From the NCBI RefSeq assembly GCF_009914755.1, contig NC_060927.1: 64,000 nt of DNA; one strand, written 5' to 3'. Position 1 is the stretch's first letter; every line of letters begins with the position of its first letter. Positions 1-64,000 of this stretch are shown here, in pieces. The position numbers and the translations under genes are program-made. The stretch is from the human T2T-CHM13v2.0 reference genome, Homo sapiens. The notes below the pieces were generated by a model. It had not been told where the DNA came from and ran no database searches. It was given only the letters and a program-made list of their open reading frames with translations.

Positions 1-281
1 TCACGAGGCCATATCAGAACATGAATACTTGGCTTAATCTGTGCTTTTGTGTCAGATCATATGTTTCAACTAGTTCAACATCACATTGCCAGCAGAGGTC
101 TTCAGCAAGTACATTCTAGTGATCAATCAGAGTACTTGGCAGAAGAGTCATCTTTGTCATAGAATTTCCAAAGCAAAGTCCAAACGACTCTGCCATTGGT
201 TATTAAATGACACCACATGCTTTTTCCAAACTTACCTTTTGAATGCAAGCGAAATAAAGAAAGGACTTAAGAAATCTTTCA

Positions 282-314
282 GTGCTCACTTTGGCAGAAC
301 ATATACTAAAACTG
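282..314 (+). pseudogene. 3'-truncated U6 snRNA fragment
   Basis: GTGCTCACTTTGGCAGAACATATACTAAAACTG versus the U6 5' end GTGCTCGCTTCGGCAGCACATATACTAAAATTG (4 mismatches in 33 nt). Confidence 0.75.
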
Positions 315-1317
315 TACCATGAAGCACTCTATATTTTTAAAAATTAAAATTAAAAAGAAGAAAACAAAAATGACACAAAATGGGAATCTTTTAGCTCTTT
401 CTTTCACCTGGGTAATCATATTCAAATAGTTAATCTATCACTTTATTCATTTGTAGAGAAAAATTCTCTTTCAAAAGGTGGCATCAAGACCAGCTAAACA
501 TGGTGGGAAGACACTGAAAAATAAGAGCTCCCCAAATGACAAATGCTAAAGACGTTGATCACCGAGATGCTAACTGGCTTCCCCAAATAACCTAACACTT
601 CAAGGACTGCACGTTTATTATGTGCCTTGGCCGCATCCCTTCCATCATCACTAATGAACCTCTCAGGGACCTGCTTGACCACATTCCCATCATCTATACC
701 AAATTAAAGACAAACACCGCATTGGAAATTCAAAGTATTTACCTCCCTTGGGAGTTGTTTAATCAAGTTTCATTTGGAGTATATTCCTAACTCTATTGTA
801 ATAAAAAACAATTGAGTTAATAGCGTGTTGCATTTGGGAGGATGATTCAGTATTTGTCTGAAAAGTGGTGGTGCTTTTTTGTTGTTGTTGTAGTTGTTGT
901 TGTTGTTGTTTAAATACTGAAAATAAGAAAAAAGATTTGGCAGAGGCCCAGCTCTTGAAGTTATTGTATCATTCTAACCATTAAATATAAAAAGTCTAAT
1001 ATATGTTTCTTCTTATTATTTTTGTCAAATATGTGACTCCTGAAATTTCTTTCATTAGCCTTAACTGTATTAATTTTATCACAGCTACAAAAGCAGAAAG
1101 AAAATCATGCTACAATTTCTACTTCACTCAGGTGGTTGTTCTACAGTTCATATGTAGAGTTAAGAAAACATATATTAAAAATTTAAAGTATTCACCTGAA
1201 GGGTGTAATTTTCATAAGGAAATCAACAAACCAAATAACAATTTACCATAGGGACTATAATAAGGGGAAAAACAGTACGCTTCAATTTTGCTTTAAAAAA
1301 ATTCTGTTGACAATTTC

Positions 1318-1320
<3 letters not shown>

Positions 1321-1357
<37 letters not shown>
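1321..1357 (+). repeat. (CA)n microsatellite
   Basis: About 18 CA units. Confidence 0.95.
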
Positions 1358-1360
<3 letters not shown>

Positions 1361-2648
1361 AACACACCTTCTCAGGTACCCACAGCTCCTCTCACATGTA
1401 CATTCCCTCACACATAAGAACTCTTATTTACCCTTACACATTCACAAACCCATACATGCCCACACACACCCTCAAATACCACACATCCTATTATAAAAGG
1501 GTCTCAAAAGAGGAAAATCCAATAGAGAGGTGTTAGCTATGAGGGGGGAGTTTCTATACGTATTGCTAGAAATTCTTCAAAAGGGAAGATGTGCCCTTCT
1601 CTCCCACTTATTTATTTATTCTATCATTTACTTACATCAGCATGGGTGTATAAACATTTATTCTTCAGGTTATAACCCAATACTATAGTTATTTATTTTG
1701 TTGCTCAAATTGTTCCAACTTATATTCATATACAGGACAAAGAATTATTGCTGCACAACAGGGAAGGGTCACACAAGATGCTCCTAAGTTAATATTAATA
1801 TTCAGCTGAGTGGTAGGTACTTGGGTGTTTGATTGTTAATATTCAAATTGTATGTATATGCATACATCATAGTCATTATTTTGTATATATTTACAATAAC
1901 AAAATTACCTCCCCAAAATGAAGTAGACATAATTTTTCTCCTAATGGGCTGGTAAAAAGAAATATCTGTTAATATTAAGTGTAGGCAAAAATATGGGCAG
2001 ATGGGCAATAAAAGTATGAATTGTAATTTTATTCTGCAGGGCATTTTGGCAGCATCTGAAAAACTCGAATTGGGCATTTCTATGAACTGTAACTTCACTG
2101 CTCAGGACTCACCTGGGGGAAGCACCTAAGGAGGCAATGTGCAAATGTCTTCAGCGCAGCAAATCTTAAAGCAGCCAAAAACTGAGAATAGGTTAGGTGA
2201 CATTAATTAAGGCACTGACTAAACTATGATCCAGCCATACTAACAAATATTATGAAAGACAAAAAAAAGTGATGTGAAACCATTTATGGTTCACATGAGC
2301 AGATCTTCAACACAGTGTTCTGTGAAGAGGCAACTTGCAGAACAAATATAGATCCCATAGAGATGTTTGTGTGTATTTTTTATTTGCTCTAAATTATGTC
2401 CAAAAAATAATTGGCTGTTTCAAAAAGCCTTTAAAAATTGTTCCACTTTGGTCATGGGGAGCTCTTTGAGGTTGGCTCCTGTCTCCTCTCTGCAAACTGG
2501 CCTGAGGACTAGATTCGGCTCCTTGGGACGGGGATAGTGTCTTATTTGACTTTGCAGAATGGAAAAAAATGCCTTATTCATAGATGTCAGTGGGCTAGAA
2601 ATTAAAAATCCAAATTATTCTTCTAACATAACAAATACTCTTTTTAAA

Positions 2649-2974
<326 letters not shown>

Positions 2975-3766
2975 TAACATAGCAAATACTCTTGGGTGTA
3001 AGGTTGCACCACAAGCACCTCTCTCTAGGACAGTACGTTTCACATATAGAGTGTGTAATGGGTTCTAAACCATGTCCTGTTATATGATGCCATTTCATCT
3101 CTACCACCACCCTGTACAGCTGATGTTCAAAATATTTGGCAACCAGTATTAGTGTGAGCATCACGACCAATCAGAACCTACGTTGGCCTTGGCAGTGGAG
3201 CAAGATCTTAGCAGCTCCTGGCAGGGCCAGGTTTCTACTTAGCTGCTGGAGAGGACCAGATCTGGGGTTTCTGAGAAGTGAGGAAGGGTGGCTGGGGAAG
3301 TTAGTAGAGGGCGTGCTGGGACATAGCAGTGCATACGGACTGGAAATGTTCACTGTTTGTAAAACAAGGATTATTGTATCCATTTTATAAGTTGAGATCA
3401 AACAATGTGCCCAAGAGAGCAGAGTTGGAGCTAAACTAGATTTTCTAGCAGTGTTCTCTTCACAACAGCTTGAGTTTTGGAAATTAAGGAAATGAATTTG
3501 AATTTTGAAATTACCCCAGACTTAGAAGTACCTTCTACTTATTCTCAGAATTCCATCTCATGGTATTACATGACACATTATTGCATTTGAATTCTAAACC
3601 AACAATGCTCAAATTGACCCCTGACACTTTGACGAGACTTTCTGTTTATAGTGGGAAGAAAAGACACTTGTTTTCCCTTGTGTTTTTTATCAAGTATGAA
3701 AGTGCATTTTCCTGTTTTCCAATCTAAGACTCCATCCTTTTGCAGCAATGCTCTGCTCCAAGTTAA

Positions 3767-4104
<338 letters not shown>

Positions 4105-7100
4105 TTTCATCTCCTTAATCTGCTTCATTTGGCCTCCTGTTGGCCTGCGCTACTGGATGGATTCTCATTGGATTGTACATTTTAAATCCTTCATTTCTTC
4201 CTTCACTCTCTAGAACAGACCCTCATTCCTGGGGAGAGGTGCAGGTTTGCATTTTCTGCCTTCCAATAAGAGTGTCAAGTTGAGGCATGCACCTGTGTAA
4301 ATGTGTATGGAGAGGGGGTGGGCGGGTAGATTTGTATGTCGGGTGGGGGGACTGTGGATTGTGGAATCAACTTTTCTTTTTGCTAACTTATTCAAAACCC
4401 CAGAACTCCTCACTTTGAACATGTGCAATTAAAACATAAACAAAATACCTTAGCAGGTATTTGTACAGGAATACAGTCTTACTCATCACTCTATGTGAGA
4501 ATTGGATATGTACTTGTTTCGACATAATAGCAAGATCACAGCAGTACATTGGATTGTAGTTAGGGCATCCAGTAAAAATAAACAATATTGTTTTTCTGTA
4601 CATTTTATGTGGAGGTGGAGGTAGATGGTAATAGTGTTTACTTTTGGTGGCTGTGATTATTCAGTTTTTTTAATGATAGGAATTATACATGAGCCTCAAA
4701 TAATAGTGCTCATGTGGAGACTGGGAACTCTGTATTGATATTGTGTTTATTTTAAACAAGAGAAGGTCTTTGAATCCTTATAGAAGTATGGTGAGGCCTT
4801 TTCTATTAAAAAAGTAACTCGAACTGAATCAACTGCCATGAACTAAAATGGTTATGCTTTGTAATAATATTATTCTCTTAATGGAGAATCTCATGAACGT
4901 TTAAATATACCTCCTGGCCGAGATTCACAGACCTTCCATAGCCTGACTCCCTCCTTCCGTAGCCTATCTTCCACAAGACCTTCCTGACTCCCTCCTTCCG
5001 TAGCCTATCCACCACTGTCCTCATTGTCTACTAGAGCTGTCAATCCCTGGGCCGCCTGCCCCCAGCTCTTATAATAGGGACAGAGCCACTGAAGGTGCAA
5101 TCCTCACAGAAGATGAGGCAATAGGCAACCCTGTGTAAAGACAGAATATTTAATTTCTGAGCCTCAAGTTCACCAACTTTAAAATGGAGATGATAATAAC
5201 ACACCACTTATCAGGTTATTTTGTGAATTAAGTGAGATAATAGATTAAAGGTCCCTCACAGGAGAGTTAATGCTCAATCTCAGCTACCATTGGTGTGTTC
5301 AGTCCTTTCTTAAGTAAGGGACCATGAGGGATTGGATCCATGAGAGAGGGAAACCAATCAACAGACTAACTAGCATTTTATGCCAAGAATGACATAACTT
5401 AATAAGCTCTTTCAGAAATTTGACTGGAAAATACTAAGAGAAAAAGGCTTATTATTACTTATTATTTACTTTCTATTACTTATAGAAGCTGAAGCCGAAA
5501 CATCACGACATTGAAGAGAGGCACACTGGGAAACTGTAATGAATCACAGGTGAGCTCAATTTTTAGGTCTCTGTGACCTCTGCTGTCTGCGAACATATAT
5601 TGGATTATCCAATTTACTCATTTATTACATAGATTTGCTACTGTGGACTTTTGAATGTGTGCATGTTAATTTCTTGTCCCTGTATTAGTTAGGGTTCAGA
5701 TAAGACAACTGCCATGACTCCTAGTACCGACCCTAGTACTGCAGAGAGAGAGAGGTATAAGTTACGAAAGCCCAGGATTTGGGGCCATCTGCTGGAAGCT
5801 GGAATCCTAATGGGTTGTCAGGCAGGAACTGGGATCAGGAAGAGGGGGGCTGTCCTGTAGAAATGGTGCTACAGAGTAGAAATGGCTTCTACCGCATGAA
5901 GCAGGGTGGGGGAGATGTCCTCTGGCTTCTGGCCTCCACTTTTCTTTCAGTCTTGTACCAGTGCCTCCTATTGGTTAAATCACCTGGAAGCCCGAGGGCA
6001 ACAGAGCCTGAGGAATGTGGTTCCCTAAGGACTGAGGCAGAGAGCAAAAAGGCACATGACTAGCAAGGCCCACCCATGTAACTGCTCAGGGGTAAATACT
6101 ATGTCATTTACTGGGTGTTTCCTTTCTGTAGATGGTTGTTTTCATCATAGACATGTATTATTGCTTCTGGAGTATGATTCTCTCTCTGAAGAGCTGTGAG
6201 AAGAGGAGCACTGGAACTCCATAGTCAAATTCAAGAGAACAGACTTAGAAGTATAAAGGGTATTTTTAAACTCATAGAACTCTGTAGCTTGTGTCTAATG
6301 TTTTCCAGCTACAACCTGATGACTCAGAAGATTTTGTGTGTGTGTGCTTTTGTTTCAGCAAATCTTGATTATCAATGTGATCAGCCTTCTCTCCGGGATC
6401 TGCGGGGAATGATTAGCAGGAGGCTAGCTGTGAACTGATGTAGATAATTTTGCACTTGAAAGGGATTCATGTTACATCCTTAATCTCAAGGATATTTTAA
6501 GTTAGCATTTAAATAAATGTTTACACACAACCCGTGGTGGTGATGGATTCTGAATTTTGGATAATATTTTATGTAATTGTTTTACTACCTTCCCAGTCAC
6601 TCTGAGGTGCATGTGTGTAACTGCATCTCAATTAAAATATCAAAGCAATTGAAAATCAGGGGCAGCCCTTACATTGTAAAAGCTAATTTTAGCTCATCTT
6701 TGCAGTGTCAGAAATTTTATCTGCTTGTAGAGGATCACTGGGTGACACAGGTCTTGCCATTTCCATTGCTTCATAGCAGAGAGGTGGATTTCAGTAAGAC
6801 TGGCTATTAACATCCTGCTATAGCTGGACACCAACTAGTAAAGTGAGCTATACTTCTTCACCAACTGGAAACTCTACAGGAACTCCTTCCAAGCCTGGTT
6901 TTAACTCGTCCTGACACTCCATTTGTTCATGCTTTGCCTCAAGGAGTTCACCCACGATGTATTTATTTTTAAACCAATCTTTGCAAGAGCTATCACCTTA
7001 CCGACAAACAAATCAAAGACTTACTGGATGTTGGGCTGAAAATATCCCTGATGTCCATGGGGTCTGGGATTACATAGCCAGGAATTCTATTGTTTGTAAC

Positions 7101-7719
7101 ATAATGCTGCATTTCACACATTTGTCTCCTGAAGTCACCCCTTGTTTGTAAAAATATTATTCTTCCTGCCATTTTTAGATGGAATCAACAGACATATGAA
7201 TGTAGGTCTGGCCTGTTTCAGAAGACAGTGAAGAGGTCCTCTCATTGTCCACACTTCTTATCTCACTACCAGTTCCTGAATATGGGGCCCATGTCTTGTC
7301 TTTCACTCCCTTTAGTGTGTCAGACATGGAAAGCTGGGTATTGGTGGAGTATCTGCAAGGCTCATGTTAACCCTCTTCCTCTGAGAATTACCCCTCTCCG
7401 TACACACAAGGAGTGGACCCTAGACAGCCATGTGTATACACCTTGCCTTCATCCCACATTAATTGGACCAGAGCAGTCAGTTACATGACCCATTCAGCAC
7501 CAATTAGTTTCTCTCTCCCTAGAATTTGGACCTGAGTAACTTCTGTTCAGTGTGGTTTGGAGCCTTGAACCAACGAGACGTTACCCGGGGAGATGTAAGT
7601 AGTTATTTTGGCCAAAGGCATGAAGTTCAAGACAAATTAAATGTAAAGAGAGGAAAGAATAAACCAGATATGGAGACAAAAGCCAAAGAAAAGAGGTGAG
7701 AGTATTGCCCGGTGAATTC

Positions 7720-8027
7720 ATTATCTATTGCTGTATAACAAATTACCTAAGATGTAGCAGCTTTAAACAACACATATTTGTTACCTTACACAGTTTCTGA
7801 GGGTCAGGAATCTGGGACTGGCTTAGCTGGGTATTTTGGCTCAGGGTCTCTCACGAGTTTGCAGTCGGGATGTGAGCCTGGGCTGGAGAATGCACTTCCA
7901 ATCTCACTCGTGTGGCTGTTGGCAGGAGACTTCAGTTCCTTGCCACATGACCACCTCCATAGAGCGGCTTACCTGACATGACAGCTAGCTTCTTCAGAGT
8001 TGAGAGAGAGTAACCAAGATAGTGGCC
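7720..8027. mobile_element. MLT1-type MaLR LTR fragment
   Basis: TTATCTATTGCTGTATAACAAATTACC...GGGTCAGGAATCTGGG...GCTTAGCTGGG. Confidence 0.7.
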
Positions 8028-8886
8028 ATGATATTGTGAAATGTATGTTTGGTCTTCATCTCCATTTTCATAGGTTCAGGAGGCATACAACTCCTAAAAT
8101 CCTTAGAATTTCCAAAATAATGTCTTTGTCTATGCTAACGAGTTGACTAGTGGATGGCAACCCCTGGGTAGCTTCAGGATGTGGGTTGATCACAAGAAAG
8201 ACCAAGGCAGGATTAGAGGGTGGGAAATTTCAGCCCATCCCCAACCTCTGGGGAGGAGAGAGGGGAAGAAGATTAAGTTGATCACCAGTGGCCAAAGCTT
8301 TAATCAATCATGCCTATGTAATGAACCTTCCATAAAAACCAGAAGGGCTGTGTTCAGAGAGCTTCTAGAGAGCTAAACACATGGAGATTCCTGGAGGATG
8401 GAGCACCCAGAGAGGGCAAAGAAGCTCTGCACCTCTTCCCCTATACCTCACACCATGCAGCTCTTCATTTGTATCCTTTAAAATATGCTTTAAACTGATA
8501 AACACAAGTAAGTATTTCCTTGAGTTCTGTGAGGTGCTCTAGCAAATCAATTGAACTCAAGGAGCGGGCTGTGGGAACCCCAATTTATAACTGGTCAGTC
8601 AGAAACACAGGTAAAACAACCTGGGGCTTACCATTGGTACCTGAAGTTGGGGACTGAGCTCTCCACCTACAGGATCTGATGCTATCTCCAGGTGATAGTA
8701 TCAGAACTGAATTGAATTAGAGCACACCCAGTTGGTGTCCACTGAATAATTCATTGGTTGTTGATGGGGAAAAATCTCCACACACTTCTTGGTGACCAGA
8801 CCAGAGGTCACAGAATTCTTTGTGTTGATTGTTGGAGAGTGAGAGAATACAAAAACACTTTGGTTTGTTTTTTTCATACATCAACA
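8028..8886. mobile_element. MER21-type LTR
   Basis: TGATATTGTGAAATGTATGTTTGGTCTTC terminus and internal sequence resembling MER21. Confidence 0.65.
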
Positions 8887-9217
8887 GAGTGCTATAGCTT
8901 AATTTTTCTCCTCTTGGGTGTGATCTGGCCTAAGTGACCTCTATTCCAAAGAACAGACTATGGAAAGAAGAAAAACAGTAATTATACAGGGGAGAAATCT
9001 GGCAGACCCCACCTCAATCAATCAACTAAGGTTAACATCACCAGGGAGTGATAAGTCAGGTGGATATTATGTACCTCTGATATATAGGGATAAGAAAGGA
9101 ACCTTGCCTTGTGGTATTCTTCCCCAAATCCATAATCCTAGACTAATTCCAAGAAAACAGCAGGCAAACCCGAATTGAGGGACTTTCTGTAAAATACCTG
9201 ACACATACTCTTCAAAA

Positions 9218-9514
<297 letters not shown>

Positions 9515-9534
9515 AAAACTTTTAAAGTTACTAA

Positions 9535-9714
9535 AAAGAGAGAGAAAAAAGAGAGGGGCAGAGACAGAGAGAAAGAGAGAGAGAGGAAGGAAGGAAGGAC
9601 GGAAGGAAAAAAGGAAGGAAGGAGGAAGGGAGGGAGAGAGGAAGGAAGAAAAAAAAGAAAGAAAGAAAAGAAAAGAGAAGAAAGAAAGAAAGAGGGAGAG
9701 GGAGGGAGGGAGAG

Positions 9715-9789
<75 letters not shown>

Positions 9790-9862
9790 AAAGAAAAGAA
9801 AAAGAGAAAGAAAGAAAGAGGGAGAGGGAGGGAGGGAAAGAGAGAGAAAAGAAAAGAGAAAA
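9535..9862 (+). repeat. Compound polypurine STR: (GAAA)n, (GGAA)n, (GA)n
   Basis: About 330 bp of almost pure A/G with a long perfect (GAAA)n run at about 9716-9790. Confidence 0.95.
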
Positions 9863-10721
9863 GACCTAGAAACTGTCATAGACTTTTGGAGATTAAGGAT
9901 ACTTGATGAATAAATGCAATATGGTACCCTGATTTAGATCCTGGAACAGAAAAAGGAAATCAGTGAAAAAACTGGAGAAATCTGAATAAAGTCTGGGGTT
10001 TCATTAATAGTGTTGTTTCAGTGTTAATTTATCATTTTTGACAAATGTACTCTGGCTGTATTAATATTTGGGAAGCTGAGTTAAACGGATATGTATCTCT
10101 AAATATGTAAAAATGAAATCTCTTAATCAGTGGCTTAAAATAAAGGTTTATTTCTTGTGTATGCTCCATGTTCATCATGGTTTGATGGGGGAGGGGGCTC
10201 TGTTCCATGTCATCCTTACTCAGGGACCCAGGCTGTAAGGAGTTTCCAGCATCAGTGATTGTGGTGGATGAGGGAGGAGAATGTGATGGATCGCACGTTG
10301 GCTCTTGAAGGCTTCTGCCTGGATGTGACATGCATTGCACATTCGCATTTTCACATGCCATTCATATTCCTTGGTCAAAGCAAGACGCATAGCCAGGCCT
10401 ACCTTAAAGGTGTGGGAAGTTCTGTTTTACCATGTGCCTGAAAGGAAATATTGCTGAACAGGCCTGATGGTCACTGTGATAAAGAATCCATGGCAGAGTG
10501 CCACCAGAGAGTGGCATTGCCCTTCTGTCTCCTCTTCCCTTTCTTTCTCTTTCTTTTTAACTTCTTCCCTTTTTCATTCTTTTTTCTCTTTTCCCTCCTT
10601 CCTTTTCCTTAATTTAAAAAATCATTTCTAATTGCAGAAATGATATATCTGAACTGCAAAAAATTTAGTAACACTGAAGTATTAAAAAATTGCCAATTTC
10701 TCTTTTCCTGCCAGCCTACTC

Positions 10722-11121
<400 letters not shown>

Positions 11122-12651
11122 TCACATTCCAGTCATATTCATTTTCAAATCACAAAAATTACAAAAATAGGACCATATAGTACAAAGTATTTTTCAACTT
11201 GCTTTTTAATTTGGCAGTATATCTTGAATATTTCTTCTTGCTTTTAAGTCAGGAAACAATAACAACAACAATAAAACATTAACAACAACCATTTATTGAA
11301 CACCTATTGTGTGCTCCTTGCTGCTTTAGGGAGGAGGTATTTACTGCTAACCAAGACAGAGTCTCTGCCCTCATGAATTCTCTATTCTAGTAAGGAGATG
11401 TTTGTGTCTGGTCCCTCCTTTATGACAAACAGTTGTGAGACCTGAGTGAAATTTTTTGGTAATACTAGCGTCTGTGCTTGTGTTTTTATTTTTAAGAACA
11501 AGGAAAAATCAGGGAGTAGGCCTTATGTTTTAACTGCACCTGTGGGTCCAATTCTAACTGTATTCGTATTTTGGTTGTTGTTGTTCAAACTGCAGTTGCT
11601 GACTCTTATTAACTTACATAAGAAGAAGGAATTAATTTGAAGAATATTGAGTTCAGAAGGAATAGTTCAGAAGGAATAGTTGAACAATCATGTCTGGGGA
11701 AGGGTAGGAACTAGGGGTCCTTGGAGGGTCTCTGTAGCAGGAACTCTCAGGTCAATTTGGTAGGGTGCTGCTCTTGGATGACTCAGCTCCAACAGCCTTT
11801 TCTCCCAGGGTTTCTTAGTGGGAGGTCCAGTTCGCTGAGATAGCAAGGTTTATCGGTCTAGCTTAAGTCAGCAGCTTACTACTCTGACCAGAAGGAGTTG
11901 GGTAATATTGATGGACAGACTTACCAATACCACCTGGGATGGGGGCTGGGCAGTTCCCCACAGGCAAAGGGAGGTGCTCTTGGGAGAAGAAGGGAAGAAG
12001 AAATAAAAGCTGAACCAATCAAAAACTGGTGTTCAGTGCACTAATTTCCTCCTTTCTCTGCCTGTTCCCATCTTTCTCTCTTACTTTCAATATTCTCAAT
12101 TATGAGAATATCCTCATAATTTTCTCAATTTTTCTGCATTTCTTCTGCTTATCAACATCTTGACTTTGGCAGTCTGACAGGCTTTGTTGAATTGTGCTAG
12201 TGGGGTATAAGTGCCTGAGGGTTTCTAATCTCTTCTCTGATGCCTCTAAAGGAATGCCTTCTGAGTTGCAGCACATTTGTCTATTTTTAAACATGTGGAG
12301 ACTCAATGATATCTCAGTGCTTTGTGCCTTTCATGTTTTCTAAATAGCAAAATTGAAAACTCCTAAATTTACTTATAGCACTGTTTATAGTGGTGAAAAT
12401 TGGAAACAAGCAAGATGATCAAGAGGGATTGGTTAGATAAATCATCCTGTGTCTTCCACAACCATATCATCCAGTGACTCAACTCTTTTTTCCTTTGATT
12501 ATAGAACCCTAGAAGAATCCAAGGAGATAGGAGCTCCCTTTCTAGAAAAATCCACATGTATTTTGCATTAAAGTTTTCATAAATGTTTTGAATATTTGCA
12601 AAAGTACTAACTTTACCTATAAATCCAGGAGTGGTTCATAATCATTTTATA

Positions 12652-13840
12652 TAAGGGGACTTCAAAAAGTTAATGAAAAATGGAATTAAAATATAAAAAT
12701 AAGAAACACAAACTTTATTTTCCAACACAACCTCCATTAAGATCAAGACACTTTCATTAACAATGATATCAGCCATTTAGCCCATCACTAAAGAACTGGG
12801 GGTCTTGGGAATTTATTCATGACAATACAGTCTTTTTTACATTATTAACTGAAGAAAAATAGGTGCCATTTACAGATTTTTTTTTTAAAGATCAGGAAAC
12901 AAAAATAAGTCAAGGAGGAAAGAGCCAAATCAGGACTGTAAGGTGGCTGCCTCATATTTTCCCTTTGAAACACTTGCAAAATTGCCCTTGTTTGATGAGA
13001 GAAATGAGCAGGAGCACTGTCATGGTGGACACTCTGGTGAAATTTTCCTGAGTGTTTTTCTTCTAAAGCTTTCACAAAACTTTCTCAAAACACTCTCAAA
13101 GAACAATAGCTCTTTTGCCCTCTAGAAAGTCAACAAGTACGATGCCTCAAACACCCCAAAACACTGTTGCCATGACCTTTGCTCTTGAGTAATCTGCCTT
13201 TGCTTTGACTGTACCACTTCCACCTCTTGGTAGTCATTGCGTTGATTGTGCTTTGTCTCCAGGATCATAGTGGTACTCATCTGGGTACAATGGTTTGGGC
13301 ACCAATCAAATGGAAAGCTTGCTCAACTTTAATTTTTTAGTCAGAATAGTGTATGCTGAACCAATTGAGATGTCTGTGGTTTTCTGTTGCTTCTGCTGGT
13401 AATCGTCAGTTCTCTTAAATTAGGGCATGAACAAGATTAATTTTTTTCCTTGAAAATTGATGTGGATGGTCTGCTGCTGCAGGCTTCATCTTCAGCATTG
13501 TCTCTTCTCCTCTGATAATGAGTTATCTATTTGTAAACTGCTGATTTCTTTGGGGTGTTGTTCCCATAACTTTTCATAAAGCATCAGTGATTTCATCATT
13601 CTTTCACCCAAAGTTTACCATAAATTTGATGTTTGTTCTTGCTTCAGTTTTAGCAGAATTCATCTTGCTGTGATAGGAACTCTTTTCCAACTGTCTTATC
13701 TTTCTTAGTGCCTCAAACTAGATCCCATTCAGATATGCTATGACAAGTTAGTACGAGTTTATTTTGGTGCAAAATAACTTTGAAATCCACGCATTTTTTT
13801 CATAATACATATTTTCTGTGGACTTTCTGAAGTCCCTTCA
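12652..13840 (-). mobile_element. Hsmar2 mariner DNA transposon, near full length, transposase pseudogene
   Basis: About 30-bp TIRs (TAAGGGGACTTCAAAAAGTTAATGAAAAAT and ATTTTCTGTGGACTTTCTGAAGTCCCTTCA) with TA on both sides. The minus-strand frame starts MNSAKTEARTNIKFMV at 13663 and contains HHDSAPAH and PPYSPDLA motifs, with in-frame stops. Confidence 0.92.
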
Positions 13841-14717
13841 TATGCTCTTGATGTAACGAAATACTCTGTAGGCATGATCATTAAATATTTTTAATATAAA
13901 AATCTGTTCAAAATATATTATCTGAAGAAAAACAGGTTACAAAACAATGCATATAGTATTGACTCTTACTTTGAAAAGAACAGTTCGTGTATGTGTGCAC
14001 GTGTGTATCTATATATGTGTGTGTGTATATATACGTGTGTGTGTGTATGTATAGTTACATTAAGAATAAATTTGGACAACTGTCCAAAAAATACTAAAGT
14101 CATTTCTTTCTGGTGGGTCAATTATAAATAATTTTTTCTTCTTGTTTATTGTAGTATTTTCTAGTACTTCTAAAATTAACATGTTTTATTTGTGAAACTG
14201 AAAAATAGATGGTAATAAAGAGTGGTACAGTAAACAGGTGCCCTAGGCACTAATTGCTCAGCCTTTTAAAATAAAACTATTGAGATATGATTGACACATA
14301 AAAAGCTATATATACTTAATGCATACAATCTGATGAGTTTGGAGATAAATATACACCTGTTGTCCAGCCTTTTTATGCTGTCTGGTTTTTATGGCTCTTT
14401 GACTGGTGGTAGAAATAATTTAGTAGTTAAAAGAAGATCCTATAGCAAGCACTAAAGAGAATCCTAAGGTTTAAGTCTATAGTTGATCACTTCTTCTCAC
14501 CGTAATCATTGCCATTTTTATTACTGACCTAAACGACATATTAAAAAATTGCCGTTCCTCCCCTGCCCCCGCTTTCAAAAGCCACATGCATGCATTGTAA
14601 AAAAATCAAACATTACAAAAAAGTACAACTTTGAAAGTGAAATTTCTTTATAATTCCTCCTCAGCCCCAATAGTAGCTCTTAATGGTTTAATCCATATAC
14701 ACCATTGCACACACAAG

Positions 14718-15028
14718 TTTTTTGATTTTTGTTTTTGTTTTTAAACAGGGTCTTGCTCTGTCATCCAGGCTGGAATGCAGTGCAGTAGCATGTTTAAGCC
14801 TCAGTGCAGCCTCGACTTCCTGGGTTCAAGTGATCCTCCCACCTCGACCTCCAGAGTAGCTGGGACTACAGACACATGCCACCACGCCTGTCTAGTTTTT
14901 GTATTTTTTGTAGAGACAGAGTTTTGCCATGTTGCCCGGGCTGGTCTCGAACTCCTGAACTCAAGCAATCTGCCCACCTCAGCCTCCCAAAATGCTAGGA
15001 TTACAGGTATGAACCACTGTGCCCAGCT
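14718..15028 (-). mobile_element. AluJ-like
   Basis: Diverged antisense Alu dimer with J-type sequence. Confidence 0.88.
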
Positions 15029-16069
15029 TGTTTGTTTCTTAAATGAAAATAGAATTGACATATATTGCTTTGTAACATGCTTTTTTATTTCATGTAAAAT
15101 TTATTTTGGACATCTTTCTATGTCAGCTCATAGAACTCAGTCTCGTTCCTTCTTAAGCACTTGCATGGAATTCAGTTGTAAGGATGCATCATAATCTATC
15201 TATAGTCCTCATGCCATGGATCCAGTTTTTCAATATTATGAAAAATATTGCAATGGAAATTCTTGTACGTACATTTTTGTACCTTTGTGAGAGTATTTCT
15301 ACAGTGTAGTTTCCTAGAAATGGAATTCTTATTCTCAATAAGTTTTCACCAGGTAACTGATTTGCAGTCCCAATTTCTTAGTTAATCTATGTGTTACCAA
15401 AAGAGGCATAGAATGCAAAAAGCTGAGCTGTCCAGTTGATTGTGGATTGTTCCTCAGAACTCTTGCTTTACTGAACAGCTTAAATGAGAAGAAAACATGG
15501 CTTTCTAAGTCTGTGGCATTCAGTATGTTCGCTTTGATTTAATCAGTCACAGGAAAATATATCCCAGAAGAGAGTGTATATCTCCACCCCAAACCCTCTT
15601 CTGATTTCTATTTGAGAGAGAGTGAAGCCCGGTGACTATTTGGGACCATATGTAAGGACTACTGAGGCTGTCACTCAGAATGCCAACTAAGTTGGCAGTG
15701 GAAAGAGGTAAGCATCATTCCAAAACATTATTGTTTTGGTGATTCAAGATATTTAGATTACTAAAATACTGATGGCATATTTGGCCTCAAAAGTGATCCA
15801 AAGCCATTTATCCCTCTCTCCCTCCCACATCTGCATAGATCTGCCCCACAAATTAAAAAGTACTGCTTTTCCAGCCCTACAGGTTAAGAATTTCCTCTGC
15901 ATACAGAAATGATTATGAAAATTAAGCCAAAACACATCCATACAAGGGGATGCTGTATGGTAATGAAAGTAAATAAACTAAGCTACATATGGTTTCATGG
16001 GTGAATCTTTTTAAAGAAAGTTGAGTAAAAGAATAAAGATACAAAAGAATTTATACAGTATAACTCCTG

Positions 16070-16548
16070 GTTAGTTATCTATTGCTGCATAACAAATTAT
16101 TCTAAAGTTTCTTGGCTTAATGCAACAAAAATCATTTATTATTCATGGTTTCTGTAGGTCAGATATTTGGGAGTGGCTTGGAGCAAATCTGGCTCAGGGT
16201 TGCTCATGAGCCTACAGCCAAATGTCATCTGGGCTGCAGACATCTGAAGGCCTGACTAGGGCTGGAGGATCGTCTTCTATGGTCACTCAGTCACAAGGCT
16301 GGCAAGATGGTGCAGGATGTTGGTGGGAGGGCTCAGTTCCTATCCACATGGGCCTCTTCACAGGACCGCTTGAGCTTTCTACTGGTCCTTCCCAGAGTAA
16401 ACACATGGAAAGAAGTAGACAGAAACCTCAATAACCTTTTATGACCTAGCCTTTGAAGTTGGTCGCACAAAACAGCCCTGATTCAACGTGGAAAAATGCC
16501 AGTAGTAGGCCAGGATCATCGGCGCCATTGTGGAAACTGACTACCACA
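16070..16548. mobile_element. MLT1-type MaLR LTR
   Basis: TAGTTATCTATTGCTGCATAACAAATTA...CTACCACA terminus. Confidence 0.72.
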
Positions 16549-17095
16549 ATTTCATTTATAGAAAAAAATCTAAAAATAGGGAAAAATGAACTATATTGCT
16601 TAGGGAGGCATATTTAAGTGTCAAAACTTAAAAGCAAAAAAAGGAATGATTAGCTTAAAAGTGGTTATCTCTTGGAGGAAGGAAGTTGTAAGTGGGCAAG
16701 GATCATTATTTGTAAAAGAATACATTTATGTTTTATGCACTTTTCCTTAAGTGTGATATATTTCATAATTTTCAAGGAAAGTTCATTTCAAAATAATAAA
16801 CTAAAAGAAAAATGACATGAGAAAAAGAAAGGATTCATTTCTCTAATAATAATATAAAATTAGCCAATAGTTCTTATATGTTCCAGACAATTATATTTAT
16901 ATCTTTATTTAGTACTCACAACAACTAATGTGGTTCTATTAACCTGTTTTCACAAATAAAAAAATTGAGAAGTAGGGTGAGTTAGATATCTTGCCCAAGG
17001 TCATACAGCCAATAAATGGTGGAGCCAGGGCCCTTCTGAGGCAGAAAAGGAGGCCAGACTATTGGTATACCTTTAAAAACTCTATTTTTGCCTAA

Positions 17096-17433
<338 letters not shown>

Positions 17434-18674
17434 CTAAACTAGAAAAACTTTTAAAATCCTTAGCTGGGTGTGTCAACTAGTTTTTATCAGTATGTGACTG
17501 GCACCAGTATGTTTAGTACCATGTAAGTACTAAATAGATATTGTTTTAAATGAATAAAAAATACAGATTTATTTATTTTGCAAAAATCTTGGATGATGCT
17601 GGTTATGCGTCAAACACTGTTCTATGCACCTTACATGTATTAACTCATTAGTCCTCTGACTGTCTCCTGGTGTCCACTCTAATTCCTTTCTAAGAGATAA
17701 GATACTGGGTAACTTTCTTTCTTCACTTGTCCCTAGGTGTTGTGTTTCTAAGTTCTTGAAATTTGACTCCTGGATCTTGCTGTTTTAACATATTACTTTG
17801 GCAAGTCAATTCAATAGCAGTACATTGAGCACCTATTCCTTACTGGGTTCTAGTGGAAAATTAAGATGAATGTATTTTCCTCTGTAACCTAATAAATGAA
17901 AGCTTATCTTTTAAAACTTTCAGACAACGTTTTGCATTAACATGGAGGGGAATGTCAAATCCCTTGAGGTTTATCCCTGTAAACTTCACCGGAGGAAGTG
18001 TATCTGCATCTTGGCTTATTGTGCTTCCTATTTCAGTAACCTTAATAAGTGCTAAATATGCTTCTTTCAGTTATTTTTCAGCATATTTCTCCAAATCACC
18101 CAGTAGCAAGTCTTAACATGTCTGCCTGTTGTTTTAACGAAAAAATCTCAGCTCCTTATCAGGAATCCCACTGGGACACAGGCTAAATTCTATGCTGATA
18201 AATCAGTTCAGGCTAGGATAGAGCCCTAGTGATGAAGCAGTTATTTTGTTCAATAAATATTTGCCTATTTGCTACATATGAACACTATGGAAAACCTAGT
18301 CAAAATCCCATTTTCATGTGCATTATCTTTGTTATTACTGAAAGGAGCCAATGTGACTTTGCTAGAAAACATTTTTTCTTTTACTTACAGCTAATTCATT
18401 CACTCATTCAATAGACAGCTACTGAGTATCTATCATGGGCATGGTCCCAGCCCTGTAGGAGCTCACAGTTTGGGCAAGGGCAGCTGTGTACTGGGTATGT
18501 GTGTGATGGTGCTGGTGGATGTGCATGAAAAGTTATGTAGATAATTATAATCCAGTGTATTACAGACAGTGTATGTGAAGGACCTAGGAATGGGGCCCAA
18601 AACCAACTTGGGGATCTGGTGAAGGTTGGTAGAGTTGGGCAAGACTTCCTGAAGAAGGTAACACCTGATTGGGT

Positions 18675-18980
<306 letters not shown>

Positions 18981-20382
18981 TGAGGTTTTAAGTCCAAATA
19001 ATTGCGTTAGGCCAAAGGGGAAGGGAAAAACAGACTGGCAAATTCTGATAACTTGAAGCAGTTTGGGGTTATTGCAGTTGCTTAATATGAAACTCAGGGG
19101 GTGATCTGAGAGGATGAAGGAAGGGTGGGTGGACCCAGGATATGGAGAGTTGGGTATCCAGGGTTAAATAGCTTGGCCTTTACTCTTTAGCAATAGGAAT
19201 CCTGAAAGATTTCAATCAGGGGAAAATGGAAGGTGAGATACGTGTTCTCGAAAGATACCTCTTCACAAAAGTTTCAAAAACAGGAGTGCTTTTTGGCCCA
19301 GCAATTCAATTTCTAGGAAATTAATGTGAATGGGACCAAAGACTTAGCTACTAGGAAAACAGCGACACTATCTTTACCTATAAGAGTGAAATCTTGGAAA
19401 TCAAATAAAGGCCCAACAATGCAGAGATTAAAAAAATAAATTCTAGTAAATATATATAGTGGAAAAATTATATATTCTAAAAATATTAAAATAAATTTAT
19501 AGACAAGGAACAACATATAATAAATTCAAGACAGGGAAAAGTCAGGGACAACACTGTATATTCAGTGTGATCTCCTTTTGAATATTTATTTATATATCTA
19601 TACATATATATGAACATATTGAATTACATATGACTAGGTATAAATATCTGAATAGTAGGATTACCAGTGCTTTTTTTCCTTTTTACTTATCCGCATTTTC
19701 TAATTTTTAAAGAATAAATATTATTACTTTTCTAATATAAAAATAAGTTTATTTAGAATATTTTACATAAAAGCAAGTAACGTTGCTTTGGTAGCTATGT
19801 AAAGGAGGACAGAGAAGCAGAAATGCCCACTTTGAAGTTTATCTTCCATCTTTTGCTATATTATGTTGTGAAATATTTTGTGTTCTCCTTCTTGCTCCAA
19901 TCCTGCGATCTCAGACACTTTGGAATAAGAATTAAAAGCATGAGCCTTCCGTTACTGCTCAGTGTTAGGTTTGGAGTCTCTAAGTCTACATTAGGGTCCA
20001 ACCCCTCTTTCGCTCCTGCCTTAGTAGCTCTGGGGTGACAACCATCTCTTGCCATCTGCCTGGTTGGGGCTCATGAGCCACAAGGCACTTATTTGTTTTA
20101 AACAAGGTAAAGCCATCCCCAAGCTCACTGCTGAGTTCTGAACCCTGTTGACTCTTCACAGTTGCTCCATTGCAATGAGTTACTCTTGAGACCTATCAGA
20201 ATATCATTTCTAACCCGTTTAAGCCACCTTGCAGATCGCAGCCAGTCCTTTCCTAATCCCTTTATGTGGCCTCTTATATTCAGATCCAAGCTCCTCAAAC
20301 TTCACATTGGATTATTTTCAAATTGTCTTCTTCTCATTTTTGTTGAGATTTCATTCAGCCTGGTTTGATGTCATCCCTTAAA

Positions 20383-20570
20383 GTAGTGGTTCTAAAATTC
20401 CTACATGAATAAGAACTAGCTGGGGAGTTTGCTAAAAATGCAGATTCTTCATCCCCACCCCTTGGCAATTCTGATTTAATAGTTCTAGCTCTGAGTTTGG
20501 AGCTCTGCATTTTAATGGACGCCCCAGGTGATTCTCATGGACATGGCTCATGGACGTCGCTTTGAGAGGG
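20383..20570. mobile_element. MER5-type hAT-Charlie MITE
   Basis: AGTGGTTCT...TGCTAAAAATGCAGATTC...CCCCAGGTGATTCTCATG. Confidence 0.7.
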
Positions 20571-22332
20571 GCACAACACCTTCCTCTCCTGATCTGCACA
20601 ACATAGCACTCTTCCCCTGCCCCCTTGCCCTCTGCAGTGGCTCTAGAAAAGTACATTATACAGCACTTTCAAGAATAATATATTTAGAAGTTAATAGTTC
20701 ATGATCCACAGAATCCAGGAGGAGCCATAGTAGACCACAGGGTGGTCCTTGGTGCCTCTGAGCTTGCAGATGAAATTTTTATTGTGCACTTTTTTTTTCT
20801 GGTAAGAAGGTCTGCAGCTTTCAACAGTGTCAGAGAAATCCATAATCCAAAAAGTTAAAAGACCCTAAAAATCCGTTAAACATATTTATGCCTTAAAAAT
20901 TAAGTACCTTCCTATTTGACATGCTTCATGTCTAAAGTTTGTGTAGCTTAAATTATTTTGGGGGGGCAGGGCCCATGCCTTGGCATATATCCACTGCCTT
21001 GGCACACATAGAAAGAATATATACGCTGGGAGGATGGTGCAGAAAACTCTGCTGTTGATCATCACCTCTCCCCAACCCTAACATCCTGTTTCCTTGGTAT
21101 TTTCCTGTTATTTATATTTTTCTTCATGTATACCTATCTCACCCTCTTTCTAGATAACTGGATAGCCTCTTCCTGTTCACTCCTGTGCTCATTAGAATGT
21201 ATTTCAAATAACAGAAACAAAAGTTGAATTGTGTTTAAGAAGGGAAGGGAATGGGAAGATTTTTGGGTTTTTGGACACATGACTGAATATTCATGCCAGG
21301 GAGGCTGCAAAACAGGATTTTTTATTTTATAGTCTTTAAAATAGAGAAAGAGTTTTGGATAGCTAGCATCTTTTGCAGTTAAGGCTTGGGCACAAAACCT
21401 AGATCCACCAATTGGATTGGAAGATAAGCAGGTGAAGTAGCCAGGACTTTGCTGAATCCATTTTGGTGGTGGATGGTGGTAGCAGCATTTCGACAGTGTC
21501 CTGTGTGCAGTACTGGAGGTGCAAGCTACGATGTTTAGTGATACAATAGTGGTGGGAGGTGTAGTGGTGTGGGTGTGCCTTCACTAGACCAGTTCTATGG
21601 CATAGATTTTGGAGTTGTTCCCAGTTGCATGGCTTATATATTAGGGTCTGCTGCCTTTCCTTAGGTTTGGTGAGCTACTCAGTAGACTTTTGAAGATTCC
21701 TTTCTGCTGAAATACACCCTAGTTAGTTTCTGCTGGCTCTTTTTTTCCAAACATATCAGACACAATCCTGCTTCCGTATCTTCATCATGTCCATTTTCTC
21801 TTTTTGAATGACATGGCTTTTAATCTAATTTCATCAGAAATCATAACCCATTTAAGAAATTGTTATGATAGTTTCCTCTCTCTTTTCTTTCTTACTTTAT
21901 TTTTTAAAAAATGTTTGATCATGAAAATTTTCAAGCTTACACTAAAGTAGATAGAATAGTATAGTGAATTCCCATAACCTGTCACCTGGCTTCAACATTT
22001 TACCATTTACATTTCATATTTCTTTTCCCATGCCTTTCTGGGGATAGAAGGAGAGGAGATGGGATATTTTACGACAGCTCCAAGACATCATATCATCTCA
22101 CCCATACATACTTTATATGTATTTCTAACAGAAAGAGTATAAAAATGAGATAAGCATAATATACTTATCATACCTAATACAAATTAACAATACTTTTAAA
22201 ATGTCATTCAATTCCAGCCCACGTTCAAACTCTCCCAGTTTTCCCCAGAATGAATTTTTACAATTGGTTTGTTTTAATCAGGGTCCAAATAAAGTCCACA
22301 TAAGGTATTTCAGTGATATGTCTCTTTTTTCC

Positions 22333-22478
22333 TGTTTATTTATTTATTTATAATTTTTAGTAGATATGAGGTCCCTCTGTATTGCCCAGGCTTGTCTCAA
22401 ACTCCTGGGATCAAGCAATTCTCCCACCTTGGCCTCCCAAAGTGCTGGGATTATAGGAATGAACCCCCAAGCCCAGCC
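22333..22478 (-). mobile_element. Alu monomer (FLAM-like)
   Basis: Single antisense left-arm Alu with a (TTTA)n tail. Confidence 0.8.
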
Positions 22479-25400
22479 TCTAATTCATTTTTTATTGATA
22501 TATAATTCACATGCCTAATATGTCTCTTAAATCTTCTAAAGCCTTTACAAGTTCTTCCTTCCCCTTTATTTCATGCTATTTATTTTTTGAAGAATTTCTC
22601 AATGTCTTACAGAATTTTTAAATCTCTGGGTTGTCTGATTCTATTTTTGTGATGTTATTGACGTGGTCTTCTCTTGCATTTTTTTTCCTGTGAACTGGTG
22701 GTTAGACCTAGGGGCTTGATTACATTTAGTTTTCATATACCCTAGATTTTTTTTTTTAAAAGATGGAGCTTAGTCACATCGCTTCCAGGAGTCTTAATAT
22801 CCCGACCCCCAGTGGTTGCTCTTTTCTTAGACAATTGTAGTATTTATCTATCGCTCTTGTTATCCATTAAATCCTGCCCATTTCTACTCCTAAAAGGTCA
22901 AGGACCATGTCCTGTGTGCAGGGACCACATATGTGTCATCATTGCTATTTCCCCATACCTAGGGCACAATGTGCCTGGCACAGAGTGGATGCACCAAAAA
23001 TAGCTGTTGAGCTAAGAGGATATGAGAGTACAAATCATACACTGGGTATCTGCTGCTTAGCATTGCTGCTTTATGTGTGGTTTCTCATTGTGTTACAAGC
23101 CTTGACTCAACTCATGGACTGGAAGCTTCATGAGGGGAGGGAGGAAGTCAAATATATTTTTGTATTCCAGGTACCTAACACATTGCCATGCCCATACCTT
23201 GCACATATTTAGTATAGAGTAAATGGGGAACCCTTGCCTATCCATCTCTGAAGGATTTTTGTGAGCTCAAATAAGAGATGTATGTGACAAGTGTATGTAA
23301 AAAGTAATGTATTACATAAATACATGTAATATTAATAACAACAATTATAATCTGTAGTCATTGCTTTTGTACATTTAATAGGCTCAGTCTTTAGTTTAAA
23401 TGTATGGATCTATTGCCTGTTATCATCTATTTTTCAAAGTGGTACCTAACCCTAGGGCTTAACTCATTAATGAAGAGGGATTACAGGGTACATCTATCAG
23501 GTGGCCAGCTTTTGGTTATGTGGATTAATGGTATAGCAATCCACAGAAAATCATCCATTTAAAGGAGTGAAATATTTTTATGGTGATTATGCGAAGCTCT
23601 TGTGGTTGCAAGTGACAAAAAAATAGTTCTAGCAAAAAGGAATTTTTTTTTGTTCATATATCTAAAAAGTCCAAGGATATCTGACTTCAGGTATGGTTGG
23701 AACAAGGAAGTGAAACAATGTTGTCGTACTTTTCTATTCTTTATCTTTGCTTGTCTCTTCTTCTTTTTGTTGATCTTATCTCAATCTCTTCCATTTCAAA
23801 TTAGCTTCCCTAATTGCCCATGGGTAAGTAGCTCCAGATTTTCTTCTTTCTAGCAAAGCAAACAGTCTTCTCCCATTGCCCTAGCAGAGAAGTCCTAAGG
23901 AGGACTTCTAGTCATCTCAAGGTCCCCTGTCCAGTCTTAAAGGAATCAGAATGCACTGGGTAGCAGACTGCACTGTAATGGATAACCCAGCCATATGTAA
24001 TGGAAAATAAGTTTTCCTGAACAAGGAGTAGGATGAGACCAGAAGAAAAGGTATAGGAGAAAAAAATAACAGCTATCTGTGTGAACCTCAGGACAACCTC
24101 AGCTCAGAGGTCTGCACCCTGGAGACCTCTCTTGCGGGTGTACTTAGTTGAAGATGAATTCGGAGGTCTTGGTTTTCCTGAGTTTTCTTTCCTTTGAGGT
24201 TAGTCCCTTAGGTCTGGAAGGTCACTATTTGATGTAATAAGTGATGGGTAGACTGTTTCACTGCAGATCTAAAGAAGTTATAAACTGCAGTTGTAACATA
24301 AAGTCTGTGATAGCCTTCAGTGGGTCAGCTGACCAAAATTATGCACAGTTTTGTTTCTATCTGTATTTTCTGAGAAGAGGATCCGTAGCTTCCCTCAGAT
24401 TAAAAAACTTCTGGTGAGCCCAAAGATTAGGCAGCTTCCCATGTTTCTCAATGGGGATACATACCACTGAAATTTGGACAAGAAAATTTGTTATTGTGCA
24501 ATATGTGTAGTGTCTCTGGCCCATACCCCTTAAACGTCTGTAACATCCATAAGTTATTATGACAACCCCTCCTCCCATATTCCAAGCACTGATAATTGAG
24601 AGCCCAGATGAGATTAGAAGTCTAGACTGCATGTTTCCTTCATGTTTGATCTTTCTTCTTTCTCTCCCAGAGAACATGAAGGAAACACGTTTTCTTTGTT
24701 TGCTTTTGACAGCTAATTTCCAGCAGTCCATCTATTAAGGAATCTAGGATCCCACTTTTATGAGCACAAAACTCCCACTTTCCTTAGGGGTGTTCTCAGG
24801 TATTCTGACATAGTTTAATAGTTTCAGGGGAGGGCCTAAAAGTCGTATGTTGGGGACTAATTTTTATTCTGAAAATTTGGTAATTGCTACTGCAACATAG
24901 TGTGCCTTCTGCACTTTTTCCAAATCACCTTGAGAACTCCAGCCCTAACATCGATCCATCCTACTGGATGTCTTTTCTGATGTGAAATTAAAATGTTTCA
25001 GTGGGAGGCAAGATATGCAAAGGGGTAACTCCTGGGAGGTGCCCAGTTGTCACTGTAGCCTCTTTAGAATTTTCTCCTAGGACAGTCATTTAGTTTATTA
25101 ATTCTGAAAGGCCAAACACCAAAATGAGATGTTAATCTGAAAGGAATAACTTCAAGACCTAATAAAGAATGACCACTGAGCAGAGTTTTTATAGATTGCA
25201 AATCACTTTCTCTTACATTTGACCTTGCAACATCTTCTAAAACTGGTTTGCCAATCTCTTCTTTTATGGATGAAGAAATGGAGGCTTCTAGGAACCAAGT
25301 GACATGCTCAGGATTGCACAGCTCTTCTTAGAAGGACTGGGGATTTCAACTCTGAGTCTTATACCTTTAAATGCCACTGTAACTCTATACTGCCTCCCTG

Positions 25401-26213
25401 ATGCCTCAAAACACTTTTGAAAAGAAGGAACACGTCCTACTGGAGCTAATCAGAGGGAAGGACTAGAAGTACAAATGAGCCACAACGGAGAGTTTTAAAA
25501 TTCTCTTCCCTAAGTGAGTTCCGGGAAGCTCGGGAAGGGGTGGACACTTGTACAGTTCACTTGTACATCTTCACTCCTGAAATGCTAGGACAAATCTCAT
25601 TTGAACTCCCAGTCAACTGAGAAATTAAAAGCAGAGAGCAACGACGCTATTTTGTAACTTTGTGCCTTTTAAAATTAACCGAATCTTTCAATTGCTGCTG
25701 TAGATTAGAAGTGGCTACTTGGATAAAGGGGAAAGAGCCATTCAACTGATGAATACTATTGTAAAAGTCCAGACTTAGTTCTAGAAAAGGAACGCACAAG
25801 AACAATTTCTCCAATAACGTTTTCATTACAGAGCGAAGGAAAGTTCTTCCTCGTTGTTCCAATCCGAGGACAAGCTGATATGTCGCAGCAGCCCAGGGAA
25901 GCATGCGAGCTGATAGGAAGTCCTTTTATTTTAAGACAGGCTCGAATGCTAAAACTTTCTTGTGCCAAAACCCTTGACTATTTTATTTTTAAAATAAGCA
26001 CTTGGCGTGCCCTCGCAGATGTCTGAGCTGAGAGGTCGGGGCGATGGTAGAAGAGCAGTCAGTGTCCGTTCTTATTCATATTAAGTAGCCAAGTCTGTAC
26101 CCTTGAAGCAAGTGGGGAGAGAGGAGGGAGAGGAGCTGCTGACATTGACAATGAATCCAAACAGGAGTTGCACTAGCGGTGTCCACCACGTTGCCTCTCC
26201 CCCGCCTGGCCTT

Positions 26214-26292
26214 CTGGGAGCTGTAGTTTTCGTGGGAGCGGCTCCCCAGGCGAGCTGGGAATGCCCCGCCCGGGCCGAACTACAGATCCCAG
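26214..26292. promoter_or_regulatory. Inverted pair of ZNF143/THAP11-type ACTACAnnTCCCAG motifs
   Basis: CTGGGAGCTGTAGT (26214-26227; reverse complement ACTACAGCTCCCAG) and ACTACAGATCCCAG (26279-26292). Confidence 0.75.
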
Positions 26293-26495
26293 GCGGCGCT
26301 CGGCCGCCAGCCCCTCCCGCCCGGGTGCGAGTGTAAACTCCCCGCGCTGGGGCGGGCGGCCGCGAGCCGGCGAGCGGGCAGAGCTCGGCACTGCGCCGGG
26401 GCGCACGGCTCGGGGGACCCAGGCCCAGCTACCTTCCCTCCGCCCCCGGGCTCTGTTCTCACTTTCCAGCAGTGGAAGGACGGGAAGCGGGAGCC

Positions 26496-26599
26496 ATGCA
26501 GTCCGAATCGGGGATCGTGCCGGATTTCGAAGTCGGGGAGGAGTTTCATGAAGAGCCCAAAACCTATTACGAACTCAAAAGTCAACCGCTGAAGAGCAG
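26496..26599 (+). CDS. MITF: MITF isoform A, coding part of first exon 1A
   Basis: GCC-ATG at 26496 translates as MQSESGIVPDFEVGEEFHEEPKTYYELKSQPLKS, the recognised MITF-A N-terminus. It ends at a canonical donor CAG|GTGAGT (GT at 26600), phase 2. Confidence 0.97.
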
Positions 26600-26879
26600 G
26601 TGAGTGGTGACAGCTGGGCAGAGGCGCACCGGGCGGCTGGGGGGCACTGCGTCTGCCACTCTGGGGCGAGGAGAGCGGGTCGCGGGAGCTCTGGGACAAG
26701 GACCCAGTGCCCTTGCCCCGGAGCAGAGGGCGAACTGCCCCTCGCAGTTGGGGGCCGCGCCTGCCCGGCCCAAGTGCGCCTTTAGGAAGCTCGGATGGAG
26801 CGCACTTCGCGGGGGCGCGGCGGGTCGCCGGGGACGAAGCGTCCAGGCGCGGGGACCCTCGGCCGAGGATGCCAGCTGC

Positions 26880-27139
26880 TGAGACTGATTGGGGGCTGGG
26901 GAGCGACCTGGCGCGATGTGGGGGAGGAGGAGCGCCGGGCCGGGACGCTGTCCCGGTGGGATGGGGGAGAAAGAGTTCTAGTGAACCCCCTTTCTGAAGA
27001 TCCCAGCGGGTTGAGGGCTCGGAGAGGGAGAGCTTTGGGTGGACTGAGATGCGACATTGGAGGGAAGCAATTAGTTCGCTTGGAGTCACCTCTTGGGAGT
27101 CGGGTCTCTGTGGGGAAACTAGCCTCTGGGCTCCTGCAG
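26880..27139 (+). other. MITF: Candidate non-coding alternative first exon of MITF (1J-like); start approximate
   Basis: Strong donor CAG|GTGAGG after 27139 within the CpG island. The known exon order places 1J between 1A and 1C. No open phase-2 frame reaches the donor. Confidence 0.4.
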
Positions 27140-29076
27140 GTGAGGTTTCTCTGGGCTCCGCCTCTCACCTCCAGACCGCTGCTAGCGGGCGCGGGAGGGG
27201 CCAGGGCAGCGGTGGGCGTGTCCCCTTGTTCAAGTTAAACTCTCTGGAAATAGAGTCCCATTCAAATCCAGGCCTTACCTGCAGAGGGGAAATGAGCCTT
27301 GGTCTTGGGGGTTACTGGGAGTGTACCCCGCTTGGCAGAGACACGTGTTTAATTCGCTGGGGACTTCAGAAACTTTTTAGACGAGGAGTGAAGACATCCA
27401 CTGCTCTGATGCCCCATCCCCTCTAGTGCCCACTTCCCTTGAGCCACCCTTTTTGCTGCCTCCATTCCCACTTGTCTGTCGAAATGGATTGGGTGTCTTC
27501 CGTTCTCTCTGTCCGGCAGCCACTCTGGACGCCTCGTACTTCTCGTTTACAATGTTTCCTAAAAGGGACATGGTCAATGGAGGCTGGAATAGCTGAGAAG
27601 GGTTTATTTCCACCCCTCTAAGCTGTGAGCTAGGATAAGGCTATCATTGGAAGCATCCAGCAGGGCTTCTGCACTCGGCTGTAACTTCCTGCCTTGCCCT
27701 TCGCTGTGGATGGGGCCTGGGTGAATGGGCCTGGCTGGCAGAGTGGGAGAGGGTCTTGAAATGAGGGTGAGTGGAGAAGGGCAACTGAACGGGGAGCCAA
27801 GTGGTGTAATCTTGGCCTCTGGCGAGCACTGGGCTGGTTCTTTTTCTAGTGGAAAGTGCAGCCAGGTTTATTTCCTTCAGGGCTGTGGCAGGACTCTTTA
27901 TCCAAGTTGGGGAAGAAAATCTGGGAACAGCGGTCCTACTGACTGCCATTGCTGAAGACTCTTTGTAGATGCTTCACGGCAGATTGGAAGGAAACCGCCT
28001 AAGCAGTTGGACGTATAAAACCAGCCTTTAGTTGGTGGTTTTTCCTCATAATGGCTGTTTTGTGTGTGAGCATAGATTGTGTGTGTTGGGGGCTGGGGGT
28101 TTTGAGTAATATTGTGTGAAGGGTATTGTTGGTTATGCTCATCAGGGCTTTATCTGCATTCGGCTGAAGGGACCAGTGTTTTACTGGGCAGTCTCTGCTT
28201 TTGCTTCTATAAGCAAATGCTTACACGGCCAGAATGAGGGAATGAGTGTGTGTGTGGAATCCTGAAAGAAATAAATTAACCGGACTGTTTGGAACATTTC
28301 TGATGGTAGCTGATACATAACATTAAATCAGTTTGAGAGAGCGAGGAAAATACCATCTGGAAAAACCCAAATGAGTGCCGTGAAACTCATGTTGCACGAT
28401 TTGGGCCTGTTCTTTTTCAGAGTCAGCAAAAAAGACTTGTAAGGGTGAACGTCCTCAGTAGCTAGCTAGCAGGCACGTGTAAGGGAAAATGTGGGTATGT
28501 GGGAAGAAATGGCTTCACACGTTAATGCTAGAAACAGGTGTGGGCCTGAACCAGCAGGGAAAGGAAGGCTAAATTAAAAAAGTTGTTGTAAAACTTGTAT
28601 ATGGAGCACACACATGCTCTTTGAAATAAACCAGTTAAATAAAATCTGTGAATAAATATATGGAGTTGGCAACATTTCTCTATACTGTTTTCCACAGTTG
28701 TCTAAGGTATTGTCGTCGACATCTGTTGTGTGACTTAAAAGGGCTGCACATTGTTCAGGGCCTTCTCTCTCATTGCTTTTTGTCTTATGTTTTTGCTGGG
28801 GCACCTCACTTCTTACAAGTCTTTGTCGGAAAAAGTTGAAATTGATATGTGAAGACTGCTGTAGCCGTTCTGCCTATCAACTGTCTTCTCTGGATTGTCC
28901 AGAGTTGTTAGAGTTGAAAATATGTCCAGAATCTGCCCGCTTCTTACCACCTCCTCTGCTACCACTTTGGTCCAAGCCACCATCAGCCCTTGCCTGGATT
29001 ATTGCAGTAGTCTTTTAAACTGCAATACCCACATTTAGTGAATTTTCAGTATAGTAGCCACAATGTTCCTGTTAAA

Positions 29077-29289
29077 ACTGGTTCTCAGTTGGAGGTGATT
29101 TTGCCCCTGGGGTCATTTGACAGTGTCTGGAGACATTTGTGATTGTTACAGTGGAAGGGATCATTACCCATATCTAGTAGGTGGAGGCCAGAGATGCTGC
29201 TAAACATCTTACAGTGCACAGGACAGCCCCCACAACAAAGGATTATCTGGTCCCAAATTGTTAGTAGTGCTGAGGTCAAGCAACTCTGT
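29077..29289 (+). mobile_element. MER20
   Basis: GGTTCTCA...GGTGATTTTGCCCC...GAGATGCTGCTAAACATCTTACAGTGCACAGGACAGCCCCCACAACAAAG. Confidence 0.85.
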
Positions 29290-29955
29290 GTTAAACCTCA
29301 AGTCAGATCCTGTCATTCTCTGCCCAGAACCTGCCCATGGCTCCTAATTTCTCCCAGTAAAATTCAAGGTTCTTAAGATGTCAGCTCTGACCTTATCTCT
29401 TGTTGCCTGCCTCCTACCTCCCTCTGCTACAGCCAGGCTGGTCTCCTCACTGTTTTTGGAATACCCCAGGCCCTTCCACCACTGGGCATTTTTATATTGC
29501 ACTTGCCTTGATCATCCTTTGCCCAGACAGACCCAGTGCTCACTCCCCCACCAACCAGTATGTGCCTGCCTCCAGGAGTCTTAAGAACATTAAGTGTGAC
29601 GTTGACTGTGGGAAAGTATTAGCATGGTGCCTGGCACGTAGTAAGTGCTCAGGAAATGTTAGCAGATGTTGTTCTTGTTATTTTCTTTACAGTTCATTCT
29701 TTAAACATCATTCCCATCACACTGATAGTGTGGCCCTTTTTTGACCACAGTATTTGCGATTGCTGTTCCTCCAAATTCTCTGTCTTCTTTGTCCAGCTAT
29801 ATATTTTTTTCCCATAGGGCTTATATTATAATCTACTGTATAATTTTCCAATATGTTATGTTTATTACGTGTTTCTCCATGCTAGACTGCAAACTCCAAG
29901 GGAACAGGGTTTTCTGTTTGTTCCTTGCTCACTATTGTGTCCCCAGAGCCTAGAA

Positions 29956-30169
29956 CAAAGTTTCTCAACCTCAGTGCTATTGATATTTTGGGCCAGATAA
30001 TTCCTTGTTGTGGAGGGTCCTATGCATTGCAGGATGTCCAGCAGCATCCCTGGCCTCTATCTATTAGAGGCCAGTACTCCTGCCTCTATCAATTATGGCA
30101 ACCAAAAACATCTCTGAACATTGTCAGACATCCCGTGGTAGGCAAAGTACCCTCATTTCAGAACCACTG
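29956..30169 (-). mobile_element. MER20 (opposite orientation)
   Basis: TTTCTCAACCTCAGTGCTATTGATATTTTGGGCCAGATAATTC...AGAACCACTG. Confidence 0.85.
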
Positions 30170-33100
30170 GCTTAGAACAATGCGTGACACAATAAATATT
30201 TGTTTGAGTATGTGTTGCTTTCTTCCTTAATACCATAACCCACTCAAGGTATGGTATTTGGTTTTTTGTTTTTGCAATGAATATTGTGTTTCCTTTAAAA
30301 TAGATACCTACTAGGCTTTCTCCAAAGAGGAATTCATATATTGTTCATTGGGGCTAACCTCAGATATTCAAGTCTTTCATGAGGAAGGACATGTTTCATT
30401 TCTAACCCAGACATCCTTGCCTTTAGGAATCTGAAGTTGCTGGATTTAGATTATGTGAATCTCATTTTGGTCATATTGGTGGTTAAGGCTGTGTATAGGA
30501 AGACACATGCTGTGGGAAAAGGTTCCAATGAATTGTTTGCACACCGTTTCCTCCGACAAGGTTTTAGAAACCTTGTGTTCTCCTGGGAATGAGTTCTGAA
30601 TGGTGGGTGGCAGAGGAAAAGCGCTGAATATCTAGAGTGAGCCCAGAATTCACATAGGCATAGTCATGGCAGGGAAACAAATGTGAAACTGTTGAATGAG
30701 CTCCTAGGAGCAGAGGAAGTCTCTACAGGTCTTTTGTACCCAAAAACATTTTAAACCGTAGGAGCATCTTTCAGGCTCATAGTCCTTTTGTTTGGTTTAC
30801 TCAGTCCACATGGCTTTGTAGTTGTTAATGTCCTTTTCCTGGACAGACTTCACAGTTGGCTTAGTTTAATTCCAATTTCTTCTTAAATCTTTAGTACTAT
30901 TTAGACAGCTGTTATTACATTTTCTGCAAATTAGAAATGGGAATGAAAGTGAGTATTAGCTTTATCATGGCAGGACAGGATACAGCAGTGATCCCCAAAT
31001 GCTGATTCACAAAGGTGTGTGAACTTTTAAAGGTTTGGGTGAAATGAGAAAGACAAAGACTGTTGCGTCACACGCATACCTACATATATTTGGGTGTAAG
31101 GCCGCTGCCATTTCTTGGAGTTATGCTGAGATGTTTTTCTCCTGTCTTCATATTAAAAAATGCCCTTTCTTTGATGACATAATAATCCATTCTTGGCAAA
31201 ACAAAACTGTCAATCATTTTTTGATTTCTGAAAGTTTTCTTGATTTTTTTTTTGGTCTGTCTAATCTGCAGGGAACCACTAGCATAGAGATGAAGAGCCT
31301 TGTTCTGCCATCGATGTCTGTCCCTAACTAACTGGGTGACCTTGGGCAGGCTGGGTGACGTCTAATTTCAGTTTCCTCATCTGGCAAATAGGGGCCTGCC
31401 TCCAGTAGTCTCAAGAATATAAGTGTTACATTGACTGTGGGAAAAGTATTAGCATGGCACCTGACACACAGTAAGTGCTCAGTGCTGACACATAGTAAAT
31501 GCTCAGTAAATGTTAGCAGATGTTCTTGTTGCTATTTTCTTTATTACCTAGCAGCGAACCTGGCATTTTGGAAGGTGTTTTGCATTTGCTTGACTGTGGT
31601 TGTCTTCTCTAAGGCAAGTGTTGTTACGCAACACAGTTCTTTGAATGTTAGTAAATTCCTTTTTGCTTTTCTTCTAATGAAGTGTTCAGATAAATATTTT
31701 ACACTTTGTATCTTTCATTTAATCATAACAATTCTTTTATGCTAGTTAAAAAAACTAACAATTTTGACATTAGTGTATCCATAAAAATTCGTGTTCAACA
31801 CATATTTATTGAGTCCTAGTATGTGCACATTAATACTAATAATGATGGGTCACATTTATTGAGTATGTACTATGTGTGAGCCCCATTCTAAGTGTTTTTA
31901 CGTGTGTAAAACCTATTTAATCTTTGTGAAATCTGCATGAGGTGATCATAATAAATAAAAACAATAATGATATTAATTATAATTTTAAAAACAGTTAAGA
32001 CTTATCTAGTGCTTCCTATGTGCTAGGCACTATTATGAATATTAACTCTATATTAATGCTGTTAATTCAACCTTGGGTGTATGTAATAGTTTATTATTCT
32101 CATTCTACAGAGAGGGAAACTCAGGTATGCCAAGTTGGTGGGGCCTGGAGTTAAACTGATGCTTCTGTAGCTACATGCTCTTGTCCTCTAGTCTGTACTA
32201 TGCCTGGTTGATTGTGCAAAATTCAAAGATACATCATACTGTGCCCTCCCTGTGTGGTGAGGGAAAGAGAACTCATGGGTCCAGCTAATTATACAAGGCA
32301 GAGTGTGGTCCCTGTGGCAGGGTGGGCATCAGCAGTTGGGGGCATTTAACAGAGGAAGGGGAACTGGGGAGGCAGTTTTGTGGACAAATAGGGGTGTTTG
32401 AGTTTGGCCTTAAAGGTGAAACAATAGTCAAATGTGTTTCTCTACACTAAGTAAAATGTTAGACATCTTGGAGGGCATGGTCCTAAAGTAGACATTTAGG
32501 GTTTCCGTTTGCCTTTTAAACTTCTAACCTTTCTTTAAGCTCTTTCTTGTGGTCTCCAGGCACCTGATGATACCTCATGGTGGCAGAGAGGCTGCATGCA
32601 TGTGGACAGGTTTAGAGGGAGCCCTGCTTAAGTGCTGTCTGTGGTCGCTGCTTTGCCACTTAACCAGTACATCTGTGTTCAAGAAACTTAACTTCTTGGA
32701 GTCTCAATTTCTCTAAGCTGTAAAATGAGATCAATAGAACCCACCCCCTTAGGGTTGGTAGAACTTTTAAAACTAAGCAAAAATGTATAAATGTGTTTAA
32801 CATAGCACCTAGCACTGTTAGTAAATGAAATTAATTCCTCCTTTTCTAGTAGAATTTTACTATGGTAGCAGTTTTTACCCTTCTCTTAAGAATAACTAAA
32901 ACATATATAGAATCATGCATCCAAAACAAAGTAGACAAGATTGAGGTGCCTCAACCTGCAGATGTTCAAATCGTACTATGCAGATTCGTTTTGTGGTATG
33001 ATTAGAGGGAACACTTGATTAAAGTGGGATTCTCAGTCTTGGTTTCGTTTGTTATTGGAGATTTCCTTTTCCCGATTACTACTATTTACAGATTTTACTT

Positions 33101-35139
33101 AAGTTGATATATGTTTAATTCCCTTTGAGTTCTGCAGTGCAGTTTGCACAGGCTGATGTTTATATCTGCTCCAGTTGTGCAAGAAGTGGAAAATATCCTT
33201 TTTTTAGAACAGATCACATGTGCTTACTGTCAGGAATAGGACCTCAGTGTAAAAAAATGTATCTTGGGACAAATCAAAGTTACTAAATTTCCCTCTCCAA
33301 CTGCTTTGTTTCAGGATTGGCAGTATTAGGATAAATAATAGGAAAAAAAAATCCTTGGCTACTTTCTTTTTGTCATCTTTCAAGGACAATAAGTGAGAGT
33401 TTCATTTTTTTTGTGTGTGTGTATGTTTGTGTGTGTGAGGTATAAAATGTACTTTGCTGAGGGTTTGTCTAATCGGAATAAATTATAAAAATATGTTTGA
33501 CTACACTCCAAGTATGCATTATTTGGAGAAAATAATCATGAAGACAGGTCAAAGATATTAAATGCAGCCACCACAAGCTTTTGATATTATAAAGGCAAAT
33601 TTGCAGTTTATAAGAAGGTTTTTGTGAGTCTAGTGAACATTGTGTACTCCGAGGATAGGAATTATACCAAGGGATAAGTCTGCATCTTTATAGAGACAAA
33701 CGAGGTCGAGAAGACCCACAGGGAGGTCTGGGATCTCTGTTGAAATTTCTGCACCTCCCGTTCTATTGCAAATGATCTTGGGAGGAGGACCAGGTTTGGC
33801 TTCTCAATGGTAAGCTTATTTCTCTAGCCCATTTCTACAATGTGGCTTTCTTATTTCTTCGCTTCGTCTTTCCCTCCTGTGGCTTTGGATGCATGCTGTG
33901 AAGAGTAGAGAAGTAGACCTTTGGAGTGTTCACCTGAGACCCCTGTCCTGGGATTCAGAGTGATGAAGCTTTTATCTTTAATGGCTGACCTTTCTGGGGA
34001 CTTCTCAAGGACTGGGTGCTGAGTGTCAGTCTCTGTGCTGGCCATAGGGAGTCCAGTGGAGAAGCAGATGGGTTCCTGCTAGCATGGTGCATACATCTTG
34101 GAGGTGGCGCACAGTTAACAATGAACCAAATACATGAGCAAGATGAGTTTTACTAACTGCTATGGAAATTAAATGGAGCATTATTGGTAGAATGGGCCTA
34201 TGAAAGAAGGGGGCTTTTTATTCGGTTGTATGATCAGGAATGACCTGTTGGAAGAAGTGATTTTCAGGCAAGACTGAATATCTGACATAAAGGCACAAAT
34301 CCAGACACTACCACTCACTGGCTCTGTGACTTTGGTCAAGTTATCCAACCTTTCTGAACTCTAATTCTCTCTTCTGTAAAACGGGACAGTTGCCATCTTG
34401 CAAGGCTTCTGTGAAGATAAAAGGTAATGTATGTAAAGCAGCTAATATTAGGCTTGAGGCTTAGTAGGTGTTCAGGGTTACCCATAGGACTGAAGTTAAC
34501 ATATGAATAGTGGAAAAAGAAGCACAGACATTAATCTTTGTTATAAGTGTTTATAACTCAGTCTTAAATGTTTTCCTAATGTTGAGTGAGTCAGAGATTC
34601 ATGCTTGTCTTTATAAACCTAACCCTGGACTAAAAGAGGAGATGGGTCTTGTTAGTTTTGTTATCCTTTCTTTCCTCTAGGATCATCCTACTTGATGTCA
34701 TCCCTTGTTCTCCTGACTGTTGTTGTCCTGAGATAATTAATGTCTGACCATAGTTTTTGGGGCTGGATTTTTAATTACTTTTTTGGTGTTAAGGAGAGGC
34801 CTAAGTAATTGAGGATTAAAAAGGAAAGCCTGAGATTGATTTCACAAAACATACACGCCTACCACGAACAAATAACCAGTGTAGAACTCCTGACTCCTAG
34901 TCCTGTGTTTCTGTCCTGAGATCATGCTTCCTGTCCACTCTGTTGTGAAAATGTCAGTGTTGGTGCAGAAACAAAAAAGAAGAAGCTCTCCTCCCACATA
35001 CCACCTCCAGTGTTCACCAACTTTGACATCCACAGGAAGTGGCATGCATTTAATTTGACATCTTTAAAAAAATCTTCAAAGCATTTGGATTTTAGTAGCT
35101 GTGTTCTTTGATTCAAGTACCCACAGAGTGATAATTTTC

Positions 35140-35439
35140 TTTCTTTCTTTTTCTTTTGAGGTGGAGACTCACTCTTTTGCCCAGGCTGGAGTGCAGTGGC
35201 ATGATCTTGGCTCACTGCAACCTCCGTGCCCAGGTTCAAGCAGTAGTCCTGCCTCAGCCTCCCAAGTAGCTGGAATTACAGATGTGTTCCACCATGCTTG
35301 ACTAATTTTTTGTATTTTTAGTAGAGGTGGGGTTTCGCCATGTTGGCTAGGCTGGTCTCGAACCCTTGACCTCATGTGATCCACCTGCCTTGGCCTCCCA
35401 AAGTGCAAGGATTACAGGCATGAGCCACCATGCCCGGCC
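35140..35439 (-). mobile_element. AluS
   Basis: Antisense Alu with TSD AGAGTGATAA(T/C)TTTC at 35125 and 35440. Confidence 0.93.
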
Positions 35440-37485
35440 AGAGTGATAACTTTCACAACGAAAAATACTGGGTTGTGTGACAGCAAATATTTTAAGTCTA
35501 AGTGCATGCCCTATAGAGGGCACTGGTAGAATCCTGTCATATAAGAAATTGTGCCTCATTGAGCAATTTCAGGAAGGCATCTGTGGTCTTCACCCTCCCC
35601 ACCCTTGCCTCTTCTCCAAAGTGGGGTAACTTGCTGAATCATTCACACACATTCATCAGTTTTCCCATGTGATTAAGGGCATCATTGGAAAAGTGGTTGT
35701 CCCCACTGTTGGGAGAAAGCATAGCTTGTATTTGTAGAATAGGTTTCCTTCTGGGAAGGTTGACTTGCCTCAGTGGAAAGAAGACTTGAGGCAGAGAGGT
35801 TTCACTTAGCCTGGTGGCTGTGGTTATATATGAAATTACGAAATGACAGACAGGAATGCTATATTTACTTTGGTACCTTTACCATAAAATATTCCTAAAT
35901 ACTAACTGATTCTAGGAAGCATGTTTTTCAAAAACATACATTTTATTTTTTACAGTTGGAGATTTGAAATTTGGTGAAAGGAAATGCTCATGGAAATCCT
36001 AAAGATGATTTCCTTGTTTAACTCAGGACCTAGCTCAATCCTGGTGAAGGCTACTAGAGAACCTCATTGAGATGTAGCCACACTGTACCTCTTGCCTGCA
36101 GTGTGTCCTAAATTCGTAGAGATGGTGCTCTAAAACTGAGTTCATGAACCAACACACAGATATGTCATTGGTCAAATTGTAACATTCCCTTCCATCAAAA
36201 GGACTAGGTATATATTTGTCATTGTTTTGTTTTGTTTTTAGCATTTGAATTTTTTCAGCGAAAGGTGGAAAGGTATTATTTCAGTGTTAGTTTTGCTCTG
36301 CTGTATTGGTGAGCCTGCATAGTTGCACCATCTAAATTTAGGATGCTGGCACCTCAGCCAATAAGAACTCTTTGTAACTAATTTATAATGCTTTTGGCAG
36401 AGAGTGCCTAGAATAAACATTAAAATAGTGTTGGCCAGTTAAGGTCATTTACTTTCAAGGGAAGAGGGTGACCCCAAATATGCATTCTTGAAAATTCTAT
36501 TTATTTAGTTTTAAAGGAAGAGTTTACAATAGCTTATGTGAAGCAATACCTAAAAATATAAGCAACTGGCATGATTCCTGGTCACATTCCGAATAAAGGT
36601 TTGTCCATTTGCTGCAAAGAAGCATGCTTGGAGGATAACTTGTAAGAGGTCGGCCACTGGCTTATGGTATATTAAACAACCAGTGTGTAGACTTTTTGGA
36701 ACTGCATCTTGTATCATCTCAGCGTGGTAATTTTTCCACTGGTCTTTGGGTAGGTACACACTAATAATATTTTTTATCTAGGCAAATGCGAGATGAGTAA
36801 ATGCTAAATGATAGGATTTTGGAAGGTAATTCTAACAATACTGATTATATTTGGAAGCTTTAAATTGTTGATTCAGCAGTGAATGAGAGAGTTTGATGGT
36901 GCTTGCTTGGTCATAATATCAAAATCACTAAAGTGCATGATGTAACGGCAGGGAGCTGAATGGCAAGGACAATTAATTGGGGTTTGTTTTTGGGAATCAA
37001 TGATACCACATGTCAATCTGCTGTCCTTAGGGAGTCTCTCCCTAGTGTTACCCCTCTTTCTCACTTTTGGGTTCATATACCTGATACCTTTCTAAAAAAG
37101 TCAATTTCATGGCTCCAGGAGTGGAGAATCTGATACAGGCCTGGCTACATGTCCTTATCACAGGGATTGGTTTCACGGGGGTGCACATTGTTCAAAGTGA
37201 ATCCCAGGATTTTCTTGGGTGCTACCACAACAGTAATATAGATCTGATAACAAACTTTCTAGAGGAAACTATAGAGCTTTCCTTTTTTTTTTTTTTTTTT
37301 CCTTTTTTAAAAACCAGTGAGTAATTATTATCAATGATTATCTCTGGCCTGACAATACAAGTGACACTCCTTTTTTTTTTTTTTTTTAACTAAATGTATT
37401 CTGATCTGGTGAATTTTTCATTCTAAAATAACAATACAAGAGTATTTAATATGGAGACATGAGATTTGTGGTAAAATCATTAGGG

Positions 37486-37670
37486 CAGTGGTTCTTAAAC
37501 TCGAGTGTGCATCAGCATTCCCTGTAGGGCTTGTTGAAACAGATTTCAGGGACACACTCCCACAGTTTCTGTTTGGTAGGTCTGGAGTAGGGTCTGAAAA
37601 TTTGCATTTCTGACATGTTTCTAAGTGATGCTGAAACTATTGGTTGAATCACACTTTGAAAAAATCATGG
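37486..37670. mobile_element. MER5A
   Basis: CAGTGGTTCTTAAACT...TGCATCAG...TTTGCATTTCT...CACACTTTGAAAAA. Confidence 0.75.
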
Positions 37671-38663
37671 CACTAAGGTGGTGGTGATGGTGTTGGGAGT
37701 GGGGGTGATTTGCTCAATGAACTTGTGATAGAAAGCATTGCATAGAGATGGGATATAAATAATATATAAGCTTGGGTGACAGAATACCCATATTTGCCGT
37801 GTTTAATCAGAAAATGAATTTATTGGTTAAATAACAGAAAAGTCTAAAGATGGGGCTAACCAGGCCTTCCATGGATAGGATTCTTGGTTGTATAATGTGA
37901 TCTCTGAGTGACTTAGAGTTAACCTAGCTTTACTACCATAAGGAGCCCTGGCCCAAATCTCAAAAAGGGGTTGTATTTTAATCTACACTCTAAAAGTGTG
38001 AAACTTGAAGCATACTGCAGTCACTTGACTGAAAGATTTGGTTGAGAAACAGGGTGATGGTGGTTTTGGGCATGTCCACATGACCAAACTGTTTTTCACA
38101 AAACTTCTGCTGAATAAAATTTGAAATACTACTGTCAGCCTGTTTTCCTGTCTTAATGAATTCCAGACAGTTTGTAGAGTGTGGGAGCTTCCAAAACAGA
38201 GAGGTGGAATGGATGTGACCAGCCAGCATCTGTTTTGTCACAAATGAGGATGTCCTGACATAATGGAATCGTTCCCCTTGTTCTGAATCTCACCAAGCTG
38301 TTCACTTCTCTGATCATGAAGTACAGACTGTGAGAGGGAAGGGCAAGGCCAATGTCATGTAACACAAGCCAAAAGAAAATTTCTGGATTCCTTATTTACC
38401 AGGAAATTCAGCCTACCCCTGTGTTTCATCCACTTAGACCCAAGCATTTTGATTTTTTTTTTTTTTTTTTTGGCATGTTGACATTCTTTAGAGAAAAAGC
38501 GCTGATCTGTTCTTGTTGTAAACTGGTTAAGACTTCTAACCAGTCTAATAAGTCTAAATTTCAGAGTAAGACAGATTTGAACTTAAATTCCAATTTGGCC
38601 ACTTACTGGCTATATATGTGTCTTTGGGCAAGTTATTCTTGTGGCCTCTGTTTCAACAGAGGC

Positions 38664-41599
38664 TGATATGGTTTGGATCTGTGTCTCTACCATATCTCAT
38701 GTCAAATTGTAATCCCCAGTGTTCCAGGTGGGGCCTGGTGGGAGGTGATTGGGTCATGGAGGCAGTTTCTCATGAATGGTTTAGCACTATCCCCTTGGTC
38801 CTGTTCTCATAATAGTGAGTGAGTCCTCATGAGATCTGGTCATTTAAAAGTGTGTAGCACCTCCCCTGTCATTCTCTCGCTGCTGCTCCCACCACGTGAG
38901 ATGCCTCACTCCCCTTTTGCCTTCTGCCATGATTGCAGGTTTCCTGAGGCCTCCCCTGAAGCTGAGCAGATGCCAGCATCATGCTTTCTGTGGAACCGTG
39001 AAGCACCGTGATTTAATCAGCCCATGGAACCATGAGTGAATTAAACCTCTTTTCTTTATAAGTTACCCAGCCTCCGGTATTTCTTTATAGCAATGTGGAC
39101 TAATACAGAAAATTGGTGCCAAGAAATGGGGCATTGCTATAAAGATACCTGAAAATGTGGAAGCAACTTTGGAATTGGGTAACAGGCAGAGGTTGGAAGA
39201 ATTTGGGGGACTCAGAAGAAGATAGGAAGATGATGGAAAGTTTGGAATTTCCTAGAGACTGATTAAATGGTTGTGAACAAAATGCTGGTAATGATATGGA
39301 CAGCGAAGTCCAGGCTGAGGAGGTCTGAGATGGAAATGAGGAACTCACTGGGAACTGGAATAAAGGTCACTTTTGTTATGTGTTAGCAAAGAGGTTGGCT
39401 GCATTGTGTCCCTGCCATAGGGATCTGTGGAACTTTTAACTTGAGAGTGATGATTTAGGGTAACTGGCAGAAGAAATTTCTAAGCAGCAAAGTATTCAAG
39501 ATGTAGCCTGGCTGCTCCTAACAACCTATGTTTATATGTGTGAGCAAAGAAATTACCTAAAGTTGAACTTATATTTAAAGGGGAAGCAGAGTATAAAAGT
39601 TTGGAAAATTTGCAGCCTGGCCATGTAGTAGAAAAGAAAAGCACAATCCCCTTGGTCCTGTTCTCATAATAGTGAGTGAGTCCTCATGAGATCTGGTCAT
39701 TTAAAAGTGTGTAGGACCTCCCTTGTCATTCTCTCTTGCTGCTGCTCCCACCACGTGAGATGCCTCACTCCCCTTTTGCCTTCTGCCATGACTGCAGGTT
39801 TCCTGAGGCCTCCCCTGAAGCCTCCCCATTTTCTGGGAAGTAATTCAAGCAGGCTACAGAAATTTGCTTAAGTAAAAAGGGGCCAAGTGCTAACATCCAA
39901 CACAACGGGGAGAAGGCCTCAAAAGCATTTCAGAGAACTTTGCAGCAGACCCTCCCATCATGGGCCCAGAAGCCTAGGGGGACTGAGTCGTTTCCTGGGC
40001 CAGGCACAGGGCTCTGCTGCCCTGCATAGCCTTGGGACACTGCTCTCCACATCCTAGTTGCTCCAGATCCAGCTATGGCTCATAGAGGCCCAGGTTACAC
40101 TCAGGCCACTGCTTCAGAGGGTGCAAGCTGTAAGCCTTGGTGGCTTCCATGTGGTGTTAAGCCTGTAAGTGCACAGAGTGCAAGAGCTGGGGCTTGGGAG
40201 CCTCCAACTAGATTTCAGAGGATGTATGGAAAAACTTGGATGTCCAGGCAGAAGCCTGCTGCAGGGGCAGAGCCCTCATAAAGAAACTCTACTAGGGCAG
40301 TGCAAAGGGGAAATGTGGGGTTGGAGCCCCTACACAGAGTCCCCACTGGGGCATTACCTAGTGGAGCTGTGAGAAGAGCACTGCCATCCTCCAGACCCCA
40401 GAATGGTAGATCTACTGGCAACTTGCACTCTCAGCCTGGAAAAGCCACAGGCAGTCAATGCCAGCCCTTGAGAGCAGCTGCAGGGGCTGAACCCTGCAAA
40501 GCCACAGGGGTGGAACTGCCCAAGGCCTTGGGATTGCACTTCTTGCACTAGTGAGCCCTGGATGTGAGACATAGAGTCAAAGGAGATTATTTTGGAGCTT
40601 TAAGACTTAATGACTGCCCTGCTGGGTTTTGGACTTGCATGGAGCCTATGGCCCCTTTCTTTTGGCCAATTTCTTCCTTTTTGAACAGGAAAATTTACCC
40701 AATTCCTATACCCCCATTGTATCTTGGAAGTAACTAACTTGTTTTTTAATTTATAGGCTCATAGGCAGAAGGGACTAGCCTTATCTCAGATGAGACTTTG
40801 GACTTTTGAGTTAATGCTGGAATAAGTTAAGAATTTGGGGACTGTTGGGAAGCCATGATTGTATTTTGCAATGTGAGAAGGAAGAAGGATATGTGATTTG
40901 GGGGACCAGGGGTAGAATGATATGGTTTGAATCTGTGTCCCCACCAAATCTCAGGTCAAATTGTAATCCCCAATGTTGCAGGTGAGGCCTGATGGGAGGT
41001 GATTTGGATCATGGAAGTGGTTTCTCATGAATGGTTTAGCAACACCCACTTAGTGCTGTTCTTGTGATAGTGAGTGATTCTTATGAGTGTGGCACCACCC
41101 CTGTTAGTCTCTCTCTCTCCTTTTTTTTTTTTTGAGACAGAGTCTCACTCTGTCACCCAGGCTGGAGTGCAGTGGCATGATCTAGGCTTACTGCAACCTC
41201 CACCTCCTGGGTTCAAGTGATTCTCCTGCCTCAGACTACCGAGTAGCTGGGATTACAGGTGCATACCAACACGCCATGTTGGCCAGGCTGGTCTTGAAAT
41301 CTGTCCCCCTTGGCCGGCCAAAGTATTGGGATTACAGGTGTGAGCCACTGTGCCTGGCCCCCTGTCACTCTCTCTTGCTCCTGCTTCCACCATGTGAGAT
41401 GGCTCACTCCCACTTTGCCTTCTGCCATGATTGTAACTTTCCTGAGGCCAACCCAGAAGCTGAAAAGATGTCAGCATCATGCTTCCTGTACAGCCTGCAG
41501 AACAGTGAACCAATTACATCTCTCTTTTTTTTTTTTTTGAAATAAATTACCCAGTCTCAGGTATTTTTTTTTGTAGCAGTGTGAGAATGGACTAATACA
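38664..41599 (+). mobile_element. Full-length MaLR (MSTA-type): 5' LTR 38664-39107, internal 39108-40917, 3' LTR 40918-41599
   Basis: Both LTRs run TGATATGGTTTG...GACTAATACA. The 5-bp TSD GAGGC is at 38659-38663 and 41600-41604. The internal sequence is of MST/THE1 type, and the element is inserted into a MIR. Confidence 0.92.
41121..41359 (-). mobile_element. Internally deleted Alu inserted in the MaLR 3' LTR
   Basis: Antisense Alu lacking the central A-rich linker. Confidence 0.85.
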
Positions 41600-42330
41600 G
41601 AGGCTAAAAGAGGACAGTGCATAATAATATGATCTAAGTGATAGGGTAATTGTACAGATTAAAAGAAATACATGGGTAGAGTGCTCAGCCCAAAGCCTGG
41701 CTTTTAGTTCCCTCGTTCTGATTACCTCTGTATTCACAGCATCAACAAGGTTTTTGACTTGAATTTCTAGTTTTAGACACCTTAATAAAGAAAAAACGAC
41801 TCAAAGGCAATCAGTGTGGGGGTTGGGGGGAGAGGATCCATAGAACAGTGGGGAGGAGGAGGCTAAGGGAGGGAGGAGGGTAAATAGTCTTTAAGTTAGG
41901 TAATCAGCATTAGGATTTTTGGGAGTTGATACAGGTCAAATAGTGGTGAAAGGTGGGATGCCTAACAGGAAGATATTTAAGGATGGCACATGCTATTTAC
42001 AAGCATGGTGTTACTTTTGTTGCCAGAACAATTTTTGTCTTTATCAACATGTTTCCTTTCATCATAATTATAGACTATAGCTAAGTGGAGAAATAAATAA
42101 TGAGATACACTAATTGGGGTTACACAATACCAAGGCTGTGTAGCACTGCTGTCTCAACACAGAAATCTCGAATTCCTAACTGTCATGTTTCGGCCTTGGC
42201 CATAGTGACTTCCTACCTTATCTTTTCCCACTTGACTTGGCAGCCTGTTTATATAGTTATCTTTATCCAATATAAGCCATAAGGCCCTATATTCTTGAGC
42301 CTCAAAATCTTTGTATCTTTTACCCTTCTG

Positions 42331-42332
<2 letters not shown>

Positions 42333-42368
<36 letters not shown>
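42333..42368 (+). repeat. Orphan poly-T (36 nt)
   Basis: Pure T run with no adjacent Alu or L1 body. Confidence 0.9.
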
Positions 42369-42369
<1 letters not shown>

Positions 42370-43029
42370 GTAATAGCAGTATATAGCCACTTTAGAGACT
42401 AGGATATAAGTTTTCAATGTTTTTTTCTTTCCCCGACACGAATATGATAGTTTGCTTTTCTTGATTGTCACACAATTTCTCTCCCGAAAACTGTGGCTTA
42501 ACTGGTCACTAGCAAGCATAAAGGGGAAAAAAAAAGCAGAAAGGGGGGTTAGTCCAAATAGTATCCATCTTTCTCAGGGGAGAGATTTCGATTATATTAC
42601 ACATGTATGTGGATACCTTCATCAGTTACAGTTTAGTCATTGACTAACTTGGACAACTGGGTGCCTACCTCATTGAATAGTTGTGAATATTCAATAAGGT
42701 GATGAGATGCTACCTGTAGTAAGGGTGCAGTAGATACCAGCTGCTGCTGCTCACCTTACTGCTGCTCCTCCTCCTGTACTATGATTATTGCTCTCTGCCT
42801 ACTGCTGTTTTGTGCTACTACTGGTGTCATTGCTACTAGAACTTAGAAGTTTGCATAAGAATGGAAGAAATGGTTAATCACAGAAACATTTCTCTGTGCA
42901 GGTGGTATTGACTCTCTCATTGCCTTATCACTGTTGAGTAAATAAGCAACAGTTTGGTTCTCTATCGCTGAAAAAACTCTAACCACATAGTCAATTCTCA
43001 AATCCTTGGGGTATATGTGGCAAGTTTTT

Positions 43030-43979
43030 TTTTTTAAGTTCTAGGATACATGTGCAGAATGTGCAGGTTTGTTACATAAGTATACATGTGCCATGGTGGT
43101 TTGCTGCACCTATCAACCCATCATCTAGGTTTCAAGCCCTACATGCATTAGGTGTTTGTCCTAATGCTCTCCCTCCCCTTGCCCCACAACCCCCGACAGG
43201 CCCTGGTGTGTGATGTTCCCCTCCCTGTGTCCATGTGTTCTCATTGTTCAACTCCCACTTATGAGTGAGAACATGCAGTGTTTGGTTTTCTGTTCCTGTG
43301 ATAGTTTGCTGGGAATGATGGTTTCCAGCTTTATCCATGTCCCTGCAAAGGACATGAACTCATTTTTTTTTTATGGCTGCATTGTATTCCATGGTGTATA
43401 TGTGCTACATTTTCTTTATCCAATCTATCATTGATGGGCATTTGGGTTGGTTCCAAGTCTTCGCTATTGTAAATAGTGCTGCAATAAACATACATGTACA
43501 CGTGTCTTTATGGTAGAATGATTTATAATCCTTTGGGTATATACCCAGTAATGGGATTGCTGGGTCAAATGGTATTTCTGGTTCTAGATCCTTGAGGAAT
43601 TGCCACACTGTCATCCACAATGGTTGAACTAACTTGTACGCCTACCAACAGTGTAAAGCGTCCCTGTTTCTCCACAGCCTCACCAGCATCTCTTGTTTCC
43701 TGACTTTTTAATGATTGCTACTCTGACTGGTGTGAGATGGTATCTCATTGTGGTTTTGATTTGAATTTCTCTAATGACCAGTGATGATGATCTTTTTTAA
43801 ATATGTTTGTTGGCCGCATAAATGTCTTCTTTTGAGAAGTGTCTGTTGATATCCTTTGCCCACTTTTTGGTGGGGTTGTTTTTTTTCCTGTAAATTTGTA
43901 TAAGTTCCTTGTAGAATCTGGATATTAGACCTTTGTTAGATGGATAGATTGCAAAAATTTTCTCCCATTCTGTAGATTG
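43030..43979 (-). mobile_element. 5'-truncated L1PA element (ORF2 end + 3' UTR)
   Basis: The minus-strand ORF WQFLKDLEPEIPFDPAIPLLGIYPKDYKS is the L1 ORF2 C-terminus. The L1PA 3' UTR follows, with TSD TGTGGCAAGTTTTT at 43016-43029 and 43980-43993. Confidence 0.93.
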
Positions 43980-44892
43980 TGTGGCAAGTTTTTAAACCTA
44001 TCATAGCACTGGGTTGCAGCCCAGGAGTCTTCCAGACCACTTCCCCCAACTATCAGCTGTTGTGTGCATAGGAATGAGATTACCAAGTTTGAGTACCAAT
44101 TAAAGGAATGCATATTCTATCAGAATCCATATATATATATTCATACAAACATATGTAGGATTCTCAAGGCAGTGTTTTTCAAAATATTTTCAGACTTTCT
44201 CCAGTATTCTTACTAACCAAAACTTGACTCTTGGTTAAACAGTTCCCATTCAGAGTTTTATAAGAAAAGAGGAAAAATGAAATTCTCCTCTTTCTGTGAT
44301 TGAAACAAAAAGACAAACACACTGAAGAAACTGACATAGAAGTAGGTGCTTTAGAGTGAGTGGTTATGTGTTCAGAGAAGCTGTAAGCACAGGAGAGAAG
44401 ACAGTTGGGGAGGTTTGGTCAGAAGTGGAATGGTGGGATGAGCTTCCGAACTCTGCATTTTAGTGAGAGTACAGGATAAATCTGCTGTGTAGGCTGGTGT
44501 TGAGAGTTAGGACACCCTGAACTTGGGGAAGAGCCAGCTATCAGAGATGAAAAAAAACAGTTTGGGACATTTTCAGAATAGATATATTTCTTGAGTATCT
44601 AAATGGGTGGACGGTAAGAGATCCGACTTTTACTCTTGTTTTCCAGGAGTTATGGTTTGAGAATTATGTGTAGGATCTTCGGGCAAATTTTCATTGCCTT
44701 GTAGTATAAAAGGATTCTTAATAAATATTTGTTGAGCTGAGGATAATGGGGAGCAGGAAGGGTCAAACTTGAACCAGTGTTGCCTGTGGAAAATGGGTAG
44801 CTGTTGAGTGATGGTGTGGATCCCAGATCAGACCCTCAAAGGCCAGGGGAGGTCTTTCTGGGAGAGGAAAAGAACCTGGAGTTACCCTAGGG

Positions 44893-44894
<2 letters not shown>

Positions 44895-44944
<50 letters not shown>

Positions 44945-45043
44945 TATATATATAATACTCTCTTCCACCACTCATAAAGTATATATATAAATATATATAT
45001 ATATAAATATATCATATGCACACACACACACACACACACACAC
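44895..45043. repeat. (TG)n - (TA)n - (CA)n compound microsatellite
   Basis: About 24 TG units, then TA-rich sequence, then about 12 CA units. Confidence 0.93.
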
Positions 45044-45077
45044 TTTCCCACCACTCAGAAATATATTTCATTTTATT

Positions 45078-45372
45078 TACTTTTTTTTAAGACAGGGTCT
45101 CACTCCATCTCCCAGATTAGAGTGCGGGGATGCAATCATAGCTTCCTATAGCCTCAAACTCCTGGGCTCAAGCAATTCCCCTGCCTCAGCCTCTCAGGTA
45201 GCTGGGACTACAGGTGTACACCACCATGCCTGGCTAATTAAATTTTTTTTTTCTAAGGTTGGGATCTTGCTTTGTTGCCCATGCTGGTCTTGAATTCTTG
45301 GCCTCAAGCAATCCTCCTGCCTCAGAGTCCCAAAGCACTGTGATTACAGATGTGAGCCTCTGTGCCCAGCCT
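45078..45372 (-). mobile_element. AluJ-like
   Basis: Antisense Alu with GAAATATATT on both flanks. Confidence 0.88.
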
Positions 45373-45937
45373 GGAAATATATTTTAACTGGTGTTCACTG
45401 AAGATGGCCTTTAGCTATCACTTTTTTAAAAGGCTTTATTTTTAAAATAATGTATCTTTTAATAAATCAAAAGCTTCTTATGTATCAATAGCCCAATCCG
45501 GTAATACTTATTTTATTATTGGTTAGTTCCCATGGGAACAGGGAATTTGTTAGTTCACTGGACATCTCAAGGTTCCAGGATACAGAGTGTGTCCAATAAT
45601 GTTTGTTGAATAAAGAATGACCTAGATGGCTGAAGTGTTTCTGGTGTGCTAGAAGGGGTCAGTAAATTTTGGAAACTTTGCTAAACCCTTTCAGGAAAAT
45701 GTGTAAGAAATTATCTTACCTTTTCTTTTGTTAGCTATGAGCCCTTGCCATGTGTTTCTGAGCCTTAATATCTTTACCTATAAAATGGAGCTAATGGCAT
45801 GTCCTTCTTGGGATAACTGTGAGGATTATAGAAGATAATATGTAAAATGACTGGCATATGTACATTCTCAATACAAAGTTAGTAGGGGTGATGATTGTTA
45901 CTGCTATTGGTGCTAAAGATACAGACTGCTAAAAATA

Positions 45938-46522
45938 CAGTCAATTCTCATTATTTTTGTTTTATAAAGCTGCTACAAATACCGAATTAGCAAATACTGA
46001 ATGATTACTACTAGGGAAATACAGGATAAGTTCCTTAGAGCCTCTGGTCGCAACATTTAATCAATCTATCAATACATAACTTTGTTTTATGTGTGTTTCT
46101 GTGTAAAGACACATTATTTAATATATATTGTTGATTCATTAACGTTGAACTTGTGGCCAGCAGCACTATAACCTGACTGACTTAGGAACACTAGACAGCA
46201 CTTTCGCACTAAACTTTGGTGCCATACTGAATAGAGGAGTCACCAACAAAAACACACAAAAGTGCAAAAAATGTGGCACTACATAGACTGTGAAAAGGAC
46301 ACTTTTTTACAATATGATGTGAGAGCTGAAATGAGAAGGCAGACCAATACCTTATTTAACCTCAATTGGTAACGTGCATGTTGGGGGACTCAAACTTCTT
46401 GCTGTTCTGTGCACGTGATTGACTGTAAAAACTCTGAGAATGTTGATTTTGGGTTTACAAATCAGTTTTAGTGAGTAGGTGAATTTGAAAGTGGAGAATC
46501 CATGAATAATGAGGGTTGACTA
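45938..46522. mobile_element. MER82-like TcMar-Tigger element
   Basis: TA|CAGTCAATTCTCATTATT ... AATAATGAGGGTTGACTA|TA terminal inverted repeats with TA TSD. Confidence 0.8.
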
Positions 46523-46559
46523 TATTAAAAACTGTTTTCTTGCATCTGTATTTCTCTAG

Positions 46560-46978
<419 letters not shown>

Positions 46979-47195
46979 CTGATCTCTCATTTTTATCAGT
47001 TTGTTTGCCAATAAAAATGGCCCATCACTTCCAGATCTTTAAAGTTGACTGAGGCTTCACTGTTCAGATATGGTAGAATTTTGACAGATTTTTAATCATT
47101 CTTTAATAAGGTGGAGTGTGAGGTTGGGGACCCAGGAAAAGACCACAGAGAGATTATGGACCATTGCTGAAAAATCCAGCAAAAAGCAGTAGGAT

Positions 47196-47652
47196 TGACA
47201 GAGGGCAGGTGAGCCCCCAGATTGGGGCCTAGCCTGGGAGGGTTCTTGGCATTGCTCAGGAAAGAGTTCAAGAACGAGCTGGTGGTGGAAGAATGCAGGT
47301 CTAGTGAAGCAACAGTGTACAACAGAGTACCTGCTCCTTGCAGAGCAGGGCTAACCCATAGACATGCACCCAGAGTAGCAGCGTATGGACTGTAGACTGG
47401 CAGTATTTATACCCACTTGGAATTACATGCAAATCAAGGTACAGGTTACTCAGAAATCTCTAGAAAAAGGGTGGTAACTTTTGGGAGTTGCCATGGCATT
47501 TGTAAAGTGTCATGGCACTGCTGGGAGTGTCTTATACTGATGAGCAGTGAGGGCACCTAGAGGTTGCCTTTGGTGCCATTTGCTAGTTCTGGTGGGTTTC
47601 TTCATTTCTTCCTGTGGAGACCAGGAAATAAGCGCTGGTAGTCTCTACTTCA
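47196..47652. mobile_element. Solo ERV1 (MER4-group) LTR
   Basis: TG...CA termini with 4-bp TSD GGAT (47192-47195, 47653-47656) and GGGAGGGTTCTTGGC...CAGGAAAGA(G)TTCAAG motif. Confidence 0.75.
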
Positions 47653-50282
47653 GGATGGCTTAGAAATTCTGGTGTAGGCAGTTTTTGAGGTAACCAGGCT
47701 CAGCTTACTCAGGGCCTAGAGGATAAAGGTGATGATTTTGACTTTTGCAAGCATTGGAAATTAGCATATTATAGTTATCAGAATGGTCATTATTGTAAAC
47801 ATTAACTGAGTACTTGTTGGGATTGCTTGGAATTCTTTTAGAAAGAAGGAGAAAAAGAATTGGTTTCAGTAGGTTCTGTACTTTCAAGTTACATAGCAGA
47901 TAGATCACACAATTTAGTGACAACAGAGCACAAAGAACAATAATAATAACAGTAGCATCTAGCATTTTTAAAGCCCTCTTTACAGATATGCCTTGTGTTA
48001 GTGCTTTAGCCTATCTTTTATATATTTCTATAGTATTCTTACAGATTATACTGGAGTTAAGGAAGGTACCTATGTAATTAAAAAAAATTCTTTCTGTGTT
48101 AGAAAAGTGAAGAAACAGAAACATCAGGAATTAATAATTTACATCTAGGTGAATTATAAACATAGTAAGGCACTTACTATCTACCAGGTACAGTATTTAA
48201 GTGTTTTATATAATATAATTCTAATATGAGGTAGATAGGATCCCATTTTATAAATGAAGAAACTTGTGCTTGTCTGTTTTCTGTCACTTGTCTATCTTAA
48301 GTTACTCAAATAAGGTTGAACCGCGATTCAAACTGAGGACTGTCTGACTTCAAAGCTCACTCTCTTATTCACCATGCTGGCAGTGGTTTCCATGTATTTT
48401 GGTGTTCGGAGGTTTGGAGGGAGAGGCAGGAGTGATCAGGAGTGACAACTTATGTTGATTTTTGAATGGAAAGGAGACTAGGTTTCTTATGAAGTAAAGG
48501 CAGAAGACTCAGGGTGTGGTTGCACATTCAAATCCAAAACAAATAGTTATATCTATTAAAGGTGCTCACAGCATGCCTGTCTGCATAGTCCTTTGTTTCT
48601 AAAGCTGCTTCTGAAGGAGGAAAGGAGGTAGGCTGTGAATCCTCCAAGAAAGGTAGGAAAAGATGGGATGGTGGATACTTAATCATTCACAAGGGTGTGG
48701 TATATAAGTAAGTGGTAGATTTTCCTAATTTCTTATTAATAATCTTCAAATGTTGCTACTTGATGACATCAAGTTGTCTTGTCTACATACCCATCCTTGT
48801 GTTCTACTACTGAACATGAACATGTAGCTCATAACATCTGGATGTTTTTCACTCATCTCTTTTTCCCTCTCTCTTTTTTCTGCTAACCTGACTTGTTGAT
48901 TGCTATTTTTGTGTGTCTTCATAAATTTATAGCCAGTCTGTTCCATTCTGGACTGTTTATCTTTGGCATGCCAGAGGTCTTTAAACATCATAATGTTGTG
49001 TAATGAGCATAACTTCTGCCTTGACTTGTGGGTGTTAAGAGCATTAGTCAGTGCAAAGTATTGAGTTAAATATTTTCAATAAAAGGATATAATGATCTAG
49101 CAGAGAAGAAGTTATAAAAAATCCTAGTTAATGGCTTTAATGGTGAGCCATATATTTAGTGGGTTCTATCAGTGATGAGTTAGAGATTCACAGAATGAAT
49201 GTAAAAGCATTCTTACTTTTAATTAATGAGAGAGGAGAAAGAAAAACAATAATAAGAAAAAAAGGACTTGATTCTCATCCATACCAAGAAAAGTGTAAAC
49301 ATCCAAGTTCCCAGTGATTCTAACCCTGATTCATTACCTTGCATGTGTCTTTAACTACCACAAGAAATGTTTAAGATTTCCATTGAGATATTATCGACAG
49401 GGACTCCTGGGCTGCATCATAAGCCTGATTGAAAGCCTTTAGCCTTGTAATGATCTCTTTTTGGAGGACAATCAGGGAATTCTTTGCACCTTTATCAGAG
49501 AGTCAGGGCTTTCCTGAGCAAACAAACTAGGTCTTTACCTATGGAGCTGATTTTATGAAGAGTTTTGGTCAGCATTAGTCATTGTGAAACCATGGGCCTC
49601 CTGCCCTGGTTTATCTCGACAGTCATCTCCCTACAGCAGAAGATTGAATCCTCATCTCTCCATGAGTCTGAGCATCTAAAGATGTTAGAGGTACATTGGT
49701 TTGATTCTTGCTGGGGAATGTGTAGTGGGTACTGGTCTTCTGGGAATAGTGTCTAGATGAATGTTTAATAATCAGTTTAATAGGTTGATGGGCTGTCTTA
49801 TTTCCTGGGGTTGGAGGTTTAAACCAGGACACCCTGTGCTAACTCTGCTCTTTACCTTGCCAGCAATCCTCAGTCGTCCTGGTAAACAACCTCTGAGTTA
49901 AATACCTTTTCTTTTCTGGAGAGGTTACCAACAAAGGAAAAGGCTTTGATGTCAGAACAGGGGGCATAAACAGTGTTTATGGCTGCTGTTAAAAATTTCT
50001 CATCTGGGTATTTTCAAAAGAATTCCAAGTCAAAATATATCACTTATGGGAAGTATCTTCTTTTCCAATATGATATCTTATGAAGTTGATAATTATTTTC
50101 ATGGTTTAAGTAGTAATTGATGACATTTTGGGGGTTGGAAGATTTGTGGGAAGGAGGACATAGATTTTCATCAGATGTCCTTGCGTCCTTTCCTTGCGAG
50201 GATTATTGATCTCTAGTCTTCATATGTAAGGTGTTGAATTTATTTAATGTTATTAACTGAATCTATAGATAAAGAGGTAGTT

Positions 50283-50700
50283 TTGGAGCCAAGTAACCTG
50301 TTGATGTAAAGTCTATTTTACCTTTTATGATTACCATCTAGCACCTCCCTCCTTCCTGGCTGAATTCCCTGTCATTTTAAGTAGGCAGCAATTACTGGTT
50401 TGCTAAAGAAGCCAGCTCCTGCTGCCAAGGATCCTGTTAATTATCACTCTATCTCTAATTTAGCCTTCCTAGTGTTGAGAGAAGGTGCACGTAAGCGTGT
50501 GGCAGAACGTCTGCAATCGCATCTTTGTAATAATCTCCTTTCTGAGACGGTTCAGTGGACTCAATGTTCCGCCAAAGGGCCAAGGCAGCCCTGGTGAGTG
50601 TTTTCAGCTCTCTTCTGTAGCTTGTTTGGTCAGTCGAGTTTGGTGTGATTGTCCTCTCCTTTTGCTTCTGACCTAAGTAAAAGCTAATGGTTGGCATTAA
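50283..50700 (+). mobile_element. Ancient L2/CR1-clade LINE ORF2 reverse-transcriptase fragment (degenerate)
   Basis: Translation across frameshifts: ILPFMITI / SLLPG*IPCHFK*AAITGLLKKPAPAAKDPVNYHSISNLAFL...VAERLQSHLCNNLL / AKAALVSVFSSLL / LLLL-DLSK. This is colinear with the LINE RT motifs SLSTG-FP--FK-A-V-P-LKK...NYRPIS-L-FL...TETAL--V...LDLS-AFD. Confidence 0.7.
50455..50593 (+). other. MITF: Candidate non-coding alternative first exon just upstream of exon 1C; start approximate
   Basis: Consensus donor CTG|GTGAGT after 50593, 150 nt upstream of the 1C ATG, with local CpG enrichment. Consistent with my recollection of an annotated non-coding first exon near 1C. Confidence 0.55.
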
Positions 50701-50742
50701 TCTTGGGAATTCAGACCTATTCCGCTCCATCTCTGAAGTCAA

Positions 50743-50843
50743 ATGGGACACCTTGAAAATACTTCAGTGGTTTTCCCACGAGCTATTTTCTCTCTCTGTG
50801 AAAAGGAAACCAGGAAATTGACTCTGTGCCTGTTTTCAAGAAG
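50743..50843 (+). CDS. MITF: MITF isoform C, coding part of alternative first exon 1C
   Basis: ATG at 50743 translates as MGHLENTSVVFPRAIFSLCEKETRKLTLCLFSR, the recognised MITF-C N-terminus. The donor AAG|GTAATA (GT at 50844) is phase 2, the same as exon 1A, so it can splice to the same common exon. Confidence 0.92.
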
Positions 50844-53111
50844 GTAATACAGATGATAACCAAAGTACCTCAGTTTACAGGTTCTTATATAGCATGTTTT
50901 TTAAGGGATGTCAATCTTTATATCGTATGAAATCTTTGGTTCTTGTTCATAAATGGCTAGATTGCTTTCTGTTTGTTTTCGGAAATGTTCAGTTCACTTG
51001 TTTCAGTGAACATTTTTTCAGAAGTTCCACTGGATCATTTGATTAGGTTTGGAGTGCTTATGCTTCCTTTTCCACTTTTTATGTTATTTTTGGCAGTGTT
51101 GGTATTTGAAGCTGTAGAAGTGATTCACTGCAAAGTGCATTAATTTTCCACATTTCCAAATGCATTTTCCAGTGGTCCCCAAATTTCTTTTCCTCTTCTC
51201 AGATGATTCTGCAGTTGTCCTTCTGTCATTCTGCTGGCTCAAACATAAATGCTGATGTCACTGAATTTCTTAAATTACAGCTGGTGGGGATTAACAGAAA
51301 TTGTAAAAGAATACCACTTCCTCATTTTGCTATTTTCTTGACTAATTATTGTCTTTTCAAGTACTGTAGGAACATAGGGATTTGAAAATGAATTCTTTGT
51401 CTTGCAGTTTAAACAGCAATTTTCCTTTTCCTTTTTCTGTTATACTTCAAAAATAATGTAGCGCTTAGGATGCTTTTCTGATGTGCCCTTTAATAACCCC
51501 AGACAGAGGAGTCTCACTCCTGATTTTGCACTTTGGACTGTCTTCTACCCTGGGTGAAGGGTTTTGAATACTTCCCTTAAGTAAGTTTCCTTATATAGAA
51601 TATTTTTACTCAACAGTTTTTCTCCGACTCAAGGCCGTTACTGGTATTATGTGAAAGGTTGTGATTAATTTATTTGTTTGTTCAGAGCCTTTGCTCCTTT
51701 AAGGAATGCTTAGCTCTGTCCTCATCATTTTCTTGTTTAGGATCTGTGTTATTTGTGACAATTTTGATTGCTCCAGCCCTCTACACATTAATTTTTCTGG
51801 CTTGCCTCTCCTTGTTTTAACAGTGGGAGTCTGGGCCTCAGGCTTTCTTATCACTTGGTTTGTGGTTTGAGTGATGGTTCCATGAACCTTTTCCTGGGAG
51901 TTCTCTGGGCTCCTGTGCTGGACGCTGGAAGCCATCTGGAAGTGTGCACACAGGATGGCTGGGTGCTGCTGGGTGGTATTGATTGAACTGCAGTCCCGTG
52001 GAAACAGAAATAGAAAGGGTTCAGCATTCCCACTTTCCTCTGGTGGCATTTTTGCTTATTTTGTGTATTTAGAAAAGGTAGCCATATGCAAACTGCTGAC
52101 TTACTATTTTCCCTGGAATGGAAACCATTTGGATTATTTCAATGAGTTTTAGCGAAGATTTGTTTGTTCACAGTATTAGTTTTGTTTTCTGGTAGCCTGT
52201 TTAGAATAAGACCAGAATGTGTCTTTTTACTTTATGGAAATGAGTGCTTACTTGGTGTTTGGAATTTTGCAAACCAACATGAATTTGAAAAGTCATATGT
52301 TTATTCCAGAGTCAAAATAGAAACTCTTTAGTGAAAATTATAGATATTTCCATCTTGGATCATTTACTTTCTGTGAAAAATTTTTTTTTGACAAAATTGT
52401 TTAAGATTTCAGAGGAACCTCTTTTCCTGGTTAATTTTCCCACAAATTAATTTCCCTCATTTTTAAAAAGAAAAATAAGATTAAACTGAAGAATTGCAGA
52501 CCAAGCTCATATGTGCTGGAATATTTGCTGTAAGCTGGTGACTGATTCTTTGCTGTTATCTTTCATAAGAGAGTGGATTTAGTTTAACTGTTAGTAGTTA
52601 AGGTTTGGATTAGGAATACAAATATGATTCCCTTACCATAAGACCTTTTAAGCACTGATTTGCATTGCTGAGGATAAGTTATGATTATTCAGTCTCGGGA
52701 AAATTTGTATTATAAGATCCATATACACTTAGCCAACATTGCCTTCTAACATTGCAATGATAAGTTCTTTTAATTGAGATTTTGGAATGGTATAGCTATC
52801 TGGAAAATATTTCAAATGTCATTGTGGAGCTTTTGGTTAAATGTGAGTTTTAAAAGTTTGATAAATAGAATAAAGAGCGGAAAGGAAAAATAGTTATGAA
52901 TTTGTTGAATTGTTTGGGCTATGAGTTATCTTTTTAAAAAGAGGTTTTATGTTTGTGTAGAAAATGCCACTAAATATAAGAAAATGGAAGTTTAATAGTT
53001 GAACAAGGTAAGAATTGCAGATATCATGAGATTGTAATTTAACTGGAGTATGCATTAAATGAATTGTATATTTCACTAGCTTGGTGACCATGAATGGTTT
53101 TGTTTGTCATT

Positions 53112-53275
53112 TTATCTTTCTTTTCTTTTCTTTCTTTTTTTTTTGAGATGGAGTCTCTTTCACCCAGCAGCACGATCTCAGCTCACTGCAACCTCTGCCT
53201 CCTGGGTTCAAGTGATTCTCCTGCCTCAGTCTCCTGAGTAGCTGGGATTACAGGTGTGCACCACCATGCCCAGCT

Positions 53276-53310
<35 letters not shown>

Positions 53311-53428
53311 TAGAGATGGGGTTTCACCATGTTGGCCAGGCTGGTCTTGAACTCCTGACCTCTAGTGATCTGCCTACTTCGGCCTCCCAAAGTGTTGGGA
53401 TTACAGGCGTGAGCCACCGCACCTAGCC
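53112..53428 (-). mobile_element. AluS with expanded central T-tract and a small deletion
   Basis: Antisense Alu with about 30 T in the linker. Confidence 0.9.
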
Positions 53429-54221
53429 TCTTTATCATTTTGTCTTATCCCAGTAAATACCATCATGCTGGACCTTGTATTAAAAAAATGTTGAATCAAT
53501 GAATGAGTGAATGCACGTTTTGGGAGGCCTGGTTGCAGACCTATCTGTGCTGCTACCTACTCATATGACCCTGTGGGTCTGTCTCCCGCTATATACAATG
53601 AAGGCTAAAGATGGGATCAGGGATAAGTATGTGGGATTGTGTTGCTCCCTCCTTCTGCTGCAGTACGGTAGATATTGCCAACTGTCACTTCACTCTTTCC
53701 TGTGAACCCAGGAGGAGCCTTGGGCCTTTCTGAATTTAGTGCATCAGGCTCCCATGACTCACCGTAGATACAAGAGTTAAAACTTACTGTACCTTCTCCT
53801 TTTGGATTTGGTCCCTGAAGCCCAATTACAAATAGGCAATATTCTATGATGTTTCTTGGTCAGCAGATGTTCATTTAAACAATAGAGACAACAGCATGCA
53901 CCATTATCCCTCCATTCAATAATTTTTCTGGTAGATTTAGCAGATATATTAATAGATAGAACTTAATGAATGGGTCTAGACAGTATTCTTCCAGTGGAGT
54001 AAGATATGAAGATATAATTAGATTAGCAGAGTTTTTCACTTTTACTCTCCAAAGCACATGTCTCCATCTGGGGCACAGTTATGGAGCACCTCCTGTATGC
54101 CAGCACTATGCTACTGATAAATGGCCAGCCTGTAATTCATGGGCTCTGCCTTCTTGTAACTCAAAGTGACATAAGTATGATGCTAGGTCTGTAATTATTC
54201 CTTTAAAGACAAAAGATGGAG

Positions 54222-54608
<387 letters not shown>

Positions 54609-56371
54609 CTAAGCACGGAGTGTGGCTGGAGCACCAGGGAGTGCGGCCAGCTTCATACAGAGGAATAGTGCTCTGGCTGCCAAATGAAGAATGGGTTGGA
54701 GGGTGGCCAGGGCTGGTGTCACAGAGGCCAGTTAGGATGGTTCCAGCTGAACTGTCTTTGTGAGGAACGATGATACACATGCATCGTTCAGCCCTGAAGA
54801 TAGGTTGTGATTGCAAGAGGGTAAAAACCTTGTTAAAGATTTCAAGGACAGTGAGGACAAAAGTAAGGCTATATGTAAACTGCTTACTGCTGACAATAAA
54901 GTGACTGCTTGTTCATTTCTTTATCATGTAGGTGGATGCCTGTTCTGTACCAAGCACCTGGAAAATACAATCATGTGTAAAGTAGACATGGTCTCTGCCC
55001 ACAATCAAGCAAAAAGAAAATGATTGATTACTAAGTAGTCTTTATAAGGTGCATGAGCAAAATTCTTAGGGTCCATGCTCTCCACAGATTCCCCTCCTTT
55101 CCTGAAGTTAATTTATAGTCTGACAACATGTTCTCTGCTTTCTATAGGAAATTTTGGAGGATAAAGTTAGATAAGAAGATAAACCTCAAGGTCTGTGCCT
55201 TATATGGAGCATGCTTGCATGTACACACACAGACACATGCTCACATACACACCTTCCTCCCCTAATAAAAGACACCTGTCTTCACTCCATAGATTGACAA
55301 GCATCTAGAATAAGGCATATGAGGATTCCCATAAGTAAATCTGCTCCAAGAAAAGTTCTAGATATCTTCTCATATTTTCTGAACATGATATTTTACATGG
55401 AAGAATCCGGGCTGTTGAGTTCCTGATCCAAGAAGAAAAGTCTTCCATACATAATTTGGCTTTGGTGGCTGCTTCAGATTAGCCATTCTATCTGTGTTCC
55501 AGGTTATTACCGGTGTTTGGAATTCATGTGCAGAAGCAAGAATTTGCCTTGAGGCAGCAAGACTGGTAGACACTAGATAAGTGGCTTATTTTAAAGTGAT
55601 GTTTTGGTACAGAAATGGCAGTAACAACAAATTCCTCCCCCTAATAGAAATCTTCCTCACATTCCCTATCCAACCCAGAATCATTTATAATAATGTGGAG
55701 TCAAAATTCAGCTGAATGGGTTTGATACAAATTCCTAGGAAGCCATTGTAAGTTCAAGCACTGTGTTTTAAAGATGAAGCATTCAAATTTATTAGGATGG
55801 TAATTGCAGCTGATGTAGGTGGGGAGGGCATGTGTCCCATTTTGCATGATTTGGAGAGGCAATAGCTTGTTGAGACTAAAACTCTGGAGTAGGACTGTTC
55901 TAGGTTTGAATCTCAGCTGCACTGATTGGTGGCTGTGTGAGTTTGGGCAAATCACTAAGATTCTCTCTTCACCTGTAAAATGAAGTAGTGGGTAAGCATG
56001 TAAGTCCTTTGTTAAATTTGCCAAGGTTTGAGTCTTTGTTGTACTACTGTATGACATTGAGCAACTTGTTCTCTTTATATCTTGGATTTCTTATCTGTAA
56101 AATAATAATAACAGTAATAATAACAATAATGATGATGATAATAATAATTATGGTCCCTACCTCATAAGGATGTGGCAAGAATTAAATGAGATTATGCACA
56201 CATAGGGTTTTCATCTTGGTAGTCTGGCACCTAGTTAGCACTCATATCTTACTCAACTATTTTTCCTGCCATCATTATATTGAGCTTTCTAAAAATTATT
56301 ATTTTTTGACTACTTATTTTGTTCTTTCTGAAAGTTAGGGCTTCACAAAGTGTAGTCGTTGCTATGTGATT

Positions 56372-56676
56372 TCTTTTTTTTTTCCTTTTTGATACGGGGC
56401 CTTGCTGTGATGCCCAGGCTGGAGTACAGTGGCTATTCACAGGTGCAATCCTAGTACTAACCAGCACGGGAGTTTTGACCTGTTCCATTTCTAACCTGGG
56501 CTGGTTTACCCTTCTTTATGCACCTTGGTGGTCCCCTAGGAGGTCACCATATTGATGCCGAACTCATTGCACTCACCAGATCAGCAAAGTGCACTACAGC
56601 CCGGAACTCCTGGGCTCAACTGATCCTCCTGCCTCAGACTCCTGAATAGCTGGGACCACAGGCATGTGCCAGTGCC
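56372..56676 (-). pseudogene. 7SL (SRP RNA) processed pseudogene
   Basis: Alu-like ends flank the 7SL S domain that Alus lack (CAGCACGGGAGTTTTGACCTG; GGAGGTCACCATATTGATGCCGAAC). The poly-T tail is at 56372-56390. Confidence 0.9.
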
Positions 56677-56726
56677 TTTTCTTTCTTTAAACTGGAGACT
56701 CAATAATGCAATTTCTGAATTTGGGG

Positions 56727-56904
56727 CAGAGTTGCCAGATAAAATCCAGAATGTCCAGTTAAATTTGGATTTCTGATACAGAATAATTGTTTACTATAAC
56801 TTTGTTCTAGATATTTCATGGGATAGCGAGACTAAAAAATATTCTTTATTCATCTGAAATTCAATTCAACTGGGCATTCTGTATTTGCTAAATCTAGCAA
56901 TGCT
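56727..56904. mobile_element. MER53 palindromic MITE
   Basis: AGAGTTGCCAGATAAAAT...CAGTTAAATTTGGATTTC...GAAATTCAATTCAACTGGG...ATCTAGCAA; self-complementary. Confidence 0.8.
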
Positions 56905-59699
56905 AGTTTGGTAGTAAAACATACTCCTTTGCCCTCTCATTCATTTTTTCACTCAGATAGATATTTGTGTATGCTTATAAAAATGCAGTGAACAACATCC
57001 TTGGGGCATAAGTATAGAAATAGTTTCATAAATTTGAAAAAAGATTTCTTAGTATCTCTGGTAAATCTACCTCCTAATTCCTTCTCCCTGTGTAAGCCAT
57101 GGGACCATCAAATTGAGATTATGTTGATACTTGAGTATATAGTATGATGTTGCTTGAAAATTCTGAAATGTTCTAGTGTTGCTTTTACCTAAAGGGAATG
57201 ATTAATGGTGACACATTAATGGGTATGCATTCCAGAGAATCCTGAAAGCTTTGTCATTTTTGAAGGAAATTACCTCATTACTTTTAGAGTCACCTATCCA
57301 GGGTAGGTTGGTCCCTGTGGTTGACCTGGTTTTCCAAGTAGGAAAATAAACACTTCAATGGTTAGGTTAATAACTTGGAGTGATTTTGTTGTACTTACAA
57401 TTCAAGTTAATTTTTAAGTAGGATTGGTCTTTAAGCTACTAGACTAGTTGGAGACTCTGAGAGAATTGCATTCTAAGAGTGAGATCCTTTCAATTCAATC
57501 AGCATTTACTGTGTATTGACTGTGCAAAAGCAACTGCATATGAAGAGAGAGGAATTTAAAGTGTTTTGAGTTCCTGCTCTCAAAAACCTTAGTGTTTAAT
57601 GGAGCACGAAAGCAAGAAGCAATTATGACAAAAGGCAAGATAAATAAGGTCAAAATTGAAGTCTAGTAAAGCTAGGTCCCAGGATGGTTGAATGTAGGAA
57701 GTGGTTAAATCTGGAGGCCAAGTAGAGTAGGAATGGCTTTTATTAGGACAGGTTTCTTTGAAGGTAATATGTGAGAGAACTATTCAAAGATAAGAATGAT
57801 TTCATTTGGGAAATGAAATGTTCTAGGTGTGGGCTTAGCATTAACAAGTATCCGAAGGTGGCCACATTTTGAAATGCACGTGTTACTTAGACATGACAAA
57901 AATATATACAGCACCACCGTAACTGACAGCAACCGCTTCTCTCATGTGTGACTGTTTATGATCTAGAATTTCCAGATCAGAAACTTGATTTTATGTAGGT
58001 GGACCTGGATTCATTCCATGTTGGTTTCCTAAGTATTTATTGTGCACCTGCTGTTGCTATGTATGAGACAGCCAGAGAGACTTGGGCAACATTTAGGAAT
58101 TCTTTTAGGTGGTCACTTAAACCAACTGAAAGTTACTCCGTTTAAACATGGGTTTTTTTTTTTTTCCTGAAATGAACACTTCCAGTGAGCTCTGATTTAA
58201 ATTGGGCAAAATCAACAGCAAAAGAATTCCATGAGAAGCATCTTGTCAGGCGCTCTGACTTTGAGTATTTGCTTAAATGACTTTACAAGCCAGCTTAACT
58301 CATTTCCTGTTGGATGACACTTGTTTATTAAACTTGGCCCAAGTCAGAGTTAATAGCCTTAATGGTTTTGAATGGTCCCAAGTGATTCTCCAGCAGTGTG
58401 TCATTAGTGAACGGGGAGGATTCTACAGATAGGATGCAACACACACATAGCTGCTTCAGCCATCATAGATTTAAGAGAATACCTATAGCCCTCTTAAATT
58501 TAGCTAAGGAAATTGAGAATACTGGAAAGTAAGTGTTACCATTGCAGTAAATGCTAAAATATTTTTCAACAGTTCTAGTAGTTTTCCTTTTTTGTTTTTT
58601 TGAAATACTTCCATGTGAAATTAATGCCATTTAAAAATGGCACCAGCATTCAGAACTTGAATCATCCCAAATTCTCTAGCAAATGAATTAAAATGTGACA
58701 TGGGGTTCATGTTGATTAACAGATGTGTGTAGAGAATTGGACTGGGTAGCCTGCCATCGCGATGCATGCTTGATGCATGAGAGGGATTGCTAAGATTGGG
58801 AATGGAAAACTTTTCTACTTTTCCATTTATGTGTGTGTTGGGCTATAAAGCTCTAAATTAGACTGGAAATTGGTGATGCATTTGGAGATCGTTGGTTTTT
58901 AATTTTCATCAATTAGGATTGATGTATGTCTTTTAAGTTTGGACAAGTTGTTCTTTGTGGATGATTTTGCTATTTCAGGTACTGGTGGGGTAAGAGTAGC
59001 CTGGATGCAAACCTTTATTGGGTTCTTAAACATGAAAGAGCATAAACTGCTTATGTTAGTTTGGGTCTGGTTGAATGTTATTAATTTTTTTTCCTTGATG
59101 GCCAGGCCAAATATTATGTAGTTTTAATATCTACCCTTGGTTCCTACTGCCTTATTTTTGGGCACTCTTAATATCTTCCTTTATATATCTGTCATTAAGT
59201 TATAATTGAAGCTTCATGTTTTATATTTAGAATGGTGCATGGAGGCTCAGCTGTGCCAGCCATTCAGGCCTAATGGCAAATGTTGGTTCATGCCAGAAAG
59301 TTTTTGGAGTCTAGTCTCTTTTTTGGGATGTCCAATCTAAGCAAACCATCCTTTTCTGTCTTAAGCTGAGGGGCACAGGGAAGCAATTTAGAAGTGATTT
59401 CCACTTCTGTGCATGTGACAGCATCTTGTTTCTGATAAAAATTATTTACTTGCTAGTTCACTCTTTAACCCAGAGAGTCATGCAGCCTTAAAAGGGATTG
59501 CTTTGACAAGTCTTTATGTCACTTCATTCCTTAGTTTACTGACTTCCATGCGGAGTATCAGTGAGTGTCAGTTAAAAGTGGGTACATAGTGATAGTAGAT
59601 GACACCCATGCCACCAGCTGCTTCCTATGGGCTGCCAGATGCTAGCAAACGTTTCACAGCTCTTGAATTCTCTGGATTTGGGCCACTCTTGAACTCTAT

Positions 59700-60302
59700 C
59701 CATCAATCCATACACCCACTTATTGAGCTAATATTTATTGAGGTTTTACTATGTTTCAGGAAGTTGTCTAGGTATGAGGAATACAGCAGGGCACCAAACT
59801 GTTGAAAATCTTTGTATTCATGGAACTTACATGGGCAAGCAGATGTAGAAATAAATATGTGAATGAGTAAAATGCATAATATGCTAAATGCTGGTAAGTG
59901 TTATAGAGAACGATAAAGCATGGCTGGGTTTGGGGTGACTTGTAATTTAAAACTGAGTGGACAAGGACTGCCTCACTGAGAAAATGACATTTGAGAAAAG
60001 ACCCAAAGAAGATGAGGGAGTCATGCCAGTATTTGGGGGCAAAGCACAGCAGACAGAAGGAAGAGTAAGTACATAGTATCTGGACAGGAGTGAGTCTACT
60101 TCAGTAACAGCATCATGGCCACAGCGGCTGGACCAGGCTGAGCAAAGTGGGGAGTTCCAGGAATGGCAGGAGGTGGGGTCAGTGAAGGAATGGGATTGGG
60201 GCAGAGGCAGACACTGTAAGGGTTTGCAAAGACTTTGCCTTTTACTCATTAAAAATTGGGAGCCGTTGCAGATTTCTAGCTAAAGGAGTAGCATGATCTG
60301 AT
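59700..60302. mobile_element. L2 fragment
   Basis: ATATTTATTGAG...CTCACTGAGAAAATGACATTTGAG...GCATGATCTGA, typical of L2 3' regions. Confidence 0.65.
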
Positions 60303-63034
60303 TAATTCAGGTAGCAGCCCAGTGTGGTGGGGGAAAACAGGGGTCTGTGAATTTGGAGATCATGTAAACCACGGTTTTGTCACTAGGTAGGGGCAAATAA
60401 ATTCAGCATCCTTAGCTTCAATTTTATTCCTTCTTATAAAACAATGCTTGTGGGTTGGATAGTTTTTCATGACCTTCCAGGTTTTGATACTGTTACCCTG
60501 GATTAGTTGCCTTCCTGTGAGTATTTCATGTGTATGGCTGATTACATTTCTCCTTGAGTATGCATAGCTGGACCACAGATTTGTAAATTATCTTTCTGTG
60601 CTTTATTTACTTAAAAAATTTTCCATAAACATCTCAAATTGAAAACTATGAAGCATTAATACTTCTATATATTGATGTTAAAGGTTGCTTGAAGGCTAAA
60701 TGGTAAGGGTAAACACAGATTATAAGCTTTATCACTAGCCTTAATACTATTTTTTGTTATAGAAAATAGAATTGATTTGTAGAGTATTGCACTGAGCTAT
60801 CAGTTGGGATACAGTGATAAATAAGACACAGCGTCTTAAGGAATTGAGTAGGAGGAGAGATTCCTGGATAAGACAGTAACTCATAAAGTGTTGTTAATGG
60901 AGGAGACAGTCCTGGTTAAGACAGTACCCTACAAAATGGTGTTAATGGCAGAAAAGAGGGCCAGAAGCCATGACTAGGTGCAGGCCCATGGGAGCACAGG
61001 CAGACTAATATTCAGGTATGTCTTCATACCAATATCCTTTAAAAATGTTTAATATTTTCAACAACCAGTTAGACCTAGTGCCACACATGCTAGGAGGTGC
61101 CAGAGGCCTGGCAGGCTTTCTTCTACAGCCCTGAGCAATTTGGCTCTGCCCCAAAGTTGCATCATGATGTTTGGCACACCAAGGTCTGGTAAGTAACTCT
61201 TATTAGAAGATGGTTTAGGGACCGTCTTTTATTATTCAAGAATGTCCTTTGGACATCTTAATCTTCTCCCTTCCACCAGAATATTTCTTCTACTTCCTGT
61301 GATGTTATAGTGCTCCTTCTAGACTGGTACCCCAGGTAGCAGGATGGCTAGTCAGTTTCTGTATTTCCTCTGTGGAGAAGTATTGCTTTAGTCTTACCTT
61401 GTCTTCAGGCCTCCAGTATGAACTCTGTTGGGAGTCACGTGGAGCCCTAGTCATTTTATCCACTGACGCAATGTATTCCTTGTGTTCTGTTAACTGGCTT
61501 CTTGGGCAGCCTAGGAGTATTCTAAGTTTCCAGGTCAAAGATTCTGGAAGCAACTTTCCAAGAGGTAGAAGGGCTGCCACTTTCCCAGACTTTCCCCTTC
61601 AACTGAGGCTCCCTGTGTATGTTGGGGTGTGGGGTGCTAGAGGCCTTGCTGCTGAGGAAAGTTGCCATGGTTACCAGCACCGTGGCTCTCGGAAGGAGGA
61701 GGCTAGCATGTTAGCACCTCAGCTGTCCTGTGGTAATGCTTAGGGGGCAAATGACCATACCAATGAGCACTGTTAGAGCTGGAGGGGAAACTGAGGTTCA
61801 GAAGTTGACGCTGGAAACAGGAACCAAGAGCCCTTGACTTTCACATTGCATTGCTTCCTTTCAGTTATTTTACACCTCAGGCCTTCACACACATTCTTCC
61901 TGCCATCTTGAACATTTTCCTGCCATTCTTCTGTTTTCTTTCTACTCATCCTTTAGTCTCCACTTAAAGGTTGCTTCCCAACCCACCTCCTTGCCCCTCA
62001 TCTGAATTAGGTTACCATGCTTTTCTTTTATGGTTTCCTAATCTTATCCTTCATGCTGTTTACATAATTATTCTATATGCATCCGTATGTTCAGTGTTTG
62101 TTTCCCTACTCCAAAGGGCCAAGGAGCACAGCTGTTTTGTTCTCCATTTTATTCTCAGAGGTTAAGCCAGGCTGTAACACAGATAGGCAGTGTATGACTC
62201 CATAAGTGAAAGGGTAAATGACTGGAAAGAAGACTGGTTTTCTCTCACCTATTTATGTGAAATGTCTCTGCCTGTCTCAGCTGAGGGTAACAACTGTTAT
62301 TGGTTTTGTGTATTATTGAGGATACAGAAGATGTGATTCTTGTCTCTAACATCACCAAGTCTGTGGCCTTCTGGAATTTTATTAAGGGTTGTCTCTGCAA
62401 AAACCAAAACCCAATGATACACACAAATCAGCATTCTTTAATTGGTATAGGCTTGACACGAGGGGCTGTGATTTGTCAATTTATTTTACAATATTTGCAT
62501 TTTTATTTCTTAATTCTGTTTCCAGAAATGAGCTTTAATGCCATTTGGATCCCCCATTCTTTTTATTAAAAATGAATAGAGAAAATACCACTTTTCATTA
62601 ATAGGATTCATAATCCTTTTTTGGAGGGATTTGTTTTGGCTTGTGTAATGGAACTTTTAAGAGGGTAGGCATAGAAAACTGACTGGGACTCTTTGTAGAA
62701 GAAAGAGCAGAGTTACCTACTGTGTGTAAAAAAGAAAAGCAGGAACAGTGGACTTTCTTTATTTCTAAAACTAAACTGCCCTAATTGTTCATATCAAAAG
62801 ATGGGCTTTTCCCAAGCTCGGTTGGCATTTTTAATTTACAGAGAAAGCGTGCATTGTTTTGCAGTGTGCATTGCGGTTACATTGGCTCCCAGAAGATTAG
62901 CTCAAAGGTATCTATGAATAGTCACACCCTAAATTATATGAACTGAAGAGTTTTAAAGAGGTGGAAAATCTGATGCATGCTATTTCCCAGACATTCATGC
63001 CTTAGGAAAATAACTAGGGAAGTGGGAGAGTGAA

Positions 63035-63490
63035 ACTTAGAAGTTGCTACTTTATATTCACCAATGTGGCACTTGTAAACTGTGTGACCCTGGGCCACTG
63101 AATTAACTTCTGTAAGCCTCAGAATTGTAAAGTGGAGATAAAAATACCAGCTACCTTCAGAATTATTGTGAGGATTTCATGAGATAATATATGAAAAGTG
63201 TCACAATGCCCAGCACATTATAAATGCCTTATAGGTAGGGGATAGTACACTACATAGGATAATAGTTAAGGGCACAGACTCTGGAGGGCCTGGCTTCTGA
63301 ATCCTGGACTTGCACTCAGGGGTGGGGCCATCTTGGGCTGGTTACTTGACATTTGCGTGTTTGAGTTTCCTCATATGCACAATGGAGATAGTAATAATAC
63401 CTGCTACATAGGGTTATTATGAAGATTAACTGAGTTAGTATGTGTCAAGTGTTGATAACAACTTGTGGTTCATGGTAAGTGCTATATATA
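63035..63490. mobile_element. Tandem MIR fragments
   Basis: Two MIR cores (TGTGTGACCCTGGGC...GTAAAGTGGAGATAA; AGTTTCCTCATATGCACAATGGAGATAGTAATA). Confidence 0.7.
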
Positions 63491-64000
63491 CGTTTGTTGC
63501 GATGAAGAAGTCTGGGTCTTGCAGACAGTTAGTCTGCAAGTTCTTGAACCAGACTTCATAATGTACCAAGTATGTTGAGCTTCAATTTTCTCTTTTTGTA
63601 ATATGCGGATGATTCTAGTTATAATGTCAATTTTTATGAGAAATCGGTGAGATAATGCATATGTAAAGTGCTCAGCATAGGATTTGGAACATGGAAAATA
63701 CTCACTACTCATAGCAAAGACTTTTCTTGTAATTGCTACTACCATTACTATGATTATTTCCATTATTTTTAGTCCTACTATGAATATGCCTCTGGCTTAT
63801 ATAGAACTTATATTCGAAGTGAATTCCACAAACACTCTGTGGAAATAAAAAGGATTAATATGTAGAAAATAATGTTGAGAGTAATGTTACTGTTGGTGTA
63901 TTTCTATAAATGGAGCTGTTTCAGCAAATTGAAAAATATCCAGTAAAAGTCTTATAATCATGCATTTGCAATTTTGCAGATCACAAAAGATCAGAGTTAG

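What the first reader, a model, noticed from the sequence alone, without database searches (positions are those of the whole stretch)
50283..50740. MITF exon-1C promoter region is built from a fossil LINE reverse-transcriptase gene (candidate exaptation)
Seen: the ~450 bp upstream of the 1C ATG translate, across two stops and a few frameshifts, into blocks in LINE RT order. The blocks are ILPFMITI, SLLPG*IPCHFK*AAITGLLKKPAPAAKDPVNYHSISNLAFL, VAERLQSHLCNNLL, AKAALVSVFSSLL and LLLL-DLSK. Known: L2/CR1 ORF2 reads roughly LLP.LT.I.N.SLSTG.FP..FK.A.V.PILKK....NYRPISLLPFLSK.....L..FL..N.LL...QSGFR...TETAL..V.NDL....LLDLS.AFD, and these clades have long been extinct in mammals. Inference: motifs still legible by eye suggest purifying selection. 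The consensus donor after 50593 lies inside the RT 'TETAL' block, so an RT coding fragment may have supplied a promoter and first exon for alternative MITF isoforms.
Basis: partly seen in the sequence, partly recalled or inferred. Interest (0 to 1): 0.8.

Follow-up and report, generated by a model that had tools for sequence, protein, structure and literature searches.

The report
Fossil LINE-2 fragment carrying MITF exon
About 350 bases just upstream of MITF exon 1C are a decayed piece of an ancient LINE reverse-transcriptase gene that now holds a non-coding alternative first exon of MITF, which is a real but ordinary kind of transposon re-use.

Summary
Window 50343-50561 (+), read through two stops, matches real endonuclease/reverse-transcriptase proteins of chordate non-LTR retrotransposons. 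The library-wide phmmer E-values are 5.6e-7 to 9e-4, against 1.84 billion proteins. All 25 of these proteins hit the same spot by tblastn. Two flanking blocks (50306-50338, 50582-50656) are collinear and modestly above chance: 53 and 29 of 2000 shuffles reach the observed score.

The RefSeq alternative first exon 50405-50593 is probably the non-coding exon 1J. It lies wholly inside the fossil, and its GTGAGT donor lies in the weakly supported downstream block.

No RT protein is conserved. The human copy has in-frame stops and frameshifts, and its only ATG is out of the MITF frame.

Nine orthologous pseudo-ORFs from unnamed mammals are 76-77% identical to human in the fossil and exon, against 56-63% in the flanks. 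They were found through the fossil itself, so this comparison is biased.

The copy is preserved about as well as the best human L2 fossils retrieved (1st of 28 by normalised identity, 4th by score), which suggests selection but does not prove it.

This is a new member of a known kind, of modest interest.

The parts
50306..50338 (+). 5' block of the LINE ORF2 fossil (VKSILPFMITI), one base out of frame with the core. It corresponds to the segment just before the RT domain.
   Evidence: Anchored ungapped profile test: 10.9 bits, reached by 53 of 2000 dinucleotide shuffles. The frameshift-aware alignment to P0010 joins it to the core by a 1-nt shift. In orthologue P0004 the block and the core are in one frame.
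50343..50561 (+). Core of the fossil, covering the start of the RT domain (the SL..G.P..FK.A.ITPLLKKP...NYRPISNLPFLSK...HL..N.L part). It has in-frame stops at 50361-50363 (TGA) and 50382-50384 (TAG).
   Evidence: phmmer E 5.6e-7 to 9e-4 to RT proteins, library-wide. The 11 of these proteins that were scanned against Pfam all match RVT_1. All 25 RT proteins hit here by tblastn. Profile score 61.0 bits at 50334-50561. Alignments. A profile of the same proteins aligns this part to human L1 ORF2p residues about 471-628 (PDB 8sxt, 8c8j).
50582..50656 (+). 3' collinear block of the fossil (KAALVSVFSSLL*LVWSVEFGVIVL), in the place of the RT '..TETALL.V.NDLL...' segment and shifted by -1 nt. Support is modest.
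   Evidence: Anchored test: 10.9 bits on the expected diagonal, reached by 29 of 2000 shuffles. Unanchored tests are not significant.
50405..50593 (+). RefSeq alternative first exon of MITF, probably the non-coding exon 1J. It lies wholly inside the fossil. Its single ATG at 50564 (MFRQRAKAAL) ends in phase 0.
   Evidence: Exon coordinates come from the hub's RefSeq table. Exon 1J has no start codon of its own according to PMC6672050 section 5. The name 1J is inferred from the exon's place between 1A and 1C; that order is recalled.
50594..50599 (+). 5' splice site GTGAGT of that exon.
   Evidence: Sequence. The translations of 5 of the 6 orthologous ORFs that cover the site force a GT there (PWWVF in P0002, P0003, P0008 and P0035; ALVSV in P0005). 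The sixth, P0006, is compatible.
50375..50383 (+). A/T-rich TTTTAAGTA, 22-30 bases before the annotated start at 50405. It is a possible TATA-like element formed by the RT codons for F-K. This is inference only.
   Evidence: Sequence. The amino-acid translations across it are unchanged in the 5 orthologous ORFs that cover it (CHFK in P0002, P0004, P0026 and P0035; VILSR in P0003). There are no expression data.
50657..50711 (+). Stretch between the fossil and exon 1C with no detectable RT signal. It holds TAAAAG at -34..-29 and TCAGACC at the annotated exon 1C start.
   Evidence: Anchored test for the next RT motifs: 567 of 1000 shuffles reach the observed score. Sequence.
50712..50843 (+). MITF exon 1C, with ATG at 50743, 33 codons plus 2 nt, and donor AAG|GTAATA. 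It is not shown to be LINE-derived.
   Evidence: Hub table.

Best explanation
Window about 50306-50656 (+) is a decayed fragment of ORF2 of an ancient non-LTR retrotransposon of the L2 type. It covers the end of the linker and the first RT motifs, and it lies in the same orientation as MITF.

The element inserted before the mammals that yielded the orthologous sequences diverged from the human line. It no longer encodes anything RT-like.

Its DNA now carries the annotated start, the whole body and, with weaker support, the 5' splice site of a non-coding alternative first exon of MITF (50405-50593, probably exon 1J). It also makes up positions -406 to -56 of the region upstream of exon 1C.

L2 has no known promoter inside ORF2 (this is recalled). 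The RT-coding DNA was therefore raw material in which a start site and a GTGAGT donor arose or happened to be present. It was not a ready-made regulatory module.

Shown here: the RT origin, the overlap with the exon, and the loss of coding capacity.

Inferred: that the exon is 1J, that the fragment drives transcription, and that it is kept by selection on the DNA or RNA.
For: RT origin:
- Library-wide phmmer E-values are 5.6e-7 to 9e-4 for 25 proteins. The 11 of them scanned against Pfam all match RVT_1, and two also match endonuclease families.
- 25 of 25 proteins hit the same place and frame by tblastn.
- The profile scores 61.0 bits there, against -4.1 for the next best hit in the window.
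- Two flanking blocks are collinear: 53 and 29 of 2000 shuffles reach the observed scores.

L2-like rather than L1:
- This locus scores 65.6-65.7 bits over 76 profile positions.
- 30 L1-type loci score 52-80 bits over 139-197 positions.

Exon inside the fossil: hub RefSeq table.

Non-coding:
- The frame has stops and frameshifts.
- The one ATG ends in phase 0, whereas the exon 1C ORF ends in phase 2.
- Exon 1J has no start codon of its own (PMC6672050 section 5).

Old age and possible constraint:
- Eight of the nine orthologous pseudo-ORFs were aligned (P0007 left out); together they cover 50244-51043.
- Pooled amino-acid identity to human is 76% (110/145) for 50310-50404 and 77% (306/400) for the exon.
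- It is 63% (120/189) for 50594-50711, 58% (104/178) for exon 1C and 56% (86/153) for the intron.
- In each of the 6 ORFs that cover both parts, the core is more conserved than the downstream flank.
- No RT signal is found in the roughly 3 kb downstream, where the more conserved RT motifs should once have lain.
- Normalised preservation ranks 1st of 28 by identity and 4th of 28 by score among the best human L2 fossils retrieved.
Against: - Pfam RVT_1 does not hit the fragment or its orthologues directly.
- The profile used in several tests was built from proteins that were found with this fragment. Only the E-values are free of that circularity.
- The downstream block that contains the donor is weak: p about 0.015 when anchored, and not significant when unanchored.
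- The orthologous ORFs were retrieved by similarity to the core. This inflates core identity relative to the flanks. Their species are unknown, so no neutral rate can be set.
- One orthologue (P0008) shows nearly equal identity in the core (29/41) and the intron (48/66).
- This copy is not better preserved than the best other L2 fossils by score.
- RefSeq lists no promoter or enhancer feature here (hub table), and no CAGE or chromatin data could be consulted.
- Assignment to L2 rather than CR1/L3 rests on a recalled motif (ISNLPFLSK). It was not tested against Dfam or Repbase.
Confidence: 0.65

Rival explanations
1. The L2 fossil is real but is a neutral passenger. Transcription starting in it is weak or incidental. 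Its good preservation reflects a slowly evolving neighbourhood around exon 1C, or sampling bias, and not selection on the fragment itself.
For: - By normalised score, three other human L2 fossils are as well or better preserved.
- The whole 50244-51043 block is alignable in the orthologues. P0008 shows 73% identity (48/66) even in the intron.
- The orthologues were ascertained by the core.
- No RefSeq regulatory feature is listed here (hub table).
- According to PMC6672050 section 5, there is no in vivo evidence that the 5'-untranslated parts of MITF mRNAs have specific roles.
Against: - In 6 of 6 orthologous ORFs that cover both parts, the core is more conserved than the downstream flank.
- The recognisable part of the fossil coincides with the exon plus or minus about 60-100 bp, while the rest of the element is gone.
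- The donor GT is forced in 5 of 6 orthologues.
- A Mitf-J transcript is measured in mouse kidney as well (PMC5746285 passages).
Confidence: 0.3
2. The fragment comes from a different ancient LINE clade (CR1/L3 or a related one) and not from L2 proper.
For: The matching proteins carry no clade names. The protein atlas only says chordate endonuclease/RT proteins. No Dfam or Repbase consensus was available.
Against: - The motif ..NY(H/R)SISNLAFL.. fits the ISNLPFLSK form that 18 aligned library RTs share. I recall this form as typical of L2. The CR1 RTs I recall have a different continuation.
- A second fossil in the window, at 28913-29020, has the LDYC..SLL motif that I recall from L2.
Confidence: 0.1
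3. The RT-like frame still encodes a peptide, either a domesticated RT fragment or a functional upstream ORF product.
For: - In the non-human orthologues the frame is open across the two human stops.
- The ATG at 50564 opens a 10-codon ORF inside the exon.
Against: - The human copy has two in-frame stops and at least two frameshifts.
- Only about 115 residues of a protein of roughly 800-900 residues remain, and the catalytic motifs are absent.
- The ATG at 50564 is out of phase with the exon 1C junction.
- The open frames in other species come from ORF callers run on contigs of about 1 kb.
Confidence: 0.02
4. The resemblance to RT is chance.
For: Pfam finds nothing. Block 5 and the unanchored block 4 are at chance level.
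Against: E-values of 5.6e-7 against 1.84e9 proteins. 25 of 25 RT proteins hit the same site, and no other part of the 64-kb window scores.
Confidence: 0.01

Closest known systems
Transposon-derived alternative first exons and promoters of human genes
   Same: A transposon fragment lying in sense orientation inside a gene supplies the start and body of an alternative, untranslated first exon. Sela et al. 2007 (PMC2394776, passages read) counted 3,686 transposed elements within first exons of human known genes. They also reported MIR, L2 and CR1 exonisation at similar levels in human and mouse.
   Different: Most documented promoter donors are LTRs, Alu elements or L1 5' ends that bring their own promoter (recalled). 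Here the donor is internal RT-coding DNA of a long-dead L2, with no known promoter of its own, and the host is the master regulator MITF.
L2A exonisation in CD274 giving soluble PD-L1 (eLife 2019, PMC6877088; only the search listing and the start of the abstract were seen)
   Same: An ancient LINE-2 fragment inside a gene became part of an alternative transcript.
   Different: There the element changes the 3' end and the protein product. Here it forms a 5' non-coding first exon and does not change the protein.
Ancient repeat fragments under purifying selection near developmental genes (Lowe, Bejerano and Haussler 2007; recalled, not seen here)
   Same: An L2/MIR/CR1-age fragment beside a developmental transcription-factor gene is preserved better than its flanks.
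   Different: Those cases are mostly distal enhancers defined by measured constraint. Here constraint is only suggested, and the fragment overlaps an annotated exon.
Human LINE-1 ORF2p reverse transcriptase (PDB 8c8j, 8sxt, 8uw3)
   Same: A profile of the L2-like proteins that match the fossil aligns to ORF2p residues about 471-628 with E 3e-14. The fossil therefore corresponds to the segment leading into the RT domain and its first motifs.
   Different: The fossil belongs to a different clade, is a fragment of about 115 codons, is broken by stops and frameshifts, and has no catalytic motifs.

Membership tests
Non-LTR (LINE) reverse transcriptase, endonuclease-RT type | Significant sequence similarity to bona fide RT proteins | tested here: met
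   E 5.6e-7 to 9e-4, library-wide; the 11 non-orthologous hits that were scanned all match RVT_1 at E<=0.01, 9 of them above the 29.6-bit cut-off. P0018 and P0025 also match Exo_endo_phos families; 25 of 25 hit the same site.
Non-LTR (LINE) reverse transcriptase, endonuclease-RT type | Direct match to Pfam RVT_1 (PF00078) | tested here: not met
   0 families for four window ORFs at E<=10 and for P0001, P0002, P0004, P0005 and P0035 at E<=10. The fragment overlaps only about the first 45 of 205 model positions.
Non-LTR (LINE) reverse transcriptase, endonuclease-RT type | RT motifs in the right order along one strand | tested here: met
   The core is continuous. The upstream and downstream blocks lie on the expected diagonals: 53 and 29 of 2000 shuffles reach the observed scores. 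The next motif (LLDLSAAFD) was not found: 567 of 1000 shuffles reach the observed score.
Non-LTR (LINE) reverse transcriptase, endonuclease-RT type | Catalytic core (YxDD motif) and the rest of ORF2 | tested here: not met
   No collinear RT hit downstream of 50656 on the + strand at E<1. Downstream tests were negative. This is a fragment, not a gene.
L2 clade specifically | Closer to L2-type chordate RTs than to L1 | tested here: met
   65.6-65.7 bits over 76 profile positions for this locus, against 52-80 bits over 139-197 positions for 30 L1-type loci.
L2 clade specifically | Best match to the Dfam/Repbase L2 consensus rather than to CR1/L3, RTE or others | not testable with these tools
   No repeat library is held. 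The library proteins carry no clade names.
Exapted transposon promoter / first exon | An annotated transcription start and exon inside the transposon fragment | tested here: met
   The RefSeq exon 50405-50593 (hub table) lies within the fossil at 50306-50656.
Exapted transposon promoter / first exon | Conservation above the neutral rate in orthologous positions | tested here: inconclusive
   Identity is 76-77% in the core against 56-63% in the flanks, over 8 orthologous ORFs. The ORFs were ascertained by the core and their species are unknown. Rank among human L2 fossils is 1st by identity and 4th by score, of 28.
Exapted transposon promoter / first exon | Measured promoter activity (CAGE, open chromatin, reporter, deletion) | not testable with these tools
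   No expression or chromatin data are held. The hub lists no RefSeq functional element here.

The most novel reading that the evidence does not exclude
A 350-bp piece of L2 reverse-transcriptase coding DNA has been kept by purifying selection since before the eutherian radiation. It is kept because it is the core promoter, the 5'-UTR exon and the splice donor of the MITF-J transcript, and the distal promoter of MITF-C. On this reading, one of the alternative promoters of this master regulator was born from LINE coding sequence and not from a LINE promoter.
Probability: 0.4. Interest if true: 0.5.

Novelty: new member of a known kind. Interest (0 to 1): 0.33.

Why it matters
MITF has nine or ten alternative first exons, and how they arose is not explained (PMC6672050 section 5). 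If this reading is right, one of them, probably 1J, can be dated and traced to a single L2 insertion.

That gives a concrete and testable example of RT-coding DNA turned into a start site plus splice donor in a key developmental gene. It also gives a defined 350-bp target for deletion experiments on the MITF-J and MITF-C isoforms in kidney, RPE and osteoclasts.

In itself it adds one case to a well-known class. It is probably already visible as an L2 block in RepeatMasker tracks, which I could not consult.

Tried and rejected
- Pfam on the window ORFs and on the orthologous ORFs found nothing.
- A search of the human assembly with the fragment's DNA found only the fragment itself. A search with its translation also found only itself.
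- The assembly cannot be searched with an alignment.
- A search with the L2-like protein P0009 returned L1-type copies among the 150 scored of 19,627 candidates, and this locus was not among them. It gave no neutral L2 sample.
- A degenerate pattern for NYRPISNLPF with up to 3 mismatches gave 161 matches, against 233 for the reversed control. This is no enrichment. Only 1 of the 30 loci fetched (L054) is a real L2 core, scoring 19.4 + 16.1 bits in two frames.
- A C-terminal L2 query gave 45 fossils. None of the 30 loci fetched has a recognisable core. One (L081) has the next RT segment, at 22.5 bits.
I did not pursue it, so the neutral distribution of L2 decay at these ORF2 positions remains open.
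- A search seeded from the intron flank, meant to find orthologues not ascertained by the core, gave one ORF (P0036) that runs downstream only.
- A last search with P0001 added no new orthologue.
- Rfam found nothing real in 49000-52000. The one hit, ZFAT-AS1_3, has E 0.29.
- There is no E-box (CAYGTG) between 49348 and 54054.
- Literature: no paper linking MITF exon 1J or 1C to L2 or any LINE was found in the searches.
- Hershey and Fisher 2005 is not held. The annotated-sequence supplements of PMC6672050 are PDFs that cannot be read. Paper reading closed, before the primer tables of PMC5746285 could be checked. These could have confirmed the name of the exon and its mouse counterpart.

Full report
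**What is in the sequence**

The long block is one frame from 50343 to 50597. It has stops at 50361 (TGA), 50382 (TAG) and 50595 (TGA). I read it through with X as P0001.

**Is it more than chance?**

phmmer of P0001 against 1.84 billion representative proteins gave 33 hits at E<=1e-3. They fall into two groups.

- Eight (P0002-P0008, P0026) are 68-79% identical. They run on into the unique sequence of exon 1C and its intron. They are therefore ORFs called on the orthologous locus of other mammals.
- The other 25 (P0009-P0034 without P0026) are 38-50% identical, with E from 5.6e-7 to 9e-4.
  - I scanned 11 of these against Pfam. All 11 match RVT_1 at E<=0.01, and 9 of them score above Pfam's cut-off.
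  - P0018 and P0025 also match endonuclease families.
  - The protein atlas places P0025 among chordate endonuclease/RT clusters.

tblastn of all 25 against the whole window put every one at 50358/50364 to 50525-50594 in the same frame.

- For 24 of them E was 1.8e-10 to 3.5e-6; for P0010 it was 0.002.
- The only other hit with E<0.01 was at 28913-29020.

A profile of the 25 scored 61.0 bits at 50334-50561. The next best six-frame hit in the window scored -4.1 bits. This profile was built from proteins found with the fragment, so only the E-values are unbiased.

Pfam itself sees nothing in the window ORFs or the orthologous ORFs.

**Extent of the fossil**

Frameshift-aware alignment gives a core at 50346-50555.

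- Upstream: VKSILPFMITI (50306-50338) sits on the expected diagonal. It scores 10.9 bits, reached by 53 of 2000 dinucleotide shuffles.
- Downstream, unanchored: comparisons are not significant (40-196 of 200 shuffles; 107 and 618 of 1000).
- Downstream, anchored: a test restricted to within three codons of the expected diagonal gives 10.9 bits for 50582-50656, against the '..etallkvtndll...' part of the profile. 29 of 2000 shuffles reach this.
- The next RT motif is not there. DLSKS at 50670-50684 is reached by 567 of 1000 shuffles.
- No collinear RT hit exists in the following kilobases.

The demonstrable fossil is therefore about 50306-50656. Exon 1C is not shown to be part of it.

A profile of 18 of the matching proteins aligns to human L1 ORF2p at residues about 471-628 with E about 3e-14 (PDB 8sxt, 8c8j). 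The fossil thus corresponds to the lead-in and first motifs of the RT domain.

**Which LINE?**

This locus scores 65.6-65.7 bits over 76 profile positions. Thirty L1-type loci of the same genome score 52-80 bits over 139-197 positions. It is therefore not L1.

I call it L2 because of the ..NY(H/R)SISNLAFL.. form. I recall this form as L2-like. No Dfam or Repbase library was available, so L2 against CR1/L3 is untested.

**Relation to MITF**

The hub's RefSeq table puts an alternative exon at 50405-50593 and exon 1C at 50712-50843.

- The first exon lies wholly within the fossil.
- Its donor is CTG|GTGAGT.
- Its only ATG (50564, MFRQRAKAAL) reaches the exon end in phase 0. The exon 1C ORF (ATG 50743, 33 codons plus 2 nt) ends in phase 2.
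- All upstream first exons other than 1M give transcripts that include exon 1B1b (PMC6672050 section 5; PMC2869019 passages). The ATG at 50564 therefore cannot be in the MITF frame.
- This fits exon 1J, which has no start codon of its own (PMC6672050 section 5).
- The name 1J is my inference from the exon's place between 1A and 1C; that order is recalled.
- The RT fossil therefore adds no residues to MITF.

MITF-J is reported in osteoclasts, RPE and HeLa cells (PMC9363479, table passage). Mitf-J and Mitf-C transcripts were measured in mouse embryonic kidney (PMC5746285 passages).

Sequence features near the starts are inference only:

- TTTTAAGTA lies at -30 to -22 of the start at 50405.
- TAAAAG lies at -34 to -29 of the start at 50712, with TCAGACC at the start itself.
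- The region is not a CpG island: 8 CpGs and 45% G+C in 50283-50740.

**Is it under selection?**

Selection on the protein is excluded by the stops and frameshifts.

DNA-level evidence from orthologues:

- I had nine orthologous pseudo-ORFs (P0002-P0008, P0026, P0035). All but P0007 are from source 'lgn', on contigs of about 1 kb, with no species given.
- I aligned eight of them (P0007 left out) to the human DNA, allowing frameshifts.

| Segment | Pooled identity to human |
|---|---|
| 50230-50309 | 30/42 (71%) |
| 50310-50404 | 110/145 (76%) |
| exon 50405-50593 | 306/400 (77%) |
| 50594-50711 | 120/189 (63%) |
| exon 1C | 104/178 (58%) |
| intron 50844-51045 | 86/153 (56%) |

- In each of the six ORFs that cover both parts, the core is more conserved than the downstream flank. 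For P0008 the gap is small: 29/41 in the core against 48/66 in the intron.
- Both human in-frame stops are sense codons in every non-human ORF that covers them.
- A GT at the donor is forced by the translations of 5 of the 6 ORFs that cover it, and the sixth is compatible.

Caveats on this evidence:

- The ORFs were found by similarity to the core.
- Alignments in the flanks are broken by more indels.
- Without species names no neutral rate can be set.

Comparison with other human L2 fossils:

- I compared this copy with tblastn matches of P0025 in L2 loci that a genome search with the C-terminal part of P0025 had ranked best.
- For each match I divided its identity and its score per residue by those between the two intact proteins, P0025 and P0010, over the same residues.
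- This locus ranks 1st of 28 by identity ratio (0.81; the others 0.57-0.78).
- It ranks 4th of 28 by score ratio (0.61; the top is 0.78).
- It is therefore about as well kept as the best fossils found, but not beyond them.

The only other cores I could find are weaker:

- L054 scores 19.4 + 16.1 bits in two frames.
- L081 scores 22.5 bits for the next RT segment.

An unbiased sample of L2 copies could not be fetched.

Taken together, the evidence leans towards constraint on the exon and promoter DNA but does not establish it.

**Verdict**

The origin from an L2-type RT gene is secure. The overlap with an annotated non-coding MITF first exon is a fact of annotation.

The step from 'legible' to 'selected' is not justified as argued. 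The promoter role is untested.

Transposon-derived first exons are common: 3,686 transposed elements lie in human first exons according to PMC2394776 (passages). L2 exonisation is also known (PMC6877088, listing only).

My searches found no paper that links MITF exon 1J or 1C to a LINE. RepeatMasker tracks, which I could not see, may already show it.

Noticed in passing
window 28913-29020 (+): A second L2-type ORF2 fossil lies 2.3 kb downstream of exon 1A. It is 33-36 residues long and matches the C-terminal part of P0010 (48% identity, E 0.001-0.003) and of P0025. It includes an LDYC..SLL motif.
   Followed up: partly
window, whole; gap 49348-54054: The E-box CAYGTG occurs 71 times in the window, against 39.1 +/- 6.4 in dinucleotide shuffles. 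None of 100 shuffles reaches 71. There is no E-box within about 1 kb upstream or 3 kb downstream of the L2 fossil and exon 1C.
   Followed up: no
window 50564-50593 (+): The only ATG of the 50405-50593 exon opens a 10-codon frame (MFRQRAKAAL) that runs to the exon end in phase 0. It is out of frame with the exon 1C junction, so it is a possible upstream ORF. The residues are kept in orthologue P0005.
   Followed up: partly
protein P0007 against window 50779-50723 (-) and 50478-50576 (+): A 69-residue protein from an 'ncbi' source joins the antisense translation of exon 1C to the sense L2 core. It then continues with unrelated sequence. It looks like an artefactual gene model.
   Followed up: no
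window 50455-50763 (-): A stop-to-stop open frame of 102 codons lies on the minus strand, across the fossil and the start of exon 1C. It was not examined further.
   Followed up: no
window 50844-51043 (+): The first 200 bases of the intron after exon 1C are also alignable in orthologous ORFs: 48/66 identity for P0008, and 82% for P0036 over 46% of the 74-residue query. The conserved block is therefore wider than the fossil.
   Followed up: partly
window 51756-51831 (-): A weak Rfam match to ZFAT-AS1_3: 19.6 bits against a gathering score of 70, E 0.29. I treat it as chance.
   Followed up: no
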